Of a stretch of 18,689 nucleotides of DNA, positions 1 through 18,689 are shown one piece after another. This stretch comes from a virus. Numbering within the stretch: position 1 is the first letter of the stretch; each line of letters starts with the position of its first letter. The stretch lies in the UHGV virus genome UHGV-2027706; one strand, written 5' to 3'. The translations under genes and the position numbers were made by a program. Under the pieces are notes generated by a model that was not told the DNA's origin, did not search any database, and worked only from the letters and a program-made list of their open reading frames with translations.

Positions 1-1074
1 TCATTTGTCGATTTCAATTTTGTCCCATTCCCGTCCACGGCTGTCCCTATACCGCGCCGCTATTGAATCTGATTTATGCCCGAGAAGACGTTGAGCAAAC
101 TTATCGCCAATCTGGTTCCGGTATAGCCTCGCTGACAGGCTACGCAGTTCATGGAATGTTGGCGGGTTTCCATCAAATGAGAGTCCAGATGCATTTCTCG
201 CCTTTGTAAAATACTTTGATACTGTTTTCGGGGAAAGCTGATCGTGATGCTTTGATGCGATTATAGTTTCACTGCTGCTGGCCTCCCTGCATTTCTGTAG
301 TGTATCAGCCAATGAGATATTGAGCGCGTCAATCGTTAGCGTTAGTGGAATGGCGAGTTTAGCCCCTGTTTTACTCTGTTCAATGTGAAGATGGTTGTCG
401 TTTATGTCTGACCATTTCATTCTGCACAAATCGCCGACTCTCTGCCCTGTAACGACGGCCAAATCCATCGCCAGCCTTAGCCAGATAGGGAGAGGTTCGG
501 CTGCATGGTAAATCTCGACATACTCATTAGCTGTCAGCCTTGAGCGCCTTACTTCTGACTTTGCTGTACGGGTTGCTGTTACCGGATTCGTTGCCACATG
601 CCCCTCGGCTATTGCTTCACGAAAAACGTCAACAAGGGTTGACCTGATTAATTTTGCGGAAGCTGCTTTACCTTCTGCTACGTAGGTGTTTAGCATTGCT
701 GCCACTTCTTTCGTTGATATGTCAGTGAGCGGTTTGTCCGGCAATTTTCTTCGGATTGCCCTGATTTTGCTGGCGTAGTCGAGTAGAGTTTTCGGCCTGA
801 TCCCCCTTTCGGTGAGGATTCTTTCATATCGGTCAAGCCACACATGAAGAGTGATTGCGTCACCGCCTTTAATTCTGTCTATCAGTGATTTGCGTCCGCT
901 GTCTGAGAGTAACTCAATATTGGCCTGTATTGCTTCAGTGATTGCTATCCTCCTGTCTCGGCCTAATCCAAACTCTTTACCCGTCCTTGGGTCCCTGTAG
1001 CAGTAATATCCATTGTTTCTTATATAAAGGTTAGGGGGTAAATCCCGGCGCTCATGACTTCGCCTTCTTCCCAT
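1..1074 (-). CDS. int: Phage integrase, lambda Int-like tyrosine recombinase (complete, 357 aa; stop codon at window position 1-3)
   Basis: 357-aa ORF starting MGRRRSHERRDLPPNLYIRNNGYYCYRDPRTGKEFGLGRD, near-identical over long stretches to lambda Int as I remember it; C-terminal catalytic region with HELRSL...LGHKSD...Y. ATG at 1072-1074. Confidence 0.95.
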   Translation of the reverse strand: MGRRRSHERRDLPPNLYIRNNGYYCYRDPRTGKEFGLGRDRRIAITEAIQANIELLSDSGRKSLIDRIKGGDAITLHVWLDRYERILTERGIRPKTLLDYASKIRAIRRKLPDKPLTDISTKEVAAMLNTYVAEGKAASAKLIRSTLVDVFREAIAEGHVATNPVTATRTAKSEVRRSRLTANEYVEIYHAAEPLPIWLRLAMDLAVVTGQRVGDLCRMKWSDINDNHLHIEQSKTGAKLAIPLTLTIDALNISLADTLQKCREASSSETIIASKHHDQLSPKTVSKYFTKARNASGLSFDGNPPTFHELRSLSARLYRNQIGDKFAQRLLGHKSDSIAARYRDSRGREWDKIEIDK

Positions 1075-1270
1075 TTCTGATCCTCTTCAAAAGGCTACCT
1101 GTTACTGGTCGATTTAAGTCAACCTTTACCGCTGATTCGTGGAACAGATACTCTCTTCCATCCTTAACCGGAGGAGGGAATATCCTGCACTCGCGTACCC
1201 ATCGACGAACTGTTTCAAGGCTTCTTGGGCGTCGCTGGCGAGCGTTCCACTCCTGAAGTGTCAAGTACAT
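1052..1270 (-). CDS. xis: Excisionase Xis (72 aa), 3' end overlaps int start
   Basis: MYLTLQEWNARQRRPRSLETVRRWVRECRIFPPPVKDGREYLFHESAVKVDLNRP matches lambda Xis from memory; classic xis-int overlap. Confidence 0.92.
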   Translation of the reverse strand: MYLTLQEWNARQRRPRSLETVRRWVRECRIFPPPVKDGREYLFHESAVKVDLNRPVTGSLLKRIRNGKKAKS

Positions 1271-1326
1271 CGCAAAGTCTCCGCAATTACTCGCAAGGGA
1301 GCGAGCAGTGGTTGATTTTCTCCAAC

Positions 1327-1348
1327 AAAAAAGGAGCCGAAGCTCCTT
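1327..1348 (-). terminator. Putative intrinsic terminator downstream of the antA-like gene
   Basis: Plus strand AAGGAGC-cgaa-GCTCCTT (7-bp stem, 4-nt loop) preceded by an A-run, so the minus-strand RNA reads hairpin then UUUUUUGUU; lies 7 nt past the ORF stop at 1355-1357. Confidence 0.5.
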
Positions 1349-1354
1349 TGATGA

Positions 1355-1978
1355 TTAAAATTCGAATTGTCTCGCCCGAAGGCTTTTTAACATTGGTCTT
1401 GCCCGTTCGAAAAGGGCGCTTGTCTGGTCAAGTCGCGTCGCCTCCCTGAGTAGTACATCTCTGTTTTTCGTCACCGTGTAGAAGGTTTCAAACGCAATGT
1501 CATACAGCTTGCTCGCGTATGATGAGTTAAGTTCCTTCATTATCGGGTACAGGCGTTTGCAGGTGTCCTGTGCATTCTCCATCTGTACCTGCATGTAGCA
1601 GAGGAGGATGATTTCCTCGTCTGTGAATTGCTGCGCTGGTTGCATGCTGCGAAGTTTCTTTTCGCACTCGATGAAGTATCGGCGTATCTGGCGGCCTTTT
1701 TCGTTACGCTCGACCATCGCCAGTTCTTTGGCTGTGTCGAGGGTGAGGTGGTAGTCCTTGCGGTTGTGACCGCCTCTACCAGATGTTTGCTTTCCCAAAT
1801 TGGAAAGCAAAATATAGTCTTGATTTTCAATGAATTCGTATTCTGAAATGCGATTTGTAATCCATGCCGCAAACACCTTTTTCACGCCTAAAAAAGCATG
1901 CAGATCGCGGGCATTGCAGAGTAGGGCTGTTTCGTTGGATATAGTGCCGTTGAATACGGGGATGAGTTGACTGGTCAT
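1355..1978 (-). CDS. AntA-domain phage antirepressor-like protein (207 aa)
   Basis: ORF with ATG at 1976-1978 and strong SD AAGGAGG 5 nt upstream; the N-terminal half (IPVFNGT...CNARDLHAFLGV...FAAWITNRI...YEFIENQDY) resembles the AntA/AntB antirepressor N-terminal domain from memory. Family assignment unverified. Confidence 0.6.
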   Translation of the reverse strand: MTSQLIPVFNGTISNETALLCNARDLHAFLGVKKVFAAWITNRISEYEFIENQDYILLSNLGKQTSGRGGHNRKDYHLTLDTAKELAMVERNEKGRQIRRYFIECEKKLRSMQPAQQFTDEEIILLCYMQVQMENAQDTCKRLYPIMKELNSSYASKLYDIAFETFYTVTKNRDVLLREATRLDQTSALFERARPMLKSLRARQFEF

Positions 1979-1987
1979 GATGACCTC

Positions 1988-2055
1988 CTTTGAAGTTTTA
2001 GTTAGCGATCACCAGTTAGTGGCTGGTGATCGGGTGTCAACTAGAGCCTTCAAAG
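1988..2055 (-). promoter_or_regulatory. Long imperfect hairpin in the 5' leader of the antA-like gene, abutting its SD
   Basis: Three nested inverted-repeat segments: CTTTGAAG (1988-1995) with CTTCAAAG (2048-2055); TAGTT (1999-2003) with AACTA (2039-2043); CGATCACCAG (2006-2015) with CTGGTGATCG (2023-2032). Confidence 0.4.
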
Positions 2056-2333
2056 ACGCTCCGGGCATATTCCCCTTGCGGGTATTGTATTACGCCTCTC
2101 CACCCGACCTTTGTACGGATGTGACTATGCCAAATTGCAGGCATAAAAAAGCCGCAAAGCTATCGGGTGCGGATGACCGCTTTGAAGTTCTAGTGCGGTC
2201 AGTATGCGATAGCTCTAGCGGATTTGTCAAATCATGTAGTCTTTATCTTGCTGTAAGCCGCGCCATTCGGGCTTTTCCCCAGATTTGGGGGAAACTATCT
2301 GCGAAGTATTCACCTTTGACGGCAAGTTGCAGG

Positions 2334-3059
2334 TTAGCCACGGTTAACCTCCTGCGGCGGTTCCGNNNNNNNNNNTAGCCGCATCCAGTGAGTTGCTTGC
2401 TCAATACCATTACCCGGCTTAATCGTTGCATCTCCGCGCCGAAAGGTGCTTCCGGTATAGCGTGCGGAGCATATTAGCGCTTCAACCAGAGAGCTATCGA
2501 AATTCACCGAAATAAGCACGTTCTGGCCCTTTTCAGGCATTCGATCACTACAGCTTATCCAACTATCCGGAGTTCCCGGAGAGTTGCCATTTACATCGAA
2601 GTTTGGCTCTGCGTCCTGAACCAGGAGGATGTAACCATTCTTGGCAGTATCAAGTTCTAACGCCTCGGTGACGGTGCCGAAATAGCGATTACCTAAATCA
2701 GCATCACAAGTGCTTACATCAATGGAAACTTCCATGCCTTCGATTAATTCTGGCAAGTTGTAAGTTTGGTTTACAGGTTGGCCTCCCTGAAGCATGGCGG
2801 CGCGGTGACACCAGATAATCCAGCCAAGCGCCATATCCCATGCCATGTATTCTCTATCGCCATTTTTCGCCCTGCGGCGATCTACAGATTCCCCGAAACG
2901 CTTCTCCATAAATAATTCATAGGCTGCTCGTTCATCCGATACTGCTGCCAGTGATGCCAGTGCAATTCGTGCCAGTTCCATTTGTTCGCCACGGGTAAGC
3001 CCGTTTTCAAGCGGATTTTTAATGAATAATTCGATACGTTCTTTGGTAATAGAATTCAT
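2334..3059 (-). CDS. Hypothetical phage protein (about 241 aa); C-terminal domain possibly Eaa/DUF551-like; 3' end unreliable because the ORF reads through the N gap
   Basis: ATG at 3057-3059, 1 nt after the stop of the upstream small gene; protein-like composition; C-terminal WISCSDRMPEKGQNVLISV motif recalls prophage DUF551 proteins (from memory). Last 20 codons contain XXXX from the gap. Confidence 0.55.
   Translation of the reverse strand: MNSITKERIELFIKNPLENGLTRGEQMELARIALASLAAVSDERAAYELFMEKRFGESVDRRRAKNGDREYMAWDMALGWIIWCHRAAMLQGGQPVNQTYNLPELIEGMEVSIDVSTCDADLGNRYFGTVTEALELDTAKNGYILLVQDAEPNFDVNGNSPGTPDSWISCSDRMPEKGQNVLISVNFDSSLVEALICSARYTGSTFRRGDATIKPGNGIEQATHWMRLXXXXEPPQEVNRG
2366..2375. 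other. Assembly gap (run of 10 N)
   Basis: Ten consecutive n characters; true length of missing sequence unknown. Confidence 0.99.
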
Positions 3060-3060
3060 G

Positions 3061-3252
3061 CTATTTCACCTTAATCTCAACATTTCGTAGCTTTAGCTCT
3101 ACTGGCAGGTCTGACTTTCCGGTTAATGCTAATGCGAGATTTTCTGGAGTAATGAGAGCCGTTATTGTTTTCCCCATCGACAGACGAATAATCATTCGTA
3201 TCTCGCGATCGTCACATGCTCCCGGTCGAACAATTGAGATTTGTCCGTTCAT
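3061..3252 (-). CDS. Small hypothetical phage protein (63 aa, MNGQISIVRPG...)
   Basis: ATG at 3250-3252 with SD AAGGAG 8 nt upstream, 1 nt after the stop of the Ea22-like gene; I prefer this start to the longer 90-aa track ORF, which has no SD. Confidence 0.55.
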   Translation of the reverse strand: MNGQISIVRPGACDDREIRMIIRLSMGKTITALITPENLALALTGKSDLPVELKLRNVEIKVK

Positions 3253-3253
3253 C

Positions 3254-3844
3254 TCACTCTCCTTTGATGCGAATGCCAGCGGCGCGTGGCACATTAACTT
3301 CCACGATGCGCACAGTTGGTTTGTACATCTCAATCGCTGTCAGCCAGTCAGCGCCAGTCATGCGCTTTTCCGCATCGCCATTAGTCCACTGAACCGGTAC
3401 ACCAATAGCCTTCATCGCGATTTCTATTTCCCCGGCAATGGCGCTTTTTCCGCAACCAGTAAAACCAGAAACAACGACAAGAACTTCACCTTTGGCTGGT
3501 TTTATTTCCCGTGCTTCCAGTTCTGCAATACGCTTACTCCCATCCGAGATAACACCTTCGTAATACTCGCGTTGCTCGTTGAGTTTTGATTTTGCTTCCT
3601 CAAGCTCAACACGCAGCTTCCCTACCGTTAGCGCAATATCCTCGTTCTCCTGGTCGCGGCGTTTGATGTATTGCTGGTTTCTTTCCCGTTCATCCAGTAG
3701 TGCCAGCACTGTGGCGGGAGTGCAATGCTTCATAAAGTCGTTCAGCGCAGTGATTCGCTGGTCGAACGGCATAACCGGTTCCTCTCCAGCGATTTTTGCG
3801 TTCGCTGCCGCTTCTCGCAGCGCCTGTTTGTCAATCTCGCTCAT
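3254..3844 (-). CDS. Ea22-like early protein (196 aa) with coiled-coil middle and a C-terminal P-loop-like motif
   Basis: Strong SD AGGAGG 6 nt upstream of ATG 3842-3844; N-terminus [13 protein letters not shown] resembles ead/Ea22 family proteins from memory; GFTGCGKS at residues 127-134 (nt 3443-3466). Confidence 0.65.
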   Translation of the reverse strand: MSEIDKQALREAAANAKIAGEEPVMPFDQRITALNDFMKHCTPATVLALLDERERNQQYIKRRDQENEDIALTVGKLRVELEEAKSKLNEQREYYEGVISDGSKRIAELEAREIKPAKGEVLVVVSGFTGCGKSAIAGEIEIAMKAIGVPVQWTNGDAEKRMTGADWLTAIEMYKPTVRIVEVNVPRAAGIRIKGE

Positions 3845-4085
3845 TGGTTGCCTCCTGTTTTTCTGCCTTCAACACCATGCGAGAACCATCATCCAGCTCC
3901 CACGCGATCTCACCACCTTCAGCCATGACCAGTTGCCACACCAATTGAGCAGCCTCATTGGTAACATCACGACCTGGATCATTGCCAACGCGCATACGCC
4001 CACCTTCAACATCGCGCATTTTTGCCAGCATGATAGTTTTTGATAGCGGTGAAAAACCAAGCTGTAGTCGTGCTGAATTACTCAC
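3831..4085 (-). CDS. Hypothetical protein (84 aa from GTG start; the track gives 3831..4106)
   Basis: GTG at 4083-4085 preceded by AGGAGGCAACCA, the same initiation cassette as the Ea22-like gene; GTGA overlap with the upstream stop. Start choice uncertain. Confidence 0.45.
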
Positions 4086-4267
4086 TGGTTGCCTCCTTTG
4101 CGCCACATCGCATTCAGATATTTGTTTTGATTCACTGAAGGAAAAGAATTTCTCTTAAGCAATTCCTCTCTCGATGGCATTGGCTTTACGCGTTGGCGAA
4201 TAATCATTTCTGCCGGAAGAATACCGGGATTGTATGCAAGTCCTCTCATGGTAAATTCCTCAGTCAT
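4082..4267 (-). CDS. Small hypothetical protein (61 aa, [20 protein letters not shown]...)
   Basis: ATG at 4265-4267 embedded in the last codons of the upstream gene (ATGACTGA); the longer 106-aa track ORF has an implausible N-terminal extension. Confidence 0.45.
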
Positions 4268-4556
4268 TACTGATAGCGCCATAGCGTGAGCGGTAATTAC
4301 GCAGGCGCGGGTCGATATATTCAGGGAAGTGGGTATATGTGGCTTTGCGGAATGGTCGGATTGATGTCTGGTAAATTCGCTCTCGTTCTTCTTTCTCTGC
4401 AAGCCATATACAGTGGCGAAATTCTTTTTCCTCTTTCGTTTCCTGCGGTAGTGACATTATCCGATCGTAGTTTCTTCTGAATTTATCCAGCACCTCCGAT
4501 ACGGAATTGCCGGAACAGCGGCGCGGGTCATCCGCACCATACAGAGGCGCTGGCAT
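4260..4556 (-). CDS. Hypothetical phage protein (98 aa)
   Basis: ATG at 4554-4556 with AAGGA upstream; same strand and spacing as the rest of the operon. Confidence 0.55.
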
Positions 4557-4579
4557 AATGGAATCCTTATTTTGCTAAT

Positions 4580-4963
4580 TTAGAAGGGAATTGAATCGTC
4601 GTATTCAGGAAGATTTTGATGATTGTTACTTTGTTGCTGTTGGCTGTTTCCTGAAGTTGCAAATCCAATCTTTGCATTCAGTAATTCAAGAGTGATTGAT
4701 TGACCATTTTGCCCCTGATAAACATCAACCCTGATGTTTTCTCCGGTAATTTCCACAATTCCACCTTCAACCAGAACGCTACGATAGTAATCCGCTTGCG
4801 CTCCCGGCTTGGCAAATACAACGGCGCTGTAGTTTGTCCATTCTTTCTTTTTTGTCTGGCGATCGTAATACTGAACGCCAGCACGGATGTTGAATCCGAT
4901 ATTTTCCCCGGCCTGAAACTCTCTTGCGGGTTTGTTTAGTCTTACTGTAATCGAATGTGCCAT
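4580..4963 (-). CDS. ssb: Phage single-stranded DNA-binding protein-like (127 aa)
   Basis: C-terminal Gln-rich linker ending in acidic tail EYDDSIPF (the SSB DDIPF-type tail); OB-fold-like pattern W..Y.AVVFAK...LVEGG.VEITG. ATG at 4961-4963 overlaps the Erf stop (TAATG). Confidence 0.7.
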   Translation of the reverse strand: MAHSITVRLNKPAREFQAGENIGFNIRAGVQYYDRQTKKKEWTNYSAVVFAKPGAQADYYRSVLVEGGIVEITGENIRVDVYQGQNGQSITLELLNAKIGFATSGNSQQQQSNNHQNLPEYDDSIPF

Positions 4964-5568
4964 TAAGCAGTTGCCCCTTCTAATTCGTCTCGTCTGATGT
5001 TGTAAACGTCCTGCGCTTTGTGCTGCTCCGGCGTCCCTTCGAGCATCTTCCACGCTTTGGCGAACGCCTGTTTAAGCTCTTCTACGGTGTTTTTCTGCAT
5101 TGCTGCGTCAGTGAATGCTTTTAGAACCTGTTCAGGTGTAAGTGATGGTTTTGATTGCTTTGCTGCTGCGTTCTGCTGATGTTTATGCTCGTCTGTATCT
5201 GCATCTTTCGCATCATCAATGCCGAACAAACCATTGAGGCAATACTTGCGCGCATAAGAACTTGTAGCTCCAGTAACTTGTGCAGAATCCATTCCTTTCT
5301 TGCTTTCTTCCTCTCTTGCGAGAGCGGTTGCCGTATGGCGGTTTTCGCCATCGGTAATAGTTGCCGTGGCTTTCACATAATACCGATCACCAATCAACAC
5401 AACTTCATCGCTGATTGATAAAAACAGGCCATTCAGTAACGGCTTAACGCCTTCAAGAATGTCTTCGCAGCTTCTGTATTTATATTTACCGAATGAGTTG
5501 TACTGATTCTTTGGCGCGTTCAGATTCTCCTGAATAGCTGCCAGTCTTGCATAAAATTCTTTGCTCAT
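4963..5568 (-). CDS. erf: Erf-family single-strand annealing protein (201 aa from ATG 5568)
   Basis: N-terminal FYARLAAIQENL...YKYRSCEDILEGVKPLL resembles the ERF (P22 Erf) family motif from memory; sits in the bet position next to the SSB. The only in-frame ATG is at 5566-5568 (track start 5598 is a TTG). Confidence 0.7.
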   Translation of the reverse strand: MSKEFYARLAAIQENLNAPKNQYNSFGKYKYRSCEDILEGVKPLLNGLFLSISDEVVLIGDRYYVKATATITDGENRHTATALAREEESKKGMDSAQVTGATSSYARKYCLNGLFGIDDAKDADTDEHKHQQNAAAKQSKPSLTPEQVLKAFTDAAMQKNTVEELKQAFAKAWKMLEGTPEQHKAQDVYNIRRDELEGATA

Positions 5569-5657
5569 ATGTTTGTTCTCAGAATGGACATGGCCCAAGG
5601 AAATAACGCTGATTTAATACTTCAGTCTTTGCCGCATTTAAAAATACGCGAACACCT

Positions 5658-5828
5658 TCACGATCTCCCTTCTGGCGATACATTAACGCCTGCTGCGTGT
5701 ACATGCGTCTCTGTAACTTGCTCTCCTTCACTGTGGTTGCAAGTGACATGAATATCTCCTTCGTTACCGATTAATTCTTTCATCTGACGAATGAATTCTT
5801 CGTCTGACCAGCTATCTGTAAAACTCAT
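5658..5828 (-). CDS. Small protein (56 aa) between erf and kil, in the position of P22 arf
   Basis: ATG at 5826-5828 overlaps the kil-like stop (ATGA); acidic N-terminus MSFTDSWSDEEFIRQMKELIG. Identity by position only. Confidence 0.4.
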   Translation of the reverse strand: MSFTDSWSDEEFIRQMKELIGNEGDIHVTCNHSEGEQVTETHVHAAGVNVSPEGRS

Positions 5829-5977
5829 TTCCTGCGATACCACGGAAGGTTGATAGCTGATTTCATCGCTTTATTTGCTTCAAGCCACATTTTGGAATCA
5901 CCAATAAATCTGGCTATTACTGCTTTGTTTTGTGCTGCACGAAGCATCTGGTGATTGATGGCTATTTCATTGCGCAT
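5825..5977 (-). CDS. kil: Kil-like small protein (50 aa; not in the ORF track, below its length cutoff)
   Basis: Translated by hand: MRNEIAINHQMLRAAQNKAVIARFIGDSKMWLEANKAMKSAINLPWYRRK; the IARFIGDSKM core resembles lambda Kil as I recall it; position between erf and cIII fits. Confidence 0.45.
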   Translation of the reverse strand: MRNEIAINHQMLRAAQNKAVIARFIGDSKMWLEANKAMKSAINLPWYRRK

Positions 5978-6093
5978 AATAAGACCTCAACTCTTTTCCA
6001 TCCGTCACGTAATTTACGGGTGATTCGTTCAAGTAAAGATTCATTTAGTTGGAAGGCACCCATGCGAGCGCCTCCCGCGATTGCGTAAATCAT
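5962..6093 (-). CDS. cIII: cIII-like protein (43 aa; not in the ORF track)
   Basis: Translated by hand: MIYAIAGGARMGAFQLNESLLERITRKLRDGWKRVEVLLCAMK; the SLLERITRKLRDGWKR core matches lambda CIII from memory; SD AAGGA 7 nt upstream of ATG 6091-6093. Confidence 0.6.
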   Translation of the reverse strand: MIYAIAGGARMGAFQLNESLLERITRKLRDGWKRVEVLLCAMK

Positions 6094-6117
6094 GGGTGGT
6101 TCCTTATGTTGGTTTTA

Positions 6118-6660
6118 TTAGTAGGTTATTTTTGTTGCGAATACTTCGCCTTTTACGATGGCTGTTATGATATTTTTAGCAACATCTTCTGATGCGCCAA
6201 CCTTGATAAGGTCAGCAAGTATTTTGTTATTTACTTCTTTCCGGTGAGCTTTATCCTTTGCTCTACGCTCTTCTTCTTCCTTGATTCTTTTTTCTTCTGC
6301 TATTCTGGCTTGCTCTTTTGCTTCAGCCTCGCGCCGGATTCGTTCAGTCTCCTCCTGTGCTTTTCGGCGTTCTGCTTCAATTGCCGCCTGCTTTTCTCTT
6401 TCAGCTCGTTCTGCTGCCTCTTTTGCTTCGCGCTGTGCTCGTTGCTCGGCTTCAATGCGTTCACGCTCTGCACGTTCCGCTGCGGCCTTAGCTTCTGCTT
6501 CTCGCCTTGCTGCTGCTTCAATTTCGGCTTTTGCCTTTGCTTCGGCTTCTGCTCTGGCTTTCTCTTCAGCTTCTCTTTTTAAGCGTTCTTCATGCTCTCG
6601 CTTTTCCTGCTCCGCTTTGAGTCTTGCCTCTTCTCTTTGGCGGTCAAATTCGCGATCCAT
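6118..6660 (-). CDS. E/A/R/K-rich charged-helix protein segment (about 180 aa); probably the C-terminal part of one gene with 6669..7085
   Basis: About 140 residues of low-complexity REAEEKARAEAEAKAKAEIEAAARREAEAKAAAERAERER repeats ending in a small globular tail (ILADLIKVGASEDVAKNIITAIVKGEVFATKITY); the same reading frame stays open and protein-like up to 6795. Confidence 0.55.
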   Translation of the reverse strand: MDREFDRQREEARLKAEQEKREHEERLKREAEEKARAEAEAKAKAEIEAAARREAEAKAAAERAERERIEAEQRAQREAKEAAERAEREKQAAIEAERRKAQEETERIRREAEAKEQARIAEEKRIKEEEERRAKDKAHRKEVNNKILADLIKVGASEDVAKNIITAIVKGEVFATKITY

Positions 6661-6668
6661 CAAAATCG

Positions 6669-7085
6669 CTATTTCATGGTCAGACTCAATTTGCTTTGCG
6701 AGAGCTTCAGCTGCTGCCTTAGCTTCTTCTTCGGCTTTAATCCGCGCCTGTTCCTCCTCATAATCAGTAAGAGGCTGGCGAGCCTTGCTTTCAGTTCATC
6801 AAGGCGATCGCGCACTGTCTTGCGGTTGGCATCAATTAGCTTTGGAATTTCCTTCAGTTCAGCAACAAGGTCTTTGCCAAGACCATCGAGATATGTTTTC
6901 GTCTGCGCAACTTTATACGCCAGAGAAGCGATCTCCTTTCTGCCCTTTGCCGTTGTGATATCAGGCACAAAGGACATAACTTCACGTTCAACCTTTTGGA
7001 GAATTTCTTCAATCTGGTCGGCAGACTGAAATACAGTCATTGCATTTGCTTTTTCAATAACAACTAAATCTGTTACTTCACTCAT
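6669..7085 (-). CDS. Hypothetical protein, N-terminal segment (138-aa ORF); last 35-40 residues look out of frame
   Basis: SD GGAGG 6 nt upstream of ATG 7083-7085; N-terminal 100 aa protein-like, tail RLASLLLIMRRNRRGLKPKKKLRQQLKLSQSKLSLTMK is off-frame-like while the other frame over the same DNA reads TDYEEEQARIKAEEEAKAAAEALAKQIE. Confidence 0.5.
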   Translation of the reverse strand: MSEVTDLVVIEKANAMTVFQSADQIEEILQKVEREVMSFVPDITTAKGRKEIASLAYKVAQTKTYLDGLGKDLVAELKEIPKLIDANRKTVRDRLDELKARLASLLLIMRRNRRGLKPKKKLRQQLKLSQSKLSLTMK

Positions 7086-7099
7086 ATATATCCTCCGTC

Positions 7100-7128
7100 A
7101 AAAAAATTGCCCTCACACTGGAGGGCAA
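7100..7128 (-). terminator. Intrinsic terminator (tL-type) inside the leftward operon
   Basis: TTGCCCTC-acactg-GAGGGCAA perfect 8-bp stem (7107-7128) with a 7-A run at 7100-7106 on the plus strand, i.e. hairpin then U7 on the minus-strand transcript. Confidence 0.65.
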
Positions 7129-7219
7129 AGAAGATTTCCAATAATCAGAACAAGTCGGCTCCTGTTTAGTTACGAGCGACATTGCTCACATAGCAGACTC
7201 GCAAATCTGCTATAGGTGC

Positions 7220-7378
7220 TTATTCGCATCGCATGACAACATCAAATTTTTCGAGATTACTTTGTCGCAACAATCCTTCTTCGACGCGGTCAGCTTTTCT
7301 ATAATTATCAAATTCGAAATGTTTAATTACTTCTTTCGTTTCTCGCTCTATAACTTCAACGATGTATTTCTTATTCAT
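7220..7378 (-). CDS. Small hypothetical protein (52 aa; not in the ORF track)
   Basis: Translated by hand: MNKKYIVEVIERETKEVIKHFEFDNYRKADRVEEGLLRQSNLEKFDVVMRCE; ATG overlaps the stop of the upstream gene (TAATG). Confidence 0.4.
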   Translation of the reverse strand: MNKKYIVEVIERETKEVIKHFEFDNYRKADRVEEGLLRQSNLEKFDVVMRCE

Positions 7379-7647
7379 TACTCATCACCTATGGCTTTTT
7401 TGATAGCTTCGCGAGCCTTATTAACAGCTCCATACCATTCTGGATATGTTGTCGTTGTTCTATTTTCGGCTTGCTTAAGTAATAACTGAAGTGCTTCAAG
7501 TAAATCCGGTGCAGCCATAGCTAATCTTCCATTTGCTACGGCCTCTTCTGTTTCTTTACCGGATAGGGCCATTCCCGGGTGTGAAAATAAAATTAAGCCT
7601 GCAAAATTGGCTTCTCGCCAATTTTTCCTAGTACCTTTAAATTCCAT
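7378..7647 (-). CDS. Hypothetical early protein (89 aa)
   Basis: ORF on the operon strand with ATG at 7645-7647; weak SD; no recognisable motif. Confidence 0.5.
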   Translation of the reverse strand: MEFKGTRKNWREANFAGLILFSHPGMALSGKETEEAVANGRLAMAAPDLLEALQLLLKQAENRTTTTYPEWYGAVNKAREAIKKAIGDE

Positions 7648-7686
7648 GTTAGTCTCTGTTGTTTATGCCAAAAATAAAGGCCACCA

Positions 7687-7887
7687 TTAGGCAGCCTTGT
7701 TGTTCTGTTTACCAAGTTCTCTGGCAATCATTGCCGTCGTTCGTATTGCCCATTTATCGACATATTTCCCATCTTCCATTACAGGAAACATTTCTTCAGG
7801 CTTAACCATGCATTCCGATTGCAGCTTGCATCCATTGCATCGCTTGAATTGTCCACACCATTGATTTGTATCAATAGTCGTAGTCAT
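7687..7887 (-). CDS. ral: Ral-like restriction-alleviation protein (66 aa)
   Basis: Size (66 aa) and position just promoter-distal of N as in lambda; sequence MTTTIDTNQWCGQFKRCNGCKLQSEC resembles my recollection of lambda Ral. Unverified. Confidence 0.45.
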   Translation of the reverse strand: MTTTIDTNQWCGQFKRCNGCKLQSECMVKPEEMFPVMEDGKYVDKWAIRTTAMIARELGKQNNKAA

Positions 7888-7965
7888 ACGGATAGTCCTG
7901 GTACTGTTCCATCACATCCTGCGGATGCTCTTCGAACTCTTCAAATTCTTCTTCCATATCTCACC

Positions 7966-8301
7966 TCAAATAAGTGGTTTGCTGCCTAATTTCATTTTCT
8001 GGCGACCAACACAAGTCACACCCATTTCACTGCGTGGCTTGCGGTAGTAAATACGGTTCTGTTTACTCTCGACTTCTTCTGCCTTCTTGCAGCGAAGGCT
8101 TCCGAGTGATATTGCTTTTTCAGAAAGGCTTAAACGCTTTCTCGGGGCTTCCTGAACAGGTTCCTCACTGTCTGTACTGAAGATCGAATCGATGATGTTG
8201 CAGATGGCATCACGCTCGATAGCCAGCTTTCTGCGCCGCTCATGACGGCGAGTTTTGGCATTTCCTGCAAATGTTGATTTCCCGTACACGATTACCGTCA
8301 T
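7966..8301 (-). CDS. N: Antitermination protein N, P22 gene-24 type (111 aa from ATG 8301)
   Basis: Arginine-rich motif GNAKTRRHERRRKLAIER (the P22 N boxB-binding peptide as I recall it) and a C-terminus RIYYRKPRSEMGVTCVGRQKMKLGSKPLI resembling lambda N; SD GAGGA upstream of ATG 8299-8301; cognate nutL immediately upstream. Confidence 0.85.
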   Translation of the reverse strand: MTVIVYGKSTFAGNAKTRRHERRRKLAIERDAICNIIDSIFSTDSEEPVQEAPRKRLSLSEKAISLGSLRCKKAEEVESKQNRIYYRKPRSEMGVTCVGRQKMKLGSKPLI

Positions 8302-8420
8302 GATATTTTCCTCATGTGAAATGGCTTTGGTGGTGATGCGCCAGATGCTGATCTTCTGGTTGCTGTCGTTGCAGCTGCAATTCACATCACCGCCAAACCC
8401 ATCTCGTTTGGTATCTGTTT

Positions 8421-8455
8421 GCGCTTTGTCAGCGCCCCATCGAAGTTAAAGAGCC
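8421..8455 (-). promoter_or_regulatory. nutL (boxA plus boxB)
   Basis: Minus strand reads GGCTCTTTAAC (boxA-like, plus 8445-8455) followed by GCGCTGACAAAGCGC (plus 8421-8435), which matches the P22 boxB hairpin from memory. Confidence 0.7.
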
Positions 8456-8500
8456 TGCCAATCTGTTCCGTTTGGCTTCCAGCGTCCTGCTGATGTGATG

Positions 8501-8539
8501 ATAATGAACCAATAGTTCGATATTATCAAGAACTATTGG
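8501..8539 (-). promoter_or_regulatory. Candidate pL core with overlapping palindromic operator
   Basis: Minus strand TTGATA (rc of 8524-8529), 17 nt, CATTAT (rc of 8501-8506), about 40 nt upstream of nutL; overlapped by the perfect palindrome CCAATAGTTC-N11-GAACTATTGG (8509-8539). Confidence 0.4.
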
Positions 8540-8710
8540 TACGAAATTTTTGTGATTTATTAATGCAGCGAGATATGATTTTGATATATAAGGAAATTTA
8601 TTTTTGTAAATGCTGCAGATTGGTCTGTAGTTGGAGGGAGTATTGCTGGTGAGTTGGTTCGCGGTTTACCACATTTGCGGCTATTAAATATGGGAGGGCG
8701 AACGTGAGGC

Positions 8711-8738
8711 AAAGAAAACCCGGCGCTGAGGCCGGGTT
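8711..8738 (-). terminator. Putative intrinsic terminator ending the cI / protease-like transcription unit
   Basis: AACCCGGC-gctgag-GCCGGGTT 8-bp stem (8717-8738) followed on the minus strand by UUUUCUUU; lies 13 nt past the stop at 8751-8753. Confidence 0.55.
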
Positions 8739-8750
8739 GTGAGGAATTAA

Positions 8751-8936
8751 TTACAGAGCAAAGAGATCATGCATTAGGTTGCTGTTCATCTGGTGGTTGA
8801 ATTGATACGGCTCCAATTCCTTCTTGATCTCGTTCAGGTGTTGTTCCGCTTTTTTTGCCAGATCGTGACCTTCTTGGATCTGGCTTTCCAACATCTTGTT
8901 GAGAATTTCCATCTCCGGTTGCAGATTCTTCGGCAT
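8751..8936 (-). CDS. Small helical protein (61 aa), out of frame inside the 3' end of the protease-like ORF
   Basis: ATG at 8934-8936 with SD AGAGGA about 9 nt upstream; product MPKNLQPEMEILNKMLESQIQEGHDLAKKAEQHLNEIKKELEPYQFNHQMNSNLMHDLFAL is protein-like and amphipathic. Confidence 0.4.
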   Translation of the reverse strand: MPKNLQPEMEILNKMLESQIQEGHDLAKKAEQHLNEIKKELEPYQFNHQMNSNLMHDLFAL

Positions 8937-9768
8937 TAGCTTTTTCCTCTTTTTGTAGATACGTTGTACAATCAATAACCCTCGGCTTTCCAAATGTTGG
9001 AATGTCACCATTATGAATTTTGTCACAGAAAAGATTATAGAGTATTTCTGTTATACCTTTAGGATGCTCAACACACTTGAAAAGTTCCTTGGCTTCTTTT
9101 CTGTCGATAACAAATCCATGTGAAGGATATGAGGCTATTAGTTTGCCTAACGCCCCTTCTTTTAGGCTGCTTGGTTTGTCTGCTAATCGTTGGCCATAAG
9201 TGATAGCTATACTCATTGCGCGCTGATGTTCACCAAGCTTTATTGGATCTATCTGTGCGGCCATAGGTGCTATCAACGCTTCTGTAAGTCTGGTCGCGAT
9301 ATCAGCAGACATTTTGGTACTTATCTGATTTTCGTATCTTATCTTAACAAGGTGTGAGTTAAACGCTGAAATAGAGCGTTCCTTTAGAGCATCAAGAGCT
9401 GTCATGATAGCTAAACCAGAACTCATCTCACCTATTTCATCGTTTTTTTTCAGTTGGATATCTAATGGCCCAAGCTCCCCCATGTCACCAATAACAAGTT
9501 TATTGGCTGCTATAGCTATTAGTGTACCAGCACTTTTGCATGGTCCAACAACTAAAAGTGTTACCGTTTCATAATGGTGCTGTAGAGCTCTACCTATACG
9601 ATAACCTGCATTTGGATCACCGCCATAAGTAGCAACACAGAAGATAACATTCTCTTTTAATCCATGTTGTGACTTACGTTTCTTGATTTCATTGGTGAGA
9701 TCAAGATAACCATCACGATGAATATCGCCTGTATACACATAAACATCATGATTTTCAATAGAATTCAT
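8767..9768 (-). CDS. ClpP/SppA-fold (SDH / S49-like) putative serine peptidase (333 aa) at the rexAB-equivalent locus
   Basis: ATG at 9766-9768 with SD GGAG 8 nt upstream; N-terminal half has the ClpP-fold signature VTLLVVGPCKSAGTLIAIAANKLVIGDMGELGPLDIQL (compare ClpP GQAASMGAFLLAAG); the last 58 residues are low-complexity and overlap the 61-aa ORF. Confidence 0.7.
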   Translation of the reverse strand: MNSIENHDVYVYTGDIHRDGYLDLTNEIKKRKSQHGLKENVIFCVATYGGDPNAGYRIGRALQHHYETVTLLVVGPCKSAGTLIAIAANKLVIGDMGELGPLDIQLKKNDEIGEMSSGLAIMTALDALKERSISAFNSHLVKIRYENQISTKMSADIATRLTEALIAPMAAQIDPIKLGEHQRAMSIAITYGQRLADKPSSLKEGALGKLIASYPSHGFVIDRKEAKELFKCVEHPKGITEILYNLFCDKIHNGDIPTFGKPRVIDCTTYLQKEEKANAEESATGDGNSQQDVGKPDPRRSRSGKKSGTTPERDQEGIGAVSIQPPDEQQPNA

Positions 9769-9934
9769 TCGTTAAACTCCCTGCTGTGGTTACGATGAAT
9801 GTATTCATGTTGAAGCTAAGCCATAGCGGCTTGTCATCATCACCAATCTGGCGGAATTGACTGTTCATAAATCACAATTGGACTCACCCAAACGTCTCTT
9901 CAGGCCACTGGTTACCAGCTATGTGACGATGAAG

Positions 9935-10642
9935 TCACGAACTTTTCAGCCACTCCCTTGCCTCGATGTCATCCAGATGGCGAGATTGCTTCAGAATACC
10001 AGCCACATACTCCACCTTTGCTACTTGATGATAAGGCAACGTTATTGGCCTGTGGTCCTGGTTGATGCTTGTAAATTGGTATTCTCCGTCTCTGTCATAG
10101 CCAAGAACTTTGATCATGTTGTGTCCTTCAACAGTTCTGACAAACACCTCATCACCCGGGAATACTTTGGTGTTAGGCTCAATGAGTACATATTCTCCTG
10201 ATTTTATTCTGGGCCACATGCTGTCTCCTTTCACACGAAGACCAAAGGCATCTGGATCATCGCTATAAATCTTGAGCCACCCATCGCGCTCTTCGGTCAT
10301 CTCGATGGCACCATCAACACCAAGAATTGCCTCACCAACCACGCGCACTAACCCTTTTTTTAATTTGCCAACAAATGAAAGAGTATCTTCATCATTCGCT
10401 CCATTTAACGAAGTGCCGTGCTGAAGCCAAACAACATCAACGTTTAGAAATTTCGCAAGCGCATTCATTTTTTCCTGACGCGGTAAAGACTCAGCATTAA
10501 ACCATTTGCTAACGCCTTTGGACGAAAGAGAAAGGGCACGGGCTATGGCCATCCCCCTACCATGTTCATCAAGACCAGCTTCTTTACAGGCTTGCGCTAG
10601 CCGCTGGGCGAATTCTTTGCGCACTTTTTCATTCTGAACCAT
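9935..10642 (-). CDS. cI: CI-type prophage repressor (235 aa; HTH plus LexA-like S24 autopeptidase domain)
   Basis: N-terminal HTH (GMAIARALSLSSKGVSKW) and C-terminal S24 domain with GDSMWP serine motif; divergent from cro across a short operator interval; ATG at 10640-10642. Confidence 0.9.
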   Translation of the reverse strand: MVQNEKVRKEFAQRLAQACKEAGLDEHGRGMAIARALSLSSKGVSKWFNAESLPRQEKMNALAKFLNVDVVWLQHGTSLNGANDEDTLSFVGKLKKGLVRVVGEAILGVDGAIEMTEERDGWLKIYSDDPDAFGLRVKGDSMWPRIKSGEYVLIEPNTKVFPGDEVFVRTVEGHNMIKVLGYDRDGEYQFTSINQDHRPITLPYHQVAKVEYVAGILKQSRHLDDIEAREWLKSS

Positions 10643-10661
10643 GAGTACGATACTAAAGCAC

Positions 10662-10705
10662 TTGCAAAAACTTTCAGTTCAATCATAATGCGTACTGAAA
10701 GTACG
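10662..10705 (+). promoter_or_regulatory. pR with overlapping operator repeats (oR)
   Basis: TTGCAA (10662-10667), 16 nt, CATAAT (10684-10689); inverted repeat ACTTTCAGT (10670-10678) / ACTGAAAGT (10694-10702) and near-palindrome CGTACTgaaAGTACG (10691-10705) overlap the -10 and start site. Confidence 0.55.
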
Positions 10706-10720
10706 AAAAAGGATATTCCT

Positions 10721-10948
10721 ATGCAAAATCTTGATGAGCCGATTAAAGGTGTCGGCATCCCTGAAGTTGCGAAGGCTTGTGGAGTTAGCGAAAGGGCTGT
10801 CTATAAGTGGCTTAAAAACGGCTTCCTCCCTAAGACTGAGTTTTTTGGGAAAACGAAATATGCATCAAAAATCGAAGAGATTTCTGGTGGCAAATATCAA
10901 GCAAGCGAAATGCTTGAAATAAGCAAAAAGAACCTTCTGGCTGCATAA
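10721..10948 (+). CDS. cro: Cro-like HTH regulator (75 aa from ATG 10721)
   Basis: Divergent from cI; HTH segment IPEVAKACGVSERAVYKWLKNG; AAGGA upstream of ATG 10721; the track start 10688 lies inside the operator region. Confidence 0.75.
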   Translation: MQNLDEPIKGVGIPEVAKACGVSERAVYKWLKNGFLPKTEFFGKTKYASKIEEISGGKYQASEMLEISKKNLLAA

Positions 10949-10955
10949 GTAACAT

Positions 10956-10990
10956 CGCTCTTTATCAATCTGCACCGCCGACAACGCGGT
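10956..10990 (+). promoter_or_regulatory. nutR (boxA plus boxB)
   Basis: CGCTCTTTAT (10956-10965) followed by hairpin ACCGC-cgacaac-GCGGT (10974-10990), the P22-type boxB from memory; followed by a second hairpin ACTCATC-gaaa-GATGAGT (11003-11020). Confidence 0.7.
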
Positions 10991-11054
10991 AACTAATTAA
11001 GCACTCATCGAAAGATGAGTATTAGTGATTATTTACCTATGGAAATAGTAAGAA

Positions 11055-11351
11055 ATGGAACAAACAAGTTACAGCAAACTATCACAGCGCGACGTTGATC
11101 GCGCAGAAACAGATTTACTTATCAACCTGTCAGCGATTACCCAGCGCGGTCTGGCAAAGATGATTGGCTGTCATGAATCGAAGATAAGCAGAACGGACTG
11201 GCGGTTTATTGCTTCGGTTCTGTGTGCTTTCGGAATGGCATCGGACATCAGTCCGATTAGCAGGGCTTTTAAGTATGCGCTTGATGGAATCACAAAGAAA
11301 AAATCCCCGGCCGCCACCGAGGATTTTAAGCAAATTGATATGCAATTCTGA
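11055..11351 (+). CDS. cII: CII-like transcriptional activator (98 aa)
   Basis: C-terminus [18 protein letters not shown] matches the lambda CII tail KKRPAATERSEQIQMEF from memory; central HTH ([15 protein letters not shown]); position after cro and nutR. Confidence 0.85.
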
Positions 11352-11383
11352 GGGAATTACTGGATCAATCCACAGGAGTCATT

Positions 11384-11530
11384 ATGACAAAACAACTCAG
11401 TCCTTACCAGGACAAAATTCACAAACACATACTACGTGATCGCTTCCTGTCCAGCTTCAAGCAGCCTGGTCGATTCCGGGCTGAGTTGGAAAAGGTGAAG
11501 CTGATGCAGAAGGAGAAAGGTCATGAGTAA
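11384..11530 (+). CDS. Small hypothetical protein (48 aa; not in the ORF track)
   Basis: ATG at 11384 with SD AGGAG 7 nt upstream; [48 protein letters not shown]; 3' end overlaps the O start. Confidence 0.45.
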
Positions 11531-12422
11531 CATATCTAATCTAGCCGAAGCCAGAGAGGCCAGAAGGCTACAACAACCGCATCAAAGCAGCGGTAAGGGG
11601 TATGCCTTGCTGCACCGTAAAATTATGGATGTGCCGTTTTACAAGGACGCAGAAGCTGCACATCTGTGGGTTCACTTAATCCTCAAAGCAAAGCATACGC
11701 CTGAGTATGTAATGACTGACGCAGGAGAAATTCTGGTAGGCAGAGGGAAGCTACTTGGCGGTAGAAACTCTCTGGCGTTTGAAACAGGACTCAAACCAGA
11801 TCGCGTTCAGTACCTGCTTAGAAAGTTCAAAAAACTCGGCATGATTGACTGGGTTTCACACGGTAAATTCTCAGTTTTCTCGGTAGAGAAATATGACGAT
11901 TATCAGTCAAATTTTGTACCAGTAGATTACCAGCAAATTACCACCTCAAAGCCAGCAATACCAATGCCTGTAAGCAATGCTGTACCAGCAGATTACCAGC
12001 AAATTACCACAGATAAAGAATATAGTAATATTATCTCTAATACTGACGTATTAGAGAGTGCCACAGCAGACAAAAAGTCTGACAAGAAAAAACCTTCCGT
12101 CAGCTGTCAGGATGTTGTCGATGCTTACCACGAAATCCTTCCTGAAGCGCCAAGAATCCGCGCACTGAATGACAAGCGTAAAAACCAGATCCGAACGTTC
12201 TGGCGCAAAGCCGGAGTGATAACCCGCCAGCTTGACGGGCATGGGTTCACGATGCAGGACTGGAGAAATTATTTGAGCTACGTAGGCGAAAATTGTCGAT
12301 GGATGTTCGAAGAGCGTCCAAACCATCAACGCGGAACTGTCTGGCACAAAAAGGGATTTGATTACCTGCTTAACGATAATACCTACCTGAAAGTTCGTGA
12401 GGGTGAACACGATGACCGATAA
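11523..12422 (+). CDS. O: Replication initiator O-like protein (299 aa) with internal origin
   Basis: Position immediately upstream of the helicase; internal peptide repeat [10 protein letters not shown] / [10 protein letters not shown] encoded by iteron-like DNA repeats; basic DNA-binding N-terminus. Confidence 0.8.
11916..12056. repeat. Iteron-like direct repeats plus AT-rich tract (candidate ori) inside the O gene
   Basis: 29-bp direct repeat GTACCAG(T/C)AGATTACCAGCAAATTACCAC at 11916-11944 and 11982-12010 (1 mismatch), followed by AT-rich 12011-12056 (AGATAAAGAATATAGTAATATTATCTCTAATACT). Confidence 0.6.
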
Positions 12423-13848
12423 TTTTTATGCGCCGCCCCATAGCATCGAGGCAGAGCAGGCGGTGATTGGTGGATTGCTTCTGGATGATGACAGCAGTGA
12501 GCGCGTCCAGAAAGTTCTGGCAATGCTGAAGCCTGATTCATTTTACAGCCGACCACACAAAATCCTTTTCGAAGAAATAACCAGAATGCACCGTGAGCAA
12601 AAGCCAGTAGATGGCCTGACGCTTTTCGATGAACTGGAGCGTAAATCGTTAACGGCGTCTGTTGGCGGTTTTGCTTATATCGCTGAGATCGCAAAGAACA
12701 CGCCAAGCGCAGCAAACATCGTTGCCTATGCAATGCAGGTTCGTGAAACCGCAATGGAACGCTACGCCATCAACCGCATGACTGAAGCGACGGAATTGCT
12801 CTATTCCCGCAACGGAATGACTGCAACGCAGAAGTACGAAGCTATTCAGGCAATTTTCACGCAACTGACAGACCATGCAAAAACCGGATCGCGTCGCGGC
12901 CTTCGCTCATTTGGTGAGGTCATGGAAGACTGGGTTAGCGACCTTGAGAAGCGATTTGACCCGTCAGGCGAACAACGAGGAATGAGCACAGGGATCCCAT
13001 CGCTGGACAGGATGCTGTCACCGAAAGGTCTGGTGAAAGGCTCTCTGTTTGTCATTGGCGCTCGCCCTAAGATGGGGAAAACGACGCTATACAGCCAGAT
13101 GGCAATCAACTGCGCAGTGTATGAGAAAAAGCCCGCTCTGATGTTCAGCCTTGAAATGCCAGGTGATCAGATACTGGAAAAACTGGTAGGGCAGAAGTCT
13201 GGTGTTAACCCGAATATTTTTTACCTTCCGGCGACAAATGACGCCGATGACGGCTATCAGGGTGATTACGATGGTGACTTCAACAGGGCGATCGAAACAG
13301 CCAATCGCTTGAGTGAAATCGACATGCTTTACATCGACGACACGCCGGGATTATCTCTGGCTCAAATCGTCAGCGAAAGCCGTCGAATCAAGCGAGAAAA
13401 AGGATGTGTTGGCATGATTCTGGTCGATTACCTGACACTAATGACCGCTGAGAAGGCCGATCGCAACGACCTTGCTTACGGCATGATCACCAAAGGACTG
13501 AAGAACCTTGCCAAAGAGCTTGATTGCGTTGTTGTGCTTCTGACGCAGCTTAACCGCGCACTGGAAAGCCGAACCAATAAACGCCCATTACCAAGTGACT
13601 CGCGCGATACAGGGCAGATTGAACAGGATTGCGATTATTGGGTGGGGATCCATCGTGAAGGTGCTTTTGATGACAGTGTTCCACCTGGTGAAACCGAACT
13701 AATCCTTCGTCTCAACCGTCATGGCAATACCGGCACGGTGTATTGCATTCAGGCAAATGGCGCTATTTATGACACAGACCAACAGTCTGCTGAAATGCGC
13801 CGCCGTGAACGCGAGGAGCCGCAGTCCAAGAAGAAAGGAGGATTCTGA
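12412..13848 (+). CDS. DnaB-like replicative helicase (478 aa from ATG 12412)
   Basis: DnaB N-terminal signature SIEAEQAVIGGLLLD, Walker A GARPKMGKTT, Walker B-like ILVDYL; SD GAGGG 6 nt upstream of ATG 12412. Confidence 0.9.
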   Translation: MTDNFYAPPHSIEAEQAVIGGLLLDDDSSERVQKVLAMLKPDSFYSRPHKILFEEITRMHREQKPVDGLTLFDELERKSLTASVGGFAYIAEIAKNTPSAANIVAYAMQVRETAMERYAINRMTEATELLYSRNGMTATQKYEAIQAIFTQLTDHAKTGSRRGLRSFGEVMEDWVSDLEKRFDPSGEQRGMSTGIPSLDRMLSPKGLVKGSLFVIGARPKMGKTTLYSQMAINCAVYEKKPALMFSLEMPGDQILEKLVGQKSGVNPNIFYLPATNDADDGYQGDYDGDFNRAIETANRLSEIDMLYIDDTPGLSLAQIVSESRRIKREKGCVGMILVDYLTLMTAEKADRNDLAYGMITKGLKNLAKELDCVVVLLTQLNRALESRTNKRPLPSDSRDTGQIEQDCDYWVGIHREGAFDDSVPPGETELILRLNRHGNTGTVYCIQANGAIYDTDQQSAEMRRREREEPQSKKKGGF

Positions 13849-13931
13849 TGACCATCTACATCACTGAGCTAATAACAGGCCTGCTGGTAATCGCAGGCTT
13901 TTTTATTTGGGGGAGAGTAAATCGTGGCTGA
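13848..13931 (+). CDS. Possible 27-aa hydrophobic peptide (MTIYITELITGLLVIAGFFIWGRVNRG)
   Basis: ATG overlaps the helicase stop (TGATG); single predicted transmembrane stretch; not in the ORF track. Confidence 0.3.
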   Translation: MTIYITELITGLLVIAGFFIWGRVNRG

Positions 13932-14250
13932 CGGGCAAATTCCAATCATCATTCTTGCCGGAGCTTCGCTGGTTGCTGGCTTTATCCTGCTGAAAAAGCA
14001 TAAAGACCGTGATCAAAAAGTCAAAGTTCTCTATGGGTATCCAGCGAACAGCACAACATGGCTGACCATTTACCACTACCGAAAATCAGGCCGCTGGGTA
14101 TTCGAATGGGATGATCTGTTCGCTGAAAAGCGACCAAAGTCATGGGGAGACATCAGCGAATGCATGATGTTTGAAGAAAGAAAATCCGGCGCAACCCGAG
14201 AAGAGTTTAACGAAGCGTGGAGGCGATTAAGTGAGAGAGGGTATCAATGA
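13924..14250 (+). CDS. Hypothetical membrane-anchored protein (108 aa, GTG start)
   Basis: GTG at 13924 with SD GGGGGAGAG 6-7 nt upstream; N-terminal hydrophobic segment IPIIILAGASLVAGFILL. Confidence 0.5.
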   Translation: MADGQIPIIILAGASLVAGFILLKKHKDRDQKVKVLYGYPANSTTWLTIYHYRKSGRWVFEWDDLFAEKRPKSWGDISECMMFEERKSGATREEFNEAWRRLSERGYQ

Positions 14251-14463
14251 GCAGAATTAAATCTGGTTATCCAGGGAATGGGGAATACCCGAAGCCATAT
14301 TTACCTGTAACAGTGACCACTTAATCTAAGCATCCACATCATTTCAAGCATAGTGGTACAGCTTATTGGAGTGGCAAGCGGTGGATAGGTATTGATGGGT
14401 TCAAAATTGGGTATGCAAAGGTAATTAAATGGGAATTTAACATCGCACACTGGAGTTCATCCC

Positions 14464-14904
14464 ATGAGGAAACTAACGTTTGAACTAAGAAGCCACGTCC
14501 ATCAGCAGAACGCCATTCAAGCCATCCAGCAAATCCTTCCAGACCCAACCAAACCAATCGTAGTAACCATTCAGGAGCGCAACCGCAGCTTAGACCAAAA
14601 TCGGAAGCTTTGGGCTTGTCTTGGTGACGTTTCGCGTCAGGTTGAATGGCATGGTCGCTGGCTGGATGCAGAAAGCTGGAAGTGTGTGTTTACCGCAGCA
14701 TTAAAGCAGCAGGACGTTGTTCCTAACCTTGCCGGGAATGGCTTTGTGGTAATAGGCCAGTCAACCAGCAGAATGCGTGTAAGCGAATTTGCGGAGCTAT
14801 TAGAGCTTATACAGGCATTCGGTACAGAGCGTGGCGTTAAGTGGTCAGACGAAGCGCGACTGGCTCTGGAGTGGAAAGCGAGATGGGGAGATCGGGCTGC
14901 ATGA
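14464..14904 (+). CDS. ninB: NinB recombination protein (146 aa)
   Basis: 146 aa, the size of lambda NinB; sequence MRKLTFELRSHVHQQNAIQAIQQILPDPTKPIVVTIQERNRSLDQNRKLWACLGD matches my memory of NinB; SD GGAG upstream. Confidence 0.85.
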   Translation: MRKLTFELRSHVHQQNAIQAIQQILPDPTKPIVVTIQERNRSLDQNRKLWACLGDVSRQVEWHGRWLDAESWKCVFTAALKQQDVVPNLAGNGFVVIGQSTSRMRVSEFAELLELIQAFGTERGVKWSDEARLALEWKARWGDRAA

Positions 14905-15428
14905 CTATCAAATCAAATACGCCGGCACACGACAAGGACTGCTGGCAAACGCCGCTTTGGCTTTTTGATGCACTGGATATTGAGTTTGGATTCTGGCTGG
15001 ATTCGGCAGCGAGCGACAAAAACGCTCTGTGTGCTCACTGGCTAACTGAGGCCGACGACGCGCTCAATTCTGAGTGGGTAAGCCACGGTGCAATCTGGAA
15101 TAACCCACCGTACAGCAATATCAGGCCGTGGGTGGAAAAAGCCGCTGAGCAGTGCATACAACAGCGACAGACGGTAGTGATGCTTGTGCCAGAGGATATG
15201 TCTGTCGGATGGTTCAGCAAGGCTCTGGAGAGTGTTGACGAAGTTCGCATTATCACTGATGGACGGATTAATTTTATCGAACCATCGACAGGGCTGGAGA
15301 AGAAGGGAAACAGCAAAGGCTCCATGCTGCTGATTTGGCGACCGTTCATCAGTCCTCGACGGATGTTTACTACCGTATCCAAAGCGGCATTGATGGCGAT
15401 CGGGCAGGGCGTCAGGAGGGCGGCATGA
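14901..15428 (+). CDS. Phage DNA N6-adenine methyltransferase (175 aa from ATG 14901)
   Basis: Catalytic NPPY motif ([11 protein letters not shown]) seen directly; ATG overlaps the NinB stop (ATGA). Confidence 0.8.
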
Positions 15429-15601
15429 GGCGACAGCGACGAAGTATCACCGACATAATCTGCGAAAACTGCAAATACCTTCCAACGAAACGCTCCAGAA
15501 ATAAACGCAAGCCAATCCCAAAAGAATCTGACGTAAAAACCTTCAATTACACGGCTCACCTGTGGGATATCAGGTGGCTTAGACATCGTGCGAGGAAATG
15601 A
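15425..15601 (+). CDS. ninE: NinE-like protein (58 aa)
   Basis: [58 protein letters not shown]; size and position match lambda NinE; ATGA overlap with the upstream stop. Confidence 0.75.
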
Positions 15602-15963
15602 CAATGGATTATTCACAGTTAAGTGATTTTGAAATTAACGTGGCGGTATTCGAAGCTATTCATAACGGATCACCGGATTACAAAGAAGGTGAGAATGGCG
15701 ATATGGTGTTTGTCTCATTTGAGGGAGACATTGTAAACGGAGACGCAGTTGAAGTAGAAGTTGAGCGCGGTTCCTTTAACCCATGCGCAAACCCAGCAGA
15801 CGCATGGCCGATTATTGAAAAATACAGGATTAGCATTATCAATCTCGATGAAGACGAGTGGGGTGCACGCGGTGTGGCCTACTGTAAATCTAAGCGAGCT
15901 ATACATGAAAATCCCCTCCGCGCCGCCATGATTGTCTTTCTCATGATGCAGAGAATCCAATAA
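15598..15963 (+). CDS. NinX-like nin-region protein (121 aa)
   Basis: ATGA-coupled ORF in the nin cluster; family name from memory and position only. Confidence 0.6.
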
Positions 15964-16136
15964 TGCTTAGCCCATCCCAATCCATTCAATACCAGAAAGA
16001 AAGCGTCGAGCGAGCTTTAACGTGCGCTAACTGCGGTCATAAACTGCATGTGCTGGAAGTTCACGTGTGTGAGCACTGCTGTGCAGAGTTAATGGCAGAC
16101 CCTAACGGACAAATGCTGGAGGAAGATGATGAGTGA
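15963..16136 (+). CDS. ninF: NinF-like protein (57 aa; not in the ORF track)
   Basis: Translated by hand: [57 protein letters not shown]; Cys-rich, size equal to lambda NinF; TAATG overlap with the upstream stop. Confidence 0.7.
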   Translation: MLSPSQSIQYQKESVERALTCANCGHKLHVLEVHVCEHCCAELMADPNGQMLEEDDE

Positions 16137-16431
16137 GTTACGCGCAGGTGGCATCGCAATAGTCATTTTTTCAGAAAACAAACCCGAAATTGGCAGATGC
16201 GTTGAGTTAATCGAAAAAGTAACAAACGGATATGTATTTAATTTTCCTGGTGCAGGTAAGCATAGTTGGCGTGATGACACCCCTGGGTGGTTAGTTAAAG
16301 GCGATGTATCGATTTATACAAACGAGCCTTCAGGTGGTTTCTCTTATTTTTACAGTGATGAACTCATGCCAATCGACGGAGAAGACTTCTCTCACGAAGA
16401 TGAGCAACAGAAGGAGCTGGCAAATGGCTAA
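16126..16431 (+). CDS. Hypothetical nin-region protein (101 aa)
   Basis: Tandem ATG ATG start overlapping the NinF 3' end; protein-like composition. Confidence 0.55.
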   Translation: MMSELRAGGIAIVIFSENKPEIGRCVELIEKVTNGYVFNFPGAGKHSWRDDTPGWLVKGDVSIYTNEPSGGFSYFYSDELMPIDGEDFSHEDEQQKELANG

Positions 16432-16714
16432 CCTACGCAAAGAAGCACGCGGCAGAGAATGCCAGGTACGTATTTACGGCGTATGCAATGGCAACCCTGA
16501 AACTACAGTTCTGGCGCATTACCGGATGGCTGGAATTTGCGGAACTGGAATGAAGCCTGACGACCTGATCGGCGCATGGGCTTGTAGCGCGTGTCACGAT
16601 GAAATCGACCGACGCACCCATAACCTCGACAACAAAGACGCCAGACTTTACCACCTGGAAGGCGTGATCAGGACGCAGGCGATACTGCTGAAGGAGGGGA
16701 AGATTAAGCCATGA
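16424..16714 (+). CDS. YbcO-like putative nuclease (DUF1364-type, 96 aa from ATG 16424)
   Basis: MANLRKEARGRECQVRIYGVCNGNPETTVLAHYRMAGICGTGMKPDDLIGAWACSACHDEIDRRTH resembles the DLP12 prophage YbcO protein from memory; SD AAGGAG 7 nt upstream. Confidence 0.75.
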   Translation: MANLRKEARGRECQVRIYGVCNGNPETTVLAHYRMAGICGTGMKPDDLIGAWACSACHDEIDRRTHNLDNKDARLYHLEGVIRTQAILLKEGKIKP

Positions 16715-17073
16715 ACGAATATCAGTTTGTGCTTCCATACCCGCCGTCGGTGAACACCTACTGGCGAAGACGGGGAAGCCAATACTACATCAGCGATAAA
16801 GGCCAGAAATACCGAAAAGACGTTCAGCAAATCATCCGCCAACTCAAGTTAGACATTTTCACCAAATCACGACTCCGCATCAAAGTCATCGCAGACGTTC
16901 CAGACTCCCGCCGCCGCGACCTCGACAACATCCTGAAAGGTTTACTCGACTCCCTTATCCACGCCGGATTTGCGGAAGACGACGAGCAATTCGATGACAT
17001 TCGCGTAATTCGTGGTGTGAAAGTACCAGGCGGACGGCCTGGAATAAAAATCACCGAACTGGAGAACGCATGA
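16711..17073 (+). CDS. rusA: RusA Holliday-junction resolvase (120 aa)
   Basis: MNEYQFVLPYPPSVNTYWRRRG N-terminus and acidic motifs (DLDNILKGLLDSL, FAEDDEQFDDIRV) typical of RusA; ATGA coupling. Confidence 0.9.
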   Translation: MNEYQFVLPYPPSVNTYWRRRGSQYYISDKGQKYRKDVQQIIRQLKLDIFTKSRLRIKVIADVPDSRRRDLDNILKGLLDSLIHAGFAEDDEQFDDIRVIRGVKVPGGRPGIKITELENA

Positions 17074-17258
17074 ACGCCACAATTCAAACGATACCAGAGC
17101 TTCTTATCCAGACACGAGGCAATCAGACCGAAGTGGCGAGGATGCTTTCCTGCGCAAGAGGAACGGTGCTCAAGTACAACCGAGACAGCAAAGGTGAGCG
17201 TCACGTAATAGTTAACGGCGTCCTGATGGTCAAACAGGGCAAGAGGGGAAGACGATGA
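17070..17258 (+). CDS. ninH: NinH-like protein (62 aa)
   Basis: TIPELLIQTRGNQTEVARMLSCARGTVLKYNRDSKGERHVIVNGVLMV resembles lambda NinH from memory; position just before Q. Confidence 0.75.
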   Translation: MNATIQTIPELLIQTRGNQTEVARMLSCARGTVLKYNRDSKGERHVIVNGVLMVKQGKRGRR

Positions 17259-17878
17259 GACTCGAAAGCGTAGCTAAATTTCATTCGCCAAAAAGCCCGA
17301 TGATGAGCGACTCACCACGGGCTACGGCTTCTGACTCTCTTTCCGGTACTGATGTGATGGCTGCTATGGGGATGGCGCAATCACAAGCCGGATTCGGAAT
17401 GGCTGCATTCTGTGGTAAGCACGAACTCAGCCAGAACGACAAACAAAAGGCTATCAACTATCTGATGCAATTTGCACACAAGGTATCTGGGAAATACCGT
17501 GGTGTGGCAAAGCTCGAAGGAAATACTAAGGCAAAGGTGCTGCAAGTGCTCGCAACATTCGCTTATGCGGATTATTGCCGTAGTGCCGCGACGCCGGGCG
17601 CAAGATGCAGAGATTGCCACGGAACAGGCCGTGCGGTTGATATAGCAAAAACAGAGCAGTGGGGGAGAGTTGTTGAGAAAGAGTGCGGAAGATGCAAAGG
17701 AGTCGGCTATTCCAGGATGCCAGCAAGCGCCGCATATCGCGCTGTAACGATGCTAATCCCAAACCTTACTCAACCCACCTGGTCACGCACTGTTAAGCCG
17801 CTGTATGACGCTCTGGTGGTGCAATGCCACAAAGAAGAGTCAATCGCAGACAACATTTTGAATGCGGTCACACGTTAG
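17255..17878 (+). CDS. Q: Late-gene antiterminator Q (207 aa)
   Basis: Last early gene before the pR'/tR' element and lysis genes; two CxxC pairs (CRDCHGTG, CGRCKGVG) consistent with a zinc-binding Q protein. Confidence 0.8.
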   Translation: MRLESVAKFHSPKSPMMSDSPRATASDSLSGTDVMAAMGMAQSQAGFGMAAFCGKHELSQNDKQKAINYLMQFAHKVSGKYRGVAKLEGNTKAKVLQVLATFAYADYCRSAATPGARCRDCHGTGRAVDIAKTEQWGRVVEKECGRCKGVGYSRMPASAAYRAVTMLIPNLTQPTWSRTVKPLYDALVVQCHKEESIADNILNAVTR

Positions 17879-17920
17879 CAGCATGATTGCCACGGATGGC
17901 AACATATTAACGGCATGATA

Positions 17921-17949
17921 TTGACTTTTTGAATAAAGTTGGGTAAATT
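17921..17949 (+). promoter_or_regulatory. Late promoter pR' (with qut region downstream)
   Basis: TTGACT (17921-17926), 17 nt, TAAATT (17944-17949). Confidence 0.65.
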
Positions 17950-17984
17950 TGACCCAACGATGGATAAATGCACTCGTTAAATAA

Positions 17985-18020
17985 AGCCCTGAGTTAATAG
18001 CTCGGGGCTTTTTGCGTTTT
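17985..18020 (+). terminator. tR' intrinsic terminator
   Basis: AGCCCTGAG-ttaatag-CTCGGGGCT 9-bp stem (one G-U pair) followed by TTTTTGCGTTTT. Confidence 0.7.
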
Positions 18021-18156
18021 AAGCACGGCCTTTCTGAAAGCACATCAAACCAAATACCAGACAGACAAAAATAATCACCTTATCCGCTGTGGCTACGGTG
18101 CGGTGTGCTTTGCATAAAAGAAAACCAGCTCAATGGCTGGCTTCGTGAAAGCGGGT

Positions 18157-18194
18157 GGCAGGAGGTTGCGCTAACAACCTCCTGCCGTTTTGCT
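18157..18194 (+). terminator. Second strong hairpin with T-run between tR' and the holin
   Basis: GGCAGGAGGTTG-cgctaa-CAACCTCCTGCC perfect 12-bp stem (18157-18186) followed by GTTTTGCT. Confidence 0.5.
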
Positions 18195-18313
18195 CGTGCA
18201 TATCGGTCACGAACAAATCTGATTACTAAACACAGTAGCCTGGATTTGTTCTATCAGTAATCGACCTTATTCCTAATTAAATAGAGCAAATCCCCTCAAT
18301 GAAGGGGTAGAGC

Positions 18314-18517
18314 ATGTACCGTATGGACAAAATCAGAGAATGGTTCAGTTACAGCTTCGGAGGACTGACTGCGATGGGTGGCATTCTCTCCCTGAATGAC
18401 TGGGCTGTCATCATTGGTATTCTTTGTACTGTCGGCACATTTGGCATCAACTGGTACTACAAGCGCAAAGAGCGCGAGGACAGATTGAATGGCAATGTCA
18501 CCGGCACTACGAAATAG
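18314..18517 (+). CDS. Holin (67 aa) with dual-start motif
   Basis: MYRMDK start (Met1 and Met4 separated by a basic residue, as in lambda S); two hydrophobic segments and a charged C-terminus [10 protein letters not shown]; SD AAGGGG upstream. Confidence 0.7.
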
Positions 18518-18689
18518 CGTAATAGCGGCGATAAGTGGCGGGGCTATTGCTATAGCATCTGTGTTAATCACTGGACCAAGTGGTAACGATGGTCTGGAAG
18601 GTGTCAGCTACATACCATACAAAGATATTGTTGGTGTATGGACTGTATGTCACGGACACACCGGAAAAGACATCATGCTCGGTAAAACG
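18489..18689 (+). CDS. SAR-type endolysin (phage-21 R-like lysozyme), 3'-truncated by the window end
   Basis: Translated by hand from ATG 18489: [67 protein letters not shown]; signal-anchor-release N-terminus followed by the lysozyme catalytic region, as I recall phage 21 R; no stop within the window. Confidence 0.8.

Follow-up and report, generated by a model that had tools for sequence, protein, structure and literature searches.

What is the function of the repeated 23-bp motif and the structured leader found directly upstream of an antirepressor-like gene in a lambdoid prophage? The window analysed here, the whole stretch of 18,689 nucleotides from UHGV virus genome UHGV-2027706, represents, judging from its gene content, the left arm and immunity region of such a prophage. 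The genes int (1-1074) and xis (1052-1270), the gene in question (1355-1978), a DUF551 gene (2334-3059) and an Ead/Ea22 gene (3254-3844) are all located on the minus strand, and genes for ERF, a CI-like S24 repressor, a Cro-like protein, CII, a DnaB-like helicase, Dam and Q are found farther on in the window. The gene at 1355-1978 (start codon 1978-1976) encodes a 207-aa protein which combines an N-terminal AntA domain (PF08346, 1.7e-26) with a P22AR_C domain (PF10548, 4.5e-10), and its homologue is labelled 'antirepressor' or 'antB' in near-identical Stx phage records. We infer an antirepressor activity for this AntA-family protein. An intrinsic terminator-like hairpin (1349-1330, minus strand; 8-bp stem and T-run) closes the cassette after the antA gene, as a first-pass annotation of the sequence had stated.

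The intergenic region preceding the gene (1979-2333, 355 nt) shows 98-99% identity in many Shiga-toxin phages. Among them is P13374, the phage of the O104:H4 outbreak strain, the leader of which is 98.6% identical to that of the window. Parts of the query 1300-2400, which covers the leader and the antA gene, are contained in 1583 of 5426 complete E. coli genomes.

The repeat, the hairpin and sRNA-Xcc1

The 22/23-nt repeat pointed out in the first-pass annotation is real. Its two copies (1979-2001 and 2172-2193), which are one indel and two substitutions apart, occur nowhere else in the window, and the pattern GATGACC-N2-3-TTTGAAGTT-N-TAG, which on the plus strand matches 1979-2001 and 2172-2193 alone, was found in none of 200 dinucleotide shuffles. 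Equally real is the third, inverted copy of the repeat core, as CTTTGAAG is present at 1988-1995 and 2180-2187 on the plus strand and in inverted orientation at 2048-2055. A count of three is not rare by itself, being reached in 20 of 200 shuffles. However, all three copies of the 18.7-kb window fall inside 200 nt, in the antA leader, and the signal lies in this clustering and in the orientation of the copies, not in their number.

Folding of 1979-2060 on the minus strand gives exactly the three-segment hairpin that had been proposed (2056-2048/1995-1987, 2043-2038/2004-1999 and 2032-2023/2015-2006), with an MFE of -29.7 kcal/mol compared to -16.1 +/- 2.7 for shuffled sequences (z = -5.06, 0/200). 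The 3' arm of this hairpin is indeed located beside the SD, but the description that it 'abuts' the SD is an understatement, as the first four bases of AAGGAGG (1990-1984) are covered.

The only family returned by an Rfam scan of the whole window was sRNA-Xcc1 (RF02221), located on the minus strand at 2020-2109. With 64.5 bits, the full-length match to the covariance model (model positions 1-87 of 87) exceeds the gathering score of 53. In the window sRNA-Xcc1 is situated between the DUF551 gene and the AntA-family gene, near xis/int, and not in an integron cassette. Some phage records already carry an 'sRNA-Xcc1' annotation at this leader position, while others place a spurious ORF over it on the opposite strand. 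The first-pass annotation had overlooked that an antisense RNA of a known Rfam family is coded on the same strand, between the repeats.

The model folds the RNA into a three-way junction. Stem P1 (9 bp) is formed by 2109-2101 with 2036-2028, and is followed by an ACCA tail (2027-2024). P2 (2097-2063) carries an invariant internal loop (AAUACAAUA/GAAUA) and a GCAA tetraloop, and the conserved P2 core expected of the family, AAUACAAYACCCGNAAGGGGAAUA, is found in the window in the model alignment. P3 pairs 2062-2058 with 2047-2043. The mature RNA is predicted to extend over approximately 2109-2024. Just past P1 an inverted repeat (CGAUCACCAG/CUGGUGAUCG, 2032-2006, minus strand; 10/10 complementary) constitutes a variable hairpin, which is part of the MFE fold and the 5' arm of which shares the last 5 nt of the P1 3' strand; most related loci have a hairpin at this position, with a different sequence.

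Two segments of the junction are antisense to sequences on either side of it. The first, b', is the P3 loop (UCUUUGAAG, 2056-2048, minus strand), identical to the inverted third copy of CTTTGAAG described above and complementary to both b2 and b1. The second, a' (UAGUUGA, 2043-2037, minus strand), comprises the 6-nt J3/1 linker together with the last base of P3. The downstream target, made up of a2 (UAACUA, 2004-1999) and b2 (CUUCAAAGG, 1995-1987), lies on the minus strand in the first repeat copy (1979-2001) and overlaps the SD of the AntA-family gene; in the MFE fold of 1979-2060, a' pairs with a2. The hairpin of the first-pass annotation is sRNA-Xcc1 in cis, paired to the ribosome-binding site. 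Its first segment uses the P3 loop, its second J3/1, and its third begins within the P1 3' strand, and thus the hairpin competes with the Rfam fold for these nucleotides.

When Xcc1 and the ribosome-binding site are folded together, the loop and J3/1 occupy the site (the OFF fold) with an MFE of -49.2 kcal/mol, compared to approximately -38 kcal/mol when the junction and the ribosome-binding-site region are folded apart. The OFF fold is also the MFE structure of the whole leader (z = -5.28). The energy of the duplex between Xcc1 and the ribosome-binding site does not rise above that obtained with shuffled targets (57/500). Energy alone is therefore not counted as evidence, and the support is comparative.

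The second repeat copy (2171-2193) harbours the upstream copies of the target, a1 (ACUAGA, 2194-2189) and b1 (CUUCAAAG, 2187-2180, then GCGG/CCGC), which together cover 2194-2180 on the minus strand and lie approximately 78 nt upstream. As read from the sequence, they belong to a short a1b1/IsrK-like RNA unit, termed U (2194-2145, minus strand), the 3' end of which is formed by a terminator-like hairpin (CCGC 2172-2169 paired to GCGG 2155-2152) and a U6 tract (2150-2145). This hairpin is weak, with a stem of 4-5 bp and a loop of 13 nt, and it fell below the cut-offs of the terminator scan. A promoter-like site on the same strand (TTGACA 2230-2225, 18 nt, CATACT 2206-2201) agrees with the consensus at 10 of 12 positions, which in the window is one consensus match and weak when taken alone, and gives a predicted transcription start near 2194. 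U thus looks like a small transcription unit making an RNA of approximately 50 nt that would mimic the ribosome-binding-site target. On the plus strand the promoter scan returned no promoter-like site in 1000-3200. With its own promoter-like site and terminator, the view of the first-pass annotation that this is a self-contained, tightly regulated antirepressor cassette gains support.

Two further pairings around U were considered and rejected. In the MFE structure of the whole leader, the loop of the U terminator (CACCCGAU) pairs with the P1 5' strand, which cannot be a general feature, since the loop motif is unchanged where P1 differs, also in phage P1. A role for the GCGG/CCGC beside b1 as an antiterminator is likewise not general, as other subfamilies have no such alternative.

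The segment 1979-2230 is likely to be an antisense RNA module of the P1-immI (c4) type, built on a distinct RNA family, sRNA-Xcc1.

Covariation across related loci

Contigs of IMG/VR and of GTDB (one genome per species) were scanned for the invariant P2 core, which yielded at least 120 loci each. The related loci, more than 200, derive from phages and several bacterial phyla, and RF02221 exceeded its gathering score in 15 of 16 sampled loci, with 17 matches altogether. Elements were anchored on P1 and the P2 core, used in place of an ad hoc hairpin finder which mis-assigned P3 in several loci, and the first downstream ORF preceded by an SD was taken as the gene. Stems P1 and P3 both covary across the related loci (more than 100), P3 being 92.6% paired in an alignment of 62 leaders. 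The tail past P1 is of the type NCC, with CC located within 3 nt in 84 of 93 loci.

In almost all phage-type loci, the 7-13 nt that lead up to and into the SD are the reverse complement of the P3 loop. Examples of such loop/target combinations are CUUUGAAG/CUUCAAAG in the window, CUUAUUUG/CAAAUAAG in locus L047, CUCGUUGA/UCAACGAG in L009 and CUGAACU/AGUUCAG in L079. Covariation was measured as the longest complementary run in the true pairs versus permuted pairings. For b':b2 this run was 7.9 nt versus 5.35 +/- 0.13 after permutation (0/10000) among 73 unique viral-contig leaders, and 6.38 versus 5.02 +/- 0.105 (z = 13) in an independent genome set, where z amounted to 15.5 when the Xanthomonadales subgroup was removed. 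J3/1 tracks a stretch located a few nt further 5' than b2 (a':a2, 6.65 versus 5.70 +/- 0.10 permuted). The upstream copies follow the RNA as well, as shown by b':b1 (7.8 versus 6.93 +/- 0.11, and 7.75 versus 6.39 +/- 0.10 in a second test on the genome set) and a':a1 (6.99 versus 5.37 +/- 0.09 permuted). All four pairings covary, with permutation z values of 8-19. In a MAFFT alignment of 62 leaders, both sides have changed in 8 of the 9 pairs of the helix between loop and ribosome-binding site; the observed pair counts are matched by 0 of 500 shuffles, and a slide control peaks at register 0. The loop:target helix of this alignment frequently contains U-G pairs, which indicates that the constraint acts on the sense-strand RNA.

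These data bear directly on the two functions which the first-pass annotation had offered for the repeats. A role as targets of an antisense RNA or of translational control is what they favour, each copy covarying with the RNA loop over hundreds of loci, with many G-U pairs that can form on the sense strand only. DNA operators of a repressor protein might also be arranged as two near-identical copies of 22-23 bp which flank a regulatory region and one of which adjoins a promoter-like site. However, the copies are direct and not palindromic, one of them is placed over the ribosome-binding site within the transcribed sequence, and their sequence is not conserved across loci but changes along with the loop of an RNA coded on the same strand. 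The frequent U-G pairs would in addition correspond to A-C mismatches on the opposite strand, and the cassette is devoid of a repressor gene. An operator function is hence hardly credible.

The upstream unit is retained in the related loci together with its surroundings. A b1-like stretch matching the locus's own P3 loop is found 75-120 nt 5' of P1 in most loci, preceded by a J3/1-complementary stretch which usually resides in a small hairpin loop. A promoter-like (sigma-70-like) site is present at the equivalent position in 59 of 168 unique related loci, compared to 8.1 expected from shuffles, the end of its -10 element being located at a median of 24 nt 5' of b1, and 137 of the 168 have a T-run at the position of the U terminator. 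Among 127 unique U elements, a stem of at least 4 bp immediately precedes the T-run in 114, the loop motif CCG[ACT][ACT]A occurs in 112, and CGG follows the upstream b1 copy in 102. RNAalifold returned no structure for 50 upstream elements, in which MAFFT had misaligned the terminator arms, and the U stems were instead checked sequence by sequence.

A different view of the same leader is that it acts purely in cis, in the manner of a riboswitch or thermosensor. The Xcc1 junction would then sense a ligand, a protein or temperature, its folding would compete with the SD-sequestering hairpin, and no RNA would act in trans. The window sequence cannot form the junction and the OFF hairpin at once, since part of the P1 3' strand is also needed for the variable hairpin and since both structures draw on the P3 loop and J3/1. 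The internal loop and GNRA tetraloop of P2 are near-invariant across phyla and located outside the pairings, as would be expected of a binding site, and every element sits on one transcript. A sensor of this kind would account neither for the second covarying copy of the target, which lies upstream and has a promoter-like site and a terminator to itself, nor for loops and targets that are hypervariable between loci and still match each other, a pattern typical of specificity determinants. The type member of the family moreover exists as a discrete 88-nt RNA, and the layout equals that of c4 and IsrK, both of which act in trans. A leader acting in cis alone therefore seems improbable to us. Repression in cis is at the same time part of the antisense RNA module favoured here, and the two models are compatible to that extent.

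The rule that the loop fits the adjacent target is not universal, as seen from the Xanthomonadales subgroup, to which the type sRNA-Xcc1 belongs. The neighbouring ribosome-binding site does not fit the loop in this subgroup (z = -1.1), while the upstream a1/b1 copy does match it. The sRNA-Xcc1 of Xanthomonas campestris, reportedly the subject of work by Chen et al. in 2011, is of the same family as the RNA in the window by the covariance model and has the same predicted length (88 nt mapped there). Its adjacent ribosome-binding site is unmatched, whereas the copy in the window belongs to a leader in a lambdoid prophage and is flanked by targets that match it. Northern blot and RACE established the discrete 88-nt RNA in X. 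campestris 8004 (PMC2996969), where it is described as integron-borne, controlled by HrpG/HrpX and trans-acting, with many predicted targets (PMC2996969). This literature, and the mismatch in the Xanthomonadales, would be in line with sRNA-Xcc1 being mainly a trans-acting sRNA for host genes, as put forward for Xanthomonas and Xylella, the match to the ribosome-binding site in the window being incidental or the relic of a duplication. Such a role is very improbable, since all four pairings with the flanking sites covary in both independent sets of loci and since the loop is hypervariable, unfit for a conserved host target, and even the Xanthomonadales keep an upstream b1/a1 that matches the loop.

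The genes following the leader are of a restricted kind. A Pfam categorization of 88 distinct downstream ORFs identified KilA-N (20), AntA (14), P22_AR_N (13), Bro-N (13), Phage_pRha (9) and ORF6N (8) domains, in total approximately 77 matches, often accompanied by P22_AR_C. A single type of RNA leader precedes many differing members of the 'antirepressor-like' DNA-binding superfamily. A paper on phage APSE remarks briefly that a copy of Xcc1 precedes an ORF6N gene.

Relation to c4, IsrK and other antisense systems

The closest counterparts of the module are the immI regions of phages P1 and P7 (c4, RF01695; c4-a1b1, RF03163), in which the order of the elements is like that of the window and the spacing is similar. 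Citron and Schuster are said to have described the c4 antisense RNA and the immI operon of P1/P7 in 1990, and c4 is reportedly processed by RNase P, according to work attributed to Hartmann et al. from 1995. On one strand, the phage P1 record lists the P2c4/P1c4 promoters, a1, b1, the 77-nt c4 RNA, a2, b2 (the icd SD) and icd-ant. Like Xcc1, c4 is a three-way junction of P1, P2 and P3 with b' in the P3 loop, directed to the SD-proximal sites, and a' in J3/1, directed to the distal ones. In phage P1 b' is UCACUAAC and a' is CUGUCAA, with an ACC tail past stem P1, and both topology and polarity are as in Xcc1. The a1b1 region of phage P1 aligns with U of the window with a score of 46 compared to 18.1 +/- 3.8 for shuffles (common elements GCGGnCAnCCGCA..CCGATA..TTGCGG.TTTTT), and this region of phage P1 itself matches Rfam isrK, with a sub-threshold score. 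In c4, and presumably in Xcc1 as well, the loop and target sequences act as specificity determinants; those of c4 underlie the heteroimmunity of P1 and P7.

The two RNAs are nevertheless distinct. The Rfam models C4, isrK and c4-a1b1 gave no match in the window region 1960-2240 at E <= 10 and in 16 related loci they did not reach their gathering scores, and the kinship with c4 thus rests on topology, layout and similarity of the U region; on phage P1, the C4 model scores 68.8 bits. Stem P1 has 17 bp in c4 compared to 9 bp in Xcc1, and P2 of c4 is a plain UUCG hairpin, whereas that of Xcc1 is a conserved domain which contains an internal loop and a GNRA loop. The distance between a2 and b2 is 22 nt in phage P1 and 3 nt in the window. 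The target in phage P1 is the icd leader ORF, which is coupled to ant, while that of the window is the ribosome-binding site of the ant gene itself, with neither an icd-type ORF nor coupling. No icd- or orf45-like leader ORF is present here, the stretch from Xcc1 to the start codon at 1978-1976 being free of ORFs. Unlike the phage P1 region, the element of the window belongs to a lambdoid prophage and its cassette is located near xis/int.

In its predicted make-up U resembles IsrK (Rfam isrK, RF01394), with a promoter-like site, a target mimic and a terminator-like hairpin with a U-tract. In the Gifsy-1 prophage, long-range pairing makes those transcripts that extend past the IsrK terminator inactive in translation, and the short IsrK activates, in trans, the translation of orf45-anrP, AnrP being an antirepressor (PMC4825925). 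A stable, processed RNA, STnc1160, is found downstream of the IsrK terminator (PMC4825925). The orf45 of Gifsy-1 has no counterpart among the ORFs of the window. Hershko-Shalev et al. (2016) liken the Gifsy-1 arrangement to the CI RNA of satellite phage P4 with seqA/seqC, a processed RNA flanked on both sides by complementary sequences of the same transcript (PMC4825925). The window would have the same layout, with a putatively processed RNA between complementary sequences. However, P4 CI causes premature termination and controls replication genes, while the target in the window overlaps the SD of an Ant-like gene, which points to translational control.

The first-pass annotation had likened the logic of the cassette to the immI region of P22. 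This holds in so far as the antirepressor of P22 is silenced in part by an antisense RNA at its ribosome-binding site, as would be the case in the window, but P1/P7 immI (c4) and Gifsy-1 IsrK are closer. P22 sar is coded on the opposite strand, across the arc-ant junction, and operates together with the repressors Arc and Mnt, whereas the antisense RNA of the window is coded on the same strand as its target. No arc- or mnt-like genes adjoin the antA cassette, the neighbours of which are the DUF551 gene and xis. The pair 24B_1/d_ant of phage Phi24B was considered as the same system and rejected, as d_ant is located downstream of the lysis gene R and is a different gene.

Proposed regulation and its implications

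According to the model favoured here, transcription from the promoter-like site at 2230-2201 would begin with the target mimic a1/b1, and the weak terminator-like hairpin would then end a short IsrK-like RNA of approximately 50 nt. Read-through transcripts, and those coming from the early-left operon, would enter sRNA-Xcc1, the junction of which may expose the P3 loop (b') and the J3/1 linker (a') as two antisense segments. Pairing of b'/a' with b2/a2 over the SD of the AntA-family gene would render this gene translationally silent in cis, and this OFF fold, being the predicted minimum-energy structure, is predicted to be the preferred one.

If c4 of P1 and CI of P4 are taken as a guide, an excision of Xcc1 as a stable RNA of approximately 85 nt is probable as well. 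The acceptor-like P1 stem and the NCC tail would fit processing by RNase P, and the 88-nt species mapped in Xanthomonas fits an excision as well. As in the case of c4 and CI, the excised RNA may repress in trans any ant mRNA carrying the same a2/b2 'specificity'. The upstream a1/b1 RNA would compete for a'/b', and most likely, judging from IsrK, it titrates Xcc1 and so switches translation on. Alternatively, a1/b1 may be the site at which Xcc1 feeds back on termination, as in P4.

This kind of system is already known, while the placing of the widespread sRNA-Xcc1 family within it appears to be new, as do the distinct P2 domain and the direct control of a ribosome-binding site that come with it. 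In those papers on sRNA-Xcc1 that were consulted from the searchable literature, no treatment of it as a c4-like control of antirepressors was found, and in Rfam Xcc1 is without a clan, C4 and c4-a1b1 being joined in clan CL00128. A more far-reaching idea, which we regard as doubtful, is that sRNA-Xcc1 modules constitute a phylum-spanning RNA immunity for antirepressor-like genes, with orthogonal triads of hypervariable loop and target sequences and with P2 as a site for a protein or small molecule. If true, such triads would let several modules coexist per cell, and the P2 domain, which is missing in c4, would make the antisense RNA conditional, i.e. a signal-responsive RNA of the c4 type.

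The proposed role of Xcc1, that of a gatekeeper of prophage antirepressor-like genes (KilA-N, Bro-N, AntA, Rha and ORF6N), offers a testable function for an Rfam family which the annotations of thousands of genomes list as a 'trans-acting sRNA' of a plant pathogen. The matched sets of hypervariable loops and targets may represent a natural library of orthogonal RNA regulators. The logic of P1 c4 and Gifsy-1 IsrK would reach bacteria far beyond the Enterobacteriaceae, and would extend to the lambdoid Shiga-toxin phages, including the O104:H4 phage P13374, in which the control of an antirepressor bears on prophage induction and toxin release.

Conserved elements of the two RNAs

The P2 domain of sRNA-Xcc1 (window 2063-2097, minus strand), which combines an AAUACAAYA/GAAUA internal loop with a GNAA tetraloop, is almost unchanged among the related loci in the matches listed, whose range extends from Enterobacteria as far as Acidobacteria and Planctomycetota MAGs. 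Despite this near-invariance, the antisense pairings of the RNA do not involve P2, and the c4 RNA of phage P1 has a plain UUCG hairpin where Xcc1 carries this internal-loop domain. A second conserved element, shared with phage P1, is found in the short upstream RNA, the loop of whose terminator-like hairpin (window 2156-2168, minus strand; 6289-6302 in the related locus L121) carries the motif CCG[ACT][ACT]A. The motif occupies this loop in 112 of the 127 unique upstream elements among the matches listed and does not depend on the sequence of the hairpin stem.

The 5' flank of stem P1 of Xcc1 (window 2110-2123, minus strand) includes CAUCCG and, judged by eye only, reads CCCGAUCAA in many relatives. 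By eye only, it also resembles the 3' strand of stem P1, and in the precursor it could, from its sequence, pair with the 5' strand of that stem.

The opposite strand and the neighboring DUF551 gene

An ORF of 133 aa on the plus strand (window 1977-2378) runs antisense to the entire RNA leader. A Pfam search of this ORF gave no match. The same antisense ORF is annotated in phage P13374 (HE664024) as ‘hypothetical protein ORF11’, an annotation that other Stx phages probably share. The ORF is probably not a real gene, having been called in error atop a non-coding RNA. Ten consecutive N (window 2367-2376) lie within the DUF551 gene (2334-3059, minus strand) and represent an assembly gap or masking.

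Loop and target matching in related loci

In the Xanthomonadales-type copies (L123, L126, L128, L137, L143, L150 and others, from Xanthomonas, Rhodanobacter and Lysobacter), the P3 loop, the antisense segment, is perfectly matched by the upstream b1/a1 sites. These copies also have a conserved ribosome-binding site at the next ORF, but compared with the P3 loop this site shows no match; the downstream target may be elsewhere, or only the pairing of the two RNAs may count.

A variant group retaining the P2 core (L001, L004, L022, L023, L051, L071, L092 and L119) has the loop AUGCGG, complemented by CCGCAU about 90 nt downstream. For L001, the one of these loci that was sampled, no match reached the gathering score of the Rfam model. 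A promoter-like TTGACG-N17-TATTGT precedes this CCGCAU match, so transcription of the target mRNA may start from a promoter of its own.

Two contigs hold two Xcc1 modules each, L047 (2239-2324 and 2773-2861) and L191 (5401-5486 and 7246-7333). The P3 loops of the L191 modules differ (UUCACUUUG versus UUCUGAUUG), and both match the ribosome-binding site of their own module. As read from these complementarities, the L191 pair is a putative natural case of orthogonal specificities.

Follow-up and report, generated by a model that had tools for sequence, protein, structure and literature searches.

The window analysed here is the whole of an 18,689-nt viral sequence, UHGV virus genome UHGV-2027706. 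On its minus strand, the ORF listing and the sequence give two consecutive reading frames of 138 and 181 aa (ORF1 and ORF2), set in a run of phage genes that is transcribed from PL in the direction of descending window coordinates. The features of this part of the window are:

7107–7128, minus strand: intrinsic terminator upstream of the split gene, found by scan; stem-loop TTGCCCTCCAGTGTGAGGGCAA followed by seven T residues
6118–7085, minus strand: the split gene, 968 nt
6669–7085, minus strand: ORF1, 138 aa, from ATG 7085; native codons 1–99, then 39 out-of-frame residues (RLASLLLIMRRNRRGLKPKKKLRQQLKLSQSKLSLTMK) and TAG
6787–6788, minus strand: site of a 1-nt deletion, GAAAG-CC-AAGG in intact copies and GAAAG-C-AAGG in the window; gene position 299/300, codon 100
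6669–6795, minus strand: zone of 127 nt free of stop codons both in the frame of ORF1 and in the native downstream frame
6118–6663, minus strand: ORF2, 181 aa from TTG 6663 or 180 aa from ATG 6660; native residues 142–322
5962–6093, minus strand: cIII, the next gene downstream, intact (Pfam Lambda_CIII, E 4e-15)
5825–5977, minus strand: kil, intact (Pfam Lambda_Kil, E 1.7e-20)
4963–5598, minus strand: Erf-type single-strand annealing protein (Pfam ERF, E 4.2e-44), part of the recombination module that follows the split gene
4260–4556, minus strand: Abc2 anti-RecBCD protein (Pfam Anti-RecBCD_p2, E 1.5e-61)

Read in the PL direction, the genes are a cI-like repressor, a 333-aa protein, N, Ral, a Y8K6-like gene and a small ORF, followed by the terminator and then by the split gene, cIII, kil, a small ORF, Erf, a gp40-like gene, Abc2 and, further along, int. 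The terminator matches tL2A of phage Sf6, which is annotated there as ‘homology to phage lambda’ and stands directly before gene 33. The split gene belongs to the N-antiterminated early-left (PL) operon of an E. coli lambdoid prophage, and its place in that operon, beside recombination genes, is the one typical of its family. An ORF at 4580–5053 was considered as a single-stranded DNA-binding protein (SSB) and rejected, having no Pfam match. The window begins at the integrase stop codon, and an identical integrase protein adjoins torS in E. coli assemblies. No more than 55% of the window is found in any one complete E. coli genome; such low whole-window coverage is expected of a mosaic lambdoid prophage.

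A first-pass annotation made from the sequence had proposed that a single frameshift divides one gene into these two ORFs. This is borne out by end-to-end alignment with three intact homologues, from E. coli USMARC-50748, Sf6 (gene 33) and mEp043 (mEp043_044), in each of which the same DNA forms the single long ORF that comparison with related prophages had been expected to reveal, one gene of 969 nt and 322 aa. The alignment with the window copy contains 1 gap in 969 columns: where the intact copies read GAAAGCCAAGG, the window reads GAAAGCAAGG, one C of a CC pair being absent. The site lies inside the bracket of 6770–6800 that had been predicted for the event. When one C is put back, a 322-aa protein results (about 320 aa had been forecast), 99% identical to RefSeq cluster P0002 with its 471 member sequences. 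A synonymous G to T change, at window position 6781, lies 6 nt downstream of the deletion and is found also in copies that keep the CC pair.

Both ORFs carry the marks of this event. The frame of ORF2 is indeed open upstream to 6795, where it reads TESKARQPLTDYEEEQARIK, so that it overlaps ORF1 by 127 nt, and the tail of ORF1 that had been suspected of being off frame has 13 K+R and not one D or E in 38 residues. The native part of ORF1 is the conserved N-terminal domain, its matches to PHROG 1376/17211 being confined to residues 1–102/105. ORF2, for which gene callers place the start at the ATG, matches PHROG 21365/1376. The two ORFs correspond to the two halves of PHROG 1376, and native residues 100–141 are encoded by neither; the window copy has 138-aa and 181-aa ORFs in place of the single ORF of roughly 300–360 aa seen in the family. 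The closest relative is Sf6 gp33 (AAQ12223), which is the same protein as mEp043_044 and WP_000005785 and belongs to PHROG 1376, matching that profile over its whole length (E 2e-110). The intact gene and the window copy share 98–99% nucleotide identity over the whole gene (98.9% for Sf6), the tL2–cIII position in the PL operon, and the same start and stop; they differ by the one C missing from codon 100 of the window copy and by the resulting split in two. Judged from the sequence, the two ORFs are one prophage gene of the Sf6 gene 33 family, broken by the loss of a single base. We put at roughly 80% the probability that the locus holds an allele of this Sf6 gene 33/PHROG 1376 family gene that the frameshift has inactivated or, at best, split.

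Translation from ATG 7085 would leave the native frame inside the long helix of the protein, add 39 aberrant basic residues and stop at 6669. ORF2 could then arise only through termination and reinitiation at the TTG or ATG found 5–8 nt past the ORF1 stop. The window sequence offers no Shine-Dalgarno sequence for ORF2, and as reinitiation would be its sole route, full-length function is probably lost, leaving at most a trickle of a reinitiated C-terminal fragment or of a −1 slippage product. The C-terminal 180 aa could come from coupled reinitiation, and partial activity might survive in the 99-residue N-terminal domain. The downstream genes cIII, kil, erf and abc2 should remain expressed, because RNA polymerase modified by N is resistant to Rho-dependent polarity.

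A functional protein might nevertheless still be made from the split allele, either at full length by −1 slippage in the overlap or in two pieces by termination and reinitiation at ORF2. The shift needed is indeed −1, and the overlap holds one A_AAG (6737) with a Shine-Dalgarno-like AGGAGG 14 nt upstream, an arrangement that we take to resemble the stimulator geometry of dnaX. The ORF2 start codons follow the ORF1 stop closely, and the viable phage CUS-3 has its copy of the gene split only 37 nt away. However, the 127-nt overlap (6669–6795) contains no slippery heptamer of the form X_XXY_YYZ, and no Rfam element, frameshift elements included, was found in the region. The AGGAGG and AAAG merely encode the native Glu-Glu and Ile-Lys of intact copies, one of which has GAAGAA in place of AGGAGG; these are ordinary codons that did not arise as signals. 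Nor is the two-frame arrangement conserved among homologues, as would be expected at a programmed −1 site: in hundreds of intact copies the functional form is a single ORF, and the other disruptions are scattered (codons 20, 30, 112, 217, 265 and 299), a pattern that resembles decay and has no conserved split point. ORF2 also lacks a ribosome-binding site of its own. Functional recoding or split expression is therefore very unlikely in our estimation. A conserved arrangement of two genes with the same boundaries, which would have spoken against the frameshift, was rejected, since a single 969-nt ORF is present in 58 of the 77 complete copies examined outside the lineage of the window, and the disruptions are scattered.

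The low-complexity, GAA/GCA-rich DNA of the gene had raised the suspicion that its repeats are prone to slippage and that the frameshift might be a reversible on/off switch. The repeats lie elsewhere. The deletion is some 55 nt upstream of the nearest repeat copy, at a CC pair reduced to C that is not a slippage tract, and the tandem arrays reported by Tandem Repeats Finder within the helix-coding part are degenerate, with 63–87% matches. Direct repeats are 66–89% identical, the pair designated D1 being the following:

6475–6501, no strand assigned: direct repeat D1, copy 1, pairing with 6706–6732
6706–6732, no strand assigned: direct repeat D1, copy 2, partner of 6475–6501; 89% identical, 231 nt apart

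What these repeats yield is in-frame variation. Homologues 245 aa long have an exact deletion between the D1 copies, which removes 231 nt or 77 aa, and the set of homologues with 245, 275, 290, 296, 300, 306, 309, 322 and 333 aa confirms the length polymorphism of the helix that the first-pass annotation had anticipated. Phase variation can point to two other alleles in which a single A is lost, delA795 (in an A6 run) and delA897. Against it, the window deletion falls outside the repeats, whereas a contingency locus would have its indel in a homopolymer or a perfect short tandem repeat; the arrays are imperfect; the repeats change length and do not switch the frame; and both states were seen together in no sample. 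With the deletion lying outside both repeats and any slippage-prone tract, a switch of this kind is without support, and we give it next to no credence.

An inactivated allele in a single assembled genome could also be a sequencing or assembly error, the phage truly carrying an intact 969-nt gene. Single-base indels are the most frequent type of assembly error, the deletion occurs in no RefSeq isolate genome, and the cluster formed by the 138-aa product draws on no NCBI source. A 76-nt query centred on the site had no gap-free match at any of 544 places in complete E. coli genomes, every best match listed spanning 77 nt. The 22-mer specific for the deletion is likewise absent from IMG/VR and from GTDB representative genomes, and the corresponding intact 23-mer is present in 83 IMG/VR contigs. 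The deletion-specific 22-mer is present, however, in the metagenome contig OBUY01000405.1, and 7 contigs from ENA, Logan and JGI, up to about 57 kb long, encode the exact 138-aa product; their independence is only partly established, two of them apparently coming from one large ENA project. Identity to the window is 100% over 3364 nt in OBUY01000405.1, over 6417 nt in ERZ27239344 and over 2151 nt in ERR11473943; as all 7 contigs are 100% identical, they point to one phage lineage. No fewer than three sources or pipelines lie behind them (a MEGAHIT-style ENA assembly, a Logan assembly and the older ENA WGS set OBUY01, plus JGI), and the same error in several assemblies is improbable. The site itself is a CC pair, not a homopolymer, where the indel errors of sequencing platforms concentrate. 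Moreover, two complete genomes have the neighbouring T variant with an intact CC pair, so the window allele is one step from an existing sequence, which points to a recent origin. Recurrence of the allele across ENA, Logan and JGI thus argues for a real mutation and not a one-off error; we regard an artefact as unlikely and the allele as probably genuine, rare and confined to one phage lineage. Among the three causes that had been offered for the frameshift, a real pseudogene is the one supported, and neither sequencing error nor phase variation is favoured.

The gene had seemed unusual for a lambdoid early-left operon; it proves to be common there. By megablast, the region 6000–7200 is matched in 2276 of 5426 complete E. 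coli genomes (495 at a coverage of at least 80%) and in 327 phage records, and the gene occupies a fixed slot between the terminator tL2 and cIII. Among 77 complete copies outside the lineage of the window, 58 are intact at 969 nt, 1 is an in-frame form of 903 nt and 18 are disrupted. The disruptions identified are:

CAG to TAG at codon 20 (Q20*), at 10 loci, of which some have further, secondary deletions
+T after position 336, in CUS-3 and three contigs
CAA to TAA at codon 30 (Q30*), in phiv205-1
delA795, a single A lost from an A6 run
delA897, a single A lost
delCA650-651, in strain bR_120_Kylling, labelled ‘frameshifted’ by PGAP
an IS3 element in place of the first ~218 nt, in strain UTME-12

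There are thus at least seven other independent disruptions: the +T of CUS-3, Q20*, Q30*, three small deletions and the IS3 insertion. The deletion in the window is an ordinary inactivating mutation, one of many in a dispensable E. coli prophage gene; that the gene is non-essential is plain, because CUS-3 is a viable phage. Of the 66 complete copies in IMG/VR, 15 are disrupted, whereas cIII is disrupted in 0 of 66 and kil in 0 of 63. Large as it looks, this excess does not establish that the gene is broken more often than its neighbours, since it is not significant when counted as about 5 independent events in an approximately 3.4-fold larger target.

CUS-3 provides a close parallel. Its ECRS218_0048/0049 are the same gene annotated as two ORFs, the result of a 1-nt frameshift in the same part, but the event is an independent one: the T added after position 336 lies 37 nt downstream of the window deletion, and the ORFs are of 116 aa and 214 aa. 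In length and extent these agree with PHROGs 17211 and 21365, so those two families look like artefacts of a split of the CUS-3 type. The two ORFs of the window should be annotated as one frameshifted pseudogene and not as two hypothetical proteins. In itself the finding carries little weight, as one more broken allele of a dispensable prophage gene; of more interest is its by-product, a very widespread, unnamed protein family that is tightly linked to phage recombination modules.

The three-part architecture foreseen for the fused protein, with an N-terminal domain, a long ER/K helix and a small C-terminal domain, agrees with its composition and with AlphaFold2 (AF2) models. Beyond the N-terminal domain, it comprises:

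6262–6636, minus strand: core of the ER/K-type charged helix, native residues 151–275, from composition, i/i+4 pairs and AF2
6121–6261, minus strand: small conserved C-terminal domain, native residues 276–322, with the motif HRK...A..I..AI..G.....I.Y, from alignments

The N-terminal motif is T.KGR..IAS.A.KV..SKTYLD..GK.LV...K..PK.ID..RK..RD.LD...R.PLT.WE. Residues 151–275 are 61.6% charged (E 32%, A 26%, R 19%, K 10%) and 6.4% hydrophobic; in these 125 residues there are 50 opposite-charge i/i+4 pairs and no heptad pattern, the hydrophobic residues being spread over six of seven registers. More than half of the segment is thus charged, with dense i/i+4 opposite charges and no heptad hydrophobic core, as in ER/K helices. 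AF2 predicts one helix over residues 69–295, with pLDDT above 90 over approximately residues 110–220, in keeping with the long isolated helix expected from structure prediction. The best profile match in the PDB is to the single-helix region of myosin VI (E 3.5e-4). Like the myosin VI medial tail, itself an ER/K helix, the gp33-family protein combines such a composition with dense i/i+4 E–K/R pairs and no hydrophobic heptads, and it is modelled as one uninterrupted helix. The comparison was made by profile, composition and predicted structure and would imply no homology; the PDB profile matches (myosin VI, zuotin) were set aside as compositional only. It also has a limit, in that distant gp33-family members are predicted as long helical hairpins with a small middle domain. 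The models thus support an ER/K single alpha helix as a prediction, and the intact protein is predicted to be cytoplasmic, with a strongly conserved, helical domain at the N terminus, an ER/K spacer whose length varies and a C-terminal domain of about 45 aa.

RefSeq names WP_000005785 a ‘coiled-coil domain-containing protein’ or a ‘cell envelope biogenesis protein TolA’. The likeness to E. coli TolA, from which the latter name stems, is an Ala/Glu/Lys-rich helical middle, but the gp33 family is phage-encoded and cytoplasmic, with neither the membrane anchor nor the C-terminal domain of TolA. Identity with TolA was rejected: the tolA_full model (TIGR02794) gives 9.2 bits (E 0.62) against a cut-off of 59.45, and there is no N-terminal transmembrane anchor in the protein, the highest 19-residue Kyte-Doolittle mean being 1.03, at residues 293–311. 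The earlier description of the protein as TolA-like therefore stands for composition and fails for the model match and the membrane segment, and the RefSeq name is a misleading, compositional misnomer.

Other profile collections have no better name for the protein. Pfam has no family for the intact protein, nor for eight distant members; Pfam, NCBIfam and PADLOC scans gave nothing meaningful for the intact protein or the distant members, and PHROG 1376 is annotated as ‘unknown function’. The model of a distant member (pLDDT 86.7), made up of long helical hairpins, has no Foldseek match in the PDB at E ≤ 0.001 and in BFVD matches only uncharacterised proteins, which by sequence identity are probably members of the same family. 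Defined by its N-terminal 100 residues, the family comprises 4281 clusters at 50% identity with E ≤ 1e-3, or 2195 with E ≤ 1e-10, and its typical members are 300–360 aa long.

In four genomes, a distant member of the family is encoded directly upstream of a recombination module. The family gene is followed by genes for a 288-aa protein, YqaJ and SSB in Pseudomonas; by ERF, YqaJ, SSB and RdgC in Pseudorhodoferax; by GamL, RecT, an unknown protein and YqaJ in the E. coli locus of the 358-aa type; and by three small genes, DUF3799 and RecT in Pantoea. We sampled this neighbourhood at 80 IMG/VR loci, forming 23 clusters at 70% identity, with Pfam searches of the four same-strand ORFs on each side. 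Downstream, YqaJ was found in 11 of the clusters, ERF in 9, SSB in 5, RecT in 4 and RdgC in 1; upstream, RecT was found in 5, YqaJ in 4 and SSB in 1. ERF or RecT lay within four same-strand ORFs in 17 of the 23 clusters, and at least one of ERF, RecT, YqaJ and SSB in 22. The annealing protein was the immediately following ORF in 11 of the 23, often 8–11 nt away.

This near-invariant position beside ERF/RecT–YqaJ–SSB genes in phages of Proteobacteria suggests, if with modest confidence, an accessory role for the intact protein in the phage recombination module, where it may act as a spacer or tether that keeps two partners apart. The proposed role rests on gene neighbourhood, and synteny of the early-left operon could give the same pattern. 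More tentatively still, and with the odds on balance against it, the unnamed family, which has neither a Pfam entry nor a solved structure, could be an unrecognised fifth component of the single-strand-annealing modules of Proteobacteria phages, perhaps a long-helix spacer or tether that acts together with Erf/RecT, the YqaJ exonuclease and SSB. If this were true, the recurrent breakage of the gene in E. coli prophages would indicate that selection on this function is relaxed or negative in lysogens. The family is an obvious candidate for experimental work. The majority of early-left genes were described in the phage L paper as having no known function, and our searches of the literature on Sf6 gene 33, on mEp phages with TolA and on coiled-coil proteins upstream of erf/recT turned up no study of function. 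As far as a targeted term search of it shows, a 2025 survey of lambdoid Rec modules distinguishes SSB, nuclease, annealing protein and anti-RecBCD classes and names no such protein (PMC12315714).

A similar arrangement has been described in phages of Firmicutes, in which Mu-Gam-like, DUF2483, DUF1351 or Gp157 genes come before the erf–ssb module, ‘implying analogous function’ (PMC8093625). The likeness of the gp33 family to Sipho_Gp157 (PF05565), DUF1351 (PF07083), DUF2483 and Mu-Gam-like proteins, which in Firmicutes phages stand before erf/sak4–ssb, is one of position, a helical protein being encoded directly upstream. The gp33 family differs from them in matching none of those Pfam models; for the Sipho_Gp157 and DUF1351 models there was no match with Sf6 gp33 or the window ORFs at E ≤ 1, nor with the eight distant members at E ≤ 0.1. 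Functional equivalence with any of those genes would be conjecture. At one locus, a Gp157 gene lies alongside a gene of the gp33 family.

The charged helix of the Sf6 gene 33 family (PHROG 1376) differs in length among homologues, and the window itself holds a pair of direct repeats in the corresponding DNA:

6475-6501, first 27-nt copy of the direct repeat
6706-6732, second 27-nt copy, 89% identical to the first and 231 nt from it

This spacing fits the 77-aa in-frame deletion found in the shortened 245-aa variants (protein clusters P0100-P0115), which occur in both E. coli and Salmonella. The variation in helix length thus comes from repeat recombination.

Damage to the gene recurs in other copies. 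The two complete genomes closest to the window at the site of its 1-nt deletion, E. coli UTME-12 (locus L183, NZ_CP157095) and bR_120_Kylling (locus L184, NZ_CP182374), both carry copies that were broken independently: IS3 has inserted into the first, and the second has lost 2 nt. A second, distantly related member of the family (<50% identity), a 358-aa paralogue with GamL-RecT-YqaJ directly downstream, is also present in E. coli prophages (loci L096/L097); thus, two sequence types of the family circulate within one host species.

Broken copies also appear to have left their mark on the databases. PHROG 17211 corresponds to the N-terminal 116 aa of PHROG 1376 and PHROG 21365 to its C-terminal 214 aa, and these are the families matched by the two annotated ORFs of phage CUS-3, in which the gene carries a +T frameshift. 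Both families look like annotation artefacts derived from a broken gene. RefSeq naming of the intact product (WP_000005785-like proteins) is inconsistent: PGAP uses two names for one protein, ‘cell envelope biogenesis protein TolA’ and ‘coiled-coil domain-containing protein’, and in one phage record (HF4s) it is entered as ‘antitoxin protein’. These proteins fail both the tolA_full model and a membrane-anchor test, and the label TolA was rejected on those grounds.

Elsewhere in the window, four features of the minus strand merit description:

1..1074 (-), integrase of 357 aa, its stop codon at the exact first position of the window
2020..2109 (-), full-length Rfam match to sRNA-Xcc1 (RF02221)
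4580..5053 (-), HK97 gp40-like ORF after erf, 127 aa according to gene callers
8767..9768 (-), ORF of 333 aa between N and the cI-like repressor (9935..10642)

An identical integrase protein is adjoined by torS in several E. coli assemblies, where the prophage early-left operons are quite different (Gam/RecT/YqaJ type), a combination that illustrates the mosaicism of these prophages. The sRNA-Xcc1 match falls towards int within the early-left region and reaches 64.5 bits, above the gathering score of 53. The 333-aa ORF fills the slot occupied by rexAB in lambda and is possibly a gene for exclusion or defence carried by the prophage; its similarity to ClpP/SDH-type serine proteases (PF01972) is weak and under the cut-off (E 4.4e-7). 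The ORF after erf, which had no match in a Pfam search, takes the slot that holds SSB in Sf6, and an upstream GTG start, if used, would make it overlap the 3' end of erf.

Follow-up and report, generated by a model that had tools for sequence, protein, structure and literature searches.

The Lit protease, encoded by prophage e14, keeps out superinfecting phage and is a classic case of protease-based exclusion, so that a sequence-only reading of the locus described here went too far in remarking that it knew of no protease-based exclusion system at this locus. That remark was also too strong in view of DefenseFinder, which contains a system, FS_HP_SDH_sah, named for the Pfam family that the protease of this locus matches best. 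This system is reportedly carried by phage-inducible chromosomal islands (PICIs); it is said to have been validated experimentally by Fillol-Salom et al. in 2022. Among systems defined by their genomic position, RexAB of lambda and BstA of Salmonella phage BTP1 are abortive-infection systems, and the slot between cI and N that holds rexAB and bstA is a recognised hotspot (PMC8585504).

Here, we describe the occupant of this slot in a window of 18,689 nucleotides, the stretch of DNA analysed from the UHGV virus genome UHGV-2027706. The slot contains a gene for a predicted serine protease and, in the +1 frame across its 3′ end, a second gene for a small helical protein (Table 1). We propose, with a probability of about one half, that together they form a self-contained, mobile, two-protein cassette of temperate phages, the most likely role of which is to protect the lysogen against other phages. 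Its position and mobility are what point to this anti-phage role.

Table 1. Positions of the cassette and of the surrounding immunity-region features in the window.
Feature	Position	Strand	Basis
ORF with N antitermination peptide domain, left limit of slot	7966..8385	(-)	PF25694, 90 bits
pL-like promoter match upstream of N	8501..8529	(-)	consensus scan only
Intrinsic-terminator-like hairpin, tIMM-like position	8717..8738	(-)	terminator prediction
Small gene, 61 aa, +1 frame of protease gene, MPKNLQPEMEILNKMLESQIQEGHDLAKKAEQHLNEIKKELEPYQFNHQMNSNLMHDLFAL	8751..8936	(-)	ORF and selection tests
Dual-coded stretch	8767..8936	(-)	codon-position shift and dN/dS
Small-gene ATG	8934-8936	(-)	
Small-gene Shine-Dalgarno AGAGGA, 8 nt 5′ of ATG	8945..8950	(-)	conserved position
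Protease gene, 333-aa ORF	8767..9768	(-)	read from sequence
Candidate catalytic His217	9118-9120	(-)	proposed from 100% conservation only
Candidate catalytic Asp103	9460-9462	(-)	proposed from 100% conservation only
Candidate catalytic Ser79	9532-9534	(-)	aligned nucleophile and conservation
Cassette leader, non-coding	9769..9883	(-)	shared between copies
Protease Shine-Dalgarno site GGGAG, 8 nt 5′ of ATG	9777..9781	(-)	read from sequence
Lambda cI 3′-end remnant (..AGNQWPEETFG, stop), just past resident cI stop	9884..9919	(-)	
cI repressor (HTH_3 and Peptidase_S24), H-19B-type immunity	9935..10642	(-)	ORF and domain matches

The larger ORF, noted previously together with its own Shine-Dalgarno site, is present as described, and the ClpP/SppA-like core proposed for it, for which the motif VVGPCKSAGTLIAIAANKLVIGDMGELGPLD (residues 73-103) had been quoted, has a ClpP-type α/β fold. 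This ClpP/crotonase-fold core and a helical domain together occupy residues ~1-270, with residues 118-270 forming the all-helical second domain, and the protein ends in a hydrophilic, disordered tail (residues 283-333). As in the serine peptidases of MEROPS clan SK, which share this fold, the nucleophile serine sits at a strand-helix elbow and is preceded by a GG oxyanion-type motif, here T47-Y-G-G50. The serine of KSAG, already suggested as the nucleophile, is Ser79 of CKSAGT, and it aligns with the nucleophile position of ClpP (AASMGT) and 1510-N (AASAGT). T47xG49G50 and S79 are kept in at least 99% of 196 sequences, and TxGG, CKSxGT, ELGPLD, and H217xxVID in at least 97%. With regard to a Ser-Lys dyad, Lys108 falls outside the set of residues conserved in at least 97% of the same sequences. 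The core has a dN/dS of 0.02-0.04. The protease lacks both a signal peptide and a membrane anchor at its N terminus; the sole hydrophobic 19-residue window (residues 69-87) corresponds to the strand and helix of the buried core that surround Ser79. We take the protein to be a cytoplasmic ClpP-fold serine protease that is probably proteolytic.

The family assignment of the protease is less direct. Its best profile match is Pfam PF01972 (SDH_protease), with 29.6 bits against a gathering threshold of 31.3 bits and over residues 44-108 only (65 residues), and most of its homologs carry a precomputed PF01972 match. An SDH match, one of those that had been anticipated, was obtained below threshold; the protein has no Pfam S49 match that would place it with SppA. 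The order Ser-Asp-His of the conserved residues agrees with the name of the PF01972 family. In RefSeq the protease already bears the name of NCBIfam NF047768, 'SDH family Clp fold serine proteinase'; against the NF047768 Clp_like_SDH equivalog profile it scores 36.7 bits, where the cut-off is 250. A sequence-profile search of the PDB returned marginal matches to ClpP and 1510-N only. The protease is a member of a separate subfamily (PHROG 21683), whose proteins are ~330 aa long and have the helical domain and the tail, and we found no description of it in the literature searched.

The 61-aa helical ORF that the sequence-only reading saw nested out of frame in the 3′ end of the protease gene is a real gene, conserved far beyond chance. 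In 17 non-identical homologs, all with the ATG kept, the frame stays open over 60-61 aa, while peptide identity among these lineages falls to ~32%; in the most distant of them the small protein has 32-37% identity, compared with ~70% for the protease. The stop codon lies 16 nt beyond that of the protease. At the position of the small-gene Shine-Dalgarno site, 13 of the 17 lineages have GAGGA, GGGGA, or AAGGA within variable flanking bases, and three further lineages have GGAG adjoining the ATG. Homologs in Burkholderiales have the same layout but a peptide that looks unrelated, with AGGAG or GGAG before the small gene in 8/10 and GGGG in one more. The peptide has motifs that are conserved within two divergent clades, and is predicted to form a single long helix (model pLDDT 84) that is soluble and amphipathic, shows a heptad pattern, and has no transmembrane segment. 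The gene is seldom annotated, being called now and then as a hypothetical protein of 59-61 aa, and protein databases are nearly without it, with 15 clusters in a set of 5.8 billion and 3-4 representatives in one of 1.84 billion.

Selection for sequence in the overlap acts on the small gene. There, dN/dS is 0.12-0.23 in the +1 frame and 1.14-1.29 in frame 0, the frame of the protease. Frame-0 position 3 takes 67% of the substitutions in the protease core but 25% of those in the overlap, where substitutions are most frequent at the third codon position of the +1 frame, and the frame-0 third-position bias is gone from the last 60 protease codons in 52/52 distant pairs. The last ~60 residues of the protease are therefore unconstrained in sequence, and the DNA that encodes them is selected for the +1 frame. 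Frame 0 is nevertheless actively kept open across the overlap: it is open in 17/17 sequences, although simulations with synonymous codons gave a probability of an open frame 0 of ~7e-4 per sequence with core codon usage and ~0.08 when frame 0's own codons were permuted. The +1 frame is thus under purifying selection for its sequence, whereas selection on frame 0 does no more than keep it open and hydrophilic. With purifying selection in a second frame that has its own translation start, the two genes form an overlapping, dual-coding pair.

The nested ORF could instead be a by-product of the hydrophilic tail, with the protease acting alone. In 69/78 loci the +1 frame has a run of at least 50 codons free of stops, compared with 9/78 for the +2 frame, and because a tail with few T at codon position 2 clears +1 stops automatically, this openness is weak evidence for a gene. 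Composition, however, leaves unexplained why the ATG and Shine-Dalgarno site are conserved and the length is fixed, and likewise the third-position periodicity of the +1 frame, a dN/dS of 0.12 against a value >1 in frame 0, and the peptide motifs of the two divergent clades, and we regard this explanation as highly improbable. A programmed frameshift joining the protease core to the helix is also disfavoured, as the Shine-Dalgarno site and ATG of the small gene are conserved and, upstream of that ATG, the +1 frame is open over a short stretch whose length varies (99 codons down to 69).

The protease gene lies exactly at the rexAB position, as had been proposed, and the identical protein is also found directly behind an authentic lambda-immunity cI. 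In the window, the remnant of the lambda cI 3′ end that follows the resident cI is a short joint common to immunity types, where slot cargo can be exchanged. The leader of the cassette is shared by copies behind lambda-type and H-19B-type cI and missing from other phages with the same cI as this prophage; it accompanies the E. coli cassette, and leaders differ between clades. A 37-codon upstream ORF (9755-9868) was rejected as a partner, since it contains a stop in one locus (L007) and is missing from other clades. No terminator is predicted between cI and the protease gene. The downstream terminator that had been reported at 8711-8738 exists as a slightly shorter hairpin, but it is not part of the cassette: the stretch 8386-8739 is common to phages with other cargo, and the hairpin consequently belongs to the lambdoid backbone. 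The same cI allele also bears other cargo in the cI-N slot, namely proteins of 299 aa and 126 aa. As these have no Pfam or PADLOC identity, they add no support for a defence hotspot.

The conserved unit, which runs from the protease start through the small-gene stop, is mobile and moves between prophage accessory slots. An identical protease is found behind at least two cI types, true lambda cI included, and beside at least two N types; the Klebsiella homolog is behind a Rac-like repressor, the Bartonella homolog is behind an S24 repressor, and 18/41 distant homologs on viral contigs are directly downstream of an S24 repressor. Further homologs adjoin integrase and DinI at prophage ends. This frequent, co-oriented placement beside repressors of several types would also be expected if the protease regulated the lysis-lysogeny decision or induction of its own phage by acting on cI, CII, or an antirepressor, comparable to ImmA/ImmR or to the effect of RexA on the lambda switch. 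A protein that is 100% identical, however, serves different cI specificities, S24 repressors cleave themselves, and copies far from repressors, beside integrases or in plain chromosome, mean that the module must work autonomously. We therefore give an own-switch role little credence.

The family is present in 49/5426 complete E. coli genomes, none of which showed a PICI-like context; in an assembly collection, 1560 blocks index the identical protein. Its distribution over phyla is patchy, and solitary chromosomal copies of the cassette also exist. Among species genomes, most copies are solitary amid ordinary genes, with an S24 repressor upstream in only 5/75 loci and restriction, integrase, or transposase neighbours at only a minority of loci. 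Chromosomal copies are only modestly associated with genes for defence or mobile elements. No conserved operon partner was found among the called neighbour genes. Upstream of the homolog in the Klebsiella phage lies a 71-aa 'hypothetical protein', which was considered as a conserved partner and rejected, being limited to one lineage and frameshifted in one locus (L115).

In lambda, rexAB is transcribed with cI from pRM in the lysogen. The cassette, because of its position between cI and the immunity terminator, should likewise be transcribed with cI from pRM, and the hairpin at 8717-8738 would terminate this transcript. The small gene would be translated from its own Shine-Dalgarno site and ATG, and its place inside the DNA for the protease tail makes the two genes inseparable by recombination. 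Judging from this gene architecture, the two products may interact, with the small helix acting as a bound regulator of the protease: an inhibitor, an antitoxin-like gate, or a specificity adaptor. Infection could relieve or redirect the helix, and the protease would then cleave a protein, of host or phage, on which phage growth depends, protecting the lysogen by superinfection exclusion or abortive infection. The ClpP-fold protease NfeD is encoded beside a helical partner, stomatin, whose C-terminal region it cleaves. According to the title of PDB entry 4kwb, the active site of Bacillus subtilis SppA binds a peptide from the C terminus of SppA itself.

The same gene pair could be a toxin-antitoxin-like addiction or stress module, in which the protease and a labile partner keep the prophage or island stable, or halt growth under stress, and serve no specific anti-phage purpose. 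The inseparable overlap, the faster evolution of the small partner, the solitary chromosomal copies, and the patchy spread over phyla would all fit such a module. Neither protein has similarity to known toxin or antitoxin families in Pfam, PADLOC, PHROG, or NCBIfam searches, though, and the phage cassettes are placed behind a repressor, which is typical of exclusion genes. We consider this explanation unlikely, and it overlaps with ours, since many such modules prove to be abortive-infection systems. About equally unlikely is a lysogenic-conversion factor that acts on host physiology (envelope, stress, or virulence proteolysis) and is unrelated to phages. Expression from a lysogeny slot is shared with other morons, and many homologs sit amid housekeeping genes, but the lack of a signal peptide, N-terminal anchor, or transmembrane segment in the two proteins fits such a factor poorly, no conserved link to any host pathway was found, and unrelated prophages repeatedly carry the family in their accessory slots. 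A cassette that protects the lysogen is accordingly our preferred explanation.

More tentatively, the protease and its embedded peptide may represent an unrecognised two-component immune or toxin-antitoxin-like class that extends from Enterobacteria to Burkholderiales and beyond, with the +1-frame regulator always in the disordered tail of the protease and both frames selected; we put this forward as a conjecture that is somewhat doubtful. In such a class, the peptide could act as a gate on a ClpP-like protease, which infection would release, and read-through of the protease frame could set stoichiometry or give a required disordered tail. Many genomes would then hold an unannotated partner protein, and the classic rexAB slot would hold a protease-based abortive-infection mechanism. 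For the cassette itself, an anti-phage role would make it a tractable two-protein protease system. The cassette would also account for what takes the place of rexAB in a number of E. coli prophages. The small gene is itself a conserved protein-coding gene, and annotation pipelines hardly ever report it. Because this gene lies almost wholly inside the protease gene, any functional assay of the 'single' protease gene in fact probes two proteins, and Ser-to-Ala mutants, deletions, and truncations of the protease gene must be designed for both frames.

PADLOC-DB (5027 profiles) gave no match to the protease at E ≤ 1 and none to any of 17 small proteins; a lone weak match of PDC-M64B to a 91-aa version of the ORF (E 0.023) did not recur. 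Like FS_HP_SDH_sah, to which it is likened by system name rather than sequence, the cassette is carried by a phage-related mobile element and combines a small hypothetical protein with a protease, here one whose best profile match, below threshold, is to PF01972 (SDH_sah, now SDH_protease). It differs in its carrier, a lambdoid prophage immunity slot instead of a PICI, and in that its partner is unannotated and lies almost wholly inside the protease gene. Lit, in contrast, is a zinc metalloprotease that acts alone on EF-Tu and is unrelated in fold and locus.

With RexAB and BstA, which are expressed in lysogens, the cassette shares the slot downstream of cI that is closed by the immunity terminator. 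RexAB (a DNA-binding sensor and a membrane protein) and BstA (DNA-associated) share no sequence or fold with it, and neither is a protease; Pfam, PHROG, and NCBIfam matches gave no RexA or RexB homology, leaving genomic position alone in common. The protease has the fold of ClpP, SppA (S49), and NfeD/1510-N, with the nucleophile serine after a TxGG oxyanion motif. In contrast to that clan, its sequence relationship is recognisable over ~60 residues only, it has an all-helical second domain, no membrane anchor, and no ATPase partner gene nearby, and its conserved order is Ser-Asp-His instead of Ser-His-Asp as in ClpP or Ser-Lys as in SppA and NfeD. A parallel to the gene arrangement is lambda Rz/Rz1, in which a small gene occupies the +1 frame of a larger gene and the products act as a complex. 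Rz1, however, lies wholly within the sequence-constrained Rz, and both are lysis proteins (spanins), whereas the host frame of the present pair is unconstrained in sequence. The cassette thus offers a clean case of dual coding: selection acts on the sequence of one frame and, in the other, only on its remaining open.

The minus strand between window positions 7966 and 10642 is arranged like a lambdoid immunity region, and the Ral, ERF, antirepressor and integrase genes form an early-left arm of the ordinary lambdoid/P22-like kind. Terminator prediction finds none separating cI from the protease ORF, which has GGGAG 8 nt 5' of its ATG, as read from the sequence. The coordinates, the protease motif and the nested +1-frame ORF proposed in the sequence-only reading were all correct when checked against the sequence. 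The terminator assigned to the protease gene is present as a hairpin with a T run, but it belongs to the conserved phage backbone, where it lies upstream of pL and N at a position resembling that of tIMM. The early-left accessory region often carries exclusion or anti-defence genes; here it includes ORFs of 181, 138 and 89 aa between ral and erf (6118-7085 and 7378-7647, minus strand), and none of these three has a Pfam match.

Features of the immunity region and early-left arm (window positions)
Feature	Position	Strand	Basis
cI, HTH_3 + Peptidase_S24	9935-10642	-	ORF call and domain match
Gap between cI and 333-aa ORF	166 nt	-	
333-aa protease ORF	8767-9768	-	ORF call
Nested 61-aa ORF, +1 frame	8751-8936	-	sequence check
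Terminator-like G+C-rich hairpin, then T run	8717-8738	-	prediction
pL-like promoter match	8501-8529	-	predicted
ORF with N antitermination peptide domain	7966-8385	-	domain match
Ral antirestriction protein	7687-7887	-	
ERF-family recombinase	4963-5598	-	
AntA/AntB-type antirepressor, adjoining integrase	1355-1978	-	
Lambda-type integrase	1-1074	-	

The nested ORF proves to be a genuine gene. We compared DNA from 17 non-identical homologs with 68-100% identity in the protease core, drawn from E. coli, Klebsiella, other enterobacteria on IMG/VR contigs, and an Aeromonadaceae genome. All 17 have a +1-frame ORF of 60-61 codons with an aligned ATG start and a stop 7-28 nt past the protease stop. 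The peptides align almost gap-free down to about 32% identity, with invariant residues E8, Q19, L26, L41 and Y44 and an L-E-P-Y-Q motif. A GAGGA-type Shine-Dalgarno sequence lies 8-13 nt 5' of the small-gene ATG in 13 homologs, despite differing surrounding bases, and GGAG adjoins the ATG in 3 more. The decisive evidence is the pattern of substitution. In the protease core, differences at codon positions 1/2/3 of the protease frame (frame 0) are 22/10/67%, with dN/dS of 0.02-0.04. In the overlap, differences fall 31/25/43% across the codon positions of the +1 frame, with dN/dS of 0.12, 0.12 and 0.23 in three clades, and 43/31/25% across those of frame 0, with dN/dS of 1.14, 1.25 and 1.29. Differences are thus most frequent at +1-frame position 3 (57% in the closest clade) and least frequent at frame-0 position 3, indicating that over ~170 nt it is the sequence of the small protein that is conserved and not that of the protease tail.

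The protease frame is nonetheless kept open. In a simulation where the amino acids of the small peptide were fixed, synonymous codons redrawn, and frame-0 stops scored, frame 0 was stop-free with P about 7e-4 per sequence when drawing on the gene's own core codon usage, and about 0.08 when only the small ORF's own codons were permuted. Frame 0 is actually open across the small gene in 17/17 lineages, which, set against these low probabilities, means that the protease must read through nearly the whole small gene. Both frames are needed, and the protease tail is retained as a disordered, hydrophilic extension that is free to vary in sequence.

The overlapping architecture is old, with suggestive evidence beyond the two clades analyzed in detail. 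Ten Burkholderiales homologs (from Polaromonas, Rhodoferax, Variovorax, Acidovorax, Rubrivivax, Burkholderia and others) carry a +1 ORF of 56-67 aa whose overlap with the protease 3' end spans 110-200 nt; AGGAG or GGAG precedes this ORF in 8/10 and GGGG in one more. Their peptides carry a motif of their own, HQMPxxVQxALRQAS, and those of a third homolog group carry QxQMxKAxxFAxM. Among 52 distant pairs, the share of frame-0 differences at position 3 is 64% in the core and falls to 31% over the final 60 codons; the drop is seen in every pair, and position 1 exceeds position 3 in 45. Because a neutral tail would give 33/33/33, this pattern is suggestive rather than decisive. The +1 frame is open in 69/78 loci, versus 9/78 for the +2 frame, but a hydrophilic tail is expected to produce this openness and we do not count it as evidence. 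In a Gilliamella sp. locus (L025, about 5833-6006) the protease gene is shorter and most of the +1 ORF lies beyond its 3' end, overlapping it by only ~46 nt, so the degree of nesting varies across the family.

The small protein (7.3 kDa, pI 5.4) is modeled as one continuous helix, with pLDDT >95 for residues 10-40 that falls past the LEPYQ motif, and its hydrophobic residues follow a 3-4 heptad spacing. It has no transmembrane segment and no family match in Pfam, PHROG, NCBIfam or PADLOC. Protein databases hold it in only 15 clusters among 5.8 billion, each of 55-61 aa and either unnamed or labeled 'hypothetical', and there are 3-4 among 1.84 billion representatives; gene callers miss the gene because it is nested.

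Sequence profiles match the expected ClpP- or SDH-type fold of the protease only weakly and locally (residues ~40-110), with PF01972 SDH_protease at 29.6 bits (cut-off 31.3), NfeD1b_N and CLP_protease at E about 1e-3, and NCBIfam Clp_like_SDH at 36.7 bits (cut-off 250). PHROG 21683, of unknown function, covers the full length, and in RefSeq it is called 'SDH family Clp fold serine proteinase'. Positions at least 97% conserved among 196 non-identical family members are T47xG49G50, C77-K78-S79-x-G81-T82, E98-L-G-P-L-D103-x-Q105, S117, R183, Y191-G192 and Y214-P-x-H217-x-x-V-I-D222-x-x-E225. Ser79, Asp103 and His217 are candidate catalytic residues and would give the Ser-Asp-His order from which the SDH family takes its name. 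The protease has no signal peptide or N-terminal membrane anchor, its sole hydrophobic window being the buried core around Ser79. One copy (IMG/VR contig 2907888185_000007) has a premature stop at codon 142 and is an apparent pseudogene.

Flank comparisons place the cassette at about 8740-9883. The segment 8386-8739, including the terminator, is common to lambdoid phages with other cargo, and 9884-9935 is common to phages of the H-19B immunity type. Directly past the resident cI stop is a remnant of the lambda cI C terminus, ..AGNQWPEETFG* (9884-9919, minus strand), and other E. coli prophages carry the same cassette behind an authentic lambda-immunity cI ending in ..QWPEETFG*. This short shared joint is probably a recombination site through which prophages of different immunity types exchange slot cargo. 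When clades are compared, conservation is limited to the two ORFs and does not extend to the leader, and the unit ends 12 nt past the small-gene stop. Two candidate upstream partners, each overlapping the protease start by 14 nt, were rejected: a 37-codon ORF (9755-9868, minus strand) has a stop in another cassette copy (L007) and is absent from other clades, and an annotated 71-aa hypothetical protein of Klebsiella phage ST13-OXA48phi12.4 (L001:4802-5017) occurs in one lineage only and is frameshifted in L115.

The cassette is autonomous, mobile and patchily distributed, and recurs in lysogen-expressed or end-of-prophage accessory slots. Among complete E. coli genomes, the window type is found in 28/5426, and another 21 have a type that is 70% identical to it. 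The identical protease is accompanied by at least two cI types and two N types. Relatives follow a Rac-like repressor in Klebsiella and an S24 repressor in Bartonella; in a Klebsiella phage the gene is divergent from an XRE/ImmA pair, and in a P2-like Burkholderia phage it adjoins the integrase. Others sit beside an integrase and DinI where E. coli prophages with Mu-like tail genes end, at the edge of a prophage in Malonomonas, and alone in the chromosome in Mannheimia and Neisseria. Control of the phage switch is weakened as an explanation, since the identical protein is found with different repressors, and no repressor lies near other copies. On viral contigs, an S24 repressor lies immediately upstream of 18/41 distant homologs; in one-genome-per-species data this holds for only 5/75, and most neighbors are ordinary genes, restriction, GmrSD, integrase and transposase genes being a minority. 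Unrelated slot cargo is also found with the same cI allele: ORFs of 299 aa (L137:1744-2643) and 126 aa (L138:2720-3100), accompanied by an identical or closely related cI and without Pfam or PADLOC matches, are further uncharacterized candidates for lysogen-expressed functions.

The slot between cI and N is a recognized hotspot of mosaic diversity (PMC8585504), and the position of the cassette mirrors cI-rexA-rexB in lambda and cI-bstA. This position, together with an autonomous, mobile and patchy cassette in accessory slots, leads us to favor an anti-phage role. Neither protein has a defence-profile match in PADLOC and the chromosomal contexts of homologs are only weakly defence-like; an addiction or stress module, host conversion and control of the phage switch are the rival explanations. 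In the favored reading the helix would act as a bound regulator of the protease, and forced linkage of the two genes is what would be expected of an effector and its gate.

The closest structural relatives of the protease are ClpP, SppA and NfeD/1510-N. By analogy, the NfeD-stomatin pair suggests how a ClpP-fold protease might act on a helical partner, and the self-bound C terminus of SppA how one might act on a tail. Lambda Rz/Rz1 provides a precedent for a partner gene embedded in the +1 frame. The DefenseFinder system FS_HP_SDH_sah, reportedly from PICIs in the 2022 work of Fillol-Salom and colleagues, pairs a hypothetical protein with a protease of the same Pfam family, and the cassette may belong to it. 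The protease family is already named and probably has a relative in defence; the new elements are the conserved, embedded partner gene, nearly absent from annotation, and the cassette's place in the rexAB slot.

Follow-up and report, generated by a model that had tools for sequence, protein, structure and literature searches.

In phage lambda, the product of the spanin gene Rz1 is a lysis-cassette lipoprotein, and the gene lies wholly inside Rz in the +1 frame with its own start. Both Rz and Rz1 are made from one mRNA and act as a complex. Lambda gene C encodes an S49/ClpP-like protease, and its 3′ part also encodes Nu3, a largely helical scaffold made from an internal start. In the NfeD/stomatin pair, the Ser-Lys Clp-fold protease NfeD (1510-N) acts on a helical, coiled-coil operon partner, and SppA binds its own C-terminal tail in the active site and processes itself.

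Two more comparisons come from the immunity regions of prophages. A report on the lambdoid phage 434 describes Hex as the product of an ORF that overlaps the repressor gene on the PRM lysogenic transcript, which puts its synthesis in lysogens beside that of the repressor, and as acting on the RecA-mediated cleavage of the repressor (PMC3564112). The interval between cI and N is a mosaic hotspot of abortive-infection genes expressed in lysogens (bioRxiv 10.1101/2020.07.13.199331). Here, we analyzed a window of 18,689 nucleotides, the whole stretch of viral DNA from UHGV-2027706, and found that the 3′ end of its protease gene is very probably a true dual-coding region, in which a separate nested gene shares the DNA with a protease tail that is kept open.

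All features discussed lie on the minus strand and are given in window positions. A cI-like prophage repressor (9935..10642), the first gene of the presumed lysogenic operon, was recognized by Pfam (Peptidase_S24 with E = 4.4e-16, plus HTH_3), by PHROG 4 (transcriptional repressor) and by RefSeq, which labels the product 'LexA family protein'. The cassette of the protease gene (8767..9768) and the nested gene (8751..8936) is directly downstream on the same strand. A terminator scan found an intrinsic terminator at 8717..8738, with an 8-bp stem of 6 GC pairs and then a T-run, which begins 13 nt past the stop of the nested gene and closes the operon. In the phage collection, only this terminator stretch of the region (about 8696-8748) has a near match. 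An extra small ORF of 37 aa between the repressor and the protease (9755-9868) is kept in near-identical relatives only and was dropped.

As in Rz/Rz1, a small gene with its own Shine-Dalgarno sequence and ATG sits in the +1 frame within a larger phage gene. Unlike Rz1, the nested ORF covers the 3′ tail, passes the stop of the host gene by 16 nt and encodes a predicted soluble helix. The pair is in the immunity region instead of a lysis cassette and has no sequence relationship to Rz/Rz1. It resembles C/Nu3 in that a second, helical protein is encoded in the 3′ part of a phage protease gene, but Nu3 is in frame with C and serves head assembly, whereas the gene here is out of frame and belongs to the immunity region.

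The likeness to 434 Hex is a second protein from an overlapping ORF in a repressor-linked lysogenic transcript, which is inferred here; Hex overlaps the repressor gene itself and the overlap here is with the downstream protease gene (PMC3564112). The slot directly downstream of cI, before the terminator and between cI and N, is also that of rexAB in lambda and bstA in BTP1. The cassette has two predicted products as rexAB does. Unlike rexAB and bstA, to which it has no homology, its putative effector is a Clp-fold serine protease and not an ion channel or a DNA-binding protein.

The 333-aa product of the larger gene is predicted to be an SDH-family serine protease of the Clp fold. It matches PHROG 21683 over its full length (E = 8e-185) and carries the SDH family name in RefSeq. 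Pfam PF01972 scores 29.6 bits against a cut-off of 31.3 and covers residues 44-108 only, and most homologues have a precomputed PF01972 match. Foldseek gives a probability of 1.0 for the 1510-N/NfeD protease, SppA and ClpP. The closest folds to the protease body are PDB 3bpp, 6m4b and 4kwb, at TM-scores of 0.4-0.5 and identities of 10-16%. The residues C77-K78-S79-x-G81-T82, K108, H181 and D222 are invariant over 46 sequences, with S79 of the CKSAGT motif as the presumed nucleophile. Our full-text literature search returned nothing relevant on an SDH/SppA-like prophage protease or on a defence role of it.

In the AlphaFold2 model, the body of residues 1-280 is confident and the tail of residues 281-333 is disordered with pLDDT below 50. 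The overlap coincides with this disordered tail, where the protease frame adds 55 further residues that are hydrophilic and of low complexity. Such hydrophilic tails of 10-70 aa are near-universal in the protease family, which has roughly 1,500 members with DNA, including those of Bartonella, Neisseria and Malonomonas. In having a tail and a predicted co-encoded helical protein, the protease parallels SppA and NfeD, but the putative partner here is a 61-aa protein and not a stomatin.

The sequence-only reading had placed two overlapping frames at the 3′ end of the protease gene and a small amphipathic peptide of 61 aa with its own Shine-Dalgarno sequence and ATG. Both observations are correct. 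The nested ORF runs from the ATG at 8936-8934 to the TAA at 8753-8751 and encodes MPKNLQPEMEILNKMLESQIQEGHDLAKKAEQHLNEIKKELEPYQFNHQMNSNLMHDLFAL. The plus-strand T/C tract next to the switch is the reverse complement of aaaaaGAGGAaaaag, which contains GAGGA at 8949-8945, 8 nt before the ATG. The ORF is in the +1 frame of the protease, so its codon position 1 is the protease codon position 2. It shares 170 of its 186 nt with the protease gene (8767..8936), which correspond to protease codons 278-333 plus the stop and to nested codons 1-57, and it ends 16 nt beyond the protease stop. A 91-aa version started with GTG (8751..9026) was rejected; its upstream part is open in this lineage only, and +1-frame stops occur 9-14 codons upstream of the ATG in the other homologues.

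AlphaFold2 predicts the 61-aa product to be one long helix of residues 3-60 with a mean pLDDT of 86.6. The helix is amphipathic with a hydrophobic repeat of 3-4, so the protein probably forms a coiled coil. Its predicted tryptic peptides include MLESQIQEGHDLAK and ELEPYQFNHQMNSNLMHDLFAL. Pfam yields sub-threshold matches only, and PHROGs and PADLOC yield none. Some annotation pipelines occasionally call the ORF as a hypothetical protein of 61 aa, whereas the RefSeq annotation has the protease alone in all the E. coli genomes checked.

No free-standing or fused relative of the 61-aa protein was found by a word-indexed profile search of 5.8 billion proteins or by scanning 1.84 billion representatives in full with HMMER. 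All that matched was the same nested ORF, annotated at 61, 60 and 108 aa, and a single chimera of 55 aa that changes frame (P0010). The chimera is in the nested frame as far as DLAK and in the protease frame after that, with the switch at an A7 homopolymer that lies within the overlap (8850..8856). This site consists of AGA/AAA mixtures in the homologues.

The conservation was assessed in a first clade of 18 distinct tails from 38 loci, with protease identities of 59-100%. The viral-contig searches with alignments yielded far more than the genome-contig search with a single protein query, which gave one locus only. The +1 ORF is present in all the 18 tails at 60-63 aa, and the +2 frame over the same stretch has 3-8 stops. 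The nested stop falls 7-28 nt (mostly 16 nt) past the protease stop and just ahead of the intrinsic terminator. Among the same-strand upstream neighbours, 13 of 18 are Peptidase_S24 repressors of very different sequences.

The nested ATG is at the aligned position or at most two codons away in 18 of 18, and (G)AGGA stands 8-10 nt upstream in most, as the GAGGA at 8945..8949 does in the window. The protease codons over the ATG vary. The first is xAT with x being A, G or C for N, D or H, and the next is Gxx for A, D, G or E, and still the ATG stays. For 146 of 153 pairs, the nested frame gives the higher amino-acid identity of the two frames. Hence, of the two frames past 8940, whose conservation among homologues the sequence-only reading had left to be compared, the 61-aa one is conserved, the opposite of a long frame conserved with free synonymous variation over an unconserved small one.

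The substitution pattern changes at the nested start. Divergences at protease positions 1, 2 and 3 are 0.19, 0.08 and 0.54 in the body and 0.47, 0.33 and 0.28 in the overlap. The third-position divergence, about 0.55 along the gene, drops to about 0.23 exactly from the nested ATG onward. Between the body and the overlap lies a hypervariable linker (8937..8990), delimited by the protease alignment and the upstream DNA of the 18 homologues, where indels are many and the three positions diverge by 0.32, 0.29 and 0.56.

Class-specific rates were estimated in two ways, both with our own implementation and uncorrected distances. The OLGenie-style calculation over all pairs gave a nested dNN/dNS of 0.42 (CI 0.32-0.55) and a protease dNN/dSN of 1.01. 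Eight independent sister pairs differ at 39, 40 and 107 sites of nested positions 1, 2 and 3, with rates of 0.054 for NN, 0.388 for NS and 0.101 for SN. These correspond to an omega of about 0.14 for the nested frame (p = 3.5e-30) and of about 0.53 for the protease frame in the overlap (p = 0.005). On this comparative evidence, the nested frame is under strong purifying selection. By the same kind of evidence, the protease tail is almost free to change in sequence, yet its frame is selectively kept open. Because the nested omega is so low and the protease frame is kept open, both frames in the overlap appear functional. That the low-complexity tail would be actively kept open, and not be junk, was unforeseen by the sequence-only reading.

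The mere openness of an ORF turned out uninformative as evidence for the nested gene. When the protease tail was randomly re-encoded with synonymous codons, the +1 frame was open in 44% of the trials for the window and 43-100% for the homologues. With the nested frame open so often by chance, the case beyond chance is the comparative evidence. It is on this evidence that we weigh the alternatives to a separate nested gene over a kept-open tail.

One alternative takes the small ORF as a by-product of the tail composition and puts the low synonymous variation down to a terminator, a processing site, an operator or another element of the RNA or DNA. A tail that is hydrophilic and has no Leu, Ile, Val or Met codons does leave the +1 frame open, with a probability of 0.43-1.0 given the tail peptide, and +1 frames are open even in distant homologues with unrelated tails; the region also adjoins the terminator and the PL/OL side of the immunity region. 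We consider this exceedingly improbable, as the constraint is strictly 3-nt periodic, with nested positions 1 and 2 constrained and position 3 nearly as free as synonymous sites elsewhere. The higher identity of the nested peptide and the conserved ATG and Shine-Dalgarno sequence point the same way, and the thermodynamic fold detects no significant RNA structure. The inverse alternative, that the overlap serves the small gene alone and the protease tail is a tolerated read-through without a role, made after the protease stop drifted downstream over a neighbouring small gene, would fit the all-pairs protease dN/dS of about 1, the predicted disorder of the tail and the variable extent of the overlap, the clade-3 protease stopping much earlier relative to the small ORF. 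It is nevertheless improbable. About 13% of the nested-synonymous point mutations would stop the protease frame and none is found among the 97 observed substitutions (P ~1e-6). When the nested peptide is synonymously re-encoded, the protease frame stays open with a probability of 0-0.09, that is, in at most 9%. Besides, the protease omega is below 1 both in the sister pairs and in clade 2 (0.58), and hydrophilic tails are a near-universal trait of the family.

The other two alternatives make a single protein of the protease body and the helix, as the sequence-only reading had envisaged by an indel or a programmed frameshift next to the option of an embedded gene; the embedded gene is upheld by the conserved ATG and Shine-Dalgarno sequence, the substitution pattern and the nested omega, and the fusion is not. 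A sequencing or assembly indel that split one ORF could be suspected from the homopolymer runs on both sides of the frame switch. It is next to impossible, given that the identical tail DNA recurs in eight independent sources (the window, L004, L006-L010 and L034), at least 80% of the queried stretch is present in 28 of 5,426 complete E. coli genomes (the identical cassette being found, for instance, in WP4-S18-ESBL-08 and UMNK88), intact proteins of 333/334 aa are annotated in RefSeq, and every diverged homologue keeps both frames, with indels in multiples of three. A programmed +1 ribosomal frameshift or a transcriptional slippage, giving the protease the helix as a second C-terminus, draws on more. 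In all the homologues the +1 frame runs on without a stop for at least 9-14 codons before the ATG, and this stretch reaches 38 codons in the window. In addition, the linker has a purine-rich tract with A-runs, and the chimera switching frame at the A7 run indicates that slippage-type variants occur. It is very improbable even so, for no heptamer, rare-codon or stop context or other shift-prone context is common to the 45 nt preceding the ATG in the 18 homologues, and no other part of the gene varies as much as the linker. Nor is the A7 run conserved, and the chimera changes frame the wrong way, leaving the nested frame for the protease frame. The RNA fold is unremarkable (z = -0.54), Rfam gives no match, and neither of the two large protein-database profile searches found a protease-helix fusion. 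A conserved ATG with a Shine-Dalgarno sequence at the initiation spacing of 8 nt would be needless for a fusion.

The separate nested gene with a kept-open protease tail is a pattern repeated beyond the first clade. The second clade, of the Morganella, Rahnella and Pectobacterium type (n = 6), has a nested dNN/dNS of 0.40 (CI 0.25-0.60) along with the protease omega mentioned above, and its Shine-Dalgarno sequence is weak. In the third, which has AAGGAG and an ATG, the ORF of 57-59 aa shares only 18-41 codons with the protease and has a terminator at its end. Judged from these sequences, at least three divergent clades keep the small ORF, the protease and the terminator together. The range of the cassette extends from Enterobacterales to Aeromonadaceae, and relatives occur in Morganella, Bartonella and Neisseria.

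The nested peptides of the first two clades have no homology detectable by hhalign (probability of 3%), so a single ancient origin is not demonstrable. The HMM scores of the clade-1 peptide against those of clade 2, Bartonella, Neisseria and Burkholderia are likewise weak (1-4 bits).

The layout suggests a single mRNA that would run from the cI-like repressor through the protease to the terminator. Of the ribosomes that begin at the protease ATG (9768), most would stay in frame 0 as far as the TGA at 8767 and so add the 55-residue disordered tail. Others would start on their own in the +1 frame, at GAGGA-N8-AUG (8949-8934), and the separate 61-aa protein would be their product. Since the cassette occupies the cI-to-N slot, as rexAB in lambda and bstA in BTP1 do, we infer that it would be expressed in lysogens from the repressor promoter.

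The helical protein may be a partner of the protease, acting as its regulator, inhibitor, substrate or adaptor. The two together would most plausibly form a prophage accessory module for phage exclusion or abortive infection. Neither protein has a match in PADLOC-DB v2 at E <= 1, so it is the position that suggests the defence role. More specifically, and only tentatively, the two may constitute a two-component lysogen module where the small protein gates the protease as a labile inhibitor, a sensor or a substrate and the tail is a required auto-regulatory element, with the module working in exclusion or abortive infection or, alternatively, on the adjacent repressor switch.

For practical work on such cassettes, a deletion or a C-terminal tag of the protease would hit two proteins unknowingly. 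The two frames can be altered separately. On the minus strand, T8935C changes the nested ATG to ACG, so the nested start is lost and Asn278 of the protease is unchanged. Conversely, G8931T changes the nested CCG to CCT with Pro2 unchanged and turns protease codon 280 into TAA, so only the tail is removed.

Few out-of-frame nested genes of bacteria and phages have good evidence for both frames, and the annotation pipelines systematically miss such genes. With the nested gene described here, which has a clean comparative signature, the uncharacterised protease cassette in the repressor-linked slot gains a second component that had been hidden. A structured and constrained protein lying over a disordered, near-freely evolving tail bears on the origin of overprinted genes. 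If the two-component reading is true, the module would be a previously unrecognised one that is widespread in the prophages of proteobacteria, and its dual coding would lock the protease, the tail and the small protein together genetically.

The window represents the immunity region of a lambdoid prophage. Its minus strand carries a cI-like repressor gene whose product has HTH_3 and Peptidase_S24 domains (10642-9935), the 333-aa protease (9768-8767), named 'SDH family Clp fold serine proteinase' by RefSeq, an intrinsic terminator (8738-8717) and, past the terminator, an N-like antiterminator gene and ral. The cro and cII-like genes are on the strand opposite to the repressor and protease. The sequence-only reading had described two overlapping frames at the protease 3′ end, and this was accurate when the ORF coordinates, ATG, GAGGA and TAA were re-read. 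The nested ORF runs on the minus strand in the protease +1 frame from the ATG at 8936-8934 to the TAA at 8753-8751, with a GAGGA Shine-Dalgarno sequence at 8949-8945 (minus strand) and 8-nt spacing. Its stop is 16 nt past the protease stop, and the shared stretch is the protease's last 170 nt. The T/C tract is just this purine-rich Shine-Dalgarno region read on the plus strand.

Several other features were seen in and around the cassette. Between the repressor and protease, a 37-aa ATG ORF (9755-9868, minus strand) runs 14 nt into the protease gene. Its conservation is confined to near-identical E. coli relatives and does not extend to other homologues; in Klebsiella and Morganella loci, gene callers annotate other small ORFs at the corresponding position. 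Just downstream of the cassette, RefSeq annotates a 'frameshifted' hypothetical-protein pseudogene in two loci (L002 2912-3131 and L003 2906-3125, from E. coli E308 and HZDC01), at a position corresponding to the window's N-like antiterminator region. The sole Rfam hit within the window is a full-length match to sRNA-Xcc1 (RF02221) at 2020-2109 (minus strand), scoring 64.5 bits (gathering score 53).

The close clade (clade 1) was sampled as 38 loci with 18 distinct tail sequences and protease identities of 59 to 100%, from E. coli genomes, a Klebsiella phage, IMG/VR contigs, metagenomes and an Aeromonadaceae MAG. All 18 tails contain a +1 ORF of 60-63 aa with the Met at the same place and the stop 7-28 nt past the protease stop, while the +2 frame of the same stretch has 3-8 stops. 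The openness of the +1 frame is little proof, because it stays open in 43-100% of trials when the hydrophilic protease tail is re-encoded with random synonymous codons. The nested ATG is kept although the protease codons spanning it vary (xAT for N, D or H and Gxx for A, D, G or E), and (G)AGGA is found 8-10 nt upstream in most of the 18 sequences.

As far as sequences can tell, the substitution pattern is the decisive evidence for a nested gene. At protease codon positions 1/2/3, pairwise divergence amounts to 0.19/0.08/0.54 within the protease body and to 0.47/0.33/0.28 in the overlap, where the normally freest site of the protease becomes the most constrained and the nested third position the most variable. 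In a sliding window, the protease third-position divergence is about 0.55-0.6 gene-wide and drops to 0.22-0.27 from the nested ATG on. An OLGenie-style partition gives a nested dNN/dNS of 0.42 (bootstrap CI 0.32-0.55) and a protease dNN/dSN of 1.01. Among eight phylogenetically independent sister pairs, the differences at nested positions 1/2/3 number 39/40/107, and the per-site rates are 0.054 for changes nonsynonymous in both frames, 0.388 for those synonymous in the nested frame only and 0.101 for those synonymous in the protease frame only. The corresponding omega in the overlap is about 0.14 for the nested frame (p = 3.5e-30) and about 0.53 for the protease frame (p = 0.005).

In the alignment of homologues downstream of 8940, the nested frame is the more conserved one, exceeding the protease frame in amino-acid identity in 146 of 153 pairs. 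The kept ATG and Shine-Dalgarno sequence, the frame-specific substitutions and the low nested omega support the embedded small gene that the sequence-only reading had offered as one option, and the 61-aa frame is very likely a genuine coding gene that has a start of its own.

The other option was a fusion of the protease body and the helical tail through an indel or a programmed frameshift, and it is rejected on several grounds. Against an indel error, the tail DNA is identical across eight independent sources, 28 of 5,426 complete E. coli genomes contain 80% or more of the query stretch, and the E. coli loci examined have an intact 333/334-aa protease in their RefSeq annotation. Both frames are kept in every diverged homologue, with linker indels in multiples of three. 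In profile searches with the small protein over 5.8 billion proteins and 1.84 billion cluster representatives (full HMMER), the hits were all free-standing products of about 60 aa, none of them a protease-helix fusion. As to programmed frameshifting, no slippery motif is common to the 45 nt upstream of the nested ATG in the 18 homologues, the linker there being the protease gene's most variable part; the local RNA fold does not stand out (z = -0.54), and no Rfam element was found at the frame junction.

Individual broken or switched versions were seen. A 55-aa metagenome-derived protein (P0010) is in the nested frame as far as ..HDLAK and in the protease frame thereafter (SGTTPERDQ..), which fits the loss of two A's in an A7 run (8850-8856, minus strand) that is not conserved among homologues; it is a frame-switch variant, natural or from assembly. 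In a Klebsiella-phage-type locus (L020, IMGVR_UViG_2907888185_000007, protease at 3001-), the frame is broken after 142 codons, so the protease is apparently a pseudogene or a sequencing error. An E. coli version of 220 aa (P0039) is truncated as well.

The protease tail is under selection too, and by the same kind of comparative reading the overlap is truly dual-coding. When the nested peptide is re-encoded synonymously, the protease frame stays open in only 0-9% of trials. About 13% of nested-synonymous point mutations would make a protease-frame stop, but 0 of the 97 seen in the sister pairs did (P about 1e-6). Nearly all members of the wider family, those of Bartonella, Neisseria, Malonomonas and a Burkholderia phage among them, carry a hydrophilic low-complexity tail of 10-70 residues. 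Thus, the tail's existence matters, its sequence little.

Structurally, AlphaFold2 models residues 1-280 of the protease confidently, and residues 281-333, exactly the overlapped part, with pLDDT below 50. The body resembles the NfeD-type 1510-N protease, SppA and ClpP (Foldseek probability 1.0, TM 0.4-0.5), and the CKSAGT serine and several further protease residues are invariant among 46 family members. The 61-aa product is predicted as a single long helix (residues 3-60, mean pLDDT 86.6).

The arrangement extends beyond the close clade. In the Morganella, Rahnella and Pectobacterium types (clade 2; six distinct sequences, protease about 50% identical to the window's), divergence at protease positions 1/2/3 switches likewise, from 0.18/0.08/0.51 in the body to 0.39/0.275/0.296 in the overlap, with a nested dNN/dNS of 0.40 (CI 0.25-0.60) and a protease dNN/dSN of 0.58. 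The AT-rich clade 3 has AAGGAG, ATG and a +1 ORF of 57-59 aa that ends just before a terminator, overlaps the protease by 18-41 codons only and has a conserved C-terminus (..RLNFR) past the protease stop. Therefore, the small ORF looks constant and the protease tail's reach over it varies. Two IMG/VR loci of a distant clade with 35% GC (L076 and L078) have partial overlaps, the +1 ORF extending 49-124 nt past the protease stop, and a common C-terminus ..S(P/A)..M(D/S)RLNFR directly ahead of an intrinsic terminator.

The remaining homologues examined, some as low as 35% in identity, likewise all show an open +1 frame, 54-87 codons long. Homology between the nested peptides of different clades is not detectable, so a single origin is unproven. 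The P2-like (Tigrvirus) Burkholderia phage vB_HM387 (L033, OR990504.1) has a 356-aa homologue of 42% identity adjoining an integrase, not a repressor; from a Met, its +1 frame stays open over 61 codons, but this product is rich in proline and the genome rich in GC, and the openness is probably chance.

Among known nested genes, the closest arrangement is lambda Rz/Rz1, likewise a +1-frame embedding with its own start, in which the embedded gene's product works together with that of the host gene. Lambda C/Nu3 is similar in that a helical protein is nested in the gene of a Clp-like protease, but Nu3 is in frame and the window's ORF out of frame. Phage 434 Hex, too, is encoded by an ORF that overlaps another gene, and it is made from the lysogenic transcript (PMC3564112). 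The protease and nested ORF pair has no sequence relationship to Rz/Rz1, Hex or C/Nu3 and is a new, unannotated case among the out-of-frame nested phage genes.

In 13 of 18 loci, the next gene upstream, on the same strand, is a Peptidase_S24 repressor, these repressors being mutually only 10-25% identical. In other loci, the neighbour is a divergent XRE/ImmA pair. In a Bartonella locus (L041, GCA_016100335.1, 1727-3484), an S24 repressor and an SDH protease are paired with few other recognisable phage genes nearby, which hints that the two may travel as a unit; its +1 ORF has an ..IPYQ.. motif reminiscent of LEPYQ in the window's clade. The lambdoid cI-N interval is a mosaic hotspot; lambda has rexAB there and BTP1 has bstA, two abortive-infection systems that are each co-transcribed with the repressor (bioRxiv 10.1101/2020.07.13.199331). 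By its position in this slot, the cassette is probably expressed in lysogens.

PADLOC models matched neither the protease nor the 61-aa protein, and our literature search found no study of the cassette. Among the structural neighbours, the 1510-N protease targets a protein encoded in the same operon, and the active site of SppA holds the enzyme's own C-termini. In a working model by analogy with them, the helical 61-aa protein would act as a partner of the protease, and the protease tail may serve as an auto-regulatory element.
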